Virus record (IMG/VR): IMGVR_UViG_2703719365_000009
DNA length: 42,461 nucleotides
Source of the DNA: a virus
Taxonomy: Duplodnaviria > Heunggongvirae > Uroviricota > Caudoviricetes
Reading direction: 5' to 3' (one strand)
Positions 1 to 42,461 of this stretch are shown here, one piece after another. The position numbers and the translations under genes are program-made. The notes below the pieces were generated by a model. It had not been told where the DNA came from, ran no database searches, and saw only the letters and a program-made list of their open reading frames with translations. How positions within the stretch are numbered: position 1 is the stretch's first letter; each line of letters opens with the position of its first letter.

Positions 1-1349
1 CCATCGATGCCGCCAGCCGCACCCTGACGCTGGACCGTGAGGTGACACTGCCGGAGACCGGTGCCGCCACGGTGAACCTGATTAACGGCAGCGGTAAGCC
101 GGTGAGTGTGGACATCACCGCACACCCCGCGCCGGACCGGATACAGGTCAGTACCCTGCCTGATGGTGTGGAGACATACGGGGTGTGGGGACTCTCCCTG
201 CCGTCACTGCGCCGTCGCCTGTTCCGCTGTGTCTCCGTCCGGGAAAACACGGACGGCACCTTTGCCATCACGGCGGTGCAGCACGTACCGGAAAAAGAAG
301 CCATCGTGGATAACGGTGCCCGCTTTGAGCCGCAGTCAGGTTCCCTGAACAGCGTCATCCCACCGGCAGTACAGCACCTGACGGTGGAGGTGAGTGCAGC
401 TGACGGCCAGTATCTGGCGCAGGCTAAATGGGACACGCCGCGGGTGGTGAAGGGCGTGCGCTTCAGTCTGCGCCTGACCAGTGGTAAGGGAACGGATGCC
501 AGACTGGTGACCACCGCCATCACCGCAGACACGGAGCACCGTTTCAGCGGCCTGCCGCTCGGGGAATACACCCTGACGGTGCGGGCGATAAACAGCTATG
601 GCCAGCAGGGTGAACCTGCCACCACCACCTTCCGGATTGCCGCACCGGCAGCACCGTCGCGGATTGAGCTGACGCCGGGCTATTTTCAGATAACCGCCAC
701 GCCGCATCTTGCCGTTTATGACCCGACGGTACAGTTTGAGTTCTGGTTCTCGGAAAAGCGGATTGCGGATATCAGGCAGGTTGAAACCGCAGCCCGCTAT
801 CTTGGCTCGGCGCTGTACTGGATAGCTGCCAGTATCAATATCAAACCGGGCCATGATTATTATTTTTATATCCGCAGTGTGAATACTGTTGGCAAATCGG
901 CATTCGTGGAGGCTGTCGGTCGGGCGAGCGATGATGCGGAAGGTTACCTGGATTTTTTCAAAGGAGAAATCGGGAAAACACATCTGGCCCAGGAGCTGTG
1001 GACGCAGATTGATAACGGTCAGCTTGCGCCGGACCTGGCTGAAATCAGGACGTCCATTACGAATGTCAGCAATGAAATCACGCAGACCGTCAATAAAAAA
1101 CTGGAAAATCAGAGTGCGGCAATCCAGCAGATACAGAAAGTTCAGGTTGATACAAATAATAACCTGAACAGCATGTGGGCCGTGAAACTGCAGCAGATGC
1201 AGGACGGACGCCTTTATATTGCGGGTATCGGTGCCGGTATTGAGAATACGCCAGCAGGAATGCAGAGTCAGGTGCTGCTGGCGGCAGACAGGATTGCGAT
1301 GATTAATCCTGCGAATGGCAACACAAAGCCGATGTTTGTAACCAGGTGA
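1..1349 (+). pseudogene. J: Host specificity / tail tip protein J (lambda J-like), upstream portion; frame enters from window start and is cut by the Mu-like insertion
   Basis: Frame open from nt 3 (5-prime partial). Translation ends ...[22 protein letters not shown] then TR-stop at the insertion end; the conserved continuation [15 protein letters not shown] reappears in frame at 40716. Confidence 0.85.
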
Positions 1350-1515
1350 ATCATTTGATACCGACAAGGGTTTTAGTGAAAGGAGGTGAAATCACCTGTA
1401 AGATGCTGAAATAAAACAGGTGATGTATACTTCGGCCGGAAAACTCTTTTTGATACCGACTGCTCAACAAATAGTCAAAAGATCAAAAAACGGCGACACA
1501 TTTGATACTGCTAAT
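1347..1515 (+). repeat. Left end (attL-like): three transposase-binding-like repeats
   Basis: TTTGATACCGAC at 1354-1365 and 1449-1460, TTTGATACTGC at 1501-1511; first site TGAATCATTTGATACCGACAAG resembles the Mu L1 site as recalled; same motif inverted at the right end. Confidence 0.6.
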
Positions 1516-1692
1516 TTACCCTTAAAATCTTCTTCAAAACATCTTCAAACTGCCAAAATGCTCACATAATCGATCTAACTATAATCAGTATGATAATCAT
1601 CATGAATTACTATTCAATAGCGTGATTATCTTGGGATGAGTCATATGATCTCTATATGTATTTACAGCACCACCTCATGATAGCGATGGCGC

Positions 1693-2304
1693 TTAACCAA
1701 CAACATTTTTCTTTACTGTCACTGCCCCTAATTCCTGGGTGGCGTTATTGCTCGAGTTGTACTTCTCAATAACGCGCAAAATCTCTTTGTCTGTTTCTTC
1801 ACTTCCCGCCATTCCTATCTTTATTGCATTTTTTAGTACGGGACGTAATGGCAAGGCATCAATGATGCTTTCTACCGCATCCTGGCTGATTGTAGATGTA
1901 TTCATTGCTGCCAGCCTGACAAGGTTGTTAGTACCTTCTCGCCTGATGAATGTAAGGATTAATTGCTTCTCTTGGGGGCTTAGAGAGCTAAGCGCCTGAT
2001 CAATACCCGAACCTGAATCGCAATTGTTTTCGATTTTTCCGCATTTATCTTCGTTCTTGCCTGTGACCAACCATTCGAGTGAACAATTACAGGCTTTAGC
2101 TATTAAGGCCAGTTTATCCAAAGGAGGGAAGTTTTTCCCCTTCCTGTAATTTCTTACTGTGGCTTCAGATAGTCCACAAAGGGTCGCCAGTTCGACGTTT
2201 GTCATGTTTCCCATAGCCATAGCTAAGCGTTCTGAAAATCGGTTTATTCCTTCCATATCAATAAACCGTTCCGCACTGGATACGGTTTTTTCTGCCTTAT
2301 CCAT
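1693..2304 (-). CDS. Prophage repressor (Mu c-like position; HTH-type regulator)
   Basis: 203-aa ORF divergent from ner-A-B; RBS AGGGGG before ATG at 2304; sits about 350 bp inside left end as in Mu; product call by position and HTH-like N-terminus. Confidence 0.7.
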   Translation of the reverse strand: MDKAEKTVSSAERFIDMEGINRFSERLAMAMGNMTNVELATLCGLSEATVRNYRKGKNFPPLDKLALIAKACNCSLEWLVTGKNEDKCGKIENNCDSGSGIDQALSSLSPQEKQLILTFIRREGTNNLVRLAAMNTSTISQDAVESIIDALPLRPVLKNAIKIGMAGSEETDKEILRVIEKYNSSNNATQELGAVTVKKNVVG

Positions 2305-2460
2305 ATAACCCCCTATAAAACAAAGAAATTATCGATATCGCATTTAATTTCGATATGCTCGCAAAAAACCGTTGATATCGAATTATTTTGCGATTATGAT
2401 TTACCTAAATCGATAACCGGTTTTGATTATCGGTTCAGGTAAACATGAGAGGATCACACA
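2305..2460. promoter_or_regulatory. Repressor/Ner operator region with divergent early promoters; about six TCGATA-type repeats
   Basis: Repeats TTATCGATATCG 2329-2340, TTTCGATATGC 2348-2358, GTTGATATCGAAT 2371-2383, CGATTATGAT 2391-2400, AAATCGATAACC 2408-2419, TTGATTATCGG 2423-2433; candidate rightward promoter -35 TTGATA 2372-2377 and -10 TATGAT 2395-2400. Confidence 0.6.
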
Positions 2461-2727
2461 ATGAGGGTATCCAGACAAGCATCGAATAATTTGTTTGTTC
2501 GAGAGGGGTGTGACTGGTCTGCTAAAGCGGTATATGCAGCCCTTGAAAACAAAGGCACAGACCTCCCTGAACTGGAAAGGGAGTTAGGATTAAAAAGCGG
2601 ATCAATGCGCAATGTGTTTTACCGCCAGTGCCGTAAATACGAAGCCGCCATCGCCGAAAAAATAGGGGTTGAACCTGCTGTAATCTGGCCCAGCAGATAC
2701 CAGGTGGACGCCAGAGAAGTGGCTTGA
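2461..2727 (+). CDS. ner: Ner-like DNA-binding early regulator
   Basis: 88 aa; C-terminal VIWPSRYQ motif matches Mu Ner as recalled; first gene of early operon with RBS GAGAGGA. Confidence 0.85.
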   Translation: MRVSRQASNNLFVREGCDWSAKAVYAALENKGTDLPELERELGLKSGSMRNVFYRQCRKYEAAIAEKIGVEPAVIWPSRYQVDAREVA

Positions 2728-2737
2728 TGGGGGATGT

Positions 2738-4828
2738 ATGTGGGTAACAGCAAAAGAATGTGTTGGTCTTCCTGATTTACCAATGATGGAACATAACATT
2801 CGCCATCGACTCACAAAAGCAGCTGCGGGAAATGCAGCCATGTTACGCAAACGTAAGGGGACAAAAGCAATCGAATTTAATATCGATTGTTTGCCTTCTG
2901 GCGCGCAACAAGTATTGCGTGAACGTTATGCCCTTCAACTGATGACGCAAAAAGCTGATGAATCACCGGCTCCGGTGGTGACAAAGGCCAGACGCTCGCC
3001 TGCCGTGGTTGATGCTGTGGAGGCATATCGCGGATCACCACAACTGATGGTTGAACGCCTTAATGCCCTGACTGAAAACCAGCGCCAGGTGGCTGATGCA
3101 CGAATCGCGATCGTCAGCGAAGTGATGAAAGTCGCGCAACAACCCGGTTTCAGCTGTGCGAAAGCTATCCGGTTTATCGTTGACAACCTGGCACGTTCGC
3201 AGCTGGACGAGCGCATTGTGGCAATGGTTGAGACGGCGAACGCCAAAAAGGGAAACAGCCGTGCGTTGAGTGAAATCACGCTGAAACGCTGGATTGCAGC
3301 CTTTAACAAGGCGCAGAACGCCGCCGAACGCCTGCTTTTACTGGCACCGGGTAAGCGCCAGGAAATAAAAGCCGAAGATATTAACTGGCTGCCCGAATTT
3401 CTGGCGCAGTATCGCCAGTCAAACGGCCGACCAATGACCGAGGCTTACGAGGATTTTGTCGCTGAATGGCAGCACCGGCACGCTGATGAGCCTTATATGC
3501 TCGATATCATGCCGTCTTATGACACCATTCGCCGCGCAATGAAGAAACTGCCGGAAGTGGTGAAACAAAAAGGCCGGGTGACCGGCAGTGAATACCGCCA
3601 GCTTGAGGGATTCACGCGCCGCGACTGGTCCAGAATGCCGGTGAATTATGTCTGGATTGGTGACGGTCACGGCATGAAGCTGAAATGCGCACACCCGGTT
3701 CACGGTCGGCCATTTGCACCGGAAGTGACCTTTGTTATCGACGGTGGCACGCGCTTTGTGGTGGGCTGGAGCCTTGACCTGGCTGAAAATGTTTTCGCCG
3801 TAGCCGGTGCCATACAGCACGGCATTCGCCATCACGGCAAACCGTTTCTGTATTACTCGGATAACGGCTCCGGGGAAACCGCCGACATCCTGGATAAGGA
3901 GGTTGTGGGGATACTGCCGCGACTGGGGATTAATCACCCGACCGGGATTGCCGGTAATCCGCAGGGACGAGGCATTATCGAACGGCTTAACCGCACATTA
4001 CCGATGCGCATAGCCCGTAAATACCGCACCTATTTCGGGAAAGGTGCAGATCGCGAGACGTTACGCAAAACCAACCGCGATTTACGCTCGGCATTTACTG
4101 CCCTGCAACAGGGCAAACGGCTGAACGTCCGGCAGCAGTCAGCGATGCGTGATTTACCGTCCTGGTCTGAACTGATTGATGCCATTCGTGACGGTGTTGA
4201 GTGGTACAACAACCGGCCGCACGATGAATTACCGGTGAAGCCGAACGGCAAGCATTACAGCCCGGCGGAGTTCAGAAAAAAACGCCTGGCGGAAGAGGAC
4301 ACGGAAATTGAATGGCTGTCCGATGTTGAGCTGCGGGATATGTTCCGGCCGATGGTGGAACGCCCTGTAAGACGCTGTGAAATACGCTGGCTGAATAATA
4401 TTTACTACGCGCCCGAGCTGCGTGACGAGCATGGTCGTAAGGTGCTTATCAGCTATGACATTCATGATGCCGAACGAATTACCGTACGTCGCCTGGATGG
4501 CAGCGTGATTTGCGAGGCGGTATGGGACGGTAATAAACGCGAAGCCTTCCCGGTCAGCGCGGAATACTACAAACAGCAGCAACGCCTTAAAGGCATGCGT
4601 AAACGCGCAGAGGAAAAAATCCGTGATGCCGAGGATGAGGTTGTCAACGTGCTGGAGCACAAGCCGCAGGAGCCCTGGCTGGAAAACATATACCGCCCTG
4701 TGGGTAATACGGTGGCCGTTCAGCAACCTGCCGTTGATGATGAGCCTGATGAAGAATACGAGCGTAATTTCCAGCGGGGATTGCAGTTGCTCGAAGCGAA
4801 ATTAAAAGAAAATGACCCGCTGGCCTGA
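2738..4828 (+). CDS. A: Transposase A (MuA-like DDE transposase)
   Basis: 696 aa; N-terminus MWVTAKECVGLPDLP resembles MuA N-terminus; position after ner. Confidence 0.93.
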   Translation: MWVTAKECVGLPDLPMMEHNIRHRLTKAAAGNAAMLRKRKGTKAIEFNIDCLPSGAQQVLRERYALQLMTQKADESPAPVVTKARRSPAVVDAVEAYRGSPQLMVERLNALTENQRQVADARIAIVSEVMKVAQQPGFSCAKAIRFIVDNLARSQLDERIVAMVETANAKKGNSRALSEITLKRWIAAFNKAQNAAERLLLLAPGKRQEIKAEDINWLPEFLAQYRQSNGRPMTEAYEDFVAEWQHRHADEPYMLDIMPSYDTIRRAMKKLPEVVKQKGRVTGSEYRQLEGFTRRDWSRMPVNYVWIGDGHGMKLKCAHPVHGRPFAPEVTFVIDGGTRFVVGWSLDLAENVFAVAGAIQHGIRHHGKPFLYYSDNGSGETADILDKEVVGILPRLGINHPTGIAGNPQGRGIIERLNRTLPMRIARKYRTYFGKGADRETLRKTNRDLRSAFTALQQGKRLNVRQQSAMRDLPSWSELIDAIRDGVEWYNNRPHDELPVKPNGKHYSPAEFRKKRLAEEDTEIEWLSDVELRDMFRPMVERPVRRCEIRWLNNIYYAPELRDEHGRKVLISYDIHDAERITVRRLDGSVICEAVWDGNKREAFPVSAEYYKQQQRLKGMRKRAEEKIRDAEDEVVNVLEHKPQEPWLENIYRPVGNTVAVQQPAVDDEPDEEYERNFQRGLQLLEAKLKENDPLA

Positions 4829-4898
4829 AATAAAAAATAACCCGAGCGGCGACTCAGGTTATTTGATTAAACAAGGTATCAAATGAGAGGTTAATAAT

Positions 4899-5831
4899 AT
4901 GACTGATATTAACGATGTAATCAAGACCATTGATGAACTTATTGATGGCGGCGTACTGACGCAGTATGCCATCGCCAGAGAGGCGGGAATTTCCGACGGC
5001 ACATTATCGGCTTTCCGTAAGGGAAAATATAAAGGCGATAACGCTGCTGTGGCTGCTTCCCTGCGTTCCTGGTATGAGAACTGGAATAAACAAAGCGCAC
5101 TGCCGGAACCGCCGCAGTTTGTGGAAACGCAGACAGTCCAGGAGCTGCGCGCACTGTTTCAGGCGGTTCGTCTGATGGGCTGTATTAACGTTATTGTGGG
5201 CGTACCGGGTGTGGGTAAAACGGCCACTGCCCGTAATTACTGCCAGGAGCAACCAAACACCTGGATGATCACCCTGTCACCCGCGCACTCCAGCGTCACG
5301 GAGTGTCTGCTGGAGCTGGCCGATGCGCTGGGGATTGATTACACCCGCGCGAACAAAGGGGCATTATCCCGCGCCATCCGCCGTCGCCTGATGGGAACGC
5401 GTGGACTGGTGATTGTGGATGAGGCGGATCATCTGGGTATTGACGGTCTGGAGCAACTCCGGGCAATTCAGGACGCCACGGGGATCGGGATGGTGCTTAT
5501 TGGTAACCCGCGCGGATTGTTTAAAGGTGGACGCCGCGCCTTTGATGATTTATCGCGCCTGTTCAGCCGTCTTGCCCGTACAAAACAACTTCGCAAGGCC
5601 AAAAAGGCGGATGTGCTGGCCATTGCCAGGGCATGGGGTATCAGTGGTGAGGCCGAGCTGGCCGTCATGCAGGCTATCGCTGAAAAGCCGGGAGCGTTAC
5701 GCGTTCTGACACATACGCTTAACCAGGCGTGGCTCACCGCCAGCGGTGAAGGCGCGGCGCTGACAGAAAAACATATTAATGCGGCCTTTAAAGAGGTTTA
5801 TACCAACCCTGAATTACTCTCACAGGTGTGA
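4899..5831 (+). CDS. B: Transposition ATPase B (MuB-like AAA+ target DNA activator)
   Basis: 310 aa; Walker A GVPGVGKT; strong overall resemblance to MuB including PEPPQFVETQTV and VIVDEADHLG segments. Confidence 0.93.
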   Translation: MTDINDVIKTIDELIDGGVLTQYAIAREAGISDGTLSAFRKGKYKGDNAAVAASLRSWYENWNKQSALPEPPQFVETQTVQELRALFQAVRLMGCINVIVGVPGVGKTATARNYCQEQPNTWMITLSPAHSSVTECLLELADALGIDYTRANKGALSRAIRRRLMGTRGLVIVDEADHLGIDGLEQLRAIQDATGIGMVLIGNPRGLFKGGRRAFDDLSRLFSRLARTKQLRKAKKADVLAIARAWGISGEAELAVMQAIAEKPGALRVLTHTLNQAWLTASGEGAALTEKHINAAFKEVYTNPELLSQV

Positions 5832-6055
5832 TTATGGCGGTATTTAATATTCCTGATATTTACGGACGCTTTTACCTGGTTAATTTCGATAACGTGAAGG
5901 TGATTTCACTGGCCGAAAATAAAGAATGTGGCGATTTACTTTTTGAATTTAATGACCGCACACGAATGGTGATATCTGCCGGACTTGATCGCGAAGGTGC
6001 GACAGACGTTTACAGCGGAATATGCCGTTCTGTTGGTGCGAAACAAGTCAGCTAA
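5828..6055 (+). CDS. Small early protein at the Mu kil position (Kil-like by position and size)
   Basis: 75 aa; start overlaps B stop (ATGA coupling); Mu kil is about 74 aa immediately after B. Confidence 0.5.
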   Translation: MIMAVFNIPDIYGRFYLVNFDNVKVISLAENKECGDLLFEFNDRTRMVISAGLDREGATDVYSGICRSVGAKQVS

Positions 6056-6067
6056 ATGAGGTGTTAT

Positions 6068-6322
6068 ATGAATATGCAATCCTGCGGTAACAAAATGAAT
6101 TTATTCGACTCCCTGAACAGCGCGCGCCGTCTGACCGAACTTGCCGGTGCGGTACTGGAACGCAGTAAGCGCTACCCACAACGTTTTGCACTGAAAACCA
6201 CGCCGCCGGTAGGCAACGTGCAGGGAACCGGTGAAATTGAAATCACCATACAGACCAACGGCCTGCGCCGCCGTGTGAAGGCCACCCGCATCAGCGGCTG
6301 CACGGTTTACTGGGAGGTGTGA
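6068..6322 (+). CDS. Hypothetical early protein
   Basis: ORF with RBS GAGG before ATG 6068 (alternative ATG at 6056). Confidence 0.5.
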   Translation: MNMQSCGNKMNLFDSLNSARRLTELAGAVLERSKRYPQRFALKTTPPVGNVQGTGEIEITIQTNGLRRRVKATRISGCTVYWEV

Positions 6323-6323
6323 G

Positions 6324-6605
6324 GTGAAAAAAAATCTCATTGCATGGGCGTGGTCGAGTGGTCTTATTGAGTTTGGTTACGTCCTGCCGGAAGGTGCATT
6401 GCCGATAGTTGCCGGAAAGCCTGCCACGGTACGGCATGTGATTGAGGTTATGGCGCGTCATGGACGTGATGAACAGGAGCAGTTACTGGTTCCGGGGATA
6501 CCGGAAGCGGTGACGGAGGAAGAAGCCTTTAATGCCATGATTCGGTTCTGCCGTGAGGTCAGACGCCGGGTCAGTTATCCAAACAGAACGAGGACCAGAG
6601 GATGA
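6324..6605 (+). CDS. Hypothetical early protein
   Basis: 93 aa; GTG start with RBS GGAGGTG; tightly packed in early operon. Confidence 0.5.
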   Translation: MKKNLIAWAWSSGLIEFGYVLPEGALPIVAGKPATVRHVIEVMARHGRDEQEQLLVPGIPEAVTEEEAFNAMIRFCREVRRRVSYPNRTRTRG

Positions 6606-6874
6606 GTAAAGTCGTACGCATTATTTTCGAATACAAGGAGCACGTTATCCATAAAAACGCTGATGGAACAGTGCGCATGGGGGTAAGTCTGGACATACGT
6701 TCAACCGGGATAAAGCAGAAAGGTGATGGACCCGCCATGATTTTTGGGGTGGTTATGCTCGCGGAAAGCAGAGACTTTGCTGAACTTGTGGCAATGAAAG
6801 CCAGTGCGCTCATGAAAGATATGAGCATGCGTTCCGGGGTTATTAAAGGTAATGAATTTAATCAGCAGGGGTAA
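6602..6874 (+). CDS. Hypothetical early protein, paralog A of tandem pair
   Basis: 90 aa; N-terminus MSKVVRIIFEYKEHV similar to the next gene MSKVRVIFEFKHVSH; start overlaps upstream stop. Confidence 0.6.
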   Translation: MSKVVRIIFEYKEHVIHKNADGTVRMGVSLDIRSTGIKQKGDGPAMIFGVVMLAESRDFAELVAMKASALMKDMSMRSGVIKGNEFNQQG

Positions 6875-6878
6875 TTCC

Positions 6879-7172
6879 ATGAGCAAAGTACGCGTTATTT
6901 TTGAATTTAAGCATGTTTCGCATGACGAAAAACCGGCAGGCAATGACTGTGTTGAAGTGCATGAAAAGATTGGTGTGGATGTAAAAACAGAACGTGATAC
7001 GAATAACAGGCCGACGTCACTCTGTGACGTTTATGCAAGTATTCTCCAGTATCACAGCCCTGAAATTATTCAGTTTCTCTCAGCGGAATTTCAGGCATCT
7101 GTACAGGCTTTTGGGGCGGATGCCATCATTAAACGCCACCGCGTGCATAAAGCATCAGGCACACTGCAATAA
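6879..7172 (+). CDS. Hypothetical early protein, paralog B of tandem pair
   Basis: 97 aa from ATG 6879 with RBS AGGGG; paralogous N-terminus to 6602-6874. Confidence 0.6.
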   Translation: MSKVRVIFEFKHVSHDEKPAGNDCVEVHEKIGVDVKTERDTNNRPTSLCDVYASILQYHSPEIIQFLSAEFQASVQAFGADAIIKRHRVHKASGTLQ

Positions 7173-7183
7173 GGAAAAACAAA

Positions 7184-7714
7184 ATGGCAAAACGCGTTAC
7201 AAAATTAAAGGCCGCAGCAGAGGCGGCACCGCAGACCCGTGAAGAGGTCAGCCGCGATATCCGCACCCTGGGCGATATTCAGCGAGAGGCGCTGCGCCTG
7301 GAAACAGCGATGAATGATGAAGTGGCAGAAATCACCGCCCGTTATACGCCGCAGATTGAAAGCCTTAAAAAAGAAATCAAAGTGCTTTTTAAGGGGATTC
7401 AGGACTGGTGCAAAACCAACCGTGATGAGCTGACGAACGGCGGCAAAACCAAAACTGCCAATCTGACCACCGGAACGGTGTCATGGCGACTGGGGAATCC
7501 ATCATGCAGCGTCAGTCGTGATGTGGAAGGTGTGATTGAAATGCTGCGCCGTATGGGCCTTGAGCGTTTTATCCGCACGAAAGAGGAAGTGAACAAGGAA
7601 GCGGTCCTGGCGGAGCCGGATGCAGTGAAAGGCATTGCCGGTATTAAGGTGAATAAAGGCGCTGAAAGTTTTTATGTCGAGCCTTTTGAACAGGACGCCG
7701 GACTGAATAAATAA
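7184..7714 (+). CDS. gam: Gam-like host-nuclease inhibitor (DNA end-binding, Ku-like)
   Basis: 176 aa; segments RDELTNGGKTKTANL, SWRLG, FIRTKEEVNKEA match Mu Gam as recalled. Confidence 0.88.
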   Translation: MAKRVTKLKAAAEAAPQTREEVSRDIRTLGDIQREALRLETAMNDEVAEITARYTPQIESLKKEIKVLFKGIQDWCKTNRDELTNGGKTKTANLTTGTVSWRLGNPSCSVSRDVEGVIEMLRRMGLERFIRTKEEVNKEAVLAEPDAVKGIAGIKVNKGAESFYVEPFEQDAGLNK

Positions 7715-7811
7715 CACCGCATTAAATCTTTAAATATCACATCGTTTTAAGTATGGCGCTCGCGTCAGGGGACTGCCTGCGCCTGTAAACTGAAAATAAG
7801 GAACAGGATAT

Positions 7812-8354
7812 ATGGCATATTTTTATTTCAAATTAGACCGTGTGCAGACAAATAAATATTTCACCAAATATCAACAGACTGTTTTACCGCTACGCAACAG
7901 TATTCTTCGGGCATTACTGAAAAATACAGGCGCTGCCGGATTGCGCTTAAAGCCGTTTGCCATGGACGTAATCAGTGAGTTTTATTTTTCTGGTGCTCTG
8001 CCTGCGGGCTGGCGTAAGCGCGATGATGTGGCTTTTATCGGGGACGGACCGTGCTTTATTGCCAGACCTGATGAGTCATGCCCTGAAGGACCGGCGATTG
8101 CCGCAATGATTGAAGCCGCTGAACGCGAGTTAAGAAAGCGTCCTGATTTCCTTGTCTGGCTCTGTGAAAAGCTGGGGGTAATGAGAATCCCCTCCATGTT
8201 TAACATGGACTCCTGGTGGACCCCGTCGCTCTCCCGTGATGCCCTGTGCGTGGTGTTTAAAGTAGGCGCTTATGGCAGGGAAATAAAAGGGGGTATTCCT
8301 GAAGAATGCCAGGAGATTAAACATTCTGAATATGTGGCGCTGACGGAGGAATAA
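7812..8354 (+). CDS. Hypothetical early protein
   Basis: 180 aa ORF with RBS AAGGAACAGG. Confidence 0.55.
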   Translation: MAYFYFKLDRVQTNKYFTKYQQTVLPLRNSILRALLKNTGAAGLRLKPFAMDVISEFYFSGALPAGWRKRDDVAFIGDGPCFIARPDESCPEGPAIAAMIEAAERELRKRPDFLVWLCEKLGVMRIPSMFNMDSWWTPSLSRDALCVVFKVGAYGREIKGGIPEECQEIKHSEYVALTEE

Positions 8355-8357
8355 TTC

Positions 8358-8891
8358 ATGATTGATGCAAAAGTGCTTGAAGGGGTTAAAAACTGGCTGA
8401 GTATTTACGGGCGTCTGACCTGCGGCATTCTGGCTGAAAAAATGAATATGCCGCCATCCTCGATGGTTTATTTTCTGCGTGATGCGGTCGATGCCGGGGT
8501 GCTGACGGAATGTAACGGTTTTTATGATATTCCGCGTCCCCGCCCGGTGCAGCCGATTCGTCGCAAATGCAGCCAGGAAGGTGCGGCTGATGATGTTCAG
8601 TGGTGCAGCTTCAGAAAATCCCTGCCGTGGATTGAGGGGCATGATATTCCGTCAATGGCGTGGGAATTTGCTCAGGGCGTTCTGACCTGTGAAACCGTTT
8701 ATGTGGTGGCTGAAGTTGATGAGCAGGCCATGAAAGAAGGCGTGCCCCAGTTTGTGATGGCGTATATCGACATACGCCTGGGTGTCATTATCTGCGGTTT
8801 AAGCGGCTGGAATATCACCTCGCGCGTTCTGCGTTACCTGATTGTTGACCGGACGGCCGCGCCTGCCGGGATATCTGCGGAGGTGGCGTAA
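8358..8891 (+). CDS. Hypothetical early protein
   Basis: 177 aa ORF 3 nt after upstream stop. Confidence 0.55.
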   Translation: MIDAKVLEGVKNWLSIYGRLTCGILAEKMNMPPSSMVYFLRDAVDAGVLTECNGFYDIPRPRPVQPIRRKCSQEGAADDVQWCSFRKSLPWIEGHDIPSMAWEFAQGVLTCETVYVVAEVDEQAMKEGVPQFVMAYIDIRLGVIICGLSGWNITSRVLRYLIVDRTAAPAGISAEVA

Positions 8892-9406
8892 TGTTCTTTA
8901 AAACATCAAACCCTTCCGCGCTGGCCGCGTGGCAAAAATATCAGCAGGACTGCCAGAAAGTTAAGGATGAGGCAAAACGCCTTGAGGCCGTGCTGAATGT
9001 TGCGTGCCGGTCGGTATTTGTATCCGGTATCAGTGGCTTTTGTTTTAAAGGGCTGCGCTTTATGGATGACAAATATCCTTTTCATCGCGACTTATGGCGA
9101 AAACCGACTGCGTCGAATGGCTGGAGCTGCACACCGCGCACATCACGTATTCCCAAAGCCCTGCGCGTTGCCTCTGACGAACTTAACAGTCTGTGGCGTG
9201 AATATTCGCCCGTCACGTATGCCAGAACCGATGCACTGTTGTTCTGGCTGGGTATTGATTTCTCGGCAATCATGTTTGGCCCTGTGAAGTGGTTCTGCGT
9301 TGACGATGTGATTTACCTTGAGTGCGGCGTAAAACCCGCAAATCAGAAAATGACCGAAATGCTGTCTGATGAGTTTTATGCTGCTGAAAAGCGAGTCAGG
9401 GGGTGA
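8891..9406 (+). CDS. Hypothetical early protein
   Basis: 171 aa; start overlaps upstream stop. Confidence 0.55.
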   Translation: MFFKTSNPSALAAWQKYQQDCQKVKDEAKRLEAVLNVACRSVFVSGISGFCFKGLRFMDDKYPFHRDLWRKPTASNGWSCTPRTSRIPKALRVASDELNSLWREYSPVTYARTDALLFWLGIDFSAIMFGPVKWFCVDDVIYLECGVKPANQKMTEMLSDEFYAAEKRVRG

Positions 9407-9409
9407 TGC

Positions 9410-9961
9410 ATGATGAAATTACAACCCATGGGACTAAAAGGTCGCGCCCCCGCTCATGTCCGTCCGTGGACACCTGAAGAAGATGCGCTGCTGATTGCGC
9501 TTTATTCATCCACCCCGGTTAAGGATATTGCTGCCAGAATAAAAAGAACTGTCTGGGCTGTATATAACCGGACTGGTGTATTGCGCAGTTCATACCCGGA
9601 GTTACTGAAATATAAACACCCAAGATTTACACCTGATGAAGATAAGTTTATTCGAAAAAATGCCAGAACAATGACCTGCCAGCAAATGGGAGAATATCTC
9701 GGACGTAATAAAGATTCTGTCAGATGTCGGGCAGGAATGATTGGTGCTGGATTAACAAAGTGCGGAGAGTTACGCCCCGGCACGCGCATATCTGATGATG
9801 ATGTACGTCTTATACGTGCGCTGCGTGATTCCGATTACCCACGCCGTCTGTCATTCCGGGAAATTGGCGAAAAGTTTGGAATATCTGAACATTCTGCTCA
9901 CGCAGTTTATTACCGTCGCCGGACTGCCGAGGACGCTGTATTACGGGAGTTAACGCCATGA
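9410..9961 (+). CDS. Early protein with three internal Myb/SANT-like helix-turn-helix repeats (putative DNA-binding)
   Basis: 183 aa; repeats WTPEEDALLIALY (about res 20), FTPDEDKFIRKN (about res 73), ISDDDVRLIRAL (about res 127). Confidence 0.55.
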   Translation: MMKLQPMGLKGRAPAHVRPWTPEEDALLIALYSSTPVKDIAARIKRTVWAVYNRTGVLRSSYPELLKYKHPRFTPDEDKFIRKNARTMTCQQMGEYLGRNKDSVRCRAGMIGAGLTKCGELRPGTRISDDDVRLIRALRDSDYPRRLSFREIGEKFGISEHSAHAVYYRRRTAEDAVLRELTP

Positions 9962-10287
9962 TAACGACCTTATTTGTTGAATCAGATGAACCTCTTGTGT
10001 GTGCCGCCGGAATGCCGCTCTGTGGCGGAACGCTGACCGGTGTTTATTTCGGGGATTTACGCGGTTATCCCTGGCATTCACTGAATGATGCTTTCCCACC
10101 TGATATGGAGGCTGTCGTGCTGATTGTTCAGTATGGTCACCGTCAGGAGCTGCGCATCGGCCATATGGGGTATGAAGGCTTTTTTGTTGATGAAGAAACC
10201 GGAGCCTGCCTTGAAGATGAAGACGGACAGGTGACGCACTGGTGTCATATTTCGGCTTTACCGGAATTACGGGAGGTGAATGCGTGA
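9958..10287 (+). CDS. Hypothetical early protein
   Basis: 109 aa; ATGA overlap with upstream gene. Confidence 0.5.
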   Translation: MITTLFVESDEPLVCAAGMPLCGGTLTGVYFGDLRGYPWHSLNDAFPPDMEAVVLIVQYGHRQELRIGHMGYEGFFVDEETGACLEDEDGQVTHWCHISALPELREVNA

Positions 10288-10634
10288 GAAGTTATATTGA
10301 TAATGAAAAGCTGGAGACAATAAGCGACTGTCTTAGCTTGCTGGCAAAAATCAAAGAAACTATTGAAGAGATTAAATTTCAGCTTGAATACGAACCCTGT
10401 GGCGATGATACATGGCGTAACTCTGCCAGAAAAGCACTGGCTGTCTTTCAGAAACAACGCCGGACTGTTGAGTACCGACTTGCTGTATTGCGCCAGGAGG
10501 AAAAGGAAAGAAATATAAGACGTCATGAACTCGTTAATGATTTTCTTGTTCGTGAATTAAAGGAGCGTGTGCCGGAGTCGGTATTTTTTGAGTGTGAGGC
10601 TGTTGCCCGTAGCAAAGCACTGGAAACTGATTAA
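10284..10634 (+). CDS. Hypothetical early protein (charged, probably coiled-coil)
   Basis: GTG 10284 overlapping upstream stop with RBS GGGAGGTG (alternative ATG 10242 would overlap 46 nt). Confidence 0.45.
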   Translation: MRSYIDNEKLETISDCLSLLAKIKETIEEIKFQLEYEPCGDDTWRNSARKALAVFQKQRRTVEYRLAVLRQEEKERNIRRHELVNDFLVRELKERVPESVFFECEAVARSKALETD

Positions 10635-10646
10635 ACAGGCAGGTGA

Positions 10647-10982
10647 ATGATGAGTATTGAATTAAGATCGTCTTATGAATATCGTAAAATTCTCATCGCC
10701 GGAGGCATGAAACCGGAAGATGCAGAAAAAATCGTTTCTTTTATGGATAAAGAATGTGACAAACGGGATATGCCAGAAATTATTATGGATGACATGATTC
10801 TGCATTCAGCCGTAGCGTTAAGCCCGTTATGGATTGTGCATTCTCTTGCTGAAATTGCCAAAGGCACCGATAAACAGGCAGCTGTTGCTGCCCTTCAGAC
10901 GCTTAATGAAATGCGTATATCTCCACGCCCGACATTAATACATATGATTCTGTCCAGCATGGAGGATAAAGCAAATGAATAG
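10647..10982 (+). CDS. Hypothetical early protein
   Basis: 111 aa; RBS AGGTGA before ATG. Confidence 0.5.
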   Translation: MMSIELRSSYEYRKILIAGGMKPEDAEKIVSFMDKECDKRDMPEIIMDDMILHSAVALSPLWIVHSLAEIAKGTDKQAAVAALQTLNEMRISPRPTLIHMILSSMEDKANE

Positions 10983-11172
10983 TCTACCCGCTGGATGGGC
11001 GAGGCCACTAATGGCCAGGAAGCATCATTTTTTTAAAACAGGCGAAAATATCAGTATATGTGGACGGTGGTTATATCTGGCTCATAATCGCGAGCCGGAT
11101 ACATTTGAAAGCCCTGATGACTGTGCCGAATGCCGCAGAAGAGTGAATAAGGAGAAAGATAATGGACAATAG
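10975..11172 (+). CDS. Small protein with possible zinc-ribbon (Cys pairs)
   Basis: 65 aa; C-x-large gap-CAEC arrangement; overlaps neighbours. Confidence 0.4.
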   Translation: MNSLPAGWARPLMARKHHFFKTGENISICGRWLYLAHNREPDTFESPDDCAECRRRVNKEKDNGQ

Positions 11173-11458
11173 TTCTCTGTTGTTCTGGTGCTTATATATC
11201 ACATCCTTTTTCGGTGCATTTGTTATTACCCGGTGGTTATGTCGAAAAATCATCTGCTTTTTTGATAAAAGATATCCGGTTGAACGGGCGGCTGATGCAC
11301 TCATTCAGCAGGCCATTGTGTTATATAGCGGTGAATTTTTCTGCCGAATAACAACCAGAGATGGCTGGCACATAATGATTATTCCGCCAACACACCATGT
11401 CCGGTGGGATGAGGCAGAAAAGGCTTTCCATGTCCGTAAAAAGGTAAATACGGTATGA
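11162..11458 (+). CDS. Small membrane protein (one predicted TM helix)
   Basis: 98 aa; hydrophobic segment LLFWCLYITSFFGAFVIT. Confidence 0.45.
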   Translation: MDNSSLLFWCLYITSFFGAFVITRWLCRKIICFFDKRYPVERAADALIQQAIVLYSGEFFCRITTRDGWHIMIIPPTHHVRWDEAEKAFHVRKKVNTV

Positions 11459-11964
11459 GAGGAAAACTGATATCCGCCATTCATGTGGCAAAGCGCGAGC
11501 TTGCCCTTGATGATGAGGCTTATACATTCGCGCTGCTGGCCGCCACCGGCAAAACCAGCTGCCGGGATATGTCACCGGATGAGTTATCCCGCGTGCTGGA
11601 TGTTTTCAAAAAACGCGGTTTTAAAGTGCGTCAGAACCCGGTTAACCGGGCCTTAAAACCGGGTACGGTGACCGCTAAAATTCGCGCCATCTGGAAGGTG
11701 ATGCACCGGCAGGGCTTTATCTCTGATGGTGCGGAAACCGCCCTTAACCGCTGGGTGAAATCGCAGACGGCCGCGCAAAACGGCGGCGAAGGTGTGGCAA
11801 ACTGGCAGTGGCTGGAGCAACACCCCGCCCTGGCCTCAGATGTGCTGGAGCGTCTCAAGCGATGGCACCGCCGCAAAATGCTGGCCGCGATGGGAATGCC
11901 CGAACGCACGCTGATGGGGTATGACGCCGTTTGCAGGCAGTATGAAAAATCACTTCCCCGTTAA
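11455..11964 (+). CDS. GemA-like protein (Mu gp16 family)
   Basis: 169 aa; N-terminal KRELALDDEAYTFALLAATGKTSCRDMSPDELSRVLDVFKKRGFKV resembles Mu gp16/GemA family as recalled. Confidence 0.6.
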   Translation: MRGKLISAIHVAKRELALDDEAYTFALLAATGKTSCRDMSPDELSRVLDVFKKRGFKVRQNPVNRALKPGTVTAKIRAIWKVMHRQGFISDGAETALNRWVKSQTAAQNGGEGVANWQWLEQHPALASDVLERLKRWHRRKMLAAMGMPERTLMGYDAVCRQYEKSLPR

Positions 11965-11970
11965 CCCCAA

Positions 11971-11998
11971 ATCCCGCCATAACGCGGGATTTTTATTT
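11971..11998 (+). terminator. Rho-independent terminator ending the early operon
   Basis: ATCCCGC-CATAAC-GCGGGAT hairpin followed by TTTTATTT. Confidence 0.7.
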
Positions 11999-12033
11999 TA
12001 AACTTACCGGGAACGCGAGAACCGGAGGCTGAT

Positions 12034-12459
12034 ATGGCAGAAACTCAGATGAGCATGTTTGGTGGTGACAGTGAGCAACTGCACGCCCTTATCGACCGCC
12101 TTGATGACATCCCTGATGATGTTCTCAAAAAGAACTGGCCGCGGACCCTGTCAGAACTGGTTGAAGTCACCGGCGCAGAACTTCAGCGTCAGGGGATTGA
12201 GCCGGTACTGGCCGGCAAACTGGCACGCAAGGTGGCTGCGGCTCAGGCAGCCTATATGGGCGGACGGGGTTATTACCTGCCGGTCGGGGAATCTCTCTTT
12301 GCCGAGCTGCGAAACAATGAGATATTTTCGCGCTGGGACCGGGGCGAGAAAATTGAATCCCTTCGCCGCCATTACCGGATGTCAGAAACCCAGATTTATA
12401 CCGTCATACGTGAACAGCGCCGTCTGCATCTGGCAAGAACACAACCGCCACTTTTCTGA
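12034..12459 (+). CDS. Mor/C-family transcription activator (C-like by position, immediately upstream of lys)
   Basis: 141 aa; C-terminal YLPVGESL...IYTVIREQRRL resembles Mor/C family HTH region as recalled; RBS GGAGG. Confidence 0.75.
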   Translation: MAETQMSMFGGDSEQLHALIDRLDDIPDDVLKKNWPRTLSELVEVTGAELQRQGIEPVLAGKLARKVAAAQAAYMGGRGYYLPVGESLFAELRNNEIFSRWDRGEKIESLRRHYRMSETQIYTVIREQRRLHLARTQPPLF

Positions 12460-12530
12460 TATTCCGCAAAGCCTGCCGCCTTTCCTTCACCGTTACGCTG
12501 ACTCAGAGAACATCATGAGACAGCGTAACA

Positions 12531-13031
12531 ATGCCAAAACTCCCCGCACCACTGCGTAAAAAGCTGATTGCCCTTGTTCTGGCCGGTGCCGGGACGTTCA
12601 CGATTGCCACGCATTACACCGGTTACTGGGAAGGGAAAGAAAACTCCACGTATATCGATCCCACCGGTACACCCACCATCTGTTACGGCCATACCGGCCC
12701 GGATGTGAAACCGGGTATGACCCTGACGGATGAAGAATGCCTGGAACTACTGGAAAAGGACATGAAATGGGCCTTTGCGGCCATTGATCGGCGTGTTCAG
12801 GTGCCGCTTACCCGTGGTCAGACGGTGGCGCTGGCTTCGTGGATCTTCTGGGCCGGTGAAACGAACTTTCGCAACTCCACGCTTCTGCGCCTGATCAATG
12901 CCGGGCAGATGCCCGCGTCCTGTAAGCAGTATATCCGCTGGATTTATTCAAAGGGGGTGAAGCTCCCCGGCCTTGAGGCCCGCCGTTCGGCGGATGAATG
13001 GTTATGTCGCTACGATTTGCCGAAAGTCTGA
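12531..13031 (+). CDS. lys: Endolysin, lysozyme-type with N-terminal signal-anchor-release (SAR) segment
   Basis: 166 aa; Gly/Ala-rich weakly hydrophobic N-terminus LIALVLAGAGTFTIATHY followed by YWEG...D...T lysozyme-like catalytic region. Confidence 0.8.
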   Translation: MPKLPAPLRKKLIALVLAGAGTFTIATHYTGYWEGKENSTYIDPTGTPTICYGHTGPDVKPGMTLTDEECLELLEKDMKWAFAAIDRRVQVPLTRGQTVALASWIFWAGETNFRNSTLLRLINAGQMPASCKQYIRWIYSKGVKLPGLEARRSADEWLCRYDLPKV

Positions 13032-13104
13032 ACCGCTTCTGGCGACCGATCATGATAGCGCTGCTGTGTGCGGTACTGCTGTTACGGGGTGTCCTGTGGC
13101 TGCG

Positions 13105-13494
13105 GTGAATAATGCCTTACCGGCCCTGATTGCCGGGGCGTGCATGGCGGCGCTGGGGATTATCGCTGTACTGGTTGCCGCGATATGGGGAATGCACCAG
13201 AAGACGCAGCGCCTTGAAGACAATAATCAGGTGCTTGTGCGTGAGCGGGATGAGGCGCGTCAGGTGCTGGCAAATCAGCAGCACACCCTGCAACTCATTT
13301 CACAAATCAGTGAGGCGGCCACGAATGAAAAACAACAGAACATTCAGCACAGCGAGGGGCAGCAGAGCGTTGTCCGCCGGTCGCTGGCAGCAGTGCCTGC
13401 GGCCTCTGCCCCTGTTCCTGATGATGTGGCTGATCGGGTGCGCCGGGCCGTCTGTGAAATACGTGCCTGTGAAGCCGGTGCCGATCCCCGCTGA
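13105..13494 (+). CDS. Putative i-spanin (Rz-like inner membrane spanin); start uncertain (GTG 13105 or ATG 13144)
   Basis: N-terminal TM segment ALPALIAGACMAALGIIAVLVAAIW then charged coiled-coil-like region; directly after endolysin. Confidence 0.55.
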   Translation: MNNALPALIAGACMAALGIIAVLVAAIWGMHQKTQRLEDNNQVLVRERDEARQVLANQQHTLQLISQISEAATNEKQQNIQHSEGQQSVVRRSLAAVPAASAPVPDDVADRVRRAVCEIRACEAGADPR

Positions 13495-13696
13495 ATGGCT
13501 GGCTGACTGCCTGGTCCCTCCTGCGCCGGAGCCGTTCACGTTTGGGGCATCGGTCACTTACAACCTGCAACTGCTGGCGGTGATCAAGAACTGCAACGTG
13601 GACAAGGCCAGTATTCGTCGTCTGGAGACGCGGCGACAACATGAATTTACTGATATGGCCGGAACGCCTGCTGTTCCGGCAGGAAAAACGAAGTAA
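13325..13696 (+). CDS. Putative o-spanin (Rz1-like outer membrane lipoprotein), overlapping the i-spanin in another frame
   Basis: Signal with lipobox-like LIGC then proline-rich region PVKPVPIPAEW...PPAPEP; overlapped gene arrangement. Confidence 0.5.
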   Translation: MKNNRTFSTARGSRALSAGRWQQCLRPLPLFLMMWLIGCAGPSVKYVPVKPVPIPAEWLADCLVPPAPEPFTFGASVTYNLQLLAVIKNCNVDKASIRRLETRRQHEFTDMAGTPAVPAGKTK

Positions 13697-13705
13697 GGAA
13701 AAGGT

Positions 13706-13933
13706 ATGGATGATTCAGATCGTGCTCAGGCTGTGATGGAGCGGGGATCAGAACGCGCCCTTTGTAACCGGCTGACACGTAAGCGCCAGGCAGTGGATAC
13801 GCCGGGCAGACGTGTCTGCGCGGACTGTGGTGGAGAGATCCCCGCCGCACGTCTTGTTGCTGTGCCTGATGCCATCCGTTGTGTGAACTGCCAGAACATC
13901 ATGGAGGCCCGTAATGTGGGTCAGCATCGTTAA
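13706..13933 (+). CDS. TraR/DksA-family C4 zinc-finger protein
   Basis: 75 aa; CADCGGEI ... CVNCQ zinc finger. Confidence 0.7.
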   Translation: MDDSDRAQAVMERGSERALCNRLTRKRQAVDTPGRRVCADCGGEIPAARLVAVPDAIRCVNCQNIMEARNVGQHR

Positions 13934-14222
13934 AGATTATGTTGTGCCGATCCTTTCGGCGACGGCAACCGCTGGCGGGATATTCATGGCGCTGATGCGC
14001 AAAACGTTTGTCCCCCGCGAGGCCTTTGAAAAACTCTCCGACCGCGTTGAGAAGGTGGAAACCCGCCTGTCGTCACTGCCGACAGAAGCCGAGGTCAACC
14101 GTCTGAATGTGGAAATCGTGACCCTGCGGGGTGAACTGAAAACCACGAACGCCACGCTCCGCTCTGTCTCCTATCAGAACGAACTGCTGCTGGAGCAGGC
14201 TGTAAGGAAAAAAACGCAATGA
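13914..14222 (+). CDS. Small membrane/coiled-coil protein (Mu gp25 position)
   Basis: 102 aa; N-terminal hydrophobic helix then coiled-coil; RBS GGAGG. Confidence 0.5.
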   Translation: MWVSIVKDYVVPILSATATAGGIFMALMRKTFVPREAFEKLSDRVEKVETRLSSLPTEAEVNRLNVEIVTLRGELKTTNATLRSVSYQNELLLEQAVRKKTQ

Positions 14223-14509
14223 GTGATTTCATTACTGAAGATCAGCGTCTGGTCATTCTGCGGTCGCTGGCAGATTACAACGGTGAACTGGGTGAATCCG
14301 TGCTCCAGGACTGTCTGGATGATTACGGCCACCGCGTGTCCCGCGACACCGTTCACACCCACATTGCCTGGCTTGCCGAGCAGGGACTGGTGCGCAAACG
14401 CGTTCTGATTAACGGTTATTTCATCGCGGAACTGACCGGTCGTGGGCAGGATGTGGCGGAAGGCCGGGCCTGCGTTCCGGGTGTGAAGAAACCACGCGCA
14501 AGGGGGTAA
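14219..14509 (+). CDS. Small protein (Mu gp26 position)
   Basis: 96 aa; overlaps upstream stop. Confidence 0.5.
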   Translation: MSDFITEDQRLVILRSLADYNGELGESVLQDCLDDYGHRVSRDTVHTHIAWLAEQGLVRKRVLINGYFIAELTGRGQDVAEGRACVPGVKKPRARG

Positions 14510-14511
14510 CG

Positions 14512-15093
14512 ATGGACAAGCCGACGCGTGGTCGTGTACGCAAGGTGGATTTGCTCCCCGACAGCATCCGTAAGCCGCTGCTGGAAATGCTGCGTGAAAA
14601 ACGTCTGACGCAGGTCCAGATCCGCGAGGAAATCAACCGTCTGATCCGAGAGGCGGGCCTGCCGGAAGAGCAGCAGCTTTCACCGGCGGCCATCAGCCGG
14701 GAAGCCTCCCGTAATGAGCTGATTGCCCGTAACCTGCGTGATTTACGCGAGCAGACAAAAGCCATGATGGCCGAACTGGGGGACAAGCCAACCGGTGAAA
14801 CCACAGCGCTGATTCTGGAAATGTCCCGCGCCCTGATGTACCGCCGCCTGCGTGCCGCGACCGAATCTCTGAACAGCGACAGCGACGTGGATATGCGCCT
14901 CATCAAAGACATCCTCCTGTCAGCACAGCGTGCGGAAAGTGCCGCCGAGCGCAGCATTAAGCGTGAAAAAGAAATCCGGGCCGCATTTGCTGAAGAGATG
15001 GCAAACGCGGTCACCGACGAGCTGCGCGGCGTGGACGGGATGAGTGAACAGCTTGAGTCCCGTATTAAGGGGATTCTGTTGGGTAAAGCCTGA
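14512..15093 (+). CDS. Terminase small subunit (Mu gp27-like)
   Basis: 193 aa, charged, immediately upstream of large terminase; RBS AAGGGGG. Confidence 0.7.
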   Translation: MDKPTRGRVRKVDLLPDSIRKPLLEMLREKRLTQVQIREEINRLIREAGLPEEQQLSPAAISREASRNELIARNLRDLREQTKAMMAELGDKPTGETTALILEMSRALMYRRLRAATESLNSDSDVDMRLIKDILLSAQRAESAAERSIKREKEIRAAFAEEMANAVTDELRGVDGMSEQLESRIKGILLGKA

Positions 15094-16757
15094 TGAATAA
15101 CGCCGAAGAACTCTCACCCTTACTGACGAATACCGTCTCCACCCGCAAAATTGATCTGGCCGGTGAAAAAGCCCTGCTGGGCGTGGATGTGCCGGACAGC
15201 CTTGATTTGCCCGGTGATATGCCGGTGTTTCTGGATTATCAGGCCCGCTGGTTTGAGGATGAAAGCGAGGTCTGCATCGCGGAAAAATCCCGCCGCACCG
15301 GGCTTACCTGGGCGGAAGCCGGGCGTAACGTCATTACCGCTGCAAAACCGAAGCGGCGTGGTGGCCGCAATGTGTTTTATGTGGGGTCAAAGCAGGAGAT
15401 GGCGCTGGAATATATTTCTGCCTGCGCACTGTTCTCCCGTGCCTTTAACCAGCTGGCAGATGCTGATGTGTATGAGCAGACCTTCTGGGATCGGGATAAA
15501 AAAGAAGAAATTCTGACCTACATGATCCGCTTTCCGAACAGTGGATTCAAAATTCAGGCACTGTCTTCCCGTCCGTCAAACCTGCGCGGCCTTCAGGGGG
15601 ATGTGGTGATTGATGAAGCCGCGTTCCACGAGTCACTGGATGAGCTTCTCAAGGCGGCAATGGCGCTTACCATGTGGGGCGCGCGCGTGCGTATTATCTC
15701 CACGCATAACGGCGTCGATAATCTGTTTAATCAGTACATTCAGGAAGCCCGCGAGGGGCGCAAGGATTACAGCGTCCACCGCATTACCCTGGATGATGCC
15801 ATTGCGGACGGGCTGTACCGTCGTATCTGTTATGTCACCGGCCGCGAATGGTCACCGGAAAGCGAGCAGAAGTGGCGTGATGATCTCTACAAAAACGCCC
15901 CGACCCGTGAGGATGCCGACGAGGAATACGGCTGTATCCCGAAAAAATCCGGCGGTGCCTATATTCCTCACGCGCTTATTGAAATGGCGATGATCCGCGA
16001 CATCCCGATTCTGACGTTTGAAGCCCCGGACGACTTCATCAGCCGTGCCGCATGGCTGCGTGAATCGGAGGTTTTAACCTGGTGTGAAGAACATTTAAAA
16101 CCGCTTTTAGAGGCGTTAAATCCCCGTTCCCGCTTCAGCTTCGGGGAAGACTTTGCCCGCACCGGAGACCTGTCCTGCTTTGTGCTGCTGGAAATCACTG
16201 AATCCCTGGCAAAACGCGAGGTGTTTCGCGTGGAGCTGCGCAACCTGCCGTATGCCCAGCAGGAGCAGGTGATGATGTACATCCTGACCCGCGTTCCGGC
16301 GCTGGTCGGTGCGGCGTTCGACGCCACCGGTAACGGCGGCTATCTGGCCGAAGCCGCGCTGCTGGCCTTTGGCCCGGACATCATCGACTGCGTGATGTTA
16401 TCGCCGAAGTGGTATGGCGAGTGGATGCCAAAACTGAAGGCCGAGTTTGAGGATCAGAATATCCTCGTCGCCCGCCATCAGACCACGCTTGATGATTTGC
16501 GCCATGTGAAGGTGGTGAACGGTATCCCGCAAATCGACAAGGGGCGTACGAAGGACCAGAACGCAACGGCTGTGAACGCCCGCCGCCATGGTGATTTTGC
16601 CGTGGCGCTCTGTATGGCAAACCGGGCGTCATACATGGAGGGCTTCATCCTGGATGAATCAGCCTGTCAGGCGCTGCCGGAGCGGTCGCGGGCAATGGAG
16701 GGCGGTTATCGTGATGACGATGAGGCATATCATGAATTTGATCGGGGGTGCTGGTAG
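15093..16757 (+). CDS. Terminase large subunit (Mu gp28-like)
   Basis: 554 aa; position and size; start overlaps upstream stop. Confidence 0.85.
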   Translation: MNNAEELSPLLTNTVSTRKIDLAGEKALLGVDVPDSLDLPGDMPVFLDYQARWFEDESEVCIAEKSRRTGLTWAEAGRNVITAAKPKRRGGRNVFYVGSKQEMALEYISACALFSRAFNQLADADVYEQTFWDRDKKEEILTYMIRFPNSGFKIQALSSRPSNLRGLQGDVVIDEAAFHESLDELLKAAMALTMWGARVRIISTHNGVDNLFNQYIQEAREGRKDYSVHRITLDDAIADGLYRRICYVTGREWSPESEQKWRDDLYKNAPTREDADEEYGCIPKKSGGAYIPHALIEMAMIRDIPILTFEAPDDFISRAAWLRESEVLTWCEEHLKPLLEALNPRSRFSFGEDFARTGDLSCFVLLEITESLAKREVFRVELRNLPYAQQEQVMMYILTRVPALVGAAFDATGNGGYLAEAALLAFGPDIIDCVMLSPKWYGEWMPKLKAEFEDQNILVARHQTTLDDLRHVKVVNGIPQIDKGRTKDQNATAVNARRHGDFAVALCMANRASYMEGFILDESACQALPERSRAMEGGYRDDDEAYHEFDRGCW

Positions 16758-18346
16758 TGGGACGCATAATTGATCTTGACGGAAAACCTTTCTCCTTTGA
16801 CCCGGAGATGCAGAGTGCCGTGCTGGATATTCCGCAGATTGCCAGCCGTTATATTGAACATCCGGCCTCGGGTATCACCCCGAACCGGGCGGCACAGTGC
16901 CTTCGCGGAGCTGAACGTGGCGATCTGATTGCCCAGTCCGATCTGGCCGCTGACATTGAAGAAAAGGATACCCACCTTTTTGCAGAGCTGGGCAAGCGAC
17001 GCCTTGCCATTCAGGGGGTGTCCTGGAGTATTGAGCCGCCCCCGAACGCCAGCGCGAATGAGAAAAAGGACGCGGAAATGCTCGACGAATATCTGCATTC
17101 CGCCGACTGGTTTGATGCCATGCTGTTTGATGCCACCGATGCCATCCTGAAGGGCTATTCCTGTATGGAGATTGAGCACGGGATGCTCGGTAAAATGCAC
17201 ATCATCCGCGCCATCCGCTGGCGTGACAGCGGGCATTTCTGCCTTAACCCGGATGATTTGAGCGAACTGCGGCTGCGTGACGGCAGCCATGCCGGGGTGG
17301 CGTTTCAGCCCTTTGGCTGGATAGTGCATCAGTCGCGTTCACGCACTGGCTACGGTGGTGCGACGGGGCTTGTCAGAACGCTTATCTGGCCGTTCATTTT
17401 CAAAAACTATTCCGTGCGCGATCTGGCTGAATTTCTGGAGGTGTACGGCCTGCCGATGAAGGTCGGTAAATACCCGTCCGGGGCAACACCGGAGCAGAAA
17501 AGCGCCCTGATGCGGGCGGTGATGGATATCGGGCGACGTACAGGCGGGATCATCCCGGCCGGGATGTCGCTGGAGTTTCAGGCGGCAGCGAACGGTCAGG
17601 CCGATCCGTTTGAAACCATGATTTCGTGGGGGGAGCGTTCCATCTCCAAAGCTATCCTCGGCGGCACGCTGACCACGGAAGCCGGAGACAAGGGCGCACG
17701 TTCGCTGGGTGAAGTGCATAACGAGGTGCGCCGGGAAATCAGGGATTCTGATTTACGTCAGCTGGCCGCCACGCTGAACCGCGATCTGGTGTATCCGCTG
17801 TATGCCCTGAACACCGCCCACGCCATTGATATCCGTCGCCTGCCGCGTATCTGTTTCCAGACAAAAGAGCCGGGGGATATCACCAAAATCACCAGTGCGG
17901 TGATGCAGCTCAGTACGGGGATGGATATTCCTGATCCCTGGGTGCGGGAGCAGACCGGTATTCCACAGCCTGCCCCCGGTGAAGCCATCTTCCGTGTCCG
18001 TCAGAGTGGCAATGAACCTGCTCAGACAGACAAAGAGATGCCACCGGAAAAACAGGAGAAGACAGAGCAGACAGCGCTGGCTGCCAGACTGCCGGAAGCG
18101 AAGAGCAGCCCCCGAGATGAACTGGACGACATGGGGGATGCGGTGCCTGCCCGCCGGTTACAGGAGGCCATCGACCCGGTACTGGAGCCGGTCATTGAAG
18201 CCATCAGAACGCGGGGGCTGGCGGAGGCACTGGCAGACCTGCCTGCCCTTTACCGTGAAATGGATGATTCCCGCCTGATGACGCTGCTCAGTGATGCCAT
18301 GTTTGCTGCGGAAATGAAGGGGATGCTGGATGGCACAGGGGATTGA
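16748..18346 (+). CDS. Portal protein (Mu gp29-like)
   Basis: 532 aa; GTG start overlapping terminase stop; follows terminase. Confidence 0.85.
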   Translation: MLVVGRIIDLDGKPFSFDPEMQSAVLDIPQIASRYIEHPASGITPNRAAQCLRGAERGDLIAQSDLAADIEEKDTHLFAELGKRRLAIQGVSWSIEPPPNASANEKKDAEMLDEYLHSADWFDAMLFDATDAILKGYSCMEIEHGMLGKMHIIRAIRWRDSGHFCLNPDDLSELRLRDGSHAGVAFQPFGWIVHQSRSRTGYGGATGLVRTLIWPFIFKNYSVRDLAEFLEVYGLPMKVGKYPSGATPEQKSALMRAVMDIGRRTGGIIPAGMSLEFQAAANGQADPFETMISWGERSISKAILGGTLTTEAGDKGARSLGEVHNEVRREIRDSDLRQLAATLNRDLVYPLYALNTAHAIDIRRLPRICFQTKEPGDITKITSAVMQLSTGMDIPDPWVREQTGIPQPAPGEAIFRVRQSGNEPAQTDKEMPPEKQEKTEQTALAARLPEAKSSPRDELDDMGDAVPARRLQEAIDPVLEPVIEAIRTRGLAEALADLPALYREMDDSRLMTLLSDAMFAAEMKGMLDGTGD

Positions 18347-19661
18347 TTTAGGTTATGCCGCCACGCTTCCCTCAAAAGAGGCGGTGGCATACTTCCGCGC
18401 CAAAGGGGCGCATATCAGCTGGAACTGGTTCGAAACAGACGCGGATGTTCATGCCCGTTCATTCACGGCGGCAAAAGTGGCACGCCTGGACGTACTGACC
18501 ACACTACAGGCGGAAGTGCAGCGTGCTGTTGATGAGGGGATTTCACAGAAAGCATTTATCCGCACACTGACACCCCGCCTGCAAAAGCTGGGATGGTGGG
18601 GAAAGCAGATTGTGGTGGACAGCGCCGGTAACGCAGAAGAAGTGCAACTGGGCAGTCCCCGCCGTCTGGCGCTGATTTACAACGTGAACACCCGCGTGGC
18701 TTACAATGCCGGGCGTTACACGCAGATGATGAACAACACGGACACGCATCCGTTCTGGCAGTATGTGGCGGTGATGGACAGCCGCACCCGCCCGGCGCAT
18801 TCCGCCCTTAACGGGCAGGTATTCCGCTATGACGATCCGTTCTGGAATACACACTACCCACCCAATGGCTGGAACTGCCGCTGCCGTGTCCGGCCATTGT
18901 CTCAGACCCGTCTGGATGCAATGGGGTTATCCGTTTCATCCGGTCAGGATCATCTTTCCACCCGCAATGTTGAGGCTGGCGTGGATAAGCAGACCGGAGA
19001 AGTCAGAGAAATGCCGGTGACCACATATTCAGATGGCACCAGAACCATGACACCGGATGTGGGCTGGTCATATAACCCCGGCTCGGCGGCGTTCGGCACA
19101 GACCAGGCGTTGATCCGTAAACTGATCGAGGTGAAAAGCCCGGCGCTGCGGGAAATGGTGGTGCAGGAGATGAACAACAGCCCGGAGCGGCAGCTGGCGT
19201 TCCGCATCTGGGCAAAAAACATCATGAAAACCCGGCGAGGCGGTAACGATATCCGCACGCTGGGCTTTATGACCGAAAGCATTGCGCAGGCGGTGGAAAG
19301 CCGGACGGGAACGCCACCGGCCCGCCTGCTGGCGATGAGCGGTAAAAATGTGCTCCATGCGGACAGCGTGAAACATCAGAATGACGGCATCGCCCTGACG
19401 CCGGAGGATTTCGGGCGATTACCGGCAATGCTGGCAAAGCCAAAAGCGGTACTGTGGGATAAACGCCACAACAATCTGATGTATATCGTGGAAAGTAAGG
19501 ATGGCAGTGTGCAGATTGCCGTTAATGCGCCGTACAGCCTGAAGCGTCAGCCGGATAAACTGGATGTGATTGTGAATGCTTACCGGGTTATCAATATGGA
19601 TAAGCTGAAATCGGATATCCGGGGCGGAATGCTTGAGGTACTGGAAGGAGATATTGATTAA
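18330..19661 (+). CDS. Head morphogenesis protein (Mu F / gp30-like)
   Basis: 443 aa; follows portal, overlapping start. Confidence 0.8.
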   Translation: MAQGIDLGYAATLPSKEAVAYFRAKGAHISWNWFETDADVHARSFTAAKVARLDVLTTLQAEVQRAVDEGISQKAFIRTLTPRLQKLGWWGKQIVVDSAGNAEEVQLGSPRRLALIYNVNTRVAYNAGRYTQMMNNTDTHPFWQYVAVMDSRTRPAHSALNGQVFRYDDPFWNTHYPPNGWNCRCRVRPLSQTRLDAMGLSVSSGQDHLSTRNVEAGVDKQTGEVREMPVTTYSDGTRTMTPDVGWSYNPGSAAFGTDQALIRKLIEVKSPALREMVVQEMNNSPERQLAFRIWAKNIMKTRRGGNDIRTLGFMTESIAQAVESRTGTPPARLLAMSGKNVLHADSVKHQNDGIALTPEDFGRLPAMLAKPKAVLWDKRHNNLMYIVESKDGSVQIAVNAPYSLKRQPDKLDVIVNAYRVINMDKLKSDIRGGMLEVLEGDID

Positions 19662-19782
19662 CGGTCAGTGGCGGGGGTCGAACCCGCATACATGATCCAC
19701 CCGGAGGCAGGCACCGACTTTACCAGTTAAGCGTACACTGACCGCCTGCTTATTTTATATTCATATTTTATACGGAGGCAAT

Positions 19783-20256
19783 ATGTCATCCATTGATGCC
19801 GCCGTCGTTGTTGACGTTACGCGTCTCCAGCGGGTCTTTGCCCGGCTTCAGTTTGTGGGTGGCGGAAAAGACCTGGCCCGCAGTGTGGCGTCCAGCCTTC
19901 TGTCATCGTCAGAAATGGCGTTTGAACAGGAAAAAGAGCCGGACGGCGAACGCTGGCATGACTGGTCAGATCCTTACCGCAAGTGGCGTACCCGTAAGGG
20001 ATACATGCCCGGCAAAATCCTGACGCTGAACGGCGATCTGGCCCGACGCCTGACCACGGATTATGGCGACACCTGGGCGCTGATTGGATCAAATGAGCCT
20101 TATGCGGCCATTCATCAGTGGGGTGGCCTGCCAGGTATGCCGCCGGGACCGGCGGCCATTGGTGCACGTCCGTATATGGGCTTTGATCAGGTGGCAGAGC
20201 AGGAGATCATGGACGAAATCAGAAAACGCTTTAAAAAGGCCACAGAAACGCCTTAA
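19783..20256 (+). CDS. Virion morphogenesis protein (Mu G-like)
   Basis: 157 aa; RBS GGAGG; Mu G is about 156 aa at this position. Confidence 0.75.
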   Translation: MSSIDAAVVVDVTRLQRVFARLQFVGGGKDLARSVASSLLSSSEMAFEQEKEPDGERWHDWSDPYRKWRTRKGYMPGKILTLNGDLARRLTTDYGDTWALIGSNEPYAAIHQWGGLPGMPPGPAAIGARPYMGFDQVAEQEIMDEIRKRFKKATETP

Positions 20257-20432
20257 TTGTTTAAGGTATGCAAATGCATTACCTTACCCCCTTCAGGCGC
20301 GTGTCGTGATTTTCTAACCTGTATTTAACGGGCTTTAAAATCTGCGTGAAGCGCCTTTGTATTTTTCCCCTGGAAGCACTTCCTGAAATCCCGCAAAACC
20401 CGCCCTGAAAATTCCCGGCTTATGCTGCCGGA
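20257..20432 (+). promoter_or_regulatory. G-I intergenic region: candidate late promoter and candidate central strong gyrase site
   Basis: 176-bp gap at the midpoint of the element; contains TCCCGCAAAACCCGCCC (20389-20405), similar to the motif upstream of lys. Confidence 0.4.
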
Positions 20433-21557
20433 ATGAAGACGAAAAACACGCCCAAACTTGCTTATGCCATTCTGAATGCCATCAGCCTGTCCGCAGACGG
20501 GGACGGTGACTGGTGTCAGATCATGCCAGCCGGTCGGGTAAAGGCCCGTGACGGTCGCCCGGAAAAACCGGCCGAGGGCTGGCTGATCAACCATGCAGCC
20601 GTTGAGCGCATGGTCTCCCGGGTTGTGGCGCTCAATCAGCCGGTGAAAATTGACTACAACCACCAGACCCTGATTAAGGGGCATCAGGCACCGGCTGCCG
20701 GTTTTGTGATGGCCTCACCGGAGAATTTTCGCTTCAGTGAAGAGCGTGGCTTCGAGGTGCGCCCGAAGTGGAACCCTCCGGCCCTTGAACATCTGCGTAA
20801 TAACGAATTCCCCTGGTTTTCACCGGTGATTGGCTATGACGAGAACACCGGCGAACCTGTCGAACTTCGGATGCTGGCTATTACCGGTGACCCCGGTCTG
20901 ACCGGCATGAATCCTGTCGCCGCGCTGTCGGCGGATGACCTTTATAACGCCTTAAACCCTCCTTTAAAGGATACCTCCATGAATGAGCAATTACGCCAGT
21001 TGCTGACGGCGCTCGGTCTGACCGTGGCTGACGGTGACGAATTTACGCCGGAGCTGGGCACGGCGGCGCTGTCTGCCCTCACCGGGATCAAAACCCGTGC
21101 GGATGCACACGACAACCTGAAAACACAGGTCGCCAGTCTGTCGGCAGAGCTGGAAACCGCAAAAGGCACACCGGCTGGCGGCAGTATTGATCTGACGAAA
21201 TACGTGCCCGTTGAAACGTATAACGCCCTGCGTACCGAATACGTTGCGCTGTCGGCGCAGCACGGCAGCACCACGCTGGAGCAGGTGCTGGACAAGGCTG
21301 AATCCGAAGGGCGCATCTTCAAAAGCGAACGCGGCTATCTGGAACAACTGGGCGGGCAGATTGGCGTTGCGGCACTTTCTGCACAGCTTGACGCCCGCCA
21401 GCCGGTTGCGGCCCTGACCTCTCTTCAGACCGACACCGTGACCGTGCCGGATAAAAAGACTGCCACCGCTGCGCTGTCGGCTGAAGATATCGCGGCCGCC
21501 AAACTGCTGGGTAAAACCGAAGCCGAGTTCCTGAAAATGAAAGAGGAAATGCAATAA
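20433..21557 (+). CDS. Head protease / scaffold protein (Mu I-like)
   Basis: 374 aa; position before major head subunit. Confidence 0.8.
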   Translation: MKTKNTPKLAYAILNAISLSADGDGDWCQIMPAGRVKARDGRPEKPAEGWLINHAAVERMVSRVVALNQPVKIDYNHQTLIKGHQAPAAGFVMASPENFRFSEERGFEVRPKWNPPALEHLRNNEFPWFSPVIGYDENTGEPVELRMLAITGDPGLTGMNPVAALSADDLYNALNPPLKDTSMNEQLRQLLTALGLTVADGDEFTPELGTAALSALTGIKTRADAHDNLKTQVASLSAELETAKGTPAGGSIDLTKYVPVETYNALRTEYVALSAQHGSTTLEQVLDKAESEGRIFKSERGYLEQLGGQIGVAALSAQLDARQPVAALTSLQTDTVTVPDKKTATAALSAEDIAAAKLLGKTEAEFLKMKEEMQ

Positions 21558-22504
21558 TGCCTACCCCGATTACACCGGCGATGATCACCGCCCTGATGAC
21601 GGGCTACCGTTCTGATTTTCAGGCCGGGATGTCCATGGCCCCGTCGCAGTATAAAAAAATTGCGATGACCGTGCCCTCCACATCGAAATCCAACACCTAC
21701 GGCTGGCTGGGGCAGTTCCCGCAGTTCCGTGAGTGGATCGGCTCCCGCGTCATCGAGAAGATGAAAGCCTATGGCTATGCCATCGTGAACAAAACTTTTG
21801 AAGGCACTGTCGCCATTAGCCGCGATGACTTCGAAGACGACAACCTCGGTATTTATTCCCCGTTGTTCCAGGAGATGGGGCGCGCTGCGGCGGTACAACC
21901 GGATGAGCTGGTCTTTGCTGCCCTGCGTGACGGGATCAGTGCGGCCTGCTATGACGGTCAGAACTTCTTTGATACCGAACATCCGGTTTACCCCAAAGTG
22001 GATGGCTCCGGGGATGCGCAGATGGTCAGCAATATGTTTGTGGCAAAAACCGGCTCTGTCGGCGCACAGGCTGATTACAGCGGTCCGGCCTGGTATCTGC
22101 TTGACTGCTCCCGCGCGGTAAAACCGCTGATTTATCAGGATCGCCGTAAGGCTGAACTGGTTGCCCAGACCAAAGTCGATGAAGGTCGCGCATTCACCGA
22201 TAACGAATTTGTGTTCGGTGCATCCGCCCGTCGCAATGTGGGCTACGGCTTCTGGCAGATGGCCTACATGATGCAGTCACCGCTGACGCTGGATGCACTG
22301 TGGCACGGCTGGTCAGCCATGCGCGAATTTACCGCTGACGGTGGCCGCAAACTCGGCATCAAACCCACCCATATTGTTGTCCCCACCTCGCTGGAAAAAC
22401 AGGCGGTGCAGCTGCTGGAGCGTGAACTGTTCGCAGACGGAAACGCCACCGTTTCTAACGAGATGAAGGGCAAGCTGGAGCTGGTTGTCGCGGATTATCT
22501 GTAA
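21557..22504 (+). CDS. Major head subunit (Mu T-like)
   Basis: 315 aa; start overlaps upstream stop (TAATG). Confidence 0.82.
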   Translation: MPTPITPAMITALMTGYRSDFQAGMSMAPSQYKKIAMTVPSTSKSNTYGWLGQFPQFREWIGSRVIEKMKAYGYAIVNKTFEGTVAISRDDFEDDNLGIYSPLFQEMGRAAAVQPDELVFAALRDGISAACYDGQNFFDTEHPVYPKVDGSGDAQMVSNMFVAKTGSVGAQADYSGPAWYLLDCSRAVKPLIYQDRRKAELVAQTKVDEGRAFTDNEFVFGASARRNVGYGFWQMAYMMQSPLTLDALWHGWSAMREFTADGGRKLGIKPTHIVVPTSLEKQAVQLLERELFADGNATVSNEMKGKLELVVADYL

Positions 22505-22511
22505 ATGGTGA

Positions 22512-22530
22512 GCCGGGCTTACGGCCCGGC
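22512..22530 (+). other. GC-rich hairpin just after major head gene (possible attenuator or mRNA stability element)
   Basis: GCCGGGC-TTACG-GCCCGGC stem-loop, no clear U tract. Confidence 0.4.
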
Positions 22531-22547
22531 CCCTGCGGAGGGCAAAT

Positions 22548-22901
22548 ATGAATGAACATCACACTGTGGCAGCAACAGATGATTCAGGCCTTCAGGTCAG
22601 TGGTGACAATTCTGTCACAGTGCTGGCAGAAGTGCGTTGCAGTCGTTCGGCGTTTCGTCGTGCGGGGTTCCTGTTCACGCGTGGACGTCAGCAGGTTGAG
22701 GTCTCCCCGGAGCAGCTTGCCCGACTGGAGGCGGAGCCATGCCTCACTGTGCGAATACTACAGACGCCTGCTGATGATGCGGGGAGCGTGGCGGGTGTGG
22801 TTCATGCAGTGGCCGGTACAGATTTAGCCGAAGCCGGACAGGATACTCCCCGGAAAAAGACCGGTAACAAAGCGAAACAGGCGAAAAAGGCCCGCGCATG
22901 A
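22548..22901 (+). CDS. Hypothetical head-region protein
   Basis: 117 aa; RBS GGAGGG; Lys-rich C-terminus. Confidence 0.55.
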   Translation: MNEHHTVAATDDSGLQVSGDNSVTVLAEVRCSRSAFRRAGFLFTRGRQQVEVSPEQLARLEAEPCLTVRILQTPADDAGSVAGVVHAVAGTDLAEAGQDTPRKKTGNKAKQAKKARA

Positions 22902-23317
22902 ATTACGCCACTGAAACCGATATGCGGGCGCGTTACCGCGAGGATTTGCTCAGGCCGTTACTGGCTGTGCCCCGTTCGGATGAGCCGGACACGCGCAAGC
23001 TGAACCGGGCGCTGACAGATGCGTCAGCCCTTATCGACAGCTATCTGTCCGCCCGTTACACGCTGCCGCTGGAGGTTATTCCGGCCGTTCTTGTTCAGCA
23101 CTGTTGCGCGATTGCCTTTTATTACCTGTGCGATCAGCGAGCCTCCGATCAGGCGCGTGACCGTTACCGTGAAGCGCTGGCCTGGCTGAAAGATGTCATG
23201 AACGGCAATGTGCCGGTTGGTGTGGATACGAACGGTGCGGCCCCTGAATCCGGGGATTTACCACAGGTTCAGTCTGATGCAGCGGTATTCGGGCGCAACC
23301 AGAAGGGCTTCATATGA
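22898..23317 (+). CDS. Head-tail region protein (Mu gp36 position)
   Basis: 139 aa; overlapping start. Confidence 0.6.
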   Translation: MNYATETDMRARYREDLLRPLLAVPRSDEPDTRKLNRALTDASALIDSYLSARYTLPLEVIPAVLVQHCCAIAFYYLCDQRASDQARDRYREALAWLKDVMNGNVPVGVDTNGAAPESGDLPQVQSDAAVFGRNQKGFI

Positions 23318-23874
23318 TTACGGAAACCGAACAGGCATACATCGCCCGTATCCGTGAGTATTTCGGGAATGAACTTGTGTCTGTTGACACGCATCCCGGC
23401 GACTGGAGCGACAGCGTACTGCGCACCATGCTGATTAACGCCCCGGCGATCTACGTTGCCTGGCTGGGTGCCGGTGAAGGCCGTACCCGTGGTCGCCTGG
23501 TCAGTCACTGGGTGTTCTACGTCATCGGCGACATGCTCAACGGGCGTGAGGCCAGCCGTCCCGGACTGTATCAGATTGTGGCCCGGCTGATCGCCGTACT
23601 TAACGGCTTCAGAACAGAAAAAACCTCACCGCTTTACTTTGAAAAGGCGGTCAACGGTTACACCGAAACCCAGGCGGACAGTGGTGCGGTGATGTATGCG
23701 CTTTATTTCTCCTGCGAGGAAATGATCGCACCGCTGACCGATATCAGCTCGCTGGACGACTTCCTGCGTCATTACGAAACCTTTGTGGAGCCGCCCGGTA
23801 CGCCGCCGTTTGAGGCACATATTGATTTGCCGGGGAACACGACAACGGCGGTCGAACCGCCGGAGGAACTGTAA
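23314..23874 (+). CDS. Head-tail region protein (Mu gp37 position)
   Basis: 186 aa; overlapping start. Confidence 0.6.
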   Translation: MITETEQAYIARIREYFGNELVSVDTHPGDWSDSVLRTMLINAPAIYVAWLGAGEGRTRGRLVSHWVFYVIGDMLNGREASRPGLYQIVARLIAVLNGFRTEKTSPLYFEKAVNGYTETQADSGAVMYALYFSCEEMIAPLTDISSLDDFLRHYETFVEPPGTPPFEAHIDLPGNTTTAVEPPEEL

Positions 23875-24120
23875 ATGAAAACCATCTTTATCAAACCCGC
23901 GCCGGGACGCCTGATTCGTGATCCCGACACAATGCGCCCGCTGGCACAGGAGGGGGAGGAAAAGCCCTTTACGCCGTTCTGGTGTCGGCGTCTTGATGAC
24001 GGCGATGTCATTCAGGCTGAAAAAGCCGCTGAAGAGGCTCCGGCTGTATCTGCGGATGCAACGACTGCGACAGAAAAACCGGTCGCCCAACCGGCATCCG
24101 ATAAGGAGAAACCGCAATGA
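23875..24120 (+). CDS. Small head-tail region protein (Mu gp38 position)
   Basis: 81 aa; starts immediately after upstream stop. Confidence 0.55.
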   Translation: MKTIFIKPAPGRLIRDPDTMRPLAQEGEEKPFTPFWCRRLDDGDVIQAEKAAEEAPAVSADATTATEKPVAQPASDKEKPQ

Positions 24121-25619
24121 TTAATTTTGACGGGATCGGTAATGACCGCCGTATACCGCTGATTGAGGTTGAGTTTAATAACTCCATGGCTGTCACCGGC
24201 ACTCCGGCACAGCGTCAGTGTGTGCTGCTGTTTGGTCAGGCGAGAATGAAAGAGAATGCCGTGGACGGTGCCGGTGTTCTGGATGTTCCGGTCAGGATCA
24301 CCCGTGCGTCTCAGGCAACAGAACTCTGGGGGCGCGGCTCCATGATTGCCCTGATGGTGGCGGAATTTATCGCCATCAATCCTGATGCTGAACTGTATGC
24401 CATTGCTCAGGGGAACGGCACCGGACAGGCAACGGCTGCGGCCATGAATCTGACCGGAACGGTCACCCGTGACGGGATTGTTTATGCCTGCGTGGGGGGG
24501 CGGCGTTATACACTTCCGGCACCAAAAGGTAAGAAAGGCAAAGAACTGACCGACGAGCTGGCCGCGCTGATCAATGCCGATCCTGACGCGCCCTTCACGG
24601 CCTCCTCTGGTGCAGGAAGTGGTGATAATGGCGCAGGTCTGAAAGGGTCTCTGGGGATCACCGCCCGCTTTACCGGTGAATGCTCCGTTCATGATGTGCG
24701 CCTGAACTATTACGACGGGGAAGCAACCCCGGAAGGAATACAGGTCGCTATAGCCTATCCGAAACAAAAAGCGGCTAACCCGGATATCACCCGAAGCGTG
24801 GCGGGTATGGGCGATCGCCAGTACAACTATGTCGTCATGCCCTATAAGGATGATGCAAACCTGAAAATCATCAGTGATGAGCTTCTGAAACGCTGGGGAC
24901 CGGCCAAAATGTCTGACGGCGTGCTGTGGCTGGCACATACCGGCACGTTTGGTGAGGTGCAGGCATTCGGGGCAAAACGCAATGATTTTCTGGCGACCTG
25001 CACATCCATTCCCAAAGCCCCTGAACCGGATTACCTCTGGGCAGCGGCGGTCTGTGCCACCTGTGCACCCTCTCTGGGAGCAGATCCTGCGCGTCCGCTT
25101 CAGACGCTGGCGCTTCCGTCACGCATGGCCCCGGCTCCGGCCGATCGTCTGACGCGTGAAGAGCGTAACAGTCTGCTGTGGGGAGGGATTGCCACGGTCA
25201 GTGTGGCTGCCGGTGATGTGGTTCAGATCGAACGTCAGGTGACCATGTATCGCCAGAACGTGTACGGCGAAAGTGATCCCAGCTATCTGGATGTGGAAAC
25301 CATCTACACCCTCTCCTGGCTGCGTTATTCCCTGCGTACTTTTATCACACAACGTTTTCCGCGCCATAAACTGGCTGATGACGGGACGCCCGTTCGTGCC
25401 GGTCAGAATATCGTGACGCCGGAGATCATGAAGCTTCAGTTAATTTCGCTGGGTGAAGAGTGGGTGGAGCTCGGGCTGGTCGAAAATCTGGACACCTTTA
25501 AAAAGAATCTGCTTGTGGAGCGTAATGCGTCAGATCGAAACCGTCTTGACGTGTTATGCACGCCGGATCTGGTTAACCAGTTCCGCTTCCTGGCAGCACA
25601 GATCCGTTTCATTTTGTGA
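24117..25619 (+). CDS. Tail sheath protein (Mu L-like)
   Basis: 500 aa; RBS AAGGAGA; size and position. Confidence 0.85.
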   Translation: MINFDGIGNDRRIPLIEVEFNNSMAVTGTPAQRQCVLLFGQARMKENAVDGAGVLDVPVRITRASQATELWGRGSMIALMVAEFIAINPDAELYAIAQGNGTGQATAAAMNLTGTVTRDGIVYACVGGRRYTLPAPKGKKGKELTDELAALINADPDAPFTASSGAGSGDNGAGLKGSLGITARFTGECSVHDVRLNYYDGEATPEGIQVAIAYPKQKAANPDITRSVAGMGDRQYNYVVMPYKDDANLKIISDELLKRWGPAKMSDGVLWLAHTGTFGEVQAFGAKRNDFLATCTSIPKAPEPDYLWAAAVCATCAPSLGADPARPLQTLALPSRMAPAPADRLTREERNSLLWGGIATVSVAAGDVVQIERQVTMYRQNVYGESDPSYLDVETIYTLSWLRYSLRTFITQRFPRHKLADDGTPVRAGQNIVTPEIMKLQLISLGEEWVELGLVENLDTFKKNLLVERNASDRNRLDVLCTPDLVNQFRFLAAQIRFIL

Positions 25620-25627
25620 GGTAAGGC

Positions 25628-25993
25628 ATGAGCGGAAAACAGTATCAGGGTACGGCCACTATCCGTGTGAACGGTCAGGAATACGAGACGCTTGAGGGGG
25701 CTACATTTTCTCCGTCTGGTTTTGAACGTGAAGTGGTGAAAGGCGCGAAAGTCTATGGTTACCGCCAGAAACCACGTGAAGCGACGCTGGACTGCAAATT
25801 TCCGGCAGGCGGAGAAGGTTCACCAGCCGCCGATGAAATCAACAACTGGACTGCGGTCACTATCGAGTTTGTGGCGGATACCGGCGAAGTCCACATGATG
25901 ACGAAGGCCTGGAGCAGTGAACCGGCCTCGCTTGACGGTGGCGGGGAGATCTCCGTGAAGTTCGCCAGCGCCTCCAGTACCCGTGTTCAGTGA
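25628..25993 (+). CDS. Tail tube protein (Mu M-like)
   Basis: 121 aa immediately after sheath. Confidence 0.75.
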   Translation: MSGKQYQGTATIRVNGQEYETLEGATFSPSGFEREVVKGAKVYGYRQKPREATLDCKFPAGGEGSPAADEINNWTAVTIEFVADTGEVHMMTKAWSSEPASLDGGGEISVKFASASSTRVQ

Positions 25994-26007
25994 TCAGGAA
26001 AAATAAA

Positions 26008-26484
26008 ATGACCACACGTAAGAAAAAAACGGCAGTTTCCGAGGCAGCCGTGATGGAGGCAATCCGGGAAGCACTTGAGGGGGCTGATCCACGCACTGCC
26101 GGGCTGACAGAGCAACTGGCAAAGGGATATGTGGATCTGCTTGATGGTCTGCCGTTTGGTGAAACCCGTGAATATCGTGTCACGTTCCGGGAACTGACAG
26201 CGAAAGACAGTATTGACGCAGAAGCAGAAGCCGAGCGCGTGGTGGAGACAAACAATGGCCCGATGCTGATAGCGTCTCCGTCGTTACGCGGTGTTGCACT
26301 GCTGCGCCGTCAGATTGCCGCAGTGGGAGACATTGAAGGTCCGTTGTCACCCCGTCAGATTGGACAGTTAAGCGAGCGCGATCTCTCCCGCCTGATGGCA
26401 GCGGTCAGCCTGCTGGATACCGCGCTTGCCGGAAAGCTGGCAGCTGACCGGGGGCGATCAGGCGCAGTGTCGGGATCAGATTGA
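26008..26484 (+). CDS. Tail assembly chaperone (between tube and tape measure); alternative GTG start at 25990
   Basis: ORF with RBS AGGA before ATG 26008; acidic protein in the canonical chaperone position. Confidence 0.65.
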   Translation: MTTRKKKTAVSEAAVMEAIREALEGADPRTAGLTEQLAKGYVDLLDGLPFGETREYRVTFRELTAKDSIDAEAEAERVVETNNGPMLIASPSLRGVALLRRQIAAVGDIEGPLSPRQIGQLSERDLSRLMAAVSLLDTALAGKLAADRGRSGAVSGSD

Positions 26485-26608
26485 AGAAGCGGCAATTATC
26501 CTGGGGATGGTGACAAAAAGCGGTCCGGAATGGGCGCTTAACCTCCCCCTGTCGCAACTTTACCGGCACTGCCGACAGACAGAAAAAATCATCAGAACGA
26601 AGCAGTAA
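26426..26608 (+). CDS. Overlapping +1-frame ORF; candidate frameshift-extended C-terminus of tail assembly chaperone
   Basis: Open frame overlaps chaperone 3-prime end and ends 2 nt before tape measure start; slip site not identified. Confidence 0.35.
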   Translation: MPESWQLTGGDQAQCRDQIEEAAIILGMVTKSGPEWALNLPLSQLYRHCRQTEKIIRTKQ

Positions 26609-26610
26609 GT

Positions 26611-28686
26611 ATGGCCCGAAATCTCAGAGCATCTCTGATAGTTGATTTGCTCGGCAATATCTCAGCCAAATCCCGCCAGTGGTCACAGGAGCTGGGGGCA
26701 TTCTCACGCTCCGGCCAGGCGGGGCTGGGTGGCCTGGGAAATGCTGCCCGCCGTGCCGGGCAGGAAACAGATGTACTCGGAAGCAGGATGCAGCGCACGC
26801 TGGCCGGGGTGCGGGGCAGTATCCGCCATGTCACTTCTGATTTTGACCGTCTTCAGGGCAGTATTACCGGCACCATCGGGCGGATCAGCAATCTTTACGG
26901 AATGCTGGCCGGTGGTGCTGCTGTATATGGCTTTAACCGGGGATTTATTCGCCCGGCAGCGGAGATGGAAACCTATATGATTCGCCTGAACTCCCTTTAC
27001 AAAGGGGATCGGGCGAAAACGGATGATGTCCGCAGGTGGGCAATACAGAATGCGAAGGAAACCACCTGGGGGCTGGCTGGCGTCATGCAGGAATATACGT
27101 CCAGTCTGGGCTTTGGTATGAGTGACAGGGAGGCCCGAAATTTTGTCACCATGCTTCAGGATCAGGGGGCCGTGGGCGGCTGGTCACTGTCCGATGCACA
27201 GGGGGCATCCCTGCAACTGAAACAGATGTATGCAAGAGGCAGTATTCAGGCGGCGGATGCAAATATTCTTGCCACCTACGGCATTAATGCCTACCGCGTG
27301 CTGGCTGATCGTCTGGGTGTGGACCAGAAAGTGGTCAGAAAACTTGGTGAAAAAGGGCTGCTTGGGCCGGACAGTATTCGCCTGTTATTTCAGACGCTGG
27401 CGGAACAGGCCAGGGGAGCACAAAAGGACGCAATGAATTCCTGGAGTGGCCTGACGGCCATGATGGGTGACGTCTGGGACCAGTTTGCCCGGGATGTGAT
27501 GGACAGTGGGCCATTTGAAAAACTGAAGGGTAATCTCAGGGGATTTCTTTCATGGGTTGACAGTGCCAAATCTGATGGCAGTTACCATTCCCTGGCGGAA
27601 AGCACGGCATCAGCCATGAACCAGGGCTTTGAGTATGCCCGTGATGCAGTGACAGGGTTTTATCAGGCGATCAGAAAGGTACGCGACACGCTTCAGGCTC
27701 TGCGGGATGCGGGCTATGGTGATGCGCTGGATCGCATTGGTCAGGGGGCACAGACTGCCGCGAAATACCTGCTGTACATGTATCTCGCCACCCGTGCCCT
27801 GAAAATGGCGCGGGCTGTCGGAACGGGGATTATACGTCCGGGTGCTGCATTGCTGGGATACGGATTATCAGCGGCGGCCTTCCTGACTTCACCTTTCCGG
27901 CGCTCTCCTCCGGCCGGAACACCACCAGGCACATCTCAGGGACGAGGGCAACGTTTTATAAACTTTCTTACCGGGGTAAATCCGGCAGCCGTTCAGCCAG
28001 TACTTGTAACAAACTGGCCCACAGGAGGACTGTCCGGCACCGGCGCGACCGATACATCCTCAGGCGGACGTCAGGGGCGGGGTCGCAGGAAACGCGGACC
28101 GGGGCGCGGAAGACCGGTCACGCCTCCCCTGCCACCGTCCCCAGTGCCACCGTCTCCCTCTTCTGGTGGGGCAGGGTTCTGGGGGCGCATGATGGGGCGC
28201 GCCGGTGGGTTACTTTCGTCTGTCGGTAGCCGCATGGGGCTGGGGCGTTTCTCCGGCTTTTTCCGCAGTGCCGGTGGACTGGCCGGCCGGCTGGGTGGAG
28301 GTGCCCTGTGGGCTGGCGCGATGGCAGCCCCGGTTCTGCTGGATGGCAGCGCCAGTGCCACAGACAAGGGAGAAGCGGTCGGCTCTCTTGCAGGCAGTAT
28401 TGCCGGTGGTGCGCTGGGGGCGGCAGCCGGACCTGTGGGGATTGCCATTGGTTCTACGGTGGGCAGCTATCTCGGTAACTATCTGGGGGGATGGCTGACT
28501 GAAGCCTGGCAGAAATTACGGGGCAGTGATGATGAAAGCAGTGGACAGGCGGTACAAAAAGCCTCTGCCCGTGTGGAGCTGGTTGCCCCGGAAGGGTGGC
28601 AGGCTCGCAGTATTGATATTGATGACACGTCCGGTCACGGACTGGATGTGAATGTCTGGAACGGAGGGAATTATGGCCTCTGGTGA
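26611..28686 (+). CDS. Tail tape measure protein
   Basis: 691 aa; Gly/Pro-rich low-complexity C-terminal part; position after chaperone. Confidence 0.85.
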   Translation: MARNLRASLIVDLLGNISAKSRQWSQELGAFSRSGQAGLGGLGNAARRAGQETDVLGSRMQRTLAGVRGSIRHVTSDFDRLQGSITGTIGRISNLYGMLAGGAAVYGFNRGFIRPAAEMETYMIRLNSLYKGDRAKTDDVRRWAIQNAKETTWGLAGVMQEYTSSLGFGMSDREARNFVTMLQDQGAVGGWSLSDAQGASLQLKQMYARGSIQAADANILATYGINAYRVLADRLGVDQKVVRKLGEKGLLGPDSIRLLFQTLAEQARGAQKDAMNSWSGLTAMMGDVWDQFARDVMDSGPFEKLKGNLRGFLSWVDSAKSDGSYHSLAESTASAMNQGFEYARDAVTGFYQAIRKVRDTLQALRDAGYGDALDRIGQGAQTAAKYLLYMYLATRALKMARAVGTGIIRPGAALLGYGLSAAAFLTSPFRRSPPAGTPPGTSQGRGQRFINFLTGVNPAAVQPVLVTNWPTGGLSGTGATDTSSGGRQGRGRRKRGPGRGRPVTPPLPPSPVPPSPSSGGAGFWGRMMGRAGGLLSSVGSRMGLGRFSGFFRSAGGLAGRLGGGALWAGAMAAPVLLDGSASATDKGEAVGSLAGSIAGGALGAAAGPVGIAIGSTVGSYLGNYLGGWLTEAWQKLRGSDDESSGQAVQKASARVELVAPEGWQARSIDIDDTSGHGLDVNVWNGGNYGLW

Positions 28687-30022
28687 CGGTCGTGGTGCGT
28701 TCCGTGGTGTGCCGTTCCTCGTCTGGCGTGAGCAGCGCGAACGTGGCGGGCGAAACATTGTCCGTCGGGAATATCCGTTACGGGAAACCGGTGGTGCAGA
28801 CGATCTGGGACCTAAACTGGCTGAATTTACGTTCAGTGTACTTGTGATGGGGGATGATGTTCAGACACAGCGAAATCGTCTGCGTGATGCCCTTCGTGCA
28901 CCCGGTGCCGGGGAGCTGCTTCACCCGGATTACGGCACGTTAAATGTGCTGATAAACAGCTTTGAAAGTCGTTATAACGCTGCTGAACAGGGCGTGGTTG
29001 AGTTCACCATTAATGTCACGCCGGTAAGTGATGATACCGCACCTGCTGTCACACAGGACACGGCCGCCATTCTGGAGCAGAAGAGTACCACCGCGCTCGG
29101 GAAGGTTTTTGAAACCCTGGAAGCGGGCTGGACGGTGATTTCTGACGGAATGCACGATGTCCAGGCAATGACCGAAACCATCAGCGATAAGGTGTCCGCC
29201 CTGGAAAATGCCGTTTCCGGCATGGGGATTGTACAGGATATCAGTGCCTTTACTGCCACGTTCACGGCGCTGAAAGGGAATGCCACGGCATTACTGACAG
29301 CACCTTCCCGCATGGCCTCATCTTTTGCGGGGCTTTTCAGTGCCCTGATCACCCTGCCATCGCTGCCGTCACTGTCTTCAGGAGGCCTGCATACCCGGCC
29401 CGGTGGCAGTATCGGCCGGACGACATCCGCCGTCTCTCAGGGAATGCCGCAACTGTACAGGACATTATCTTCCCTGCGTTACGTGCTGGATGAGCAGGAT
29501 AATCCGCAGACTCTCATCGGTCTGACACCGGCAGCACAAAAGAATATTCGTCTGATACGGGCGGTAATGCAGAGTGCTGCCGTGGTGGCCCAGGCACAGA
29601 CCGTGGGAAAACTGCTGGATCAGGTTCTCAGTCAGGAAACCCTGCCGGACAGTGACGCAGCCCACCGTACCTGGCCTGTCTGGCTGGAAAGTTCAGTTGA
29701 TCTTCAGCGCATTAACCGTGACTTAAGCGAAGCGCTCGAACGGCAGGTGATGACACTGTCCGGGCAGGGGTATACCGCCACGGCGCTGACGCTTCGTGAT
29801 GCCAGACTGGCACTGACAGAGGATCTGAATACGCGGGGAGTTCAGCTACCCGGTGCAACAGTAGTGACTGTACGTACCACCGAGCCTGCACTGGTGACCC
29901 TGTACCGTGCCACCGGGAACAGTACCGGCTGGCAACGTTTTGTGCGCCGTAACGGTATTGTTGATCCGCTGTTCATTCCCGGAGGCCATTCAGTGGAGGT
30001 GATTAGTGAGCAGCAGGGTTGA
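28673..30022 (+). CDS. Mu N-like tail protein (DNA circularisation protein)
   Basis: ATG 28673 with RBS GGAGGG (alternative 28652); position after tape measure. Confidence 0.75.
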   Translation: MASGDGRGAFRGVPFLVWREQRERGGRNIVRREYPLRETGGADDLGPKLAEFTFSVLVMGDDVQTQRNRLRDALRAPGAGELLHPDYGTLNVLINSFESRYNAAEQGVVEFTINVTPVSDDTAPAVTQDTAAILEQKSTTALGKVFETLEAGWTVISDGMHDVQAMTETISDKVSALENAVSGMGIVQDISAFTATFTALKGNATALLTAPSRMASSFAGLFSALITLPSLPSLSSGGLHTRPGGSIGRTTSAVSQGMPQLYRTLSSLRYVLDEQDNPQTLIGLTPAAQKNIRLIRAVMQSAAVVAQAQTVGKLLDQVLSQETLPDSDAAHRTWPVWLESSVDLQRINRDLSEALERQVMTLSGQGYTATALTLRDARLALTEDLNTRGVQLPGATVVTVRTTEPALVTLYRATGNSTGWQRFVRRNGIVDPLFIPGGHSVEVISEQQG

Positions 30023-31130
30023 ACTGTATCTGGGCGGTGAGATTTTTTCCGGCTGGCTGACGGTGAGTGTTCGTCGCTCTCTTGAACATCTGGCGGGCTC
30101 CTTTGAACTGGGGGTAATGATGCCCGGTGTACGCCTTCCGTCATCCGTCCGTGCCGGTCAGTCTCTGGAATTGCGCATTGACGGTCAGCCTGTGATCACT
30201 GGCTGGCTGGATCAGGTCCGGCAGCGCATCAGCGCCACGCGTTTTCAGATCACGCTCAGCGGACGGGATAAAACCGGTGACCTGGTGGACTGTTCAGCCA
30301 TTCATCCGGGCAGCCAGTGGAGGAACCGCACGCTGGAGCACATTGCTTCAGATTTGTGTGCTCCGTTCGGGGTCACGGTGCGCTGGCAGGTAAATGATGC
30401 AACGGCAGCCCGGCCCTTTTCCACCTTCACACTGGAAAACTCAGAAACCGTGGCAGATGCGCTGACACGGGCCGCGAGACACAGAGGCGTCCTGGTAACC
30501 AGTAATGCCGCCGGTGAACTGGTTTTCACTCAGGCCGGCAGTCAGCGTGGCGACACGCTGACGCTGGGCGAAAATCTGCTGGATTTGGATCACAACGTGG
30601 ATCACCGTCTGCGCCACAGTGAATACCGTGTACGGGGGCACGGGCGTGGTGGTGGTCATGCCGGGGATGCACTGACAGCCGGAACGCTGGCCGCACCCGT
30701 TGGTACGGTGACAGACAGTGCCATCCACCGTTACAGACCGAAAATTGTGCTGGCGGATCATGCTGTTGATGCAGACGGTGCACGCCAGAGGGCTGTCCGG
30801 GAAATGCGCCGGGCGGTTGCCCGCTCTGCGCGCCTGACAGCCACCGTGCGGCACTGGTTTCGGGAGAACGGCCAGTTGTGGGATATCAACCTGCTGACGG
30901 CTGTCACGGCTCCCCGCACCGGAGTGGAAGAGCGTGATCTTCTTGTCTGTCAGGTGGAGTTTTCGCTGGATGCAAATCACGGCGAAACCACCCGTCTGAT
31001 TCTGGCACCCCGTGACGGCTTTATTGTTCCGGCAGAGCCGGGAAACAGCGGAAGCGGAAATGCGGGTGACGTGGACGCCTTCGTGCGGGCACAGATGAAA
31101 AAACAGGGGATTAAATTCAATGATGAATGA
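30006..31130 (+). CDS. Baseplate/tail protein (Mu P-like)
   Basis: 374 aa; GTG start overlapping N stop. Confidence 0.75.
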   Translation: MSSRVELYLGGEIFSGWLTVSVRRSLEHLAGSFELGVMMPGVRLPSSVRAGQSLELRIDGQPVITGWLDQVRQRISATRFQITLSGRDKTGDLVDCSAIHPGSQWRNRTLEHIASDLCAPFGVTVRWQVNDATAARPFSTFTLENSETVADALTRAARHRGVLVTSNAAGELVFTQAGSQRGDTLTLGENLLDLDHNVDHRLRHSEYRVRGHGRGGGHAGDALTAGTLAAPVGTVTDSAIHRYRPKIVLADHAVDADGARQRAVREMRRAVARSARLTATVRHWFRENGQLWDINLLTAVTAPRTGVEERDLLVCQVEFSLDANHGETTRLILAPRDGFIVPAEPGNSGSGNAGDVDAFVRAQMKKQGIKFNDE

Positions 31131-31734
31131 CGAAGTCATCAGCCGCCTTCTGGCCCCCGTAATGCGGGGTGTTCGTCTGCTGTTCGGGCGTGGTGTACTG
31201 ACCGGCACAACGGACACGCTGAAAATCCAGAATGTGCAAATCACCGGTATGGATGGTGAAACCTTTGATGACGTTGAACGCCCCCAGCAGTACGGGCAAA
31301 TCAGCGTCCCCCTGCCTGGTGCGGAAGTTTTTCTGGCCTGTGCTGGCGGACAACGGGATCAGGCCGTGGTGCTTGTGGTGGAAGACCGCCGCAGTCGCCC
31401 GACCGGACTTACCGCCGGAGATACCGGCGTGTATCACCATGAGGGGCACCGTATACGTCTGACAAAGAACGGCCGGATCATTGTGACCTGTAAGACGCTG
31501 GAGATTTACGCCGATGAAGGTGTTCAGGTGGATACACCGGAGGCTCACTTTACCGGTAATGTCACAGTGGATAAGAACCTGCATGTCAAAGGCAATGTGT
31601 CCATTGACGGCACCGGAAGATCACAGGGGACGTTCACGATGTCCGAAGCGGTTATTGCCGGGATCACCTATTCAGGTCATGTGCATCACGATAACGGTGA
31701 AGGCAGCAAAACGGGAGGACCAGAGAATGGCTGA
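31120..31734 (+). CDS. Baseplate assembly protein (Mu gp45-like)
   Basis: 204 aa; overlapping start. Confidence 0.7.
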   Translation: MMNDEVISRLLAPVMRGVRLLFGRGVLTGTTDTLKIQNVQITGMDGETFDDVERPQQYGQISVPLPGAEVFLACAGGQRDQAVVLVVEDRRSRPTGLTAGDTGVYHHEGHRIRLTKNGRIIVTCKTLEIYADEGVQVDTPEAHFTGNVTVDKNLHVKGNVSIDGTGRSQGTFTMSEAVIAGITYSGHVHHDNGEGSKTGGPENG

Positions 31735-32164
31735 TATTGCAATTGTGTGGGATCAGGGTTGCGGTTCCCTGCAACTGAACGGCGCAGATCTTCTGACGGA
31801 TAACAGCCTGCTGACTGCGGTCATTATTTCACTGTTTACGGACAGGCGGGCGCTGGATTCCGATGAAATCCCTGACGGCACCCGTGACCGTCGGGGATGG
31901 TGGGGAGACAGTTTCCGGGTGCGCCCCGTTGGCTCCCGTCTCTGGCTGTTAAGCCGTGAAAAGACGCTGTCCTCCGTGGTCAGCCGTGCACAGGCCTATG
32001 CTGATGAAGCGCTGGCGTGGCTGCATAAAAGCGGTGCTGCCACATCCGTGGTATGTCATGCCATGCGTGTGGGGCATGCTCGCCTTTCGCTTTCCGTGAA
32101 AATCACCCTGCCGGACGGAAGCAGACATCCGATGATTTTTTATGCTGATATGAAGGGGGAATGA
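31727..32164 (+). CDS. Baseplate protein (Mu gp46-like)
   Basis: 145 aa from ATG 31727, overlapping gp45 stop; the longer ORF from 31514 is unlikely. Confidence 0.7.
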   Translation: MADIAIVWDQGCGSLQLNGADLLTDNSLLTAVIISLFTDRRALDSDEIPDGTRDRRGWWGDSFRVRPVGSRLWLLSREKTLSSVVSRAQAYADEALAWLHKSGAATSVVCHAMRVGHARLSLSVKITLPDGSRHPMIFYADMKGE

Positions 32165-33246
32165 TGCCTTATCAGCCCTTACCACTGGCGCAACTGATCA
32201 CACAGACACAACAGGATATCAGCCAGCGCCTGCCCGGTTCGCAGCCGGGCGTGAATGAAACCACCCTGAATGCCATTGCGTATGCACTGGCGGGTCTGTC
32301 AGCACAGGAGCATGAACATCTGGCCTGGATCTCCCGGCAGATAATTCCGACAGAAGCTGATGAAGCCGAACTCCTGAAACACTGCGCATTCTGGGGTGTC
32401 ATCCGTAAACCGGCTTCCCGCGCTGACGGACCGGTACAACTGATGCTGACCACGGATGCAGGGATCACGGAAGGCGTACTCCTTCAGCGAAGCGATGGGG
32501 TTGTGTACCGCATCACCGGCTCTGCGACCGGAAAAGCCGGAACACTGAATGTTAATGTGGAGGCGGAAAGTGCGGGGCGCGCTGGAAATACCCCGACCGG
32601 AACCCGCCTGTCCTTTATCACGCCACAGGCGGGCATCAACCAGACAGCCACGGTCACCGGCACGGGACTCACCGGTGGTGCGGATGTGGAAACGGTGCCG
32701 GAGTTGCTGTCCAGGCTGGTATTCCGGGTACAGAACCCGCCATCAGGGGGAACACAGTATGATTTTGAACGCTGGGCACGGGAAGTACCGGGCGTGACGC
32801 GGGCATGGTGTAAGCCTGAATGGCCTGAGGCGGGTAGTGTTGGTGTGACTTTTGTTCAGGATAATAACCCTGACATTTTCCCCGGAGAAGGTGATGTGAA
32901 GCGGGTGGCGGATTATATCCGCAGTCATGATGATCCGGCGACGGGCCAGCCCGTTGGTCAGCCACTTGGGCCGACAATCAGCGTGTTTAAGCTGACCAAT
33001 AAGCCGGTGGCGTTTGAGATCAGGATTGTACCCAAAACGCCGGAAAATCAGGCTGCCGTAAAACAGGCATTAACAGACCTGCTTTATAACGAATCGCGGC
33101 CGGGTGGACTTGTATTGCCTTCATCATTCTGGCGGGCTGTTGCAGGGGTGAAAGGACTGGAGGATTTTGAAGTTCGCAGCCCGCTGAAGTCCGTGATGGC
33201 CGGAGATACAGAGTTGCTGACCGTGGGGGAAATCACATGGCTGTAA
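32161..33246 (+). CDS. Baseplate J-like protein (Mu gp47-like)
   Basis: 361 aa; overlapping start. Confidence 0.75.
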   Translation: MMPYQPLPLAQLITQTQQDISQRLPGSQPGVNETTLNAIAYALAGLSAQEHEHLAWISRQIIPTEADEAELLKHCAFWGVIRKPASRADGPVQLMLTTDAGITEGVLLQRSDGVVYRITGSATGKAGTLNVNVEAESAGRAGNTPTGTRLSFITPQAGINQTATVTGTGLTGGADVETVPELLSRLVFRVQNPPSGGTQYDFERWAREVPGVTRAWCKPEWPEAGSVGVTFVQDNNPDIFPGEGDVKRVADYIRSHDDPATGQPVGQPLGPTISVFKLTNKPVAFEIRIVPKTPENQAAVKQALTDLLYNESRPGGLVLPSSFWRAVAGVKGLEDFEVRSPLKSVMAGDTELLTVGEITWL

Positions 33247-33797
33247 CCCTGACCCCGCATCAGCGCGCCCTGTTGCAGTTGCTGCCTGACGGGCTGGCAT
33301 GGGATAAGCGGCCGTCATCCGTTCTTGCGGCTTTGTGCCTGGGCCTCAGTCATTCCACGGAGCGTGTTTCCTGGACCGGTAACCAGATGCTGGCAGAACG
33401 TTTTCCTGATTCATCCCGTCTGCTGCTGGAAGACTGGGAGCGTTATCTGGGGTTACCGGAATGTGATATGACCGGCGCAACCATTCAGGAGCGTCAGCGT
33501 TATGCCGGGAATAAATACCGGATGAAACCCTCTCTTAACCGTGAATTTTATATCCGGTTTGCGGCAGAGTTTGGTTATGAAATAGATATTCAGCCATCAC
33601 CGGATTCACAGTGGGTCAGTATTGTCACGATTAACAGTGAAACCGGCTACCGGAATATGAATGTGCTGGATGATATTCTCACGCCGCTGCGTATTTATGA
33701 AGGCGGTGCGCTGGAATGTATTCTGAACCGTTATAAGCCTGCATGGCAGACGTTTATTTACGTATATGCAAACAGTCACGAAGAGGAGAATATTTAA
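33237..33797 (+). CDS. Tail protein (Mu gp48-like)
   Basis: 186 aa; overlapping start. Confidence 0.7.
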   Translation: MAVTLTPHQRALLQLLPDGLAWDKRPSSVLAALCLGLSHSTERVSWTGNQMLAERFPDSSRLLLEDWERYLGLPECDMTGATIQERQRYAGNKYRMKPSLNREFYIRFAAEFGYEIDIQPSPDSQWVSIVTINSETGYRNMNVLDDILTPLRIYEGGALECILNRYKPAWQTFIYVYANSHEEENI

Positions 33798-34708
33798 TGT
33801 TCCATGTTGATAATAATTCCGGCGTGGCGAATATGCCTGCGCTGGCACCGGCGCAGAGTAATACCACCACCTGGTTTACCGAAGGTGACGGACAAAAAGG
33901 TATCAGCTGGATTGGTCAGGACTGGCTGAATATTCTCCAGGCCGAACTGCTGAATATTCTGGCTGAAGCCAGTATTCAGCCGGATAAGGCGCAGTTAAAC
34001 CAGCTTACGCTGTCCATTAAAGCCATTATCGCTGCGAATGCCTTTTCCCGGAAAAACAACCTGAAAGAAATTGCTGATGCCGGTGCGGAAGCCCAGCGTC
34101 TTGCCCGTGGTTATCTTGGTCTTGGGGCGCTTGCCACAAAAAACAGTCTTGGTCCCGGTGACGTTAATGCTCTGGCGAAGGATCAGAACCTTGCCGACCT
34201 GGAGAATGCGGGAACCGCCCGTAATAATCTGGATGTTTACAGCAAAAGCGAAGGTGATAACCGTTACCTGCGCAGGGAGCAGAACGGCGCAGACATTCCG
34301 GATAAAGGCGCTTTTATCGATAACGTCGGTTTACGGGAAACGGTAAATAAGGCTGCTGATGCCCTGCCATCGGGTGGAACCGCCGTGGCAGCAAACAGAC
34401 TCGCCACCCCAAGAAATATTAATGGCGTTCCTTTTGACGGAACGCAGGATATCAACATCACGTCAGGAATGACGCAGTCAACCGCAGATGGCCGGTATGT
34501 ACAGAATGTTCAGCTTGGAGCACAGAGCTATCATTCACCCGGAGGCAATGAAATATCATGGAATTACAGCGCACCTTCCGGTTGTATGCTTTCCGGTATT
34601 AACGTGCAGGAAACCGGCTCCCGGTCTGCGGACAATATCGGTGGGGTCTATTATCGCCCGGTTCAGATTTATATTAATAATGCCTGGAGAACGGTAAGTT
34701 CAGTGTAA
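33797..34708 (+). CDS. Tail fibre protein S: constant part plus variable C-terminus encoded inside the invertible segment (current orientation)
   Basis: ATG 33797 overlaps upstream stop (TAATG); C-terminal about 127 aa lie beyond gixL; homologous alternative C-terminus on the opposite strand. Confidence 0.8.
   Translation: MFHVDNNSGVANMPALAPAQSNTTTWFTEGDGQKGISWIGQDWLNILQAELLNILAEASIQPDKAQLNQLTLSIKAIIAANAFSRKNNLKEIADAGAEAQRLARGYLGLGALATKNSLGPGDVNALAKDQNLADLENAGTARNNLDVYSKSEGDNRYLRREQNGADIPDKGAFIDNVGLRETVNKAADALPSGGTAVAANRLATPRNINGVPFDGTQDINITSGMTQSTADGRYVQNVQLGAQSYHSPGGNEISWNYSAPSGCMLSGINVQETGSRSADNIGGVYYRPVQIYINNAWRTVSSV
34314..34339 (+). other. gixL-like inversion crossover site inside S
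   Basis: TTATCGATAACG-TC-GGTTTACGGGAA; 12-bp half-sites about 9/12 to the Hin/Gin half-site consensus; 2-bp core. Confidence 0.75.
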
Positions 34709-34718
34709 ACCACAGAAA

Positions 34719-34737
34719 AGGGTGCTGAATGCACCCT
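34719..34737. terminator. Hairpin between convergent S and tail-fibre-assembly stops (candidate bidirectional terminator)
   Basis: AGGGTGC-TGAAT-GCACCCT stem-loop; U-rich flank on the minus-strand side. Confidence 0.5.
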
Positions 34738-34742
34738 CTGAA

Positions 34743-35264
34743 TTATTCCGGTTTTTCCGGCCAGGGAATCGCCTGGTAATGCCCCTCACTGGCAATATCA
34801 TTAAAGTGCATTTCTTTAAGCTGTCGGATATACGCCATCCAGCGCGTCAGCTGTAATTTATTTTCATCGCTAATCATGTCCAGTTTTAATTCCGTTTTCC
34901 AGTCATCCACAGTTTCGTTGGCTTCCTGGAGCAGCGATGAGCGGCGCTTTTCAGCAACCGTCTTCCAGTTTACCGGCACCTTTGATATCAGGCCATCAGA
35001 AAACTGCCAGTTACCGTCAATATTCACACCTTCCGGCAGTTCGTCCACTTCAACAACAGTAAAACCTGCCGGATATAAAGCAGAGACATCTTCAGCAACA
35101 GAGCAGATAATACCCGTTACAGGCGAAATACAGAGTTTGTATTTCTTTGTGAAAAGCGGGATAGATTCATAAAAATCCCTTCCGTCCTCACTCTGGAAAT
35201 ACTGAACATCCTCACCATAGGGTTTGTGTTCCGGGTAATATCGTTTTACGTTAATAAGCTCCAT
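34743..35264 (-). CDS. Tail fibre assembly protein (Mu U/U-prime-like), in register with the alternative S C-terminus
   Basis: 174 aa from ATG 35264 with RBS AAGGTGA; the longer ORF to 35375 overlaps the alternative S cassette. Confidence 0.75.
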   Translation of the reverse strand: MELINVKRYYPEHKPYGEDVQYFQSEDGRDFYESIPLFTKKYKLCISPVTGIICSVAEDVSALYPAGFTVVEVDELPEGVNIDGNWQFSDGLISKVPVNWKTVAEKRRSSLLQEANETVDDWKTELKLDMISDENKLQLTRWMAYIRQLKEMHFNDIASEGHYQAIPWPEKPE

Positions 35265-35343
35265 TATTTCACCTTGTTTTTGTTGAAAAGACAAAATCAT
35301 CATATATTTATTCAGATAATCTGTTTTTTGAACTACTGCACTT

Positions 35344-35712
35344 TTATGCGCTGGAAGCTGTTTTCCACGAACCATCTATCAGAAACTGAACAGGTCGATA
35401 ATATGCGGTTACCGTTGCATTACCATCACCAGCGACATCAAGCCCTGTAAGTACGCATCCGTCAGGAACTTCAAAAATATTATATTGCATTCCAATCGTT
35501 GACCTTGAACCTCTTCGAATGCTTTGAACATAACGTGAGTCAGCCACAGACTGCGTCATCCCCGATGTAATATTTATATCCTGCGTTCCGTCAAATGGGA
35601 CACCATTAATATTTCTTGGAGTGGCGAGTTTATTCGCTGCAACAGCCGTTCCGTTCGATGGCAGGGCATTCGCCGCCTTATTTACCGTTTCCCGTAAACC
35701 GAGGTTTTCAGG
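35344..35712 (-). CDS. Alternative tail fibre C-terminal cassette (S-prime variable part), promoterless in the current orientation
   Basis: Minus-strand frame open from gixR core to stop at 35344; encodes GLRETVNKAANALPSNG...NITSGMTQS, homologous to the S region after gixL, then a divergent C-terminal tip. Confidence 0.75.
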   Translation of the reverse strand, partial: PENLGLRETVNKAANALPSNGTAVAANKLATPRNINGVPFDGTQDINITSGMTQSVADSRYVQSIRRGSRSTIGMQYNIFEVPDGCVLTGLDVAGDGNATVTAYYRPVQFLIDGSWKTASSA

Positions 35713-35724
35713 GATACCGTATAT
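35699..35724 (+). other. gixR-like inversion crossover site just upstream of gin
   Basis: TTCCCGTAAACC-GA-GGTTTTCAGGGA; core GA is the reverse complement of the gixL core TC. Confidence 0.75.
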
Positions 35725-35769
35725 CTGTTTTAAAAGGCATTTTCACCTCTTTTTAAGGAAGGTAAATAC

Positions 35770-36330
35770 ATGCTGATTGGCTATATACGCGTATCAACAA
35801 ATGACCAGAACACCGGTTTACAAAGAAATGCGCTGGAATGTGCAGGATGTGAGCAGATTTTTGAAGACAAAATGAGTGGTAAAACGACACAGCGGCCGGG
35901 ACTGAAGCGGGCACTGAAGAAACTAAAACCCGGTGACACACTGATGGTCTGGAAACTGGACAGGCTGGGGCGCAGTATGCGCCACCTTGTTGCGCTGACA
36001 GATGAATTACAGCAACAGGGGATAAATTTTCGTAGTCTTACTGACAACATTGATACGTCAACCCCCATGGGGCGCTTCTTTTTTCACATAATGGGTGCGC
36101 TGGCAGAAATGGAGCGTGAATTAATTGTCGAACGGACACGGGCTGGTCTTGCAGCTGCCCGTGAAAGGGGACGAACCGGCGGCAGACCCCGCCGTCTCAC
36201 GCAGGAACAATACGAGCAGGTCGGGCGTTTACTGGCCGGGGGTGTCAGTCGAAGACAGGTGGCACTTATTTTTGATATCGGCCTTTCAACCCTTTATCGT
36301 TATTATCCTGCGAGCGTTTCGGAAAAATAA
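35770..36330 (+). CDS. gin: Gin/Hin/Pin-family serine DNA invertase
   Basis: 186 aa; N-terminal GYIRVSTNDQ catalytic serine motif and C-terminal HTH; RBS AAGGAAGG; adjacent to gixR. Confidence 0.95.
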   Translation: MLIGYIRVSTNDQNTGLQRNALECAGCEQIFEDKMSGKTTQRPGLKRALKKLKPGDTLMVWKLDRLGRSMRHLVALTDELQQQGINFRSLTDNIDTSTPMGRFFFHIMGALAEMERELIVERTRAGLAAARERGRTGGRPRRLTQEQYEQVGRLLAGGVSRRQVALIFDIGLSTLYRYYPASVSEK

Positions 36331-36429
36331 GACGCTCTCTTTGTTGGGCCTTTACTGAATTAACGCAAAATGGCGTTTATCGGTCTGTGGATATGATAAT
36401 TCAGTTTATTCAGGAACAGGCTGATTATT

Positions 36430-42461: not shown

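Follow-up and report, generated by a model that had tools for sequence, protein, structure and literature searches.

The spacer between the head genes F and G of a Mu-like prophage of E. coli appears to hold a functional RNA gene that is coupled to MuF-C, the C-terminal domain of the F protein, a reading to which we assign a probability of roughly 0.8 on the basis of sequence comparisons. The site had already been tagged "tRNA-OTHER" automatically; the RNA family and its link with MuF-C are new as far as our searches of the literature and Rfam go. Rfam yielded no family specific to this RNA, the literature search found no description of the RNA or of an RNA-MuF-C link, and an RNA-seq paper mentioning prophage Sp18 contains nothing on this RNA.

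A tRNA-shaped element between genes F and G

The window, meaning the whole stretch of 42,461 nucleotides that was analysed, is a Mu-like prophage of E. coli. Two Stx-phage records contain an "inserted Bacteriophage Mu-like phage" that shares 98.5% identity with this region, and prophages in many Shiga-toxin-producing E. coli (STEC) genomes share 96-100%. Gene F (18330-19661, plus strand) encodes a Mu gp30-like minor head protein (Pfam Phage_Mu_F, PF04233, 103.4 bits) which also has a C-terminal MuF_C domain that scores above the curated cutoff (PF18819, 30.9 bits against 27.6). Gene G (19783-20256, plus strand) encodes a virion morphogenesis or tail-completion protein (Phage_tail_S, PF05069, 116.7 bits). 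These F-like and G-like reading frames bear out the placement of the element between two head genes, and the 121-nt spacer that separates them contains it. A small protein encoded in the spacer was considered and rejected, since the open reading frames there are just 20-32 amino acids long.

An anticodon-less, tRNA-like RNA gene is recognized at 19662-19744 on the minus strand by the Rfam tRNA model, by our covariance model R1 and by its fold. The ends of the RNA form an acceptor-type helix in which the 5' strand CGGTCAGTG (19736-19744) pairs with the 3' strand CACTGACCG (19662-19670). The 7-bp acceptor stem GTCAGTG/CACTGAC of the original prediction is present on the minus strand and is actually part of this 9-bp helix; the 9-bp inverted repeat that had been described as flanking the element also exists, not as a separate feature but as the acceptor helix itself, two pairs longer. 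The 3' strand lies directly next to the complement of the stop codon of F (19659-19661), and in homologues it is packed equally tight against that codon. The linker TAC and the D-arm GCTT-AACTGGTA-AAGT follow at 19717-19735, and the D-arm (19732-19717) includes A14, the expected conserved G18 and G19, and A21. The T-arm GCGGG-TTCGACC-CCCGC, evident in the sequence, the Rfam alignment and the fold, lies at 19687-19671 as described, and the sequence confirms that CCA is not encoded.

The middle of the molecule departs from both a tRNA and the original description of it. The anticodon-arm substitute and its linkers occupy 19688-19716 (minus strand), where the minimum-free-energy fold contains the hairpin CUGCC-UCCG-GGUGG (19710-19697). 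The claim that no anticodon stem could form is thus incorrect: a 5-bp stem, CUGCC/GGUGG, stands where the anticodon arm belongs, with a 4-nt UCCG loop on top of it, and what is missing is the 7-nt loop of a canonical anticodon arm. The nucleotides of the D-arm/T-arm elbow (A14, G18G19, T54-Psi55-C56 and A58) are all in place. An AlaRS-type G3:U70 identity pair, which was sought by eye in the element, is absent. Judged from these features, the RNA is tRNA-shaped and cannot decode.

The likeness to canonical tRNA (RF00005) comprises the acceptor helix, A14/G18G19/A21 in the D-arm, the TTCRA T-loop, U8 and an R15-Y48-type pair, and the closest canonical tRNAs are phage-type tRNAs with TAATGGTA D-loops. 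The element differs from them in having no 7-nt loop or anticodon and one extra nucleotide in the 8-9 linker. Further differences hold for the family as a whole: the acceptor helix is 8-14 bp long (at least 8 bp in all members, 12-14 bp in some) and reaches into what would be the leader and trailer of a tRNA, neither a single-stranded NCCA nor an encoded CCA is present, and the middle arm varies freely in length and sequence.

General tRNA detection tools give conflicting answers for this element. A sensitive search of 301 nt with the Rfam tRNA model produced the covariance-model match that had been proposed as a check, at 19663-19742, with 31.0 bits against a gathering score of 29 (E = 8e-5). 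The alignment covers every part save the anticodon arm, and the score passes gathering only with that arm skipped. Rfam in gathering mode with default filters reported nothing over the whole window. ARAGORN found no tRNA gene in the window, and its output on 16 related loci was confined to "tRNA-???" calls and a true tRNA-Val whose context is unrelated. The element at 19662-19743 receives 95.3 bits from covariance model R1. The thermodynamic z-score, -1.8, is unremarkable by itself, and the case for a real element therefore rests on the comparison of homologues.

RefSeq places the label "tRNA-OTHER" at the identical site in E. coli E2855 and many other E. coli genomes, and the annotation occurs in 230 of the 5,426 complete E. 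coli genomes as well as in many other Mu-like phage sequences. It is applied inconsistently to copies of the region at 19600-19800 of the window: copies with 100%, 98% and 74% identity are labelled tRNA-OTHER, and copies with about 97% identity, which include those of O157:H7 FRIK804 and O111:H8, have no tRNA annotation.

Homologues, strand and promoter

Homologues were gathered by pattern scans and with covariance model R1. A pattern scan of genome contigs gave just three loci, and about 50 distinct versions were recovered overall, nearly all of them in the F-G spacer, antisense to the late genes and with the 3' end at the F stop codon. Their sources are E. coli, Alishewanella jeotgali, Pasteurella phage Pmp9, a gammaproteobacterial genome from the cattle gut (rumen) and many IMG/VR contigs, and in many of these contigs F is just ~40-65% identical to that of the window. 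Comparison of the F-G spacers of relatives showed the tRNA-like structure and in no case an intact tRNA. The structure is thus conserved in related phages, in addition to being matched by a covariance model.

In an alignment of 51 homologues, 97.3% of cells form standard pairs and 15 of the 16 pairs have changed on both sides. Such changes affect 8/8 modelled pairs of the acceptor-type helix and 4/5 pairs of the T-arm, and the D-stem covaries in distant members (GGAT/ATTC, GCAT/ATGC, GTCT/GGAC). None of 500 shuffles reached the observed values, structures slid by 1-3 columns paired at only 39-50%, and the same covariation picture emerged when 16 sequences were aligned with MAFFT independently of the model. 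GTAC, A14, G18, G19 and A21 are invariant in alignment A1, and U8 and the T-loop are invariant or nearly so. The middle arm, 17-41 nt long, has no conserved sequence and is always a stable hairpin; a canonical anticodon loop is missing from all of the roughly 48 distinct versions. According to these alignments, purifying selection acts on the element, and each of its three tRNA helices shows compensatory changes.

The original prediction considered the element a relic, that is, a decayed tRNA gene, which in this case would have no present function. A gene of that kind could well lack an anticodon loop and CCA and be passed over by ARAGORN, as this one is. Decay would not be expected to leave the element at one conserved position in phages whose F proteins are so divergent, with covarying pairs, a conserved promoter and a hairpin always kept in the middle arm. 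The compensatory changes, the conserved tertiary-contact nucleotides and the uniform absence of an anticodon loop contradict the relic interpretation, and we consider it very improbable.

Several lines of evidence indicate that the minus strand is the functional one. Read on this strand, the pairs of the family include 37 G.U against 5 A.C combinations, and the middle hairpins of the 48 versions end in loops of the stable UNCG (10), GNRA (3) and CUUG (1) types. A sigma-70-type promoter that matches the consensus is also correctly placed for transcription of this strand (19752-19781, minus strand): its -35 element TTGCCT (19781-19776) and -10 element TAAAAT (19757-19752) are separated by an 18-nt spacer, and the -10 element ends 7-8 nt ahead of the helix. 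Promoters with at least 9 of 12 consensus matches are found in this place in 60% of 48 distinct upstream regions, compared with 2.3% of shuffles. The suggestion that the structure is part of the late transcript fails on these same grounds, as the sense strand of the RNA is opposite to the late genes. On the comparative evidence, the element is a separate small-RNA gene, predicted to be transcribed convergently opposite the late genes from its own promoter.

The position of the gene raises the question of whether it acts as an antisense or cis regulator of F and G expression or mRNA processing, either by pairing of the minus-strand RNA or through structure in the plus strand. Complementarity between the RNA and the F-G spacer of the late mRNA is perfect, and the -35 element of the RNA gene overlaps the Shine-Dalgarno sequence of G on the opposite strand. 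Pairing of this kind would require neither U8, A14, G18G19 and the T-loop consensus nor compensatory changes that keep a cloverleaf, Mu-type phages couple F and G by a 4-nt overlap, and the excess of G.U pairs rules out the plus strand as the selected structure. Regulation of F and G is, in our estimate, an improbable explanation of the family.

Some loci depart from the usual arrangement. In L167 (~3850-4160, minus strand), a 340-nt F-G spacer holds three tandem, diverged tRNA-like copies, with promoter-like sequences ahead of at least the first and third. At L146 (3826-3958) and L158 (3787-3921), both on the minus strand, the tRNA-like element is followed by a GC-rich hairpin that resembles a terminator, e.g. 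AACGCCCCGCACTGCGGGGCGTT. A hairpin of this kind is missing from the window, where transcription would continue into F in the antisense direction.

Copies of the RNA without an F gene were also found. E. coli JNEC-KY179 has two in tandem, L002 3995-4078 and 4100-4192 on the minus strand (the 507-706 region of L213), annotated "tRNA-Tyr" and "tRNA-OTHER". The tRNA-Tyr label was rejected: it stems from a palindromic hairpin with a GUAC loop, and there is no real anticodon loop. The two copies occupy the distal end of an 8-kb island that is inserted at tRNA-Ile, and this island carries an integrase, Ash, Icd-like genes, a RepA helicase, SSB, PerC and a Mor activator and no F gene, and looks like a phage satellite with "orphan" RNA copies. 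A further F-less copy in Alishewanella aestuarii (L061 4456-4528, plus strand) is ~130 nt from a CRISPR-type array (~4656 to 7087; 28-nt repeats TTTCTAAGCTGCCTGTTCGGCAGTGAAG, period 60), and a real tRNA-Gly precedes this copy by ~730 nt. In the sister species, A. jeotgali, the RNA is at the customary F-G site and there is no array. Additional F-less copies occur at L118, L130 and L135. A different kind of relative is found on a high-GC phage contig (L126 4968-5042, minus strand), where a tRNA-Val(CAC) combines the unusual TAC linker of the family with an 8-bp acceptor helix. Its site is outside the F-G spacer, downstream of a perfect TTGACA-17-TAAGAT promoter, and it may resemble the ancestor of the family.

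Linkage to the MuF-C domain of F

MuF-C was classed as a PBECR (phage-BECR) RNase domain by Iyer et al. 2017 (PMC5512222), who described an active-site His in an N-terminal helix plus a C-terminal Ser/Thr, and who called the Mu gp30 copy inactive and its orthologues probably active RNases. In the F protein of the window the MuF-C/PBECR region spans amino acids ~347-429, and the candidate active-site motif H343-A-D-S-V-K-H349 is encoded at 19356-19376 (plus strand). H42, S45, K47 and H48 of the C-domain fragment are invariant among 34 sequences, and thus H343 and H349 are invariant. In a predicted model that was made with the alignment, the His residues of the motif fall in helical segments 37-43 and 46-51 of the fragment. 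A single-sequence AlphaFold2 model of the C-domain was too poor for use (pLDDT 58.5), a Foldseek search of the C-domain model against the PDB gave no significant match, and a homologue search with the C-domain alone returned fragments only. A BECR fold consists of an N-terminal helix and, after it, a sheet of 4-5 strands. Its assignment here, suggested by the model, agrees with the published one and is weak by itself; the catalytic role of H343 and H349 is predicted at the level of the family.

The presence of this motif tracks the presence of the RNA gene. In an alignment of C-termini, the F proteins that adjoin the RNA carry L-x-H-A-D-S-x-K-H. Mu gp30 lacks H343 and H349, and in Mu and Shewanella phage MuM16-1, both without the RNA, the motif segment is deleted or replaced. 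At the F-G junctions of Mu, D108 and SfMu there is no tRNA-like element, and F and G overlap by 4 nt. We fetched 75 further F loci and tabulated motif, spacer and RNA for each. All 36 loci with H-x-D-S-x-K-H have a spacer of 85-340 nt, and R1 detected the RNA in 35 of them; the 36th (L160) falls below the R1 threshold, yet folds as a cloverleaf. Conversely, in each of the 13 MuF-C loci where the strict motif is absent, F and G overlap or lie no more than 9 nt apart, and there is no RNA. The motif is deleted or degenerate in 12 of these, and the 13th, Ralstonia locus L137, has a related His motif. This Ralstonia phage, YO088_1, is one possible exception, as its F keeps the His-containing "LLHLARDSK", overlaps G and has no RNA; the protein lies outside the H-x-D-S-x-K-H clade and matches MuF_C weakly (15.8 bits). 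Among the tabulated loci there was none with the RNA beside a dead motif.

To place these states on a phylogeny, a neighbour-joining tree was made from only the N-terminal 300 amino acids of F. Loci lacking both motif and RNA occur in about 6-7 separate places of the tree, nested among RNA-bearing relatives (the Mu group, L144/L145, L147, L151, L166 and the Shewanella group). The RNA-less lineages and their RNA-bearing neighbours are 84-99% identical in their N-termini and just 43-57% identical in their C-domains. A blind test on three more proteins, drawn from a large protein database, agreed with the association. P0166, in which the motif is degenerate and the N-terminus shares 96% identity with those of RNA-bearing phages (the C-terminus shares ~50%), proved to have an 11-nt spacer and no match to the RNA, and the motif-positive P0163 and P0135 gave RNA matches of 61.2 and 76.9 bits, as predicted.

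The C-terminal region of F (~19230-19661 of the window, and its homologues) is mosaic, with N-termini 93-99% identical and C-domains 43-57% identical, a pattern which suggests either exchange of the C-domain and spacer as a cassette or very fast divergence. The apparent independent losses may be swaps of cassettes from unsampled donors. A single inactive cassette that was spread by recombination was considered as well; no two inactive C-domains from different lineages share more than 50% identity, which argues against a single origin.

This mosaicism is also relevant to the proposal that the RNA is a stand-alone prophage "moron" that acts on the host, for instance as a decoy for a tRNA-targeting toxin or defence nuclease of the host or a rival, or as a sponge for a tRNA-binding enzyme. 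The RNA would then be unrelated to F, and its link with the motif would result from a shared recombination cassette. Like other morons it has its own sigma-70 promoter pointing away from the late operon, and the F-less copies (after a Mor gene on the satellite-like island, by the CRISPR array and at three other loci) also speak for the proposal. Linkage alone leaves unexplained why motif and RNA were lost together in some six or seven lineages with unrelated inactive C-domains, why no locus retains the RNA beside a dead motif, and why F proteins of other PBECR families are paired with other structured RNAs. We regard this proposal as unlikely.

The pairing in other PBECR families was seen in loci with PBECR2 F proteins (L181, L201), PBECR3 F proteins (L104, L178, L195) and F proteins with a diverged MuF_C (L173, L138). 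Their F-G spacers, 100-170 nt long, hold other antisense, promoter-led RNAs with multiple stems that are conserved within each type, and Rfam has no family for them. RNAs of these kinds were noted at L178, L191, L203 and L210-L212, at L181, L198, L186, L100 and L176, and at L173 and L177, with two more at L138 1930-2012 and L104 3776-3866 (both minus strand); among the types are "GACACGGTG...CCGTAGCACGG" and "GGCGGGGTCGAGATTCCCGGAGCG". Short F proteins that have no C-domain overlap G. In L182, F has 393 amino acids, compared with 419 in its neighbour L181, and the spacer is just 24 nt.

Candidate roles and related systems

The reading that we favour for the role of the RNA, with a confidence that stops a little short of even odds, is that it is the cognate partner of the F RNase domain and most likely its antidote, in the form of an uncleavable tRNA pseudo-substrate. 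Known BECR tRNases cut the anticodon loop, as colicins D and E5 do, or the acceptor 3' end, as do some CdiA-CT toxins. In the proposed mechanism the RNA would bind the RNase domain of F through its tRNA body and would not be cleaved, as the anticodon loop and the single-stranded NCCA end are both absent: a tetraloop replaces the former, and the acceptor helix is sealed, lengthened and without NCCA. The RNase would in this way be kept silent in the cell that produces F, whether in late growth or when a lysogen expresses F leakily, and the RNA may in addition weaken an RNase that a superinfecting relative injects. Once packaged and delivered, F would no longer be restrained from attacking the RNA of the new host. 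The RNA gene is positioned directly after the predicted nuclease domain, which is the place of the immunity genes of colicins and MuF-fused toxins.

The co-occurrence of motif and RNA fits a role as substrate, cofactor or cargo as well as it fits an inhibitor, and the explanations considered here (substrate, cofactor or cargo; moron decoy; antisense regulator) account for it about equally well or somewhat less well. The RNA could thus partner MuF-C without inhibiting it, as a substrate that is processed, as a scaffold or cofactor, or as cargo that is carried in the capsid and injected. The same strict co-occurrence, and the same loss together with the His motif, would be expected of such a partner. 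F is a virion protein that is thought to be ejected along with the DNA, and an RNA-binding role has been proposed for the domain by Iyer et al. (PMC5512222). Mere binding, on the other hand, would allow the inactive domain of Mu to keep the RNA, yet the lineages with a dead motif have lost it. In addition, the RNA offers none of the sites at which BECR tRNases are known to cut. A partner that does not inhibit is accordingly a possibility that we hold to be rather unlikely.

The antidote model resembles the ToxIN type III toxin-antitoxin system in its proposed logic, in which a structured RNA next to an endoRNase neutralises the enzyme and shares its fate, both being retained or both disappearing. 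In ToxI-type antitoxins, tandem repeats precede the toxin gene on its own strand; the toxin itself excises these RNAs, which adopt pseudoknot structures. The element, in contrast, is a single tRNA-shaped RNA that is convergent and downstream and has its own promoter; upstream, co-transcribed tandem repeats are not seen, and only L167 has three tandem copies. The RNase also differs, being a predicted BECR-fold domain of a virion protein rather than a ToxN fold. The colicin D/ImmD and colicin E5/ImmE5 pairs involve BECR tRNases, and their inhibitors are proteins, whereas the candidate inhibitor in this case is an RNA that looks like a tRNA.

The closest parallel in domain architecture is with MuF-fused polymorphic toxins, which share an N-terminal Phage_Mu_F domain, a C-terminal BECR RNase and a conserved downstream partner gene. 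The downstream partner in these toxins, e.g. DUF4926 with BECR-Tox3/DUF6883, is a protein (bioRxiv 10.64898/2026.08.28.747851). In the loci described here the conserved object is an RNA structure, and no open reading frame in the spacer exceeds 32 amino acids. As for the RNA itself, YrlA is likewise a non-decoding RNA with the D/T elbow of a tRNA and an acceptor-like helix. In YrlA, which is encoded beside rsr (Ro60), the 5' and 3' ends pair to make the Ro-binding helix, and the acceptor-like stem has a loop at its tip. The ends of the element, by comparison, form the acceptor helix, its neighbours are F and G with no rsr nearby, and Rfam gave no Y-RNA match for it.

A broader interpretation, which we offer more tentatively than the antidote role itself, is that the virion-delivered MuF-C, PBECR2 and PBECR3 RNases of Mu-like phages are each accompanied by an antisense "immunity RNA" encoded after the domain, and that the one belonging to MuF-C is a disarmed tRNA which inhibits a tRNase by serving as a substrate that the enzyme cannot cut. 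If this interpretation is true, these RNAs are the counterpart of colicin immunity proteins and represent a new RNA antitoxin architecture, and the C-terminal domain found in relatives of Mu gp30, long without an explanation, targets tRNA. It suggests that the "missing" immunity genes of phage-borne RNase effectors are worth seeking among non-coding RNAs.

These results turn an unexplained "tRNA-OTHER" annotation into a defined RNA family with a testable role. They supply a first concrete lead on the function of MuF-C/PBECR domains, which until now had been predicted from sequence analysis only, and the RNA partner points to tRNA-shaped targets of MuF-C. They also offer a reason for the dead copy in Mu, namely a joint loss of the RNA and the active site. 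Should the antidote model be correct, a tRNA mimic would join the short list of RNA antitoxins, and nature would provide a design for an RNA inhibitor of BECR tRNases.

What the first reader, a model, noticed from the sequence alone, without database searches (positions are those of the whole stretch)
20257..20432. Central G-I intergenic gap: candidate strong gyrase site
This 176-bp non-coding gap lies at about 48 percent of the element length, between the G-like and I-like genes. Mu carries a strong gyrase-binding site at its centre in the G-I spacer, required for efficient replicative transposition. The equivalent position here is consistent with an analogous site, alongside the late-promoter motif noted above.
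Basis: partly seen in the sequence, partly recalled or inferred. Interest (0 to 1): 0.4.

Follow-up and report, generated by a model that had tools for sequence, protein, structure and literature searches.

The report
Central gyrase site of Mu-like prophage

Summary
Positions 20257-20432 are a 176-bp non-coding gap between the G-like and I-like genes. It lies at 48.0-48.5% of a 39,380-bp Mu-like prophage (1337-40716); Mu's gyrase cut lies at 48.7%.

The window is a close variant of Sakai prophage Sp18, and the gap differs from Sakai's by one base. A 2023 review states that the Sakai prophage site was the only foreign gyrase site able to replace the Mu strong gyrase site (Oram & Pato 2004).

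- A 27-mer (20305-20331) matches Mu at 23 of 27 bases, at the same offset from the G stop codon (0 of 2000 shuffles). It falls in the part of Mu's right arm reported as essential.
- Block 20293-20355 is nearly invariant among 19 Sp18-like haplotypes.
- A profile built from other Mu-like lineages has its best hit in the whole window here.

By homology the cleavage centre is near 20273-20276, and the left arm lies inside gene G. The right half of the gap is a separate element, the late promoter of gene I.

Verdict: already known, low interest. Gyrase cleavage itself was not testable here.

The parts
19783..20256 (+). G-like virion morphogenesis gene. Its last ~47 bp (about 20210-20249) would be the SGS left arm, which is dispensable in Mu.
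   Evidence: Pfam PF05069, E 1e-33. The left-arm assignment is inferred by mapping Mu's -65..-26 region (PMC6463007) onto the window.
20250..20299 (.). Predicted gate-segment core of the gyrase site (-25..+25). The central 4 nt mapped by homology are 20273-20276 (AATG; Mu has AATC), which predicts staggered cuts at 20272|20273 and 20276|20277. An imperfect palindrome at 20262-20286 is centred on this point.
   Evidence: The alignment to Mu is ungapped from the right arm. The Mu central 4 nt 17876-17879 were derived from the Sutormin 133-mer register and the GenBank cut-site feature. The A-T-[C/G] centre keeps its register in other lineages. The palindrome is seen. The exact cut is inferred to within about 3 nt; it was not measured here.
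20300..20359 (.). SGS right arm (+26..+85). It holds phased A/T tracts ATTTTCTAAC, TATTTAAC and TTTAAAAT at +36-40, +49-55 and +61-68. The 27-mer 20305-20331 is conserved with Mu. The block 20293-20355 is almost invariant.
   Evidence: The 27-mer matches Mu at 23 of 27 bases at the identical offset from the G stop. Diversity pi is 0.005 with 3 of 63 sites variable, against 0.08-0.12 in the rest of the gap and 0.085 and 0.25 at third codon positions of G and I. An nhmmer profile of other lineages gives its top hit at 20298-20342, E 0.0048. The tract positions match the A/T peaks of the Topo-Seq gyrase consensus.
20360..20390 (.). Variable spacer between the gyrase site and the promoter. It contains the small hairpin GGAAGCACTTCC.
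   Evidence: This stretch has the highest diversity in the gap, pi up to 0.19. It cannot be aligned between lineages.
20391..20404 (+). Late-promoter activator box CCGCAAAACCCGCC, the analogue of Mu's C-dependent promoter P_I.
   Evidence: The pattern CCGCAAARCCYGCC has only two exact copies in the window: here and at 12464-12477 upstream of the lysis gene. Each copy sits 16 nt before a TAYGCT hexamer. It aligns with the Mu P_I region.
20421..20426 (+). Predicted -10 hexamer TATGCT of the late promoter for gene I.
   Evidence: The spacing is identical to the lysis-gene copy, and the hexamer aligns with TAAAAT/GAAAAT/CAAACT in other lineages. This is an inference; no transcript data were available.
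20433..21557 (+). I-like head protease/scaffold gene.
   Evidence: Pfam PF10123, E 1e-76. It is 51% identical to Mu I.

Best explanation
The gap carries the Sp18-type counterpart of the phage Mu strong gyrase site (SGS), immediately followed by the late promoter of gene I.

The proposed mechanism is taken from work on Mu and is not shown here. Host DNA gyrase binds with its cleavage centre near 20273-20276. It wraps the right arm (about 20300-20359), whose A/T tracts are phased with the helical repeat, around a GyrA C-terminal pinwheel domain. From there it supercoils processively. Because the site lies midway between the prophage ends, the growing supercoiled loop has the site at its apex and brings the left and right ends together. 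This allows transposase synapsis and efficient replicative transposition after induction.

Shown here: the position, the homology to Mu, the purifying selection on the right arm, and the near-identity to the Sakai sequence.

Taken from the literature: gyrase cleavage and functional replacement of the Mu site by the Sakai site.

Inferred: the exact cut position, and that this particular prophage depends on the site.
For: 1. The gene order portal-F-G-gap-I-T and the Pfam families identify a Mu-like head module.
2. The window is 97-99.6% identical to Sakai prophage Sp18, and the gap differs at one base, 20420 T versus C, which lies outside the gyrase site. Many O157:H7 genomes are 100% identical over 20180-20520.
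3. Review PMC10052514 states that, of all gyrase sites tested in place of the Mu SGS, only the site from the Mu-like prophage of E. coli O157:H7 Sakai promoted Mu replication, citing Oram & Pato 2004.
4. The central position is 48.1% for the predicted dyad against 48.7% in Mu. Central location is reported as obligatory for SGS function (PMC6463007).
5. The only strong Mu-window similarity in the spacer is a 27-mer with 23 of 27 matches, at gap offset 48-75 in both phages (0 of 2000 shuffles, z 7.4). In Mu this is +31..+57, inside the +26..+65 stretch reported as essential.
6. Among 19 Sp18-like haplotypes, 20293-20355 has 3 of 63 variable sites against 42 of 158 at G third codon positions (Fisher p 1.5e-4).
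7. G-I spacers of at least seven other Mu-like lineages, including ones from Edwardsiella and Avibacterium, all carry three T(3-6)-R-A(2-4)-[C/G]-G units spaced about 21 and 11-12 bp apart, in an ungapped register. A profile built from them without any Sp18-like sequence gives its best hit in the 42-kb window at 20298-20342 (E 0.0048).
8. With position 0 set at 20273 by homology, the window's A/T tracts fall on the A/T peaks of the published gyrase consensus. The right-arm phase score peaks exactly at 20273, z 3.1, rank 67 of 84,642.
Against: No gyrase cleavage data could be produced or read here. The primary paper (Oram & Pato 2004) is not in the held library. That its PCR fragment was the G-I spacer therefore rests on my recollection of the paper and on the fact that Sp18 is the feature the Sakai record labels as a Mu-like phage in the regions fetched.

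The published gyrase position matrix was truncated in the held supplement. My consensus-derived proxy is a poor discriminator: the Mu SGS itself ranks only 34th full-length and 779th for the right arm, and the window's gap is not a top full-length hit.

The window lacks Mu's proximal T6A4 tract at +14..+24. The core bases at the reported bend positions differ from Mu: TA and AC instead of GC and GC. A simple Fourier test of A/T periodicity puts the right arm only in the top 2-3%.
Confidence: 0.88

Rival explanations
1. The gap is only a promoter and leader region for gene I. On this view the conserved block at 20293-20355 is an upstream regulatory element of the late promoter, such as a second activator site or an UP-like element, and not a gyrase site.
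For: A late-promoter box and a -10 hexamer are really present in the gap. The strongest 10-12 bp A/T periodicity of the whole window lies over the promoter and the I start, at 20383-20455.
Against: The conserved block ends about 65 bp upstream of the -10 hexamer and about 35 bp upstream of the activator box. A variable, unalignable spacer separates it from both. No comparable block precedes the other copy of the late-promoter box at 12464. In Mu the homologous bases lie in the gyrase-footprinted, genetically essential right arm.
Confidence: 0.04
2. The three conserved T(3-6)-R-A(2-4)-[C/G]-G units are sequence-specific binding sites for a protein other than gyrase, either a nucleoid protein or a phage protein. 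That protein would organise the centre of the prophage, with or without gyrase.
For: The units are conserved as sequence, not merely as A/T phasing, across lineages whose I proteins are only 40-60% identical and whose spacers are otherwise unalignable. Formation of the Mu prophage domain depends on IHF, Fis and HU as well as on the SGS (abstract of PMC3820752).
Against: Published dissection of the Mu SGS attributes right-arm function to phased bending signals and to a gyrase DNase I footprint from +26 to +85. The window's own units are degenerate (TTTTCTAACC, TATTTAACGG, TTTAAAATC), which fits a mechanical signal better than a strict recognition site. No candidate protein was identified here.
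Confidence: 0.06
3. The gap encodes a structured RNA or a transcription terminator at the 3' end of the G transcript.
For: The gap folds more stably than shuffles, z -3.7, with 0 of 200 shuffles as stable. A hairpin at 20262-20286 follows the G stop codon.
Against: Rfam gives no match in the gap even at E up to 1. No terminator-like site was found there, and the hairpin has no U-run after it. The hairpin arms vary without compensation among Sp18-like haplotypes. The most conserved block is not the most structured part.
Confidence: 0.02

Closest known systems
Strong gyrase site (SGS) of phage Mu (G-I spacer; cut annotated at 17879/17880 of NC_000929)
   Same: Same genes on both sides and the same fractional position in the genome. 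The conserved right-arm 27-mer lies at the same distance from the G stop codon. The predicted central 4 nt are nearly the same (AATG against AATC). A late promoter for gene I follows downstream.
   Different: The core and the proximal right arm have diverged: 7 of 36 identities over 20257-20292. Mu's T6A4 tract at +14..+24 is replaced by GC-rich sequence, and the window has an extra A/T tract at +61-68. The spacer is 20 bp shorter, all of it in the promoter leader.
SGS of prophage Sp18 of E. coli O157:H7 Sakai (Oram & Pato 2004, J Bacteriol 186:4575)
   Same: 175 of 176 bases of the spacer are identical, and the predicted gyrase site itself is identical. The review reports it as the only foreign site able to substitute for the Mu SGS.
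   Different: The window's prophage is a variant of Sp18. It has a different immunity region (no match over about 1427-2903), 97-99.6% identity elsewhere, a length of 39,380 bp against 38,756 bp, and a different insertion site.
Strong gyrase sites of pSC101 and pBR322, and the 130-bp Topo-Seq gyrase motif
   Same: The general architecture is shared: a cleavage core flanked by arms with A/T tracts at about 10.7-bp phasing (PMC6379681). The window's tracts fit the right-arm phase.
   Different: There is no sequence homology. According to the review these sites did not promote Mu replication. The window's core matches the Topo-Seq core consensus poorly, 3 of 16 positions by my own reading of the consensus.

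Membership tests
Mu-type strong gyrase site (SGS) | Lies in the spacer between the G (virion morphogenesis) and I (protease/scaffold) genes | tested here: met
   Pfam assignments and ORF coordinates; the Mu annotation; the statement in PMC2628397 that the site lies between gpG and gpI in Mu and FluMu.
Mu-type strong gyrase site (SGS) | Central position in the transposable prophage | tested here: met
   The predicted dyad is at 48.1% of 1337-40716, against 48.7% in Mu. The ends were verified.
Mu-type strong gyrase site (SGS) | [quoted passage not shown] | tested here: met
   23 of 27 identities at the identical offset, reached by 0 of 2000 shuffles. The nhmmer profile of non-Sp18 lineages gives its top hit at 20298-20342, E 0.0048.
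Mu-type strong gyrase site (SGS) | Phased bending signals (A/T tracts) in register with the cleavage centre | tested here: met
   Tracts at +5-8, +36-40, +49-55 and +61-68 coincide with the consensus A/T peaks. The phase score is maximal exactly at position 0 = 20273, z 3.1. The score is a proxy and was not validated as a genome-wide discriminator.
Mu-type strong gyrase site (SGS) | High score with the published gyrase position-weight matrix (the Mu SGS scores 14.3) | tested here: inconclusive
   Matrix table DS10 is truncated in the held supplement. The consensus-derived proxy ranks the Mu SGS only 34th, and the window gap does not stand out.
Mu-type strong gyrase site (SGS) | Specific quinolone-induced gyrase cleavage in vitro and in vivo | not testable with these tools
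   I recall this being reported for the Sakai sequence in Oram & Pato 2004, but the paper is not held.
Mu-type strong gyrase site (SGS) | Promotes efficient Mu replication when placed at the centre of Mu | not testable with these tools
   The review PMC10052514 reports this for the Sakai prophage site. The window's site is identical to Sakai's over the gyrase-site part of the gap.
Mu C-dependent late promoter (P_I analogue) | A conserved activator box at fixed spacing upstream of a TAnnnT -10 hexamer, recurring at other late operons of the same phage | tested here: met
   Exact copies of CCGCAAARCCYGCC occur at 12464 and 20391, each 16 nt before TAYGCT.
Mu C-dependent late promoter (P_I analogue) | Transcription depends on the C-like activator (12034-12459) | not testable with these tools
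   No expression data were available.

The most novel reading that the evidence does not exclude
The three T(3-6)-R-A(2-4)-[C/G]-G units of the right arm are conserved as sequence, with a rigid spacing of about 21 plus 11-12 bp and a fixed distance to the cleavage centre. This holds in Mu-like phages from Enterobacterales to Pasteurellaceae. That degree of conservation may mean base-specific recognition, either by the GyrA C-terminal domain or by an unidentified protein, rather than a purely mechanical bending signal. If so, the pattern would be a searchable signature that separates replication-competent strong gyrase sites from ordinary strong cleavage sites.
Probability: 0.12. Interest if true: 0.5.

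Novelty: already known. Interest (0 to 1): 0.15.

Why it matters
The site explains how a 39-kb transposable prophage brings its two ends together quickly after induction. It also marks this prophage family, present in 228 of 5,426 complete E. coli genomes and many O157:H7 strains, as probably using the same gyrase-driven mechanism as Mu.

Nothing new about that mechanism emerges here, because the Sakai copy of this sequence was reportedly tested in 2004. There are two practical gains. The gap now has a base-level map: core, right arm, spacer, late promoter. And a cross-lineage right-arm signature is available that could be used to annotate such sites in other Mu-like phages.

Tried and rejected
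1. Scoring with the published gyrase matrix. Table DS10 is cut off in the held supplement. Proxies built from the 133-nt consensus, by base match or by weak/strong base pattern, rank the true Mu SGS only 247th and 34th, so they are not valid genome-wide detectors. I kept only the register-specific right-arm phase test.
2. Fourier power of A/T content at 10-12 bp. It does not discriminate: the right arms of Mu and of the window fall only in the top 2-3%.
3. Primary papers. Oram & Pato 2004, Oram et al. 2006 and Pato & Banerjee 1999 are not held. The Topo IV paper's supplement has no matrix. One literature search returned only irrelevant papers.
4. A coding or RNA-gene reading of the gap. There are no real ORFs, no Rfam hit in the gap, no tRNA and no terminator or sigma-70 consensus promoter.
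5. The 'tRNA-OTHER' shown under the first E. coli hits looked as if it might lie in this gap. It lies in the F-G gap instead.
6. blastn-short of the Mu SGS against the window gives only weak scattered hits, the colinear ones being at 20218-20229 and 20316-20331. The homology is real but short, which is why blastn against the phage collection missed Mu for the gap alone.
7. The GTDB scan returned only 3 loci. The IMG/VR scan supplied the diversity needed.

Full report
**What is there**

The window holds a Mu-like prophage. The ORFs at 16748-18346, 18330-19661, 19783-20256, 20433-21557 and 21557-22504 match the Mu portal, F, G (Phage_tail_S), I (Mu-like_Pro) and T families. The G-like ORF ends at 20256 and the I-like ORF starts at 20433, so the reported 176-bp gap is exact. 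Only trivial ORFs of 20-23 aa lie wholly inside it. GC falls to 42-44% there. The gap has no Rfam family, tRNA, intrinsic terminator or sigma-70 consensus promoter.

**Where the element ends**

The annotated Mu-like insert in Stx phage LC727895 and Sakai prophage Sp18 share their termini with the window. The left end TGTAACC... lies at 1337 and the right end ...GCGCTATA at 40716. An empty site in other E. coli, inside a lambdoid gpJ gene, is 396 nt where the joined flanks with both repeat copies are 400 nt. The element is therefore 39,380 bp. The gap lies at 48.0-48.5% of it, and the Mu gyrase dyad lies at 48.7% of Mu.

**Identity of the prophage**

The region 19700-20900 is 100% identical to several E. 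coli chromosomes and occurs in 228 of 5,426 complete genomes. Over 20180-20520 many O157:H7 strains are 100% identical. Against Sakai Sp18 the window is 97-99.6% identical outside the immunity region. The G-I spacer differs at one base, 20420 T versus C, which lies next to the promoter -10 hexamer and outside the gyrase site.

**What the literature says**

The 2023 review by Mu researchers states that Pato tried many strong gyrase sites at the centre of Mu. [quoted passage not shown] The primary paper is not held. I also recall that its abstract reports specific gyrase cleavage of that site in vitro and in vivo; that point rests on my memory only.

Anatomy of the Mu site, from PMC6463007:
- The left arm, -65..-26, is dispensable.
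- The gate segment spans -25..+25.
- The right arm, +26..+85, is footprinted by gyrase. Its first 40 nt are essential and carry phased bending signals.
- The site works only at the centre of the phage.

PMC13284261 and the review agree that the right arm is the essential, distinctive part.

**Homology to Mu**

Mu's cut is annotated at 17879/17880, 20 bp after the G stop codon. The register of the Sutormin 133-mer places the central 4 nt at 17876-17879. This agrees with the +7G/+8C bend positions given.

A local alignment of the two spacers finds one significant segment, 23 of 27 identities. It is window 20305-20331 against Mu 17908-17934, at offset 48-75 from the G stop codon in both phages (0 of 2000 dinucleotide shuffles, z 7.4). 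In Mu coordinates this is +31..+57, inside the essential part of the right arm.

Carrying the ungapped register leftwards gives a predicted central 4 nt of 20273-20276 (AATG; Mu has AATC). The predicted cuts are at 20272|20273 and 20276|20277. The core itself is poorly conserved, 7 of 36 identities over 20257-20292. The cut position is therefore an inference, good to perhaps 3 nt either way. An alternative register at 20270 fits the Topo-Seq core consensus better (my own reading of the consensus), but it fits the arm phase worse.

**Conservation within the Sp18 type**

Nineteen distinct haplotypes from IMG/VR plus the window were compared.

| Region | Diversity (pi) | Variable sites |
|---|---|---|
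| 20293-20355 | 0.005 | 3 of 63 |
| Left of it in the gap | 0.083 | 8 of 36 |
| Right of it in the gap | 0.116 | 23 of 77 |
| G third codon positions | 0.085 | 42 of 158 |
| I third codon positions | 0.254 | 115 of 200 |

The contrast between the block and G third positions has Fisher p = 1.5e-4. The most constrained stretch of the whole G-I region is thus non-coding, and it coincides with the mapped right arm at 20300-20359.

**Conservation across lineages**

The G-I spacers of the Mu type and of at least six further lineages were examined. The further lineages are represented by L008/L060, L036/L037, L038/L046, L054, L031/L032, L007 from Edwardsiella and L009 from Avibacterium. Most spacers are 174-229 bp long. 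Outside two elements they cannot be aligned.

- The first element is three T(3-6)-R-A(2-4)-[C/G]-G units spaced about 21 and 11-12 bp apart, in an ungapped register downstream of an A-T-[C/G] centre.
- The second is the late-promoter box.

An nhmmer profile built from these lineages, without any Sp18-type sequence, gives its best hit in the entire window, both strands, at 20298-20342 (E 0.0048). The next hit has E 0.098.

**Fit to the general gyrase motif**

The published matrix was not available, and full-length proxies failed validation on Mu itself. A narrower test was possible. I took the A/T phase pattern of the arms from the published consensus and fixed position 0 by homology. The window's right arm then scores z 3.1, rank 67 of 84,642, with the local maximum exactly at 20273. 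Mu peaks exactly at 17876 with z 2.3.

The window's A/T tracts of 4 nt or more lie at +5-8, +36-40, +49-55 and +61-68. The consensus peaks are at about +4-6, +19-22, +39-41, +49-53 and +61-65. The +20 peak, which Mu fills with T6A4, is missing in the window.

**The rest of the gap**

The pattern CCGCAAARCCYGCC has exactly two perfect copies in the window: 12464-12477, upstream of the lysis gene, and 20391-20404. Each lies 16 nt before a TAYGCT hexamer. Both align with the C-dependent promoters Plys and P_I of Mu. It is separate from the gyrase site, with a variable spacer at 20360-20390 in between.

**Mechanism**

The best-supported account, at confidence 0.88, is that gyrase binds at about 20250-20299 and wraps the right arm on a GyrA pinwheel domain. 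It then supercoils processively from the centre of the prophage, which promotes synapsis of the ends at 1337 and 40716 for replicative transposition. The steps from binding to synapsis are taken from work on Mu. Position, homology and selection are shown here.

The rivals are less well supported:
- A purely promoter-related element: the block is too far upstream and is separated from the promoter by variable DNA.
- A site for another protein: this cannot be excluded, and it forms the basis of the novel reading.
- An RNA element or terminator: there is no conservation of pairing, no U-run and no Rfam hit.

**Verdict**

The feature is already known, being the Sp18-type strong gyrase site reportedly tested in 2004, so interest is low. 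The contribution here is the base-level map and the cross-lineage right-arm signature.

Noticed in passing
window 19663-19742, minus strand (F-G gap 19662-19782): A tRNA-like element lies opposite to the late genes. It scores 31 bits against Rfam tRNA (gathering score 29, E 2.4e-4) when only 19600-20500 is searched, and it has an oversized anticodon region. PGAP annotates it as 'tRNA-OTHER' in E. coli genomes. ARAGORN and the whole-window Rfam run miss it. Mu has no F-G gap at all.
   Followed up: partly
window 1333-1336 and 40717-40720; L005 (Sakai); L003 (LC727895): The prophage is flanked by a 4-bp target duplication (TGTT), not the 5 bp typical of Mu. The empty site in other E. coli is 396 nt against a 400-nt query. 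Two independent insertions also show 4 bp: TAAA in Sakai and AGAG in LC727895. The right terminus ends ...CTATA rather than ...CA.
   Followed up: partly
window 1-1336 and 40717-42461: The Mu-like prophage is inserted inside the gpJ tail-tip gene of a lambdoid prophage, so this is a prophage within a prophage.
   Followed up: partly
window 20421-20435: The predicted -10 hexamer of the gene I late promoter (TATGCT, 20421-20426) ends only 6 nt before the I start codon at 20433. A transcript from this promoter would therefore be leaderless or nearly so. Mu has a leader of about 30 nt, and the Sp18-type spacer is 20 bp shorter exactly there. The single difference from Sakai (20420) lies directly before this hexamer.
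   Followed up: partly
window 20383-20455: The strongest 10-12 bp A/T periodicity of the whole 42-kb window lies over the late promoter and the first codons of gene I. The homologous Mu region does not stand out in this way.
   Followed up: no
window 20262-20286: An imperfect palindrome, TAAGGTATGCAAATGCATTACCTTA, is centred within 1 nt of the homology-predicted gyrase dyad. Several Sp18-like haplotypes carry uncompensated changes in its arms.
   Followed up: partly
window 11965-11978: A 2-mismatch relative of the late-promoter box (CCCCAAATCCCGCC) lies just upstream of the C-like activator gene at 12034-12459. It may be the analogue of Mu's middle promoter.
   Followed up: no
L007 825-1500 (Edwardsiella anguillarum); L009 1130-1500 (Avibacterium paragallinarum): In L007 the G-I spacer is 676 bp: the gyrase-site-like repeats are followed by extra AT-rich DNA that may encode an inserted minus-strand gene. 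In L009 a second array of four TTTAAACGC units at 10-11 bp spacing follows the first three units.
   Followed up: no
window 36430-40588: About 4 kb of extra genes lie between the invertase gene (35770-36330) and the right end. They include a 679-aa ORF at 36430-38469 and a mom-like modification gene region. This is cargo in the position of Mu com/mom.
   Followed up: no
window 1427-2903: The immunity/repressor region has no megablast match to Sakai Sp18, although the rest of the prophage is 97-99.6% identical. This prophage therefore probably has a different immunity type.
   Followed up: no

What the first reader, a model, noticed from the sequence alone, without database searches (positions are those of the whole stretch)
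26008..26608. Candidate programmed frameshift in the tail assembly chaperone
A 183-nt ORF in the +1 frame overlaps the last about 60 nt of the chaperone gene and ends 2 nt before the tape measure start. This matches the conserved chaperone/extended-chaperone pair found between tube and tape measure genes. The shift would be +1 or -2 here; I could not pinpoint the slip site, though a CCGGGGGCG run lies in the overlap.
Basis: partly seen in the sequence, partly recalled or inferred. Interest (0 to 1): 0.35.

Follow-up and report, generated by a model that had tools for sequence, protein, structure and literature searches.

The report
Mu-type −2 frameshift in tail chaperone

Summary
A 183-nt ORF (26426-26608) in the +1/−2 frame overlaps the last 59 nt of the chaperone gene (26008-26484) and ends 2 nt before the tape measure ATG (26611).

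The chaperone is a homologue of phage Mu gp41 (Pfam Gp41_Mu, 7e-32). In Mu, a −2 frameshift at this site is recorded as experimentally verified.

- **Predicted product:** join(26008..26457, 26456..26608), 200 aa. It aligns without a gap across the junction to Mu's deposited frameshift product (49% identity, 3e-56).
- **Conservation:** in 17 representative lineages of the 74 related loci (about 33-100% protein identity), G GGG CGA is the only invariant nucleotide block.
- **Extension:** always in the +1/−2 frame, 47-51 codons long, under purifying selection (dN/dS 0.07-0.32), with no conserved start codon of its own.
- **RNA stimulator:** no conserved downstream structure was found.

RefSeq does not annotate the fused product in this prophage. 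The verdict is a new member of a known kind, of low interest.

The parts
25628..25993 (+). Tail tube gene (121 aa), the upstream neighbour that fixes the synteny
   Evidence: Pfam PF10618 Tail_tube, 3.3e-31.
26008..26484 (+). Tail assembly chaperone, zero-frame product of 158 aa (Mu gp41 homologue)
   Evidence: Pfam PF23746 Gp41_Mu, 7e-32, and PF10109 Phage_TAC_7, 1.1e-5. PHROG 508, tail assembly chaperone, 1.2e-46. RefSeq PGAP calls the same CDS 'phage tail assembly protein'.
26450..26457 (+). Slip site GG GGG CGA. The zero-frame codons are CGG 26449-51, GGG 26452-54 (P site) and CGA 26455-57 (A site).
   Evidence: Identical octamer and register to phage Mu, and the site described in PMC3458567. 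G GGG CGA is the only invariant block in 17 representative lineages. It is the only copy in the window.
26456..26608 (+). Post-shift coding region in the −2 (= +1) frame: 50 codons plus TAA (DQAQCRDQIEEAAIILGMVTKSGPEWALNLPLSQLYRHCRQTEKIIRTKQ*)
   Evidence: Translation. Homologous to the Mu extension. PHROG 12783, 4e-39. dN/dS 0.07-0.32 in this frame. 29 distinct conserved peptides across the loci.
26008..26608 (+). Predicted frameshift fusion product, join(26008..26457, 26456..26608), 200 aa
   Evidence: It aligns without a gap through the junction to the Mu fusion (49% identity, 3e-56). The same join rule applied to Mu reproduces GenBank UIW09302.1 exactly.
26426..26608 (+). Its TTG 'start' is not a real initiation site.
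   Evidence: There is no Shine-Dalgarno motif upstream and no conserved start codon across the loci.
26611..28686 (+). Tape measure protein gene (691 aa), the presumed client of the chaperone pair
   Evidence: Pfam PF20155 TMP_3, 1.9e-18.

Best explanation
This is the Mu-type tail assembly chaperone pair of a Mu-like transposable prophage of E. coli.

**Zero-frame product.** Most ribosomes translate 26008-26484 and release the 158-aa chaperone, a gp41 homologue.

**The shift (inferred by homology to Mu).** A minority of ribosomes slip back two nucleotides on GG GGG CGA (26450-26457). At that point tRNA-Gly is on GGG in the P site and tRNA-Arg (anticodon ICG) is on CGA in the A site. After the slip, tRNA-Gly re-pairs perfectly with GGG. 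tRNA-Arg sits on GGC, where 2 of 3 positions pair and the poor I:A wobble is replaced by I:C. Translation then continues from GAT at 26458 in the new frame for 50 codons, to the TAA at 26606-26608, just before the tape measure start.

**Fused product.** This gives a 200-aa protein with the junction ...LAADRGR-DQAQCR... .

**Signal.** The octamer itself appears to be the whole signal. No downstream RNA structure or upstream Shine-Dalgarno-like stimulator is conserved.

**Function (inferred from lambda G/GT).** Both products bind the tape measure protein. The rarer extended form uses its extra C-terminal domain to recruit tube subunits. The fixed ratio set by the frameshift efficiency is needed for correct tail assembly, and neither protein stays in the virion.

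**Shown here:** the anatomy, the homology, the nucleotide-level conservation of the slip site, and the coding constraint on the extension.

**Inferred:** the actual shift, its direction and junction residue, its efficiency, and the role in assembly.
For: - **Family and synteny.** Gp41_Mu at 7e-32, placed between tube and tape measure in a Mu-type contractile tail module.
- **Slip site.** Mu has cGG GGG CGA in the same register. The literature describes tandem −2 slippage on GG GGG CGA (PMC3458567; PMC5009743; PMC3622925).
- **Junction rule.** My join rule reproduces the deposited Mu fusion UIW09302.1 exactly. The window fusion aligns to it without a gap through the junction.
- **Loci surveyed.** 74 related loci were examined. 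All 71 with two frames have N[G/A]G GGG CGA in the zero frame and a +1/−2 extension of 47-51 codons that ends at or just over the tape measure start.
- **Invariant block.** In 17 lineages from Enterobacteria to Vibrio, Shewanella, Pasteurella and Alteromonadaceae, the only invariant nucleotides are G GGG CGA. The G before them is present in 15 of 17.
- **Codon-choice control.** Other invariant Gly and Arg columns of the same protein use 3-5 synonymous codons, while the slip-site Gly and Arg are always GGG and CGA. CGA makes up only 4% of Arg codons in the window's tail genes.
- **Coding constraint on the extension.** dN/dS is 0.07-0.32, and variable sites by codon position are 23/20/35.
- **No independent initiation.** There is no conserved start codon or Shine-Dalgarno motif for the extension, and one Mu-type locus has no ATG, GTG or TTG at all.
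- **Host.** The sequence is 100% identical to E. coli chromosomes, so Mu's tRNA context applies.
Against: - No protein-level evidence exists for this prophage, and frameshifting cannot be demonstrated from sequence.
- The direction (−2 versus +1) and the junction residue are not fixed by sequence. The two public Mu entries disagree: GenBank UIW09302.1 has ...RGR-EW..., while UniProt P0DJY4 has ...RGG-EW....
- One clade related to the window (Salmonella, Citrobacter, Serratia) has AAG GGG CGA. This gives only imperfect P-site re-pairing after a −2 slip, so the requirement for five Gs is not absolute.
- ORF length and a single occurrence of the octamer are not significant on their own.
- The assembly role is extrapolated from lambda, which has a non-contractile tail.
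Confidence: 0.9

Rival explanations
1. The same two products are made by a different shift at the same place. One option is a +1 shift: P-site tRNA-Gly slips from GGG to GGC while the slowly decoded CGA codon waits in the A site, giving ...DRG-DQAQCR, 199 aa. The other is a −2 slip of the P-site tRNA alone with an empty A site, giving ...DRGG-DQAQCR, 200 aa.
For: - Both routes reach the same frame.
- CGA is a rare codon here, 4% of Arg codons, which fits a 'hungry A-site' model.
- The AAG GGG CGA clade lacks perfect −2 re-pairing.
- UniProt P0DJY4 models the Mu junction as RGG, a Gly rather than an Arg.
Against: - The Mu record and the reviews call the event a −2 shift, and a tandem one.
- The codon before GGG always ends in G, and in 15 of 17 lineages in GG. 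Arg at that position is only ever CGG or AGG. A +1 slip would not need this.
- CGA is kept in hosts as different as Vibrio, Pasteurella and E. coli. That argues for a specific role of tRNA-Arg(ICG), not simply any rare codon.
Confidence: 0.07
2. The 60-aa ORF is a separate small gene translated from its own start codon. This is how phage D108 annotates gene 41.5 and how several E. coli records list a 'hypothetical protein'. No frameshift would be involved.
For: - D108 annotates 41.5 as its own CDS.
- The 60-aa ORF is deposited as a hypothetical protein on 360 contigs.
- PHROG 12783 collects such stand-alone calls.
Against: - No start codon is conserved in position, and none has a conserved Shine-Dalgarno motif. 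In Mu-type loci the +1 frame opens only 5 codons before the shift point.
- One Mu-type locus has no ATG, GTG or TTG in the whole ORF.
- By my own reading of the locus coordinates, the D108 call begins at a CTG codon.
- Peptide conservation begins immediately at the slip site.
- The slip octamer is conserved at the nucleotide level.
Confidence: 0.02
3. Transcriptional slippage of RNA polymerase on the G5 run deletes one G or adds two Gs. This would produce a subpopulation of mRNAs in which the two ORFs are in frame.
For: A homopolymer lies at the right place. Genomic or assembly variants with G4 do exist and encode in-frame fusions (L007/L049, L008, P0112, P0118), so the run is prone to indels at some level.
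Against: From my own knowledge, known bacterial transcriptional slippage sites are A or T runs of about 7-9 or more, and a G5 run is too short. This model does not explain the invariance of the following CGA. The Mu event is described as ribosomal.
Confidence: 0.01

Closest known systems
Phage Mu gp41 / FS-gp41 (Mu_41 / Mu_56) tail assembly chaperone pair, −2 programmed ribosomal frameshift (Xu, Hendrix & Duda 2004, PMID 15469818)
   Same: - The same Pfam family (Gp41_Mu).
- The same position between tube and tape measure.
- The identical slip octamer GG GGG CGA in the identical codon register.
- The same target frame.
- The same post-shift length of 50 codons.
- A homologous extension peptide (…SGPEWAL.LPLS…RHC…), and 49% identity over the fused proteins with no gap at the junction.
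   Different: - The window protein has a longer, basic N-terminus (158 aa against 144 aa).
- The zero-frame tail after the slip site is 8 residues rather than 6.
- The extension stops 2 nt before the tape measure ATG rather than 14 nt.
- The fusion is not annotated in RefSeq for this prophage and has not been tested experimentally.
Lambda G / GT tail assembly chaperones (−1 frameshift; Levin 1993; Xu 2013, 2014, as summarised in PMC5009743)
   Same: The logic matches: two proteins share an N-terminus, are encoded just upstream of the tape measure gene, and are made at a fixed low ratio by recoding. This is the basis for the inferred function.
   Different: Lambda uses a −1 shift, on a G GGA AAG heptamer by my own recollection, in a non-contractile tail. 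No sequence similarity to lambda G/GT was detected here. In the window the −1 frame closes 29 nt after the chaperone stop.
P2 E / E+E' tail chaperones (Pfam PF10109 Phage_TAC_7)
   Same: P2 is a contractile-tail phage with the same gene position. The window chaperone just passes the PF10109 threshold (25.8 bits against a cut-off of 25).
   Different: By my own knowledge, P2 uses a −1 shift on a T-rich heptamer. The slip site and the target frame both differ.

Membership tests
Mu-type gp41/FS-gp41 chaperone pair with −2 frameshift | The chaperone is homologous to Mu gp41. | tested here: met
   PF23746 Gp41_Mu, 7e-32 and 110 bits against a cut-off of 27. tblastn to Mu, 49% identity, 2e-26.
Mu-type gp41/FS-gp41 chaperone pair with −2 frameshift | The gene lies between the tail tube and tape measure genes of a Mu-like contractile tail module. 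| tested here: met
   The order is sheath, tube, chaperone, tape measure, DNA circularisation protein, gp44-like hub. The related prophage is annotated in the same way.
Mu-type gp41/FS-gp41 chaperone pair with −2 frameshift | [quoted passage not shown] | tested here: met
   Present at 26450-26457 in the same register as Mu L001 1859-1866. Invariant across lineages.
Mu-type gp41/FS-gp41 chaperone pair with −2 frameshift | An extension ORF in the −2/+1 frame that is homologous to the Mu extension and ends next to the tape measure start. | tested here: met
   50 post-shift codons in both. The BLASTP alignment runs through the junction. PHROG 12783, 4e-39. dN/dS 0.07-0.32.
Mu-type gp41/FS-gp41 chaperone pair with −2 frameshift | The fused protein is actually made, with a −2 junction, and is needed for tail assembly. 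| not testable with these tools
   This needs proteomics or a reporter assay and genetics. Only the Mu record's note 'verified' is available.
Lambda-type G/GT −1 frameshift | A −1 slippery heptamer X XXY YYZ with the downstream ORF in the −1 frame. | tested here: not met
   The downstream ORF is in the +1/−2 frame. The −1 frame is open for only 29 nt beyond the chaperone stop.
Lambda-type G/GT −1 frameshift | Two products that share an N-terminus, encoded directly upstream of the tape measure gene. | tested here: met
Frameshift stimulated by a downstream RNA structure (stem-loop or pseudoknot) | A stable, conserved structure a few nucleotides 3' of the slip site. | tested here: not met
   Window fold z = +0.24 and Mu z = −1.27. 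RNAalifold gives −5.8 kcal/mol with a covariation term of +0.12. No Rfam match.
Transcriptional slippage site | A long homopolymer run, typically 7-9 or more A or T. | tested here: not met
   The run is only G5. The length criterion comes from my own knowledge.

The most novel reading that the evidence does not exclude
The bare octamer may be a self-sufficient −2 signal with no RNA stimulator. The family may also tolerate or switch mechanism: the AAG GGG CGA clade (Salmonella, Citrobacter, Serratia) cannot re-pair perfectly after a −2 slip and might use a +1 or a P-site-only slip. If so, closely related prophages, possibly including this one, would differ in the junction residue and in efficiency. 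That would make the family a natural series for studying what decides −2 versus +1 slippage in bacteria.
Probability: 0.1. Interest if true: 0.4.

Novelty: new member of a known kind. Interest (0 to 1): 0.15.

Why it matters
Natural −2 ribosomal frameshifting is rare. The reviews read here list only phage Mu, arteriviruses and one Trichomonas virus.

- **Scientific value.** The Mu signal turns out to be the only invariant nucleotide block across Mu-like myophages from several bacterial orders. It is also present in 228 of 5,426 complete E. coli genomes. This confirms that the signal is a strongly selected, portable element.
- **Annotation value.** RefSeq leaves the 124-nt stretch between the chaperone stop and the tape measure start unannotated. 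Other records list the extension as a stand-alone 'hypothetical protein', and PHROG 12783 carries it as 'unknown function'. All of these should be a single join CDS with ribosomal slippage.

No new biology is implied for this window.

Tried and rejected
- **Locus search with one protein.** The first scan of genome contigs with the single protein found no confirmed relative. Repeating it with an alignment gave 7 loci, and IMG/VR gave 58.
- **Downstream RNA stimulator.** Single-sequence folds were not better than shuffles. The alignment fold showed no covariation. Rfam found nothing in the region or in the whole window. Rejected.
- **Upstream Shine-Dalgarno-like stimulator.** My own inspection of the 48 nt upstream in 17 lineages found nothing conserved and no AGGAGG-like motif.
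- **Independent initiation of the 60-aa ORF.** Rejected: no conserved start codon or Shine-Dalgarno motif.
- **ORF length and octamer count as evidence.** Neither is significant alone.
- **NCBIfam.** No model matches the fusion or the extension.
- **PDB sequence search.** No relative with a solved structure.
- **AlphaFold2 on the fusion without an alignment.** Mean pLDDT was 51, and only residues 110-200 were moderately confident, as helices. This is too poor for a fold search, so none was run.
- **Collinearity with the 100%-matching E. coli record.** I assumed the whole window was collinear with it, and this was wrong. Only the centre matches, and the flanks differ.

Full report
**1. The observation**

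- The chaperone ORF runs from ATG 26008 to TGA 26482-26484 and encodes 158 aa. An AGGA motif lies 8 nt upstream of the ATG.
- A 60-aa, 183-nt ORF at 26426-26608 lies in the +1 (= −2) frame. It overlaps the chaperone by 59 nt.
- Its TAA ends 2 nt before the tape measure ATG at 26611.
- Pfam identifies the neighbouring genes as sheath (24117-25619), tube (25628-25993), tape measure (26611-28686), DNA circularisation protein and a gp44-like baseplate hub. This is a Mu-type contractile tail module.

The open frame is not remarkable on its own. 4 of 99 stop-free runs in the +1 frame of the six tail genes reach 70 codons or more. The octamer GGGGGCGA occurs once in the window against 2.25 expected by chance. 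The case therefore rests on comparison with related sequences.

**2. What it is**

The chaperone matches Pfam PF23746 'Gp41_Mu' at 7e-32, and just passes PF10109, the family of P2 E, Mu 41 and related proteins. tblastn finds Mu, D108, SfMu and more distant Mu-like myophages of Klebsiella, Pasteurella, Shewanella, Vibrio and Alteromonadaceae.

GenBank AF083977 (Mu) annotates two CDSs from the same start. Mu_41 is the chaperone.

The Mu sequence reads ...GAA CGG GGG CGA GTG... and the window reads ...GAC CGG GGG CGA TCA.... The octamer is the same and sits in the same codon register.

Lin et al. 2012 (PMC3458567) describe the Mu event as tandem −2 slippage on GG GGG CGA. In their account the A-site tRNA-Arg (anticodon ICG) makes a better post-slip contact in the −2 frame than in the −1 frame. 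Atkins et al. 2016 (PMC5009743) and Parent et al. 2013 (PMC3622925) list Mu among the very few natural −2 cases.

**3. The predicted product**

Applying the rule 'read through CGA, step back two nucleotides' gives join(26008..26457, 26456..26608). That is 150 + 50 = 200 aa, with the junction ...LAADRGR|DQAQCRDQIEE....

The same rule applied to Mu gives a 188-aa protein that is an exact match to GenBank UIW09302.1. The window fusion and the Mu fusion align at 49% identity (E = 3e-56), with no gap across the junction and 50 post-shift codons in both.

The extension also matches PHROG 12783 at 4e-39. That family is labelled 'unknown function' and evidently collects stand-alone calls of this ORF.

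**4. Comparative evidence**

I assembled 74 related loci:
- 7 from GTDB species genomes;
- 58 from IMG/VR;
- Mu, D108 and six distant phages;
- one E. coli chromosomal copy 100% identical to the window.

Three results follow.

*Architecture.* Seventy-one loci have the two-frame arrangement. Their zero-frame motif is N[G/A]G GGG CGA, and a +1/−2 extension of 47-51 codons ends at, or a few codons into, the tape measure gene.

*Slip-site invariance.* In 17 representative lineages spanning about 33-100% protein identity, the only invariant nucleotides in a 90-nt stretch around the site are G GGG CGA (plus one isolated downstream column). The preceding G is present in 15 of 17, and the flanks vary freely.

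*Codon-choice control.* Other invariant Gly and Arg columns of the same protein use 3-5 different synonymous codons. The slip-site Gly and Arg are always GGG and CGA, although CGA makes up only 4% of Arg codons in the window's tail genes. Selection here acts on the nucleotides, not only on the protein.

The extension is itself a coding sequence under constraint in its own frame:
- there are 29 distinct but clearly related peptides, with the core LPLSxLxRHC;
- pairwise dN/dS is 0.07-0.32;
- variable sites at codon positions 1, 2 and 3 number 23, 20 and 35.

It has no translation start of its own. Candidate ATG, GTG or TTG codons are not conserved in position, almost none has a Shine-Dalgarno core, and one Mu-type locus has none at all. 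The stand-alone gene 41.5 of D108 begins at a CTG codon by my reading of the locus coordinates.

**5. How it most likely works**

*Shown here:* the anatomy, the homology, the nucleotide-level conservation and the coding constraint.

*Inferred by homology to Mu, in the same host species:* a minority of ribosomes slip two nucleotides 5' when tRNA-Gly is on GGG (26452-54) in the P site and tRNA-Arg(ICG) is on CGA (26455-57) in the A site.
- tRNA-Gly re-pairs with GGG at 26450-52.
- tRNA-Arg sits on GGC at 26453-55.
- Decoding resumes at GAT (26458).

I found no stimulatory element.
- The 103 nt downstream fold no better than shuffles (z = +0.24 in the window and −1.27 in Mu).
- An 11-lineage alignment gives −5.8 kcal/mol with no covariation support.
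- Rfam is silent.
- My inspection of the upstream sequence in 17 lineages found no conserved Shine-Dalgarno-like motif.

The octamer therefore seems to be the whole signal.

The function is inferred from lambda G/GT as summarised in PMC5009743. Both forms coat the tape measure protein. The rare extended form recruits tube subunits, and neither ends up in the virion.

**6. Rivals**

- **A +1 slip, or a −2 slip of the P-site tRNA alone.** Sequence cannot exclude either. The two public Mu products even differ at the junction: GenBank has RGR-EW and UniProt P0DJY4 has RGG-EW. Conservation of the GG before GGG, and of CGA specifically across very different hosts, favours tandem −2.
- **Independent initiation.** Rejected.
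- **Transcriptional slippage on G5.** Unlikely, and it does not explain the invariant CGA.

**7. Comparison with what is known, and novelty**

All the sequence-level defining features of the Mu gp41/FS-gp41 pair are met. Only the production of the protein is untestable here.

The feature differs from lambda G/GT and P2 E/E+E' in the direction of the shift and in the slip site. It is a new member of a known kind.

The practical point concerns annotation. RefSeq PGAP annotates only the 158-aa protein and leaves the gap before the tape measure gene empty. The locus is present in 228 of 5,426 complete E. coli genomes.

**8. Side observations**

- The window is a Mu-like transposable prophage at 1337-40715, with a 5-bp target duplication, inserted in the J gene of a lambdoid prophage.
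- A related clade carries AAG GGG CGA at the slip site.
- Several assemblies carry G4, which fuses the two frames.

**Verdict**

Interest is low, because the mechanism and the family are already established.

Noticed in passing
window 1332-1336, 1337-40715, 40716-40720: The window is a complete Mu-like transposable prophage of about 39.4 kb, starting TGTAACC. It is flanked by a 5-bp direct duplication, ATGTT. It is inserted in the gpJ tail-tip gene of a lambdoid prophage. The uninterrupted site is contiguous in E. coli O157 strains such as NZ_CP022050.2 at 4809210-4812244. Two Stx-converting phage records likewise note an 'inserted Bacteriophage Mu-like phage'.
   Followed up: partly
L004, L032-L036, L039, L045 (slip site at about 1640-1670 in each locus): A Salmonella/Citrobacter/Serratia clade, about 67-80% identical to the window chaperone, has AAG GGG CGA in place of CGG GGG CGA. 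It has only four Gs, so P-site re-pairing after a −2 slip would carry a first-position mismatch. The extension is still in the +1/−2 frame. Whether these loci shift by −2 or by +1, and how efficiently, is unknown.
   Followed up: partly
L007 and L049 (1546-1553), L008 (1546-1553); proteins P0112, P0118: Some assemblies have CGGGGCGA, with four Gs, so the chaperone and extension are fused in one frame (...RGEWLQCR...). The cases are Kluyvera YDC799, Erwinia tracheiphila ICMP 5845 and two Logan contigs of Mu-type phages. Other E. tracheiphila assemblies encode the normal 151-aa protein (P0104). L007 has a second shift at another G run. These are probably homopolymer assembly errors, but they could be real mutants that make only the fused form.
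   Followed up: partly
L001 1859-1866 (phage Mu); proteins P0111, P0116: The two public versions of the Mu frameshift product disagree at the junction residue. GenBank UIW09302.1 has ...QERGREWL..., with Arg, as expected for tandem slippage. UniProt P0DJY4 has ...QERGGEWL..., with Gly, as expected for a slip of the P-site tRNA only.
   Followed up: no
window 26485-26610; L002 2386-2511: RefSeq PGAP leaves the stretch between the chaperone stop and the tape measure start unannotated in this prophage. D108 and many E. coli records list the extension as a stand-alone 'hypothetical protein'; the exact 60-aa ORF is on 360 contigs. PHROG 12783 files it under 'unknown function'. This is a systematic annotation gap for a known recoding event.
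   Followed up: yes
window about 19663-19742, minus strand (= L075 22720-22799): PGAP annotates a 'tRNA-OTHER' between the virion morphogenesis and head morphogenesis genes of the closely related prophage. ARAGORN finds no tRNA or tmRNA anywhere in the window, and Rfam finds no family at gathering threshold.
   Followed up: partly
window 28652-28686 and 30006-30022: Short gene overlaps occur along the tail module in the mechanical ORF calls. The tape measure and DNA circularisation genes overlap by 35 nt, and the DNA circularisation and baseplate hub genes by 17 nt. PGAP in the related prophage picks a later start for the circularisation gene (1350 nt against 1371 nt). This looks like ordinary translational coupling.
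   Followed up: no

Follow-up and report, generated by a model that had tools for sequence, protein, structure and literature searches.

The closest described counterpart of the locus analyzed here is the Gin-inverted G segment of phage Mu (also carried by D108, SfMu, and the Mu-type prophage of Escherichia coli FDAARGOS_1059), in which gin lies to the right of the segment, as it does here. The Mu segment spans 3 kb and contains two fiber ends, each with its own tail-fiber assembly protein (Tfa), arranged as S-U and U'-S'. The same plan is seen in Fels-2, P88, and Cartapus, where an invertase of the same family (71–75% identical) adjoins tail-to-tail alternative fiber ends, as in our locus; unlike our locus, however, these phages have a separate Tfa directly behind the tip in each orientation. 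The C segment of P1, inverted by Cin, also provides each orientation with its own Tfa, and a P1 record contains two Tfa matches. A more compact arrangement is that of carotovoricin Er, where an Ein-inverted segment swaps only the C-terminal end of the fiber; this resembles our locus, although carotovoricin Er is a tailocin rather than a phage. Nguyen et al. (in 2001) reportedly described that segment as about 790 bp long with no chaperone gene inside. Tfa proteins are usually seen as strict partners of their own tips, and the Mu chaperone, whose N-domain binds the distal fiber, remains on the virion (PMC9608196). There it helps in host recognition. Another published tail-fiber inversion locus (PMC9881135; CP066032) was considered as a parallel and set aside, as it belongs to a canonical two-Tfa prophage of the Mu type.

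The stretch of DNA that we analyzed, referred to below as the window, comprises 42,461 nucleotides (IMGVR_UViG_2703719365_000009) and, judged by its matches, is a complete Sp18-type Mu-like prophage of Shiga-toxin E. coli. Many genomes of E. coli O157:H7 and other Shiga-toxin E. coli (STEC) contain prophage regions that match the region under study at 99.6% identity, and it matches stretches annotated as inserted Mu-like phage at 94%. A domain of the Mu gp48 type (33237-33797, Pfam) and Mu-type baseplate genes lie upstream of the fiber gene S, and a SASA/DUF6645 gene stands in place of Mu com/mom. Asadulghani et al. reported that the host-specificity region of Sp18 is atypical and invertible, judged Sp18 to be intact, and found its DNA packaged (PMC2669165), so that the switch itself was already known. 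A literature search found no paper noting the single chaperone of the Sp18-type switch. What is new here is thus the one-chaperone layout of a known, Mu-type switch and not a new kind of system. The features of the region are as follows, with coordinates counted from the first letter of the window.

33797-34708, plus strand: S in the current orientation, 303 aa, reading through gixL.
33797-34325, plus strand: Sc, the N-terminal ~176 codons of S, which stay constant and end at the gixL crossover.
34314-34339: gixL, a 26-bp crossover site, TTATCGATAACG-TC-GGTTTACGGGAA, with the core TC at 34326-34327.
34319-34503: left arm of the inverted repeat, corresponding to the start that the two cassettes share.
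34326-34708, plus strand: SvT, the variable C terminus of S expressed now, tip type T1 (...SADNIGGVYYRPVQIYINNAWRTVSSV), tail-to-tail with tfa.
34717-34739: hairpin in the gap separating the stop codons of SvT and tfa, with a terminator score for the tfa strand and possibly active both ways.
35264 to 34743, minus strand: tfa, the single tail-fiber assembly (chaperone) gene, 173 aa, with the ribosome-binding site AAGGTGA.
35265-35343, minus strand: tfa leader, 79 nt, AT-rich and non-coding, from the SvH stop to the tfa start, a candidate site for a tfa promoter.
35702 to 35344, minus strand: SvH (Sv'), the silent alternative C terminus, tip type H1, head-to-tail and upstream of tfa.
35525-35709: right arm of the inverted repeat.
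35689-35714: gixR, a crossover site, TTCCCGTAAACC-GA-GGTTTTCAGGGA, with the core GA at 35701-35702.
35770-36330, plus strand: gin, a serine DNA invertase gene adjoining gixR (Pfam Resolvase, 1.4e-51; HTH_7, 1.7e-14).

A sequence-only reading of this DNA had proposed that gixL and gixR flank a segment of about 1.39 kb with gin next to gixR. Both sites were located, and the core-to-core length of the invertible segment between them is 1,377 bp. The reverse complement of gixR reads TCCCTGAAAACC-TC-GGTTTACGGGAA, and the TC core and the inner half-site are common to both sites and to Mu gix (TTATCCAAAACC-TC-GGTTTACAGGAA). The two sites are inverted with identical 2-bp cores, their inner half-site follows the pattern GGTTTAC[A/G]GGAA as in Mu, and they lie at the outer ends of a 185-nt inverted repeat whose arms are 81% complementary, with the innermost ~30 nt identical. 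Gin is 76% identical to Mu Gin, and the first 360 nt of its gene, the part where a Fis-dependent recombinational enhancer would be expected in a switch of this type, show 67–80% nucleotide identity to Mu gin. Inside the segment the order is SvT on the plus strand followed by tfa and SvH on the minus strand, SvH lying upstream of tfa. No Rfam match and no tRNA gene turned up in scans of the region. With an invertase, a pair of gix sites, an in-frame crossover, and both orientations on record, the locus is a switch of the Gin/Hin/Cin/Pin (Mu G-segment) type, but in place of the two full fiber-end/chaperone pairs (Sv-U and Sv'-U') it contains a single Caudo_TAP gene.

The constant part Sc is 46% identical to Mu S over about residues 1-198 and matches residues 1-191 of chain A in PDB 5YVQ, and the SvT tip is 41% identical to residues 437-503 of Mu S; the ~245 residues of Mu S between these N-terminal and tip matches are missing from the window protein. 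The crossover falls at the same residues of S as in Mu (...NxGLxETVN...), and Sc, the extreme tip, and Tfa are all homologous to their Mu counterparts, whereas the variable parts are only 119–127 aa long, against ~320–335 aa in Mu. When the segment is flipped in silico, Sc continues in frame into SvH, and the product is an intact S' of 295 aa. The two alternative C termini begin almost alike and then diverge, as had been noticed from the sequence: 52 of the first 57 residues are shared between the SvT and SvH cassettes, and the tips beyond are identical at 28 of 66 positions. A 44-aa open reading frame past S (34722-34856) was tried as a second tfa and rejected, as it runs antisense to tfa and is without a conserved counterpart in locus L016, a relative considered below.

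The Tfa of the window belongs to Caudo_TAP (PF02413; 3e-18, 66.6 bits against a cut-off of 22.1, Pfam), is 28–31% identical to Mu U and U', and matches chain B of PDB 5YVQ, the solved Mu S-U complex, at 2e-15. Mu U is known to bind the fiber tip and to be needed for its trimerization (PMC9608196), and from homology and gene linkage the window Tfa may be expected to do likewise. The gene is co-oriented with the silent SvH cassette and convergent to S. That it is the only assembly gene, as the sequence-only reading had held, was borne out by tblastn searches with this Tfa, Mu U, and Mu U', which found no second tfa in the whole window; a Tfa scan of the genome contigs gave no match. The contrast that had been drawn with Mu likewise holds, S-U and S'-U' being present there and one Tfa within 1.38 kb here. 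The anatomy given in the sequence-only reading is thus confirmed throughout.

To look for inversion in nature, we compared the window sequence and its in-silico flipped version with complete E. coli genomes. About 182 genomes carry the window orientation over at least 80% of the query versus about 26 the flipped one (counts that are not phylogenetically independent), and both orientations were found at ≥99% identity. Strain Z869 contains two copies in opposite orientations (matches H8 and H43), and in strain 8479 a plasmid copy and a chromosomal copy are in opposite states (matches H12 and H48). Among IMG/VR loci with relatives of the window Tfa, 16 show the window orientation versus 5 the flipped one. 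Detection of one orientation only had been named beforehand as the outcome that would speak against a switch; the presence of both in public genomes demonstrates that inversion takes place in nature. The locus is a working DNA-inversion switch that gives two alternative tail-fiber tips. The idea of a frozen relic, a repeat that no longer inverts, draws on the one-orientation bias and on nothing else, and we regard it as practically eliminated: it is refuted by the two orientations at ≥99% identity, even within one genome, and gin is intact and the two gix sites have the same core. The bias toward the window state is nevertheless strong.

The sequence-only reading had also deduced that the S variant expressed in the current orientation lacks a cognate assembly gene. 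This part was not supported by comparison with other loci and is doubtful: the usual Tfa partner of T-type tips is present, on the opposite strand. The T-tip motif DN[IV]xGVYY adjoins a relative of the window Tfa in 64 of 80 IMG/VR loci, being co-oriented and directly upstream of it in 35 and convergent, downstream of tfa, in 29 Sp18-like loci; in the H position it was found in 0 of the 80. The 35 co-oriented loci are without an invertase, and in them the Tfa is 53–58% identical to that of the window and separated from the tip by ~14 nt. The tip of Rac-SA53 is 70% identical to SvT and matches SvH at only 17 of 41 residues, and the gene next to this tip encodes the closest relative of the window Tfa among phage records (53% identical overall, 66% in the N-domain). 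In such Rac-SA53-like pairs the Tfa sits right behind the tip on the same strand, and, unlike in the window, both an invertase and an alternative tip are lacking.

The H tips have other companions. For SvH (type H1) the closest phage relative is the fiber tip of Hafnia phage yong1 (59% identical), which is followed by a Mu-U-like Tfa only 32% identical to that of the window, and the H2 tips of related loci resemble the tip of Mu S (40 of 67 residues), where the partner is U. Overall, the U-type Tfas behind the nearest relatives of H1 and H2 are ~32–35% identical to the window Tfa. By association, then, the resident Tfa appears to be the one that normally accompanies the currently expressed tip, with the H tips as apparent guests. 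One exception was seen, a P2-like phage that combines a T-like tip with a U-type Tfa. Family-level association is no proof of specificity: Mu U and U' serve different tips although their N-domains share 72% identity.

These pairings bear on the proposal that the present-state fiber is made without a Tfa of its own, T1 either folding unaided or receiving a Tfa from another prophage in trans, with tfa serving the H cassette only, in line with the sequence-only reading. Donors would be at hand, given the many further prophages of STEC strains (PMC2669165). However, T-type tips are directly followed by this Tfa family in the 35 non-invertible loci and in Rac-SA53, from which we argue that such tips need a Tfa, and it is the nearest relatives of H1 and H2 that use U-type Tfas rather than Tfas of the window family. 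We consider this proposal unlikely, and return to it below with the evidence on expression.

We compared nine modules in detail, which comprise two Tfa types (A and B, 61–64% identical) as well as two T-tip and three H-tip types. Tfa, T-tip, and H-tip modules have been shuffled among loci, and the order is throughout Sc-[SvT -> hairpin <- tfa <- leader <- SvH]-gin or its inversion. The one-Tfa layout is conserved and old and no accident. Among T1 tip alleles dN/dS is 0.05–0.12 (dS 0.4 to >2), and for tfa it is 0.15–0.26. The low values for T1 indicate that a cassette without a co-oriented chaperone has been kept by selection.

Two loci, L016 and L021, share a deletion of ~1 kb in which gixR and the greater part of both SvH and gin were lost, so that the arrangement S -> <- tfa is locked. 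Both retain an intact tfa together with its leader, and their T tips differ from one another. The locked form was found in at least seven complete E. coli genomes. Retention of tfa in these derivatives is a further point against a present-state fiber made without it. Locked derivatives may simply be decaying prophages.

Decay could also be invoked for the layout as a whole: a Mu-like ancestor with four genes would have lost one chaperone, leaving the present state fiber-less or non-infective and effectively switched off. The canonical relatives Mu, Fels-2, P88, and Cartapus do have two Tfas, in Yersinia phage vB_YenM_201.16 the Tfa behind the expressed fiber gene is no more than a 57-aa stub, which looks like an intermediate, and the gin-less derivatives exist. 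We nonetheless judge such a history improbable. The T cassette is under strong purifying selection among alleles of the same family, the layout is constant over Tfa types that are 61–64% identical and over 29 IMG/VR loci, the supposedly defective state is the majority state in lysogens (182 versus 26 and 16 versus 5), and Sp18 was judged intact with its DNA packaged (PMC2669165).

In the present orientation tfa and S converge, so that tfa cannot be transcribed from the late operon. The 79-nt leader in front of it distinguishes the window from Mu, where the gap between tip and Tfa is 2 nt. Leaders of 52–120 nt precede tfa across the invertible family, whereas the gap is 0–16 nt in the non-invertible relatives of the window Tfa, and the canonical two-Tfa phages P88, Fels-2, and Cartapus have no leader before Tfa. 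The leader is conserved across relatives, but so is the adjacent 5' end of tfa, and the conservation of the leader is therefore no informative sign of constraint. At the other end of the gene the stop codons of S and tfa are just 35 bp apart, with the hairpin in between, and the position of this hairpin is kept with a differing stem sequence in L016, L021, L027, and L004. The leader, the strong ribosome-binding site, the stop-gap hairpin, and the retention of tfa in locked forms together suggest that tfa has its own expression signals.

We infer a tfa promoter inside the segment. No convincing site in the leader emerged from sigma-70 promoter scans of the window, L004, L036, and Erwinia phage ENT90. 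In L016 the SvH remnant forms the sequence ATGATA-17-TATAAT upstream of tfa, a sigma-70-like match at 10 of 12 positions. TATTAT boxes within the tips were rejected as promoter elements, as they derive from YY codons and are unspecific. The Mu C-box TTAT-N6-ATAA, visible in Mu Pmom, is absent upstream of tfa in the window; matches to it with at most one mismatch exist in the window and are uninformative. No late-promoter motif could be derived by eye from the intergenic regions of the phage or from Mu Plys, PI, and Pmom. The failure to detect a promoter upstream of a tfa that is convergent to S favors the proposal that the present-state fiber is made without its own Tfa. So does the hairpin, which in the window is a good terminator for the tfa strand only and a poor one for the S strand, and read-through from S could consequently make antisense RNA against tfa.

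On balance we lean toward a host-range switch in which a single Tfa serves both fiber variants and, in the present state, is expressed from inside the segment. Gin recombines gixL with gixR and so inverts the 1.38-kb segment, which gives Sc the T1 tip in the present state and the H1 tip in the flipped state. In the flipped state tfa would be co-transcribed with S', and in the present state it would be transcribed from a promoter within the segment, located either in the 79-nt leader or at the 3' end of the H cassette. Both transcripts would terminate at the shared hairpin, and the one Tfa would act on both fiber variants. If this is true, two or more tips sharing one chaperone would show how far a Tfa is reusable, and it would explain how new tips are slotted into such segments by recombination. 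The question bears on the engineering of phage and tailocin host range, where choosing the matching chaperone is a practical obstacle, and a common, inducible STEC prophage allows the case to be tested directly.

A comparable design is found in ENT90, which, like the window, has one Caudo_TAP gene in an invertase-flanked segment. The order there is tip, a 107-nt leader, tfa, a perfect bidirectional hairpin, an opposing tip, and the invertase. Unlike the window prophage, ENT90 is P2-like, with unrelated tips (Gp53-like_C) and a Tfa of a different subfamily. No description of its invertible fiber region was found in the literature searched. Tentatively, and as a possibility that we would not yet call probable, the two may represent a class of invertible host-range cassettes built on one shared chaperone, which would be expressed from an internal promoter in either orientation and would cap two different tips, among them foreign ones with relatives that elsewhere rely on another chaperone family. 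The design (tip, leader, tfa, bidirectional terminator, opposing tip) would then have arisen independently in ENT90, a P2-like phage, and in the Mu-like family, which at least 200 E. coli genomes carry.

Two further likenesses concern how such loci change. ENT90 has three tips and two left-hand repeats, so that multiple inversions are possible. Among carotovoricin loci, about half have an invertase and the rest lack it, and tips are swapped by recombination (PMC13195805); this invertase loss and tip exchange parallel the gin-less locked forms and shuffled tips of the window family.

Both orientations of the invertible segment occur within single strains of E. coli. In strain Z869 (NZ_CP062782) two prophage copies in one genome carry the segment in opposite orientations, and the same holds in strain 8479 for a copy on a 167-kb plasmid and a chromosomal copy (NZ_CP074995, NZ_CP074994).

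Inversion has been lost in two related Sp18-like loci, L016 and L021, where an identical deletion of ~1 kb removed most of SvH (the alternative fibre C-terminus lying upstream of the assembly gene tfa), the crossover site gixR and most of the invertase gene gin, leaving the fibre gene locked and convergent to tfa:

L016, 4302-4607: stretch concerned
L021, 4696-5001: stretch concerned

The locked form is also found in at least seven complete E. coli genomes, among them NZ_CP011018. A single deletion scar is combined with two different T tips, one in L016 and the other in L021, and the SvH remnant of L016 contains a TATAAT box.

A second kind of remnant lies in the leader of type B, one of the two Tfa types, of the related locus L004. 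Directly after the stop codon of H2, one of three tip types in the H position, this leader retains the 3' end of an older tip (...NGSWRTAGSA*, ~2485-2520), and L005 and L027 have the same fossil at the corresponding position. Its presence suggests that recombination has exchanged older tips in the H position for new ones.

The design of the window's segment recurs in Erwinia phage ENT90 (HQ110084), yet this is an unrelated P2-like phage. Its region encodes three alternative Gp53-like fibre tips:

1-2522: invertase-linked fibre region
53-125 and 422-446: two left-hand inverted repeats, against 1777-1850
900-1373: Tfa gene, single copy in the region, with a 107-nt leader
1382-1403: bidirectional hairpin

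In Yersinia phage vB_YenM_201.16, the full-length Tfa belongs to the opposite cassette, and all that comes after the expressed fibre gene is a 57-amino acid ORF that is annotated as Tfa and has no Pfam match. No inverted repeat of at least 20 nt was detected in this region:

vB_YenM_201.16, 1229-4067: fibre region

Elsewhere in the window, the intergenic sequence GGCGGGGGTCGAACCCGCA (19660-19700) resembles a tRNA T-arm; ARAGORN predicted no tRNA across the whole window.

Immediately after gin, at the position taken by com/mom in Mu, the window carries a gene that is kept in all Sp18-like loci examined:

36430-38469, + strand: gene for a 679-amino acid protein with SASA (a carbohydrate-esterase domain) and DUF6645

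Its product may be an enzyme that modifies the receptor or one that acts in lysogenic conversion.
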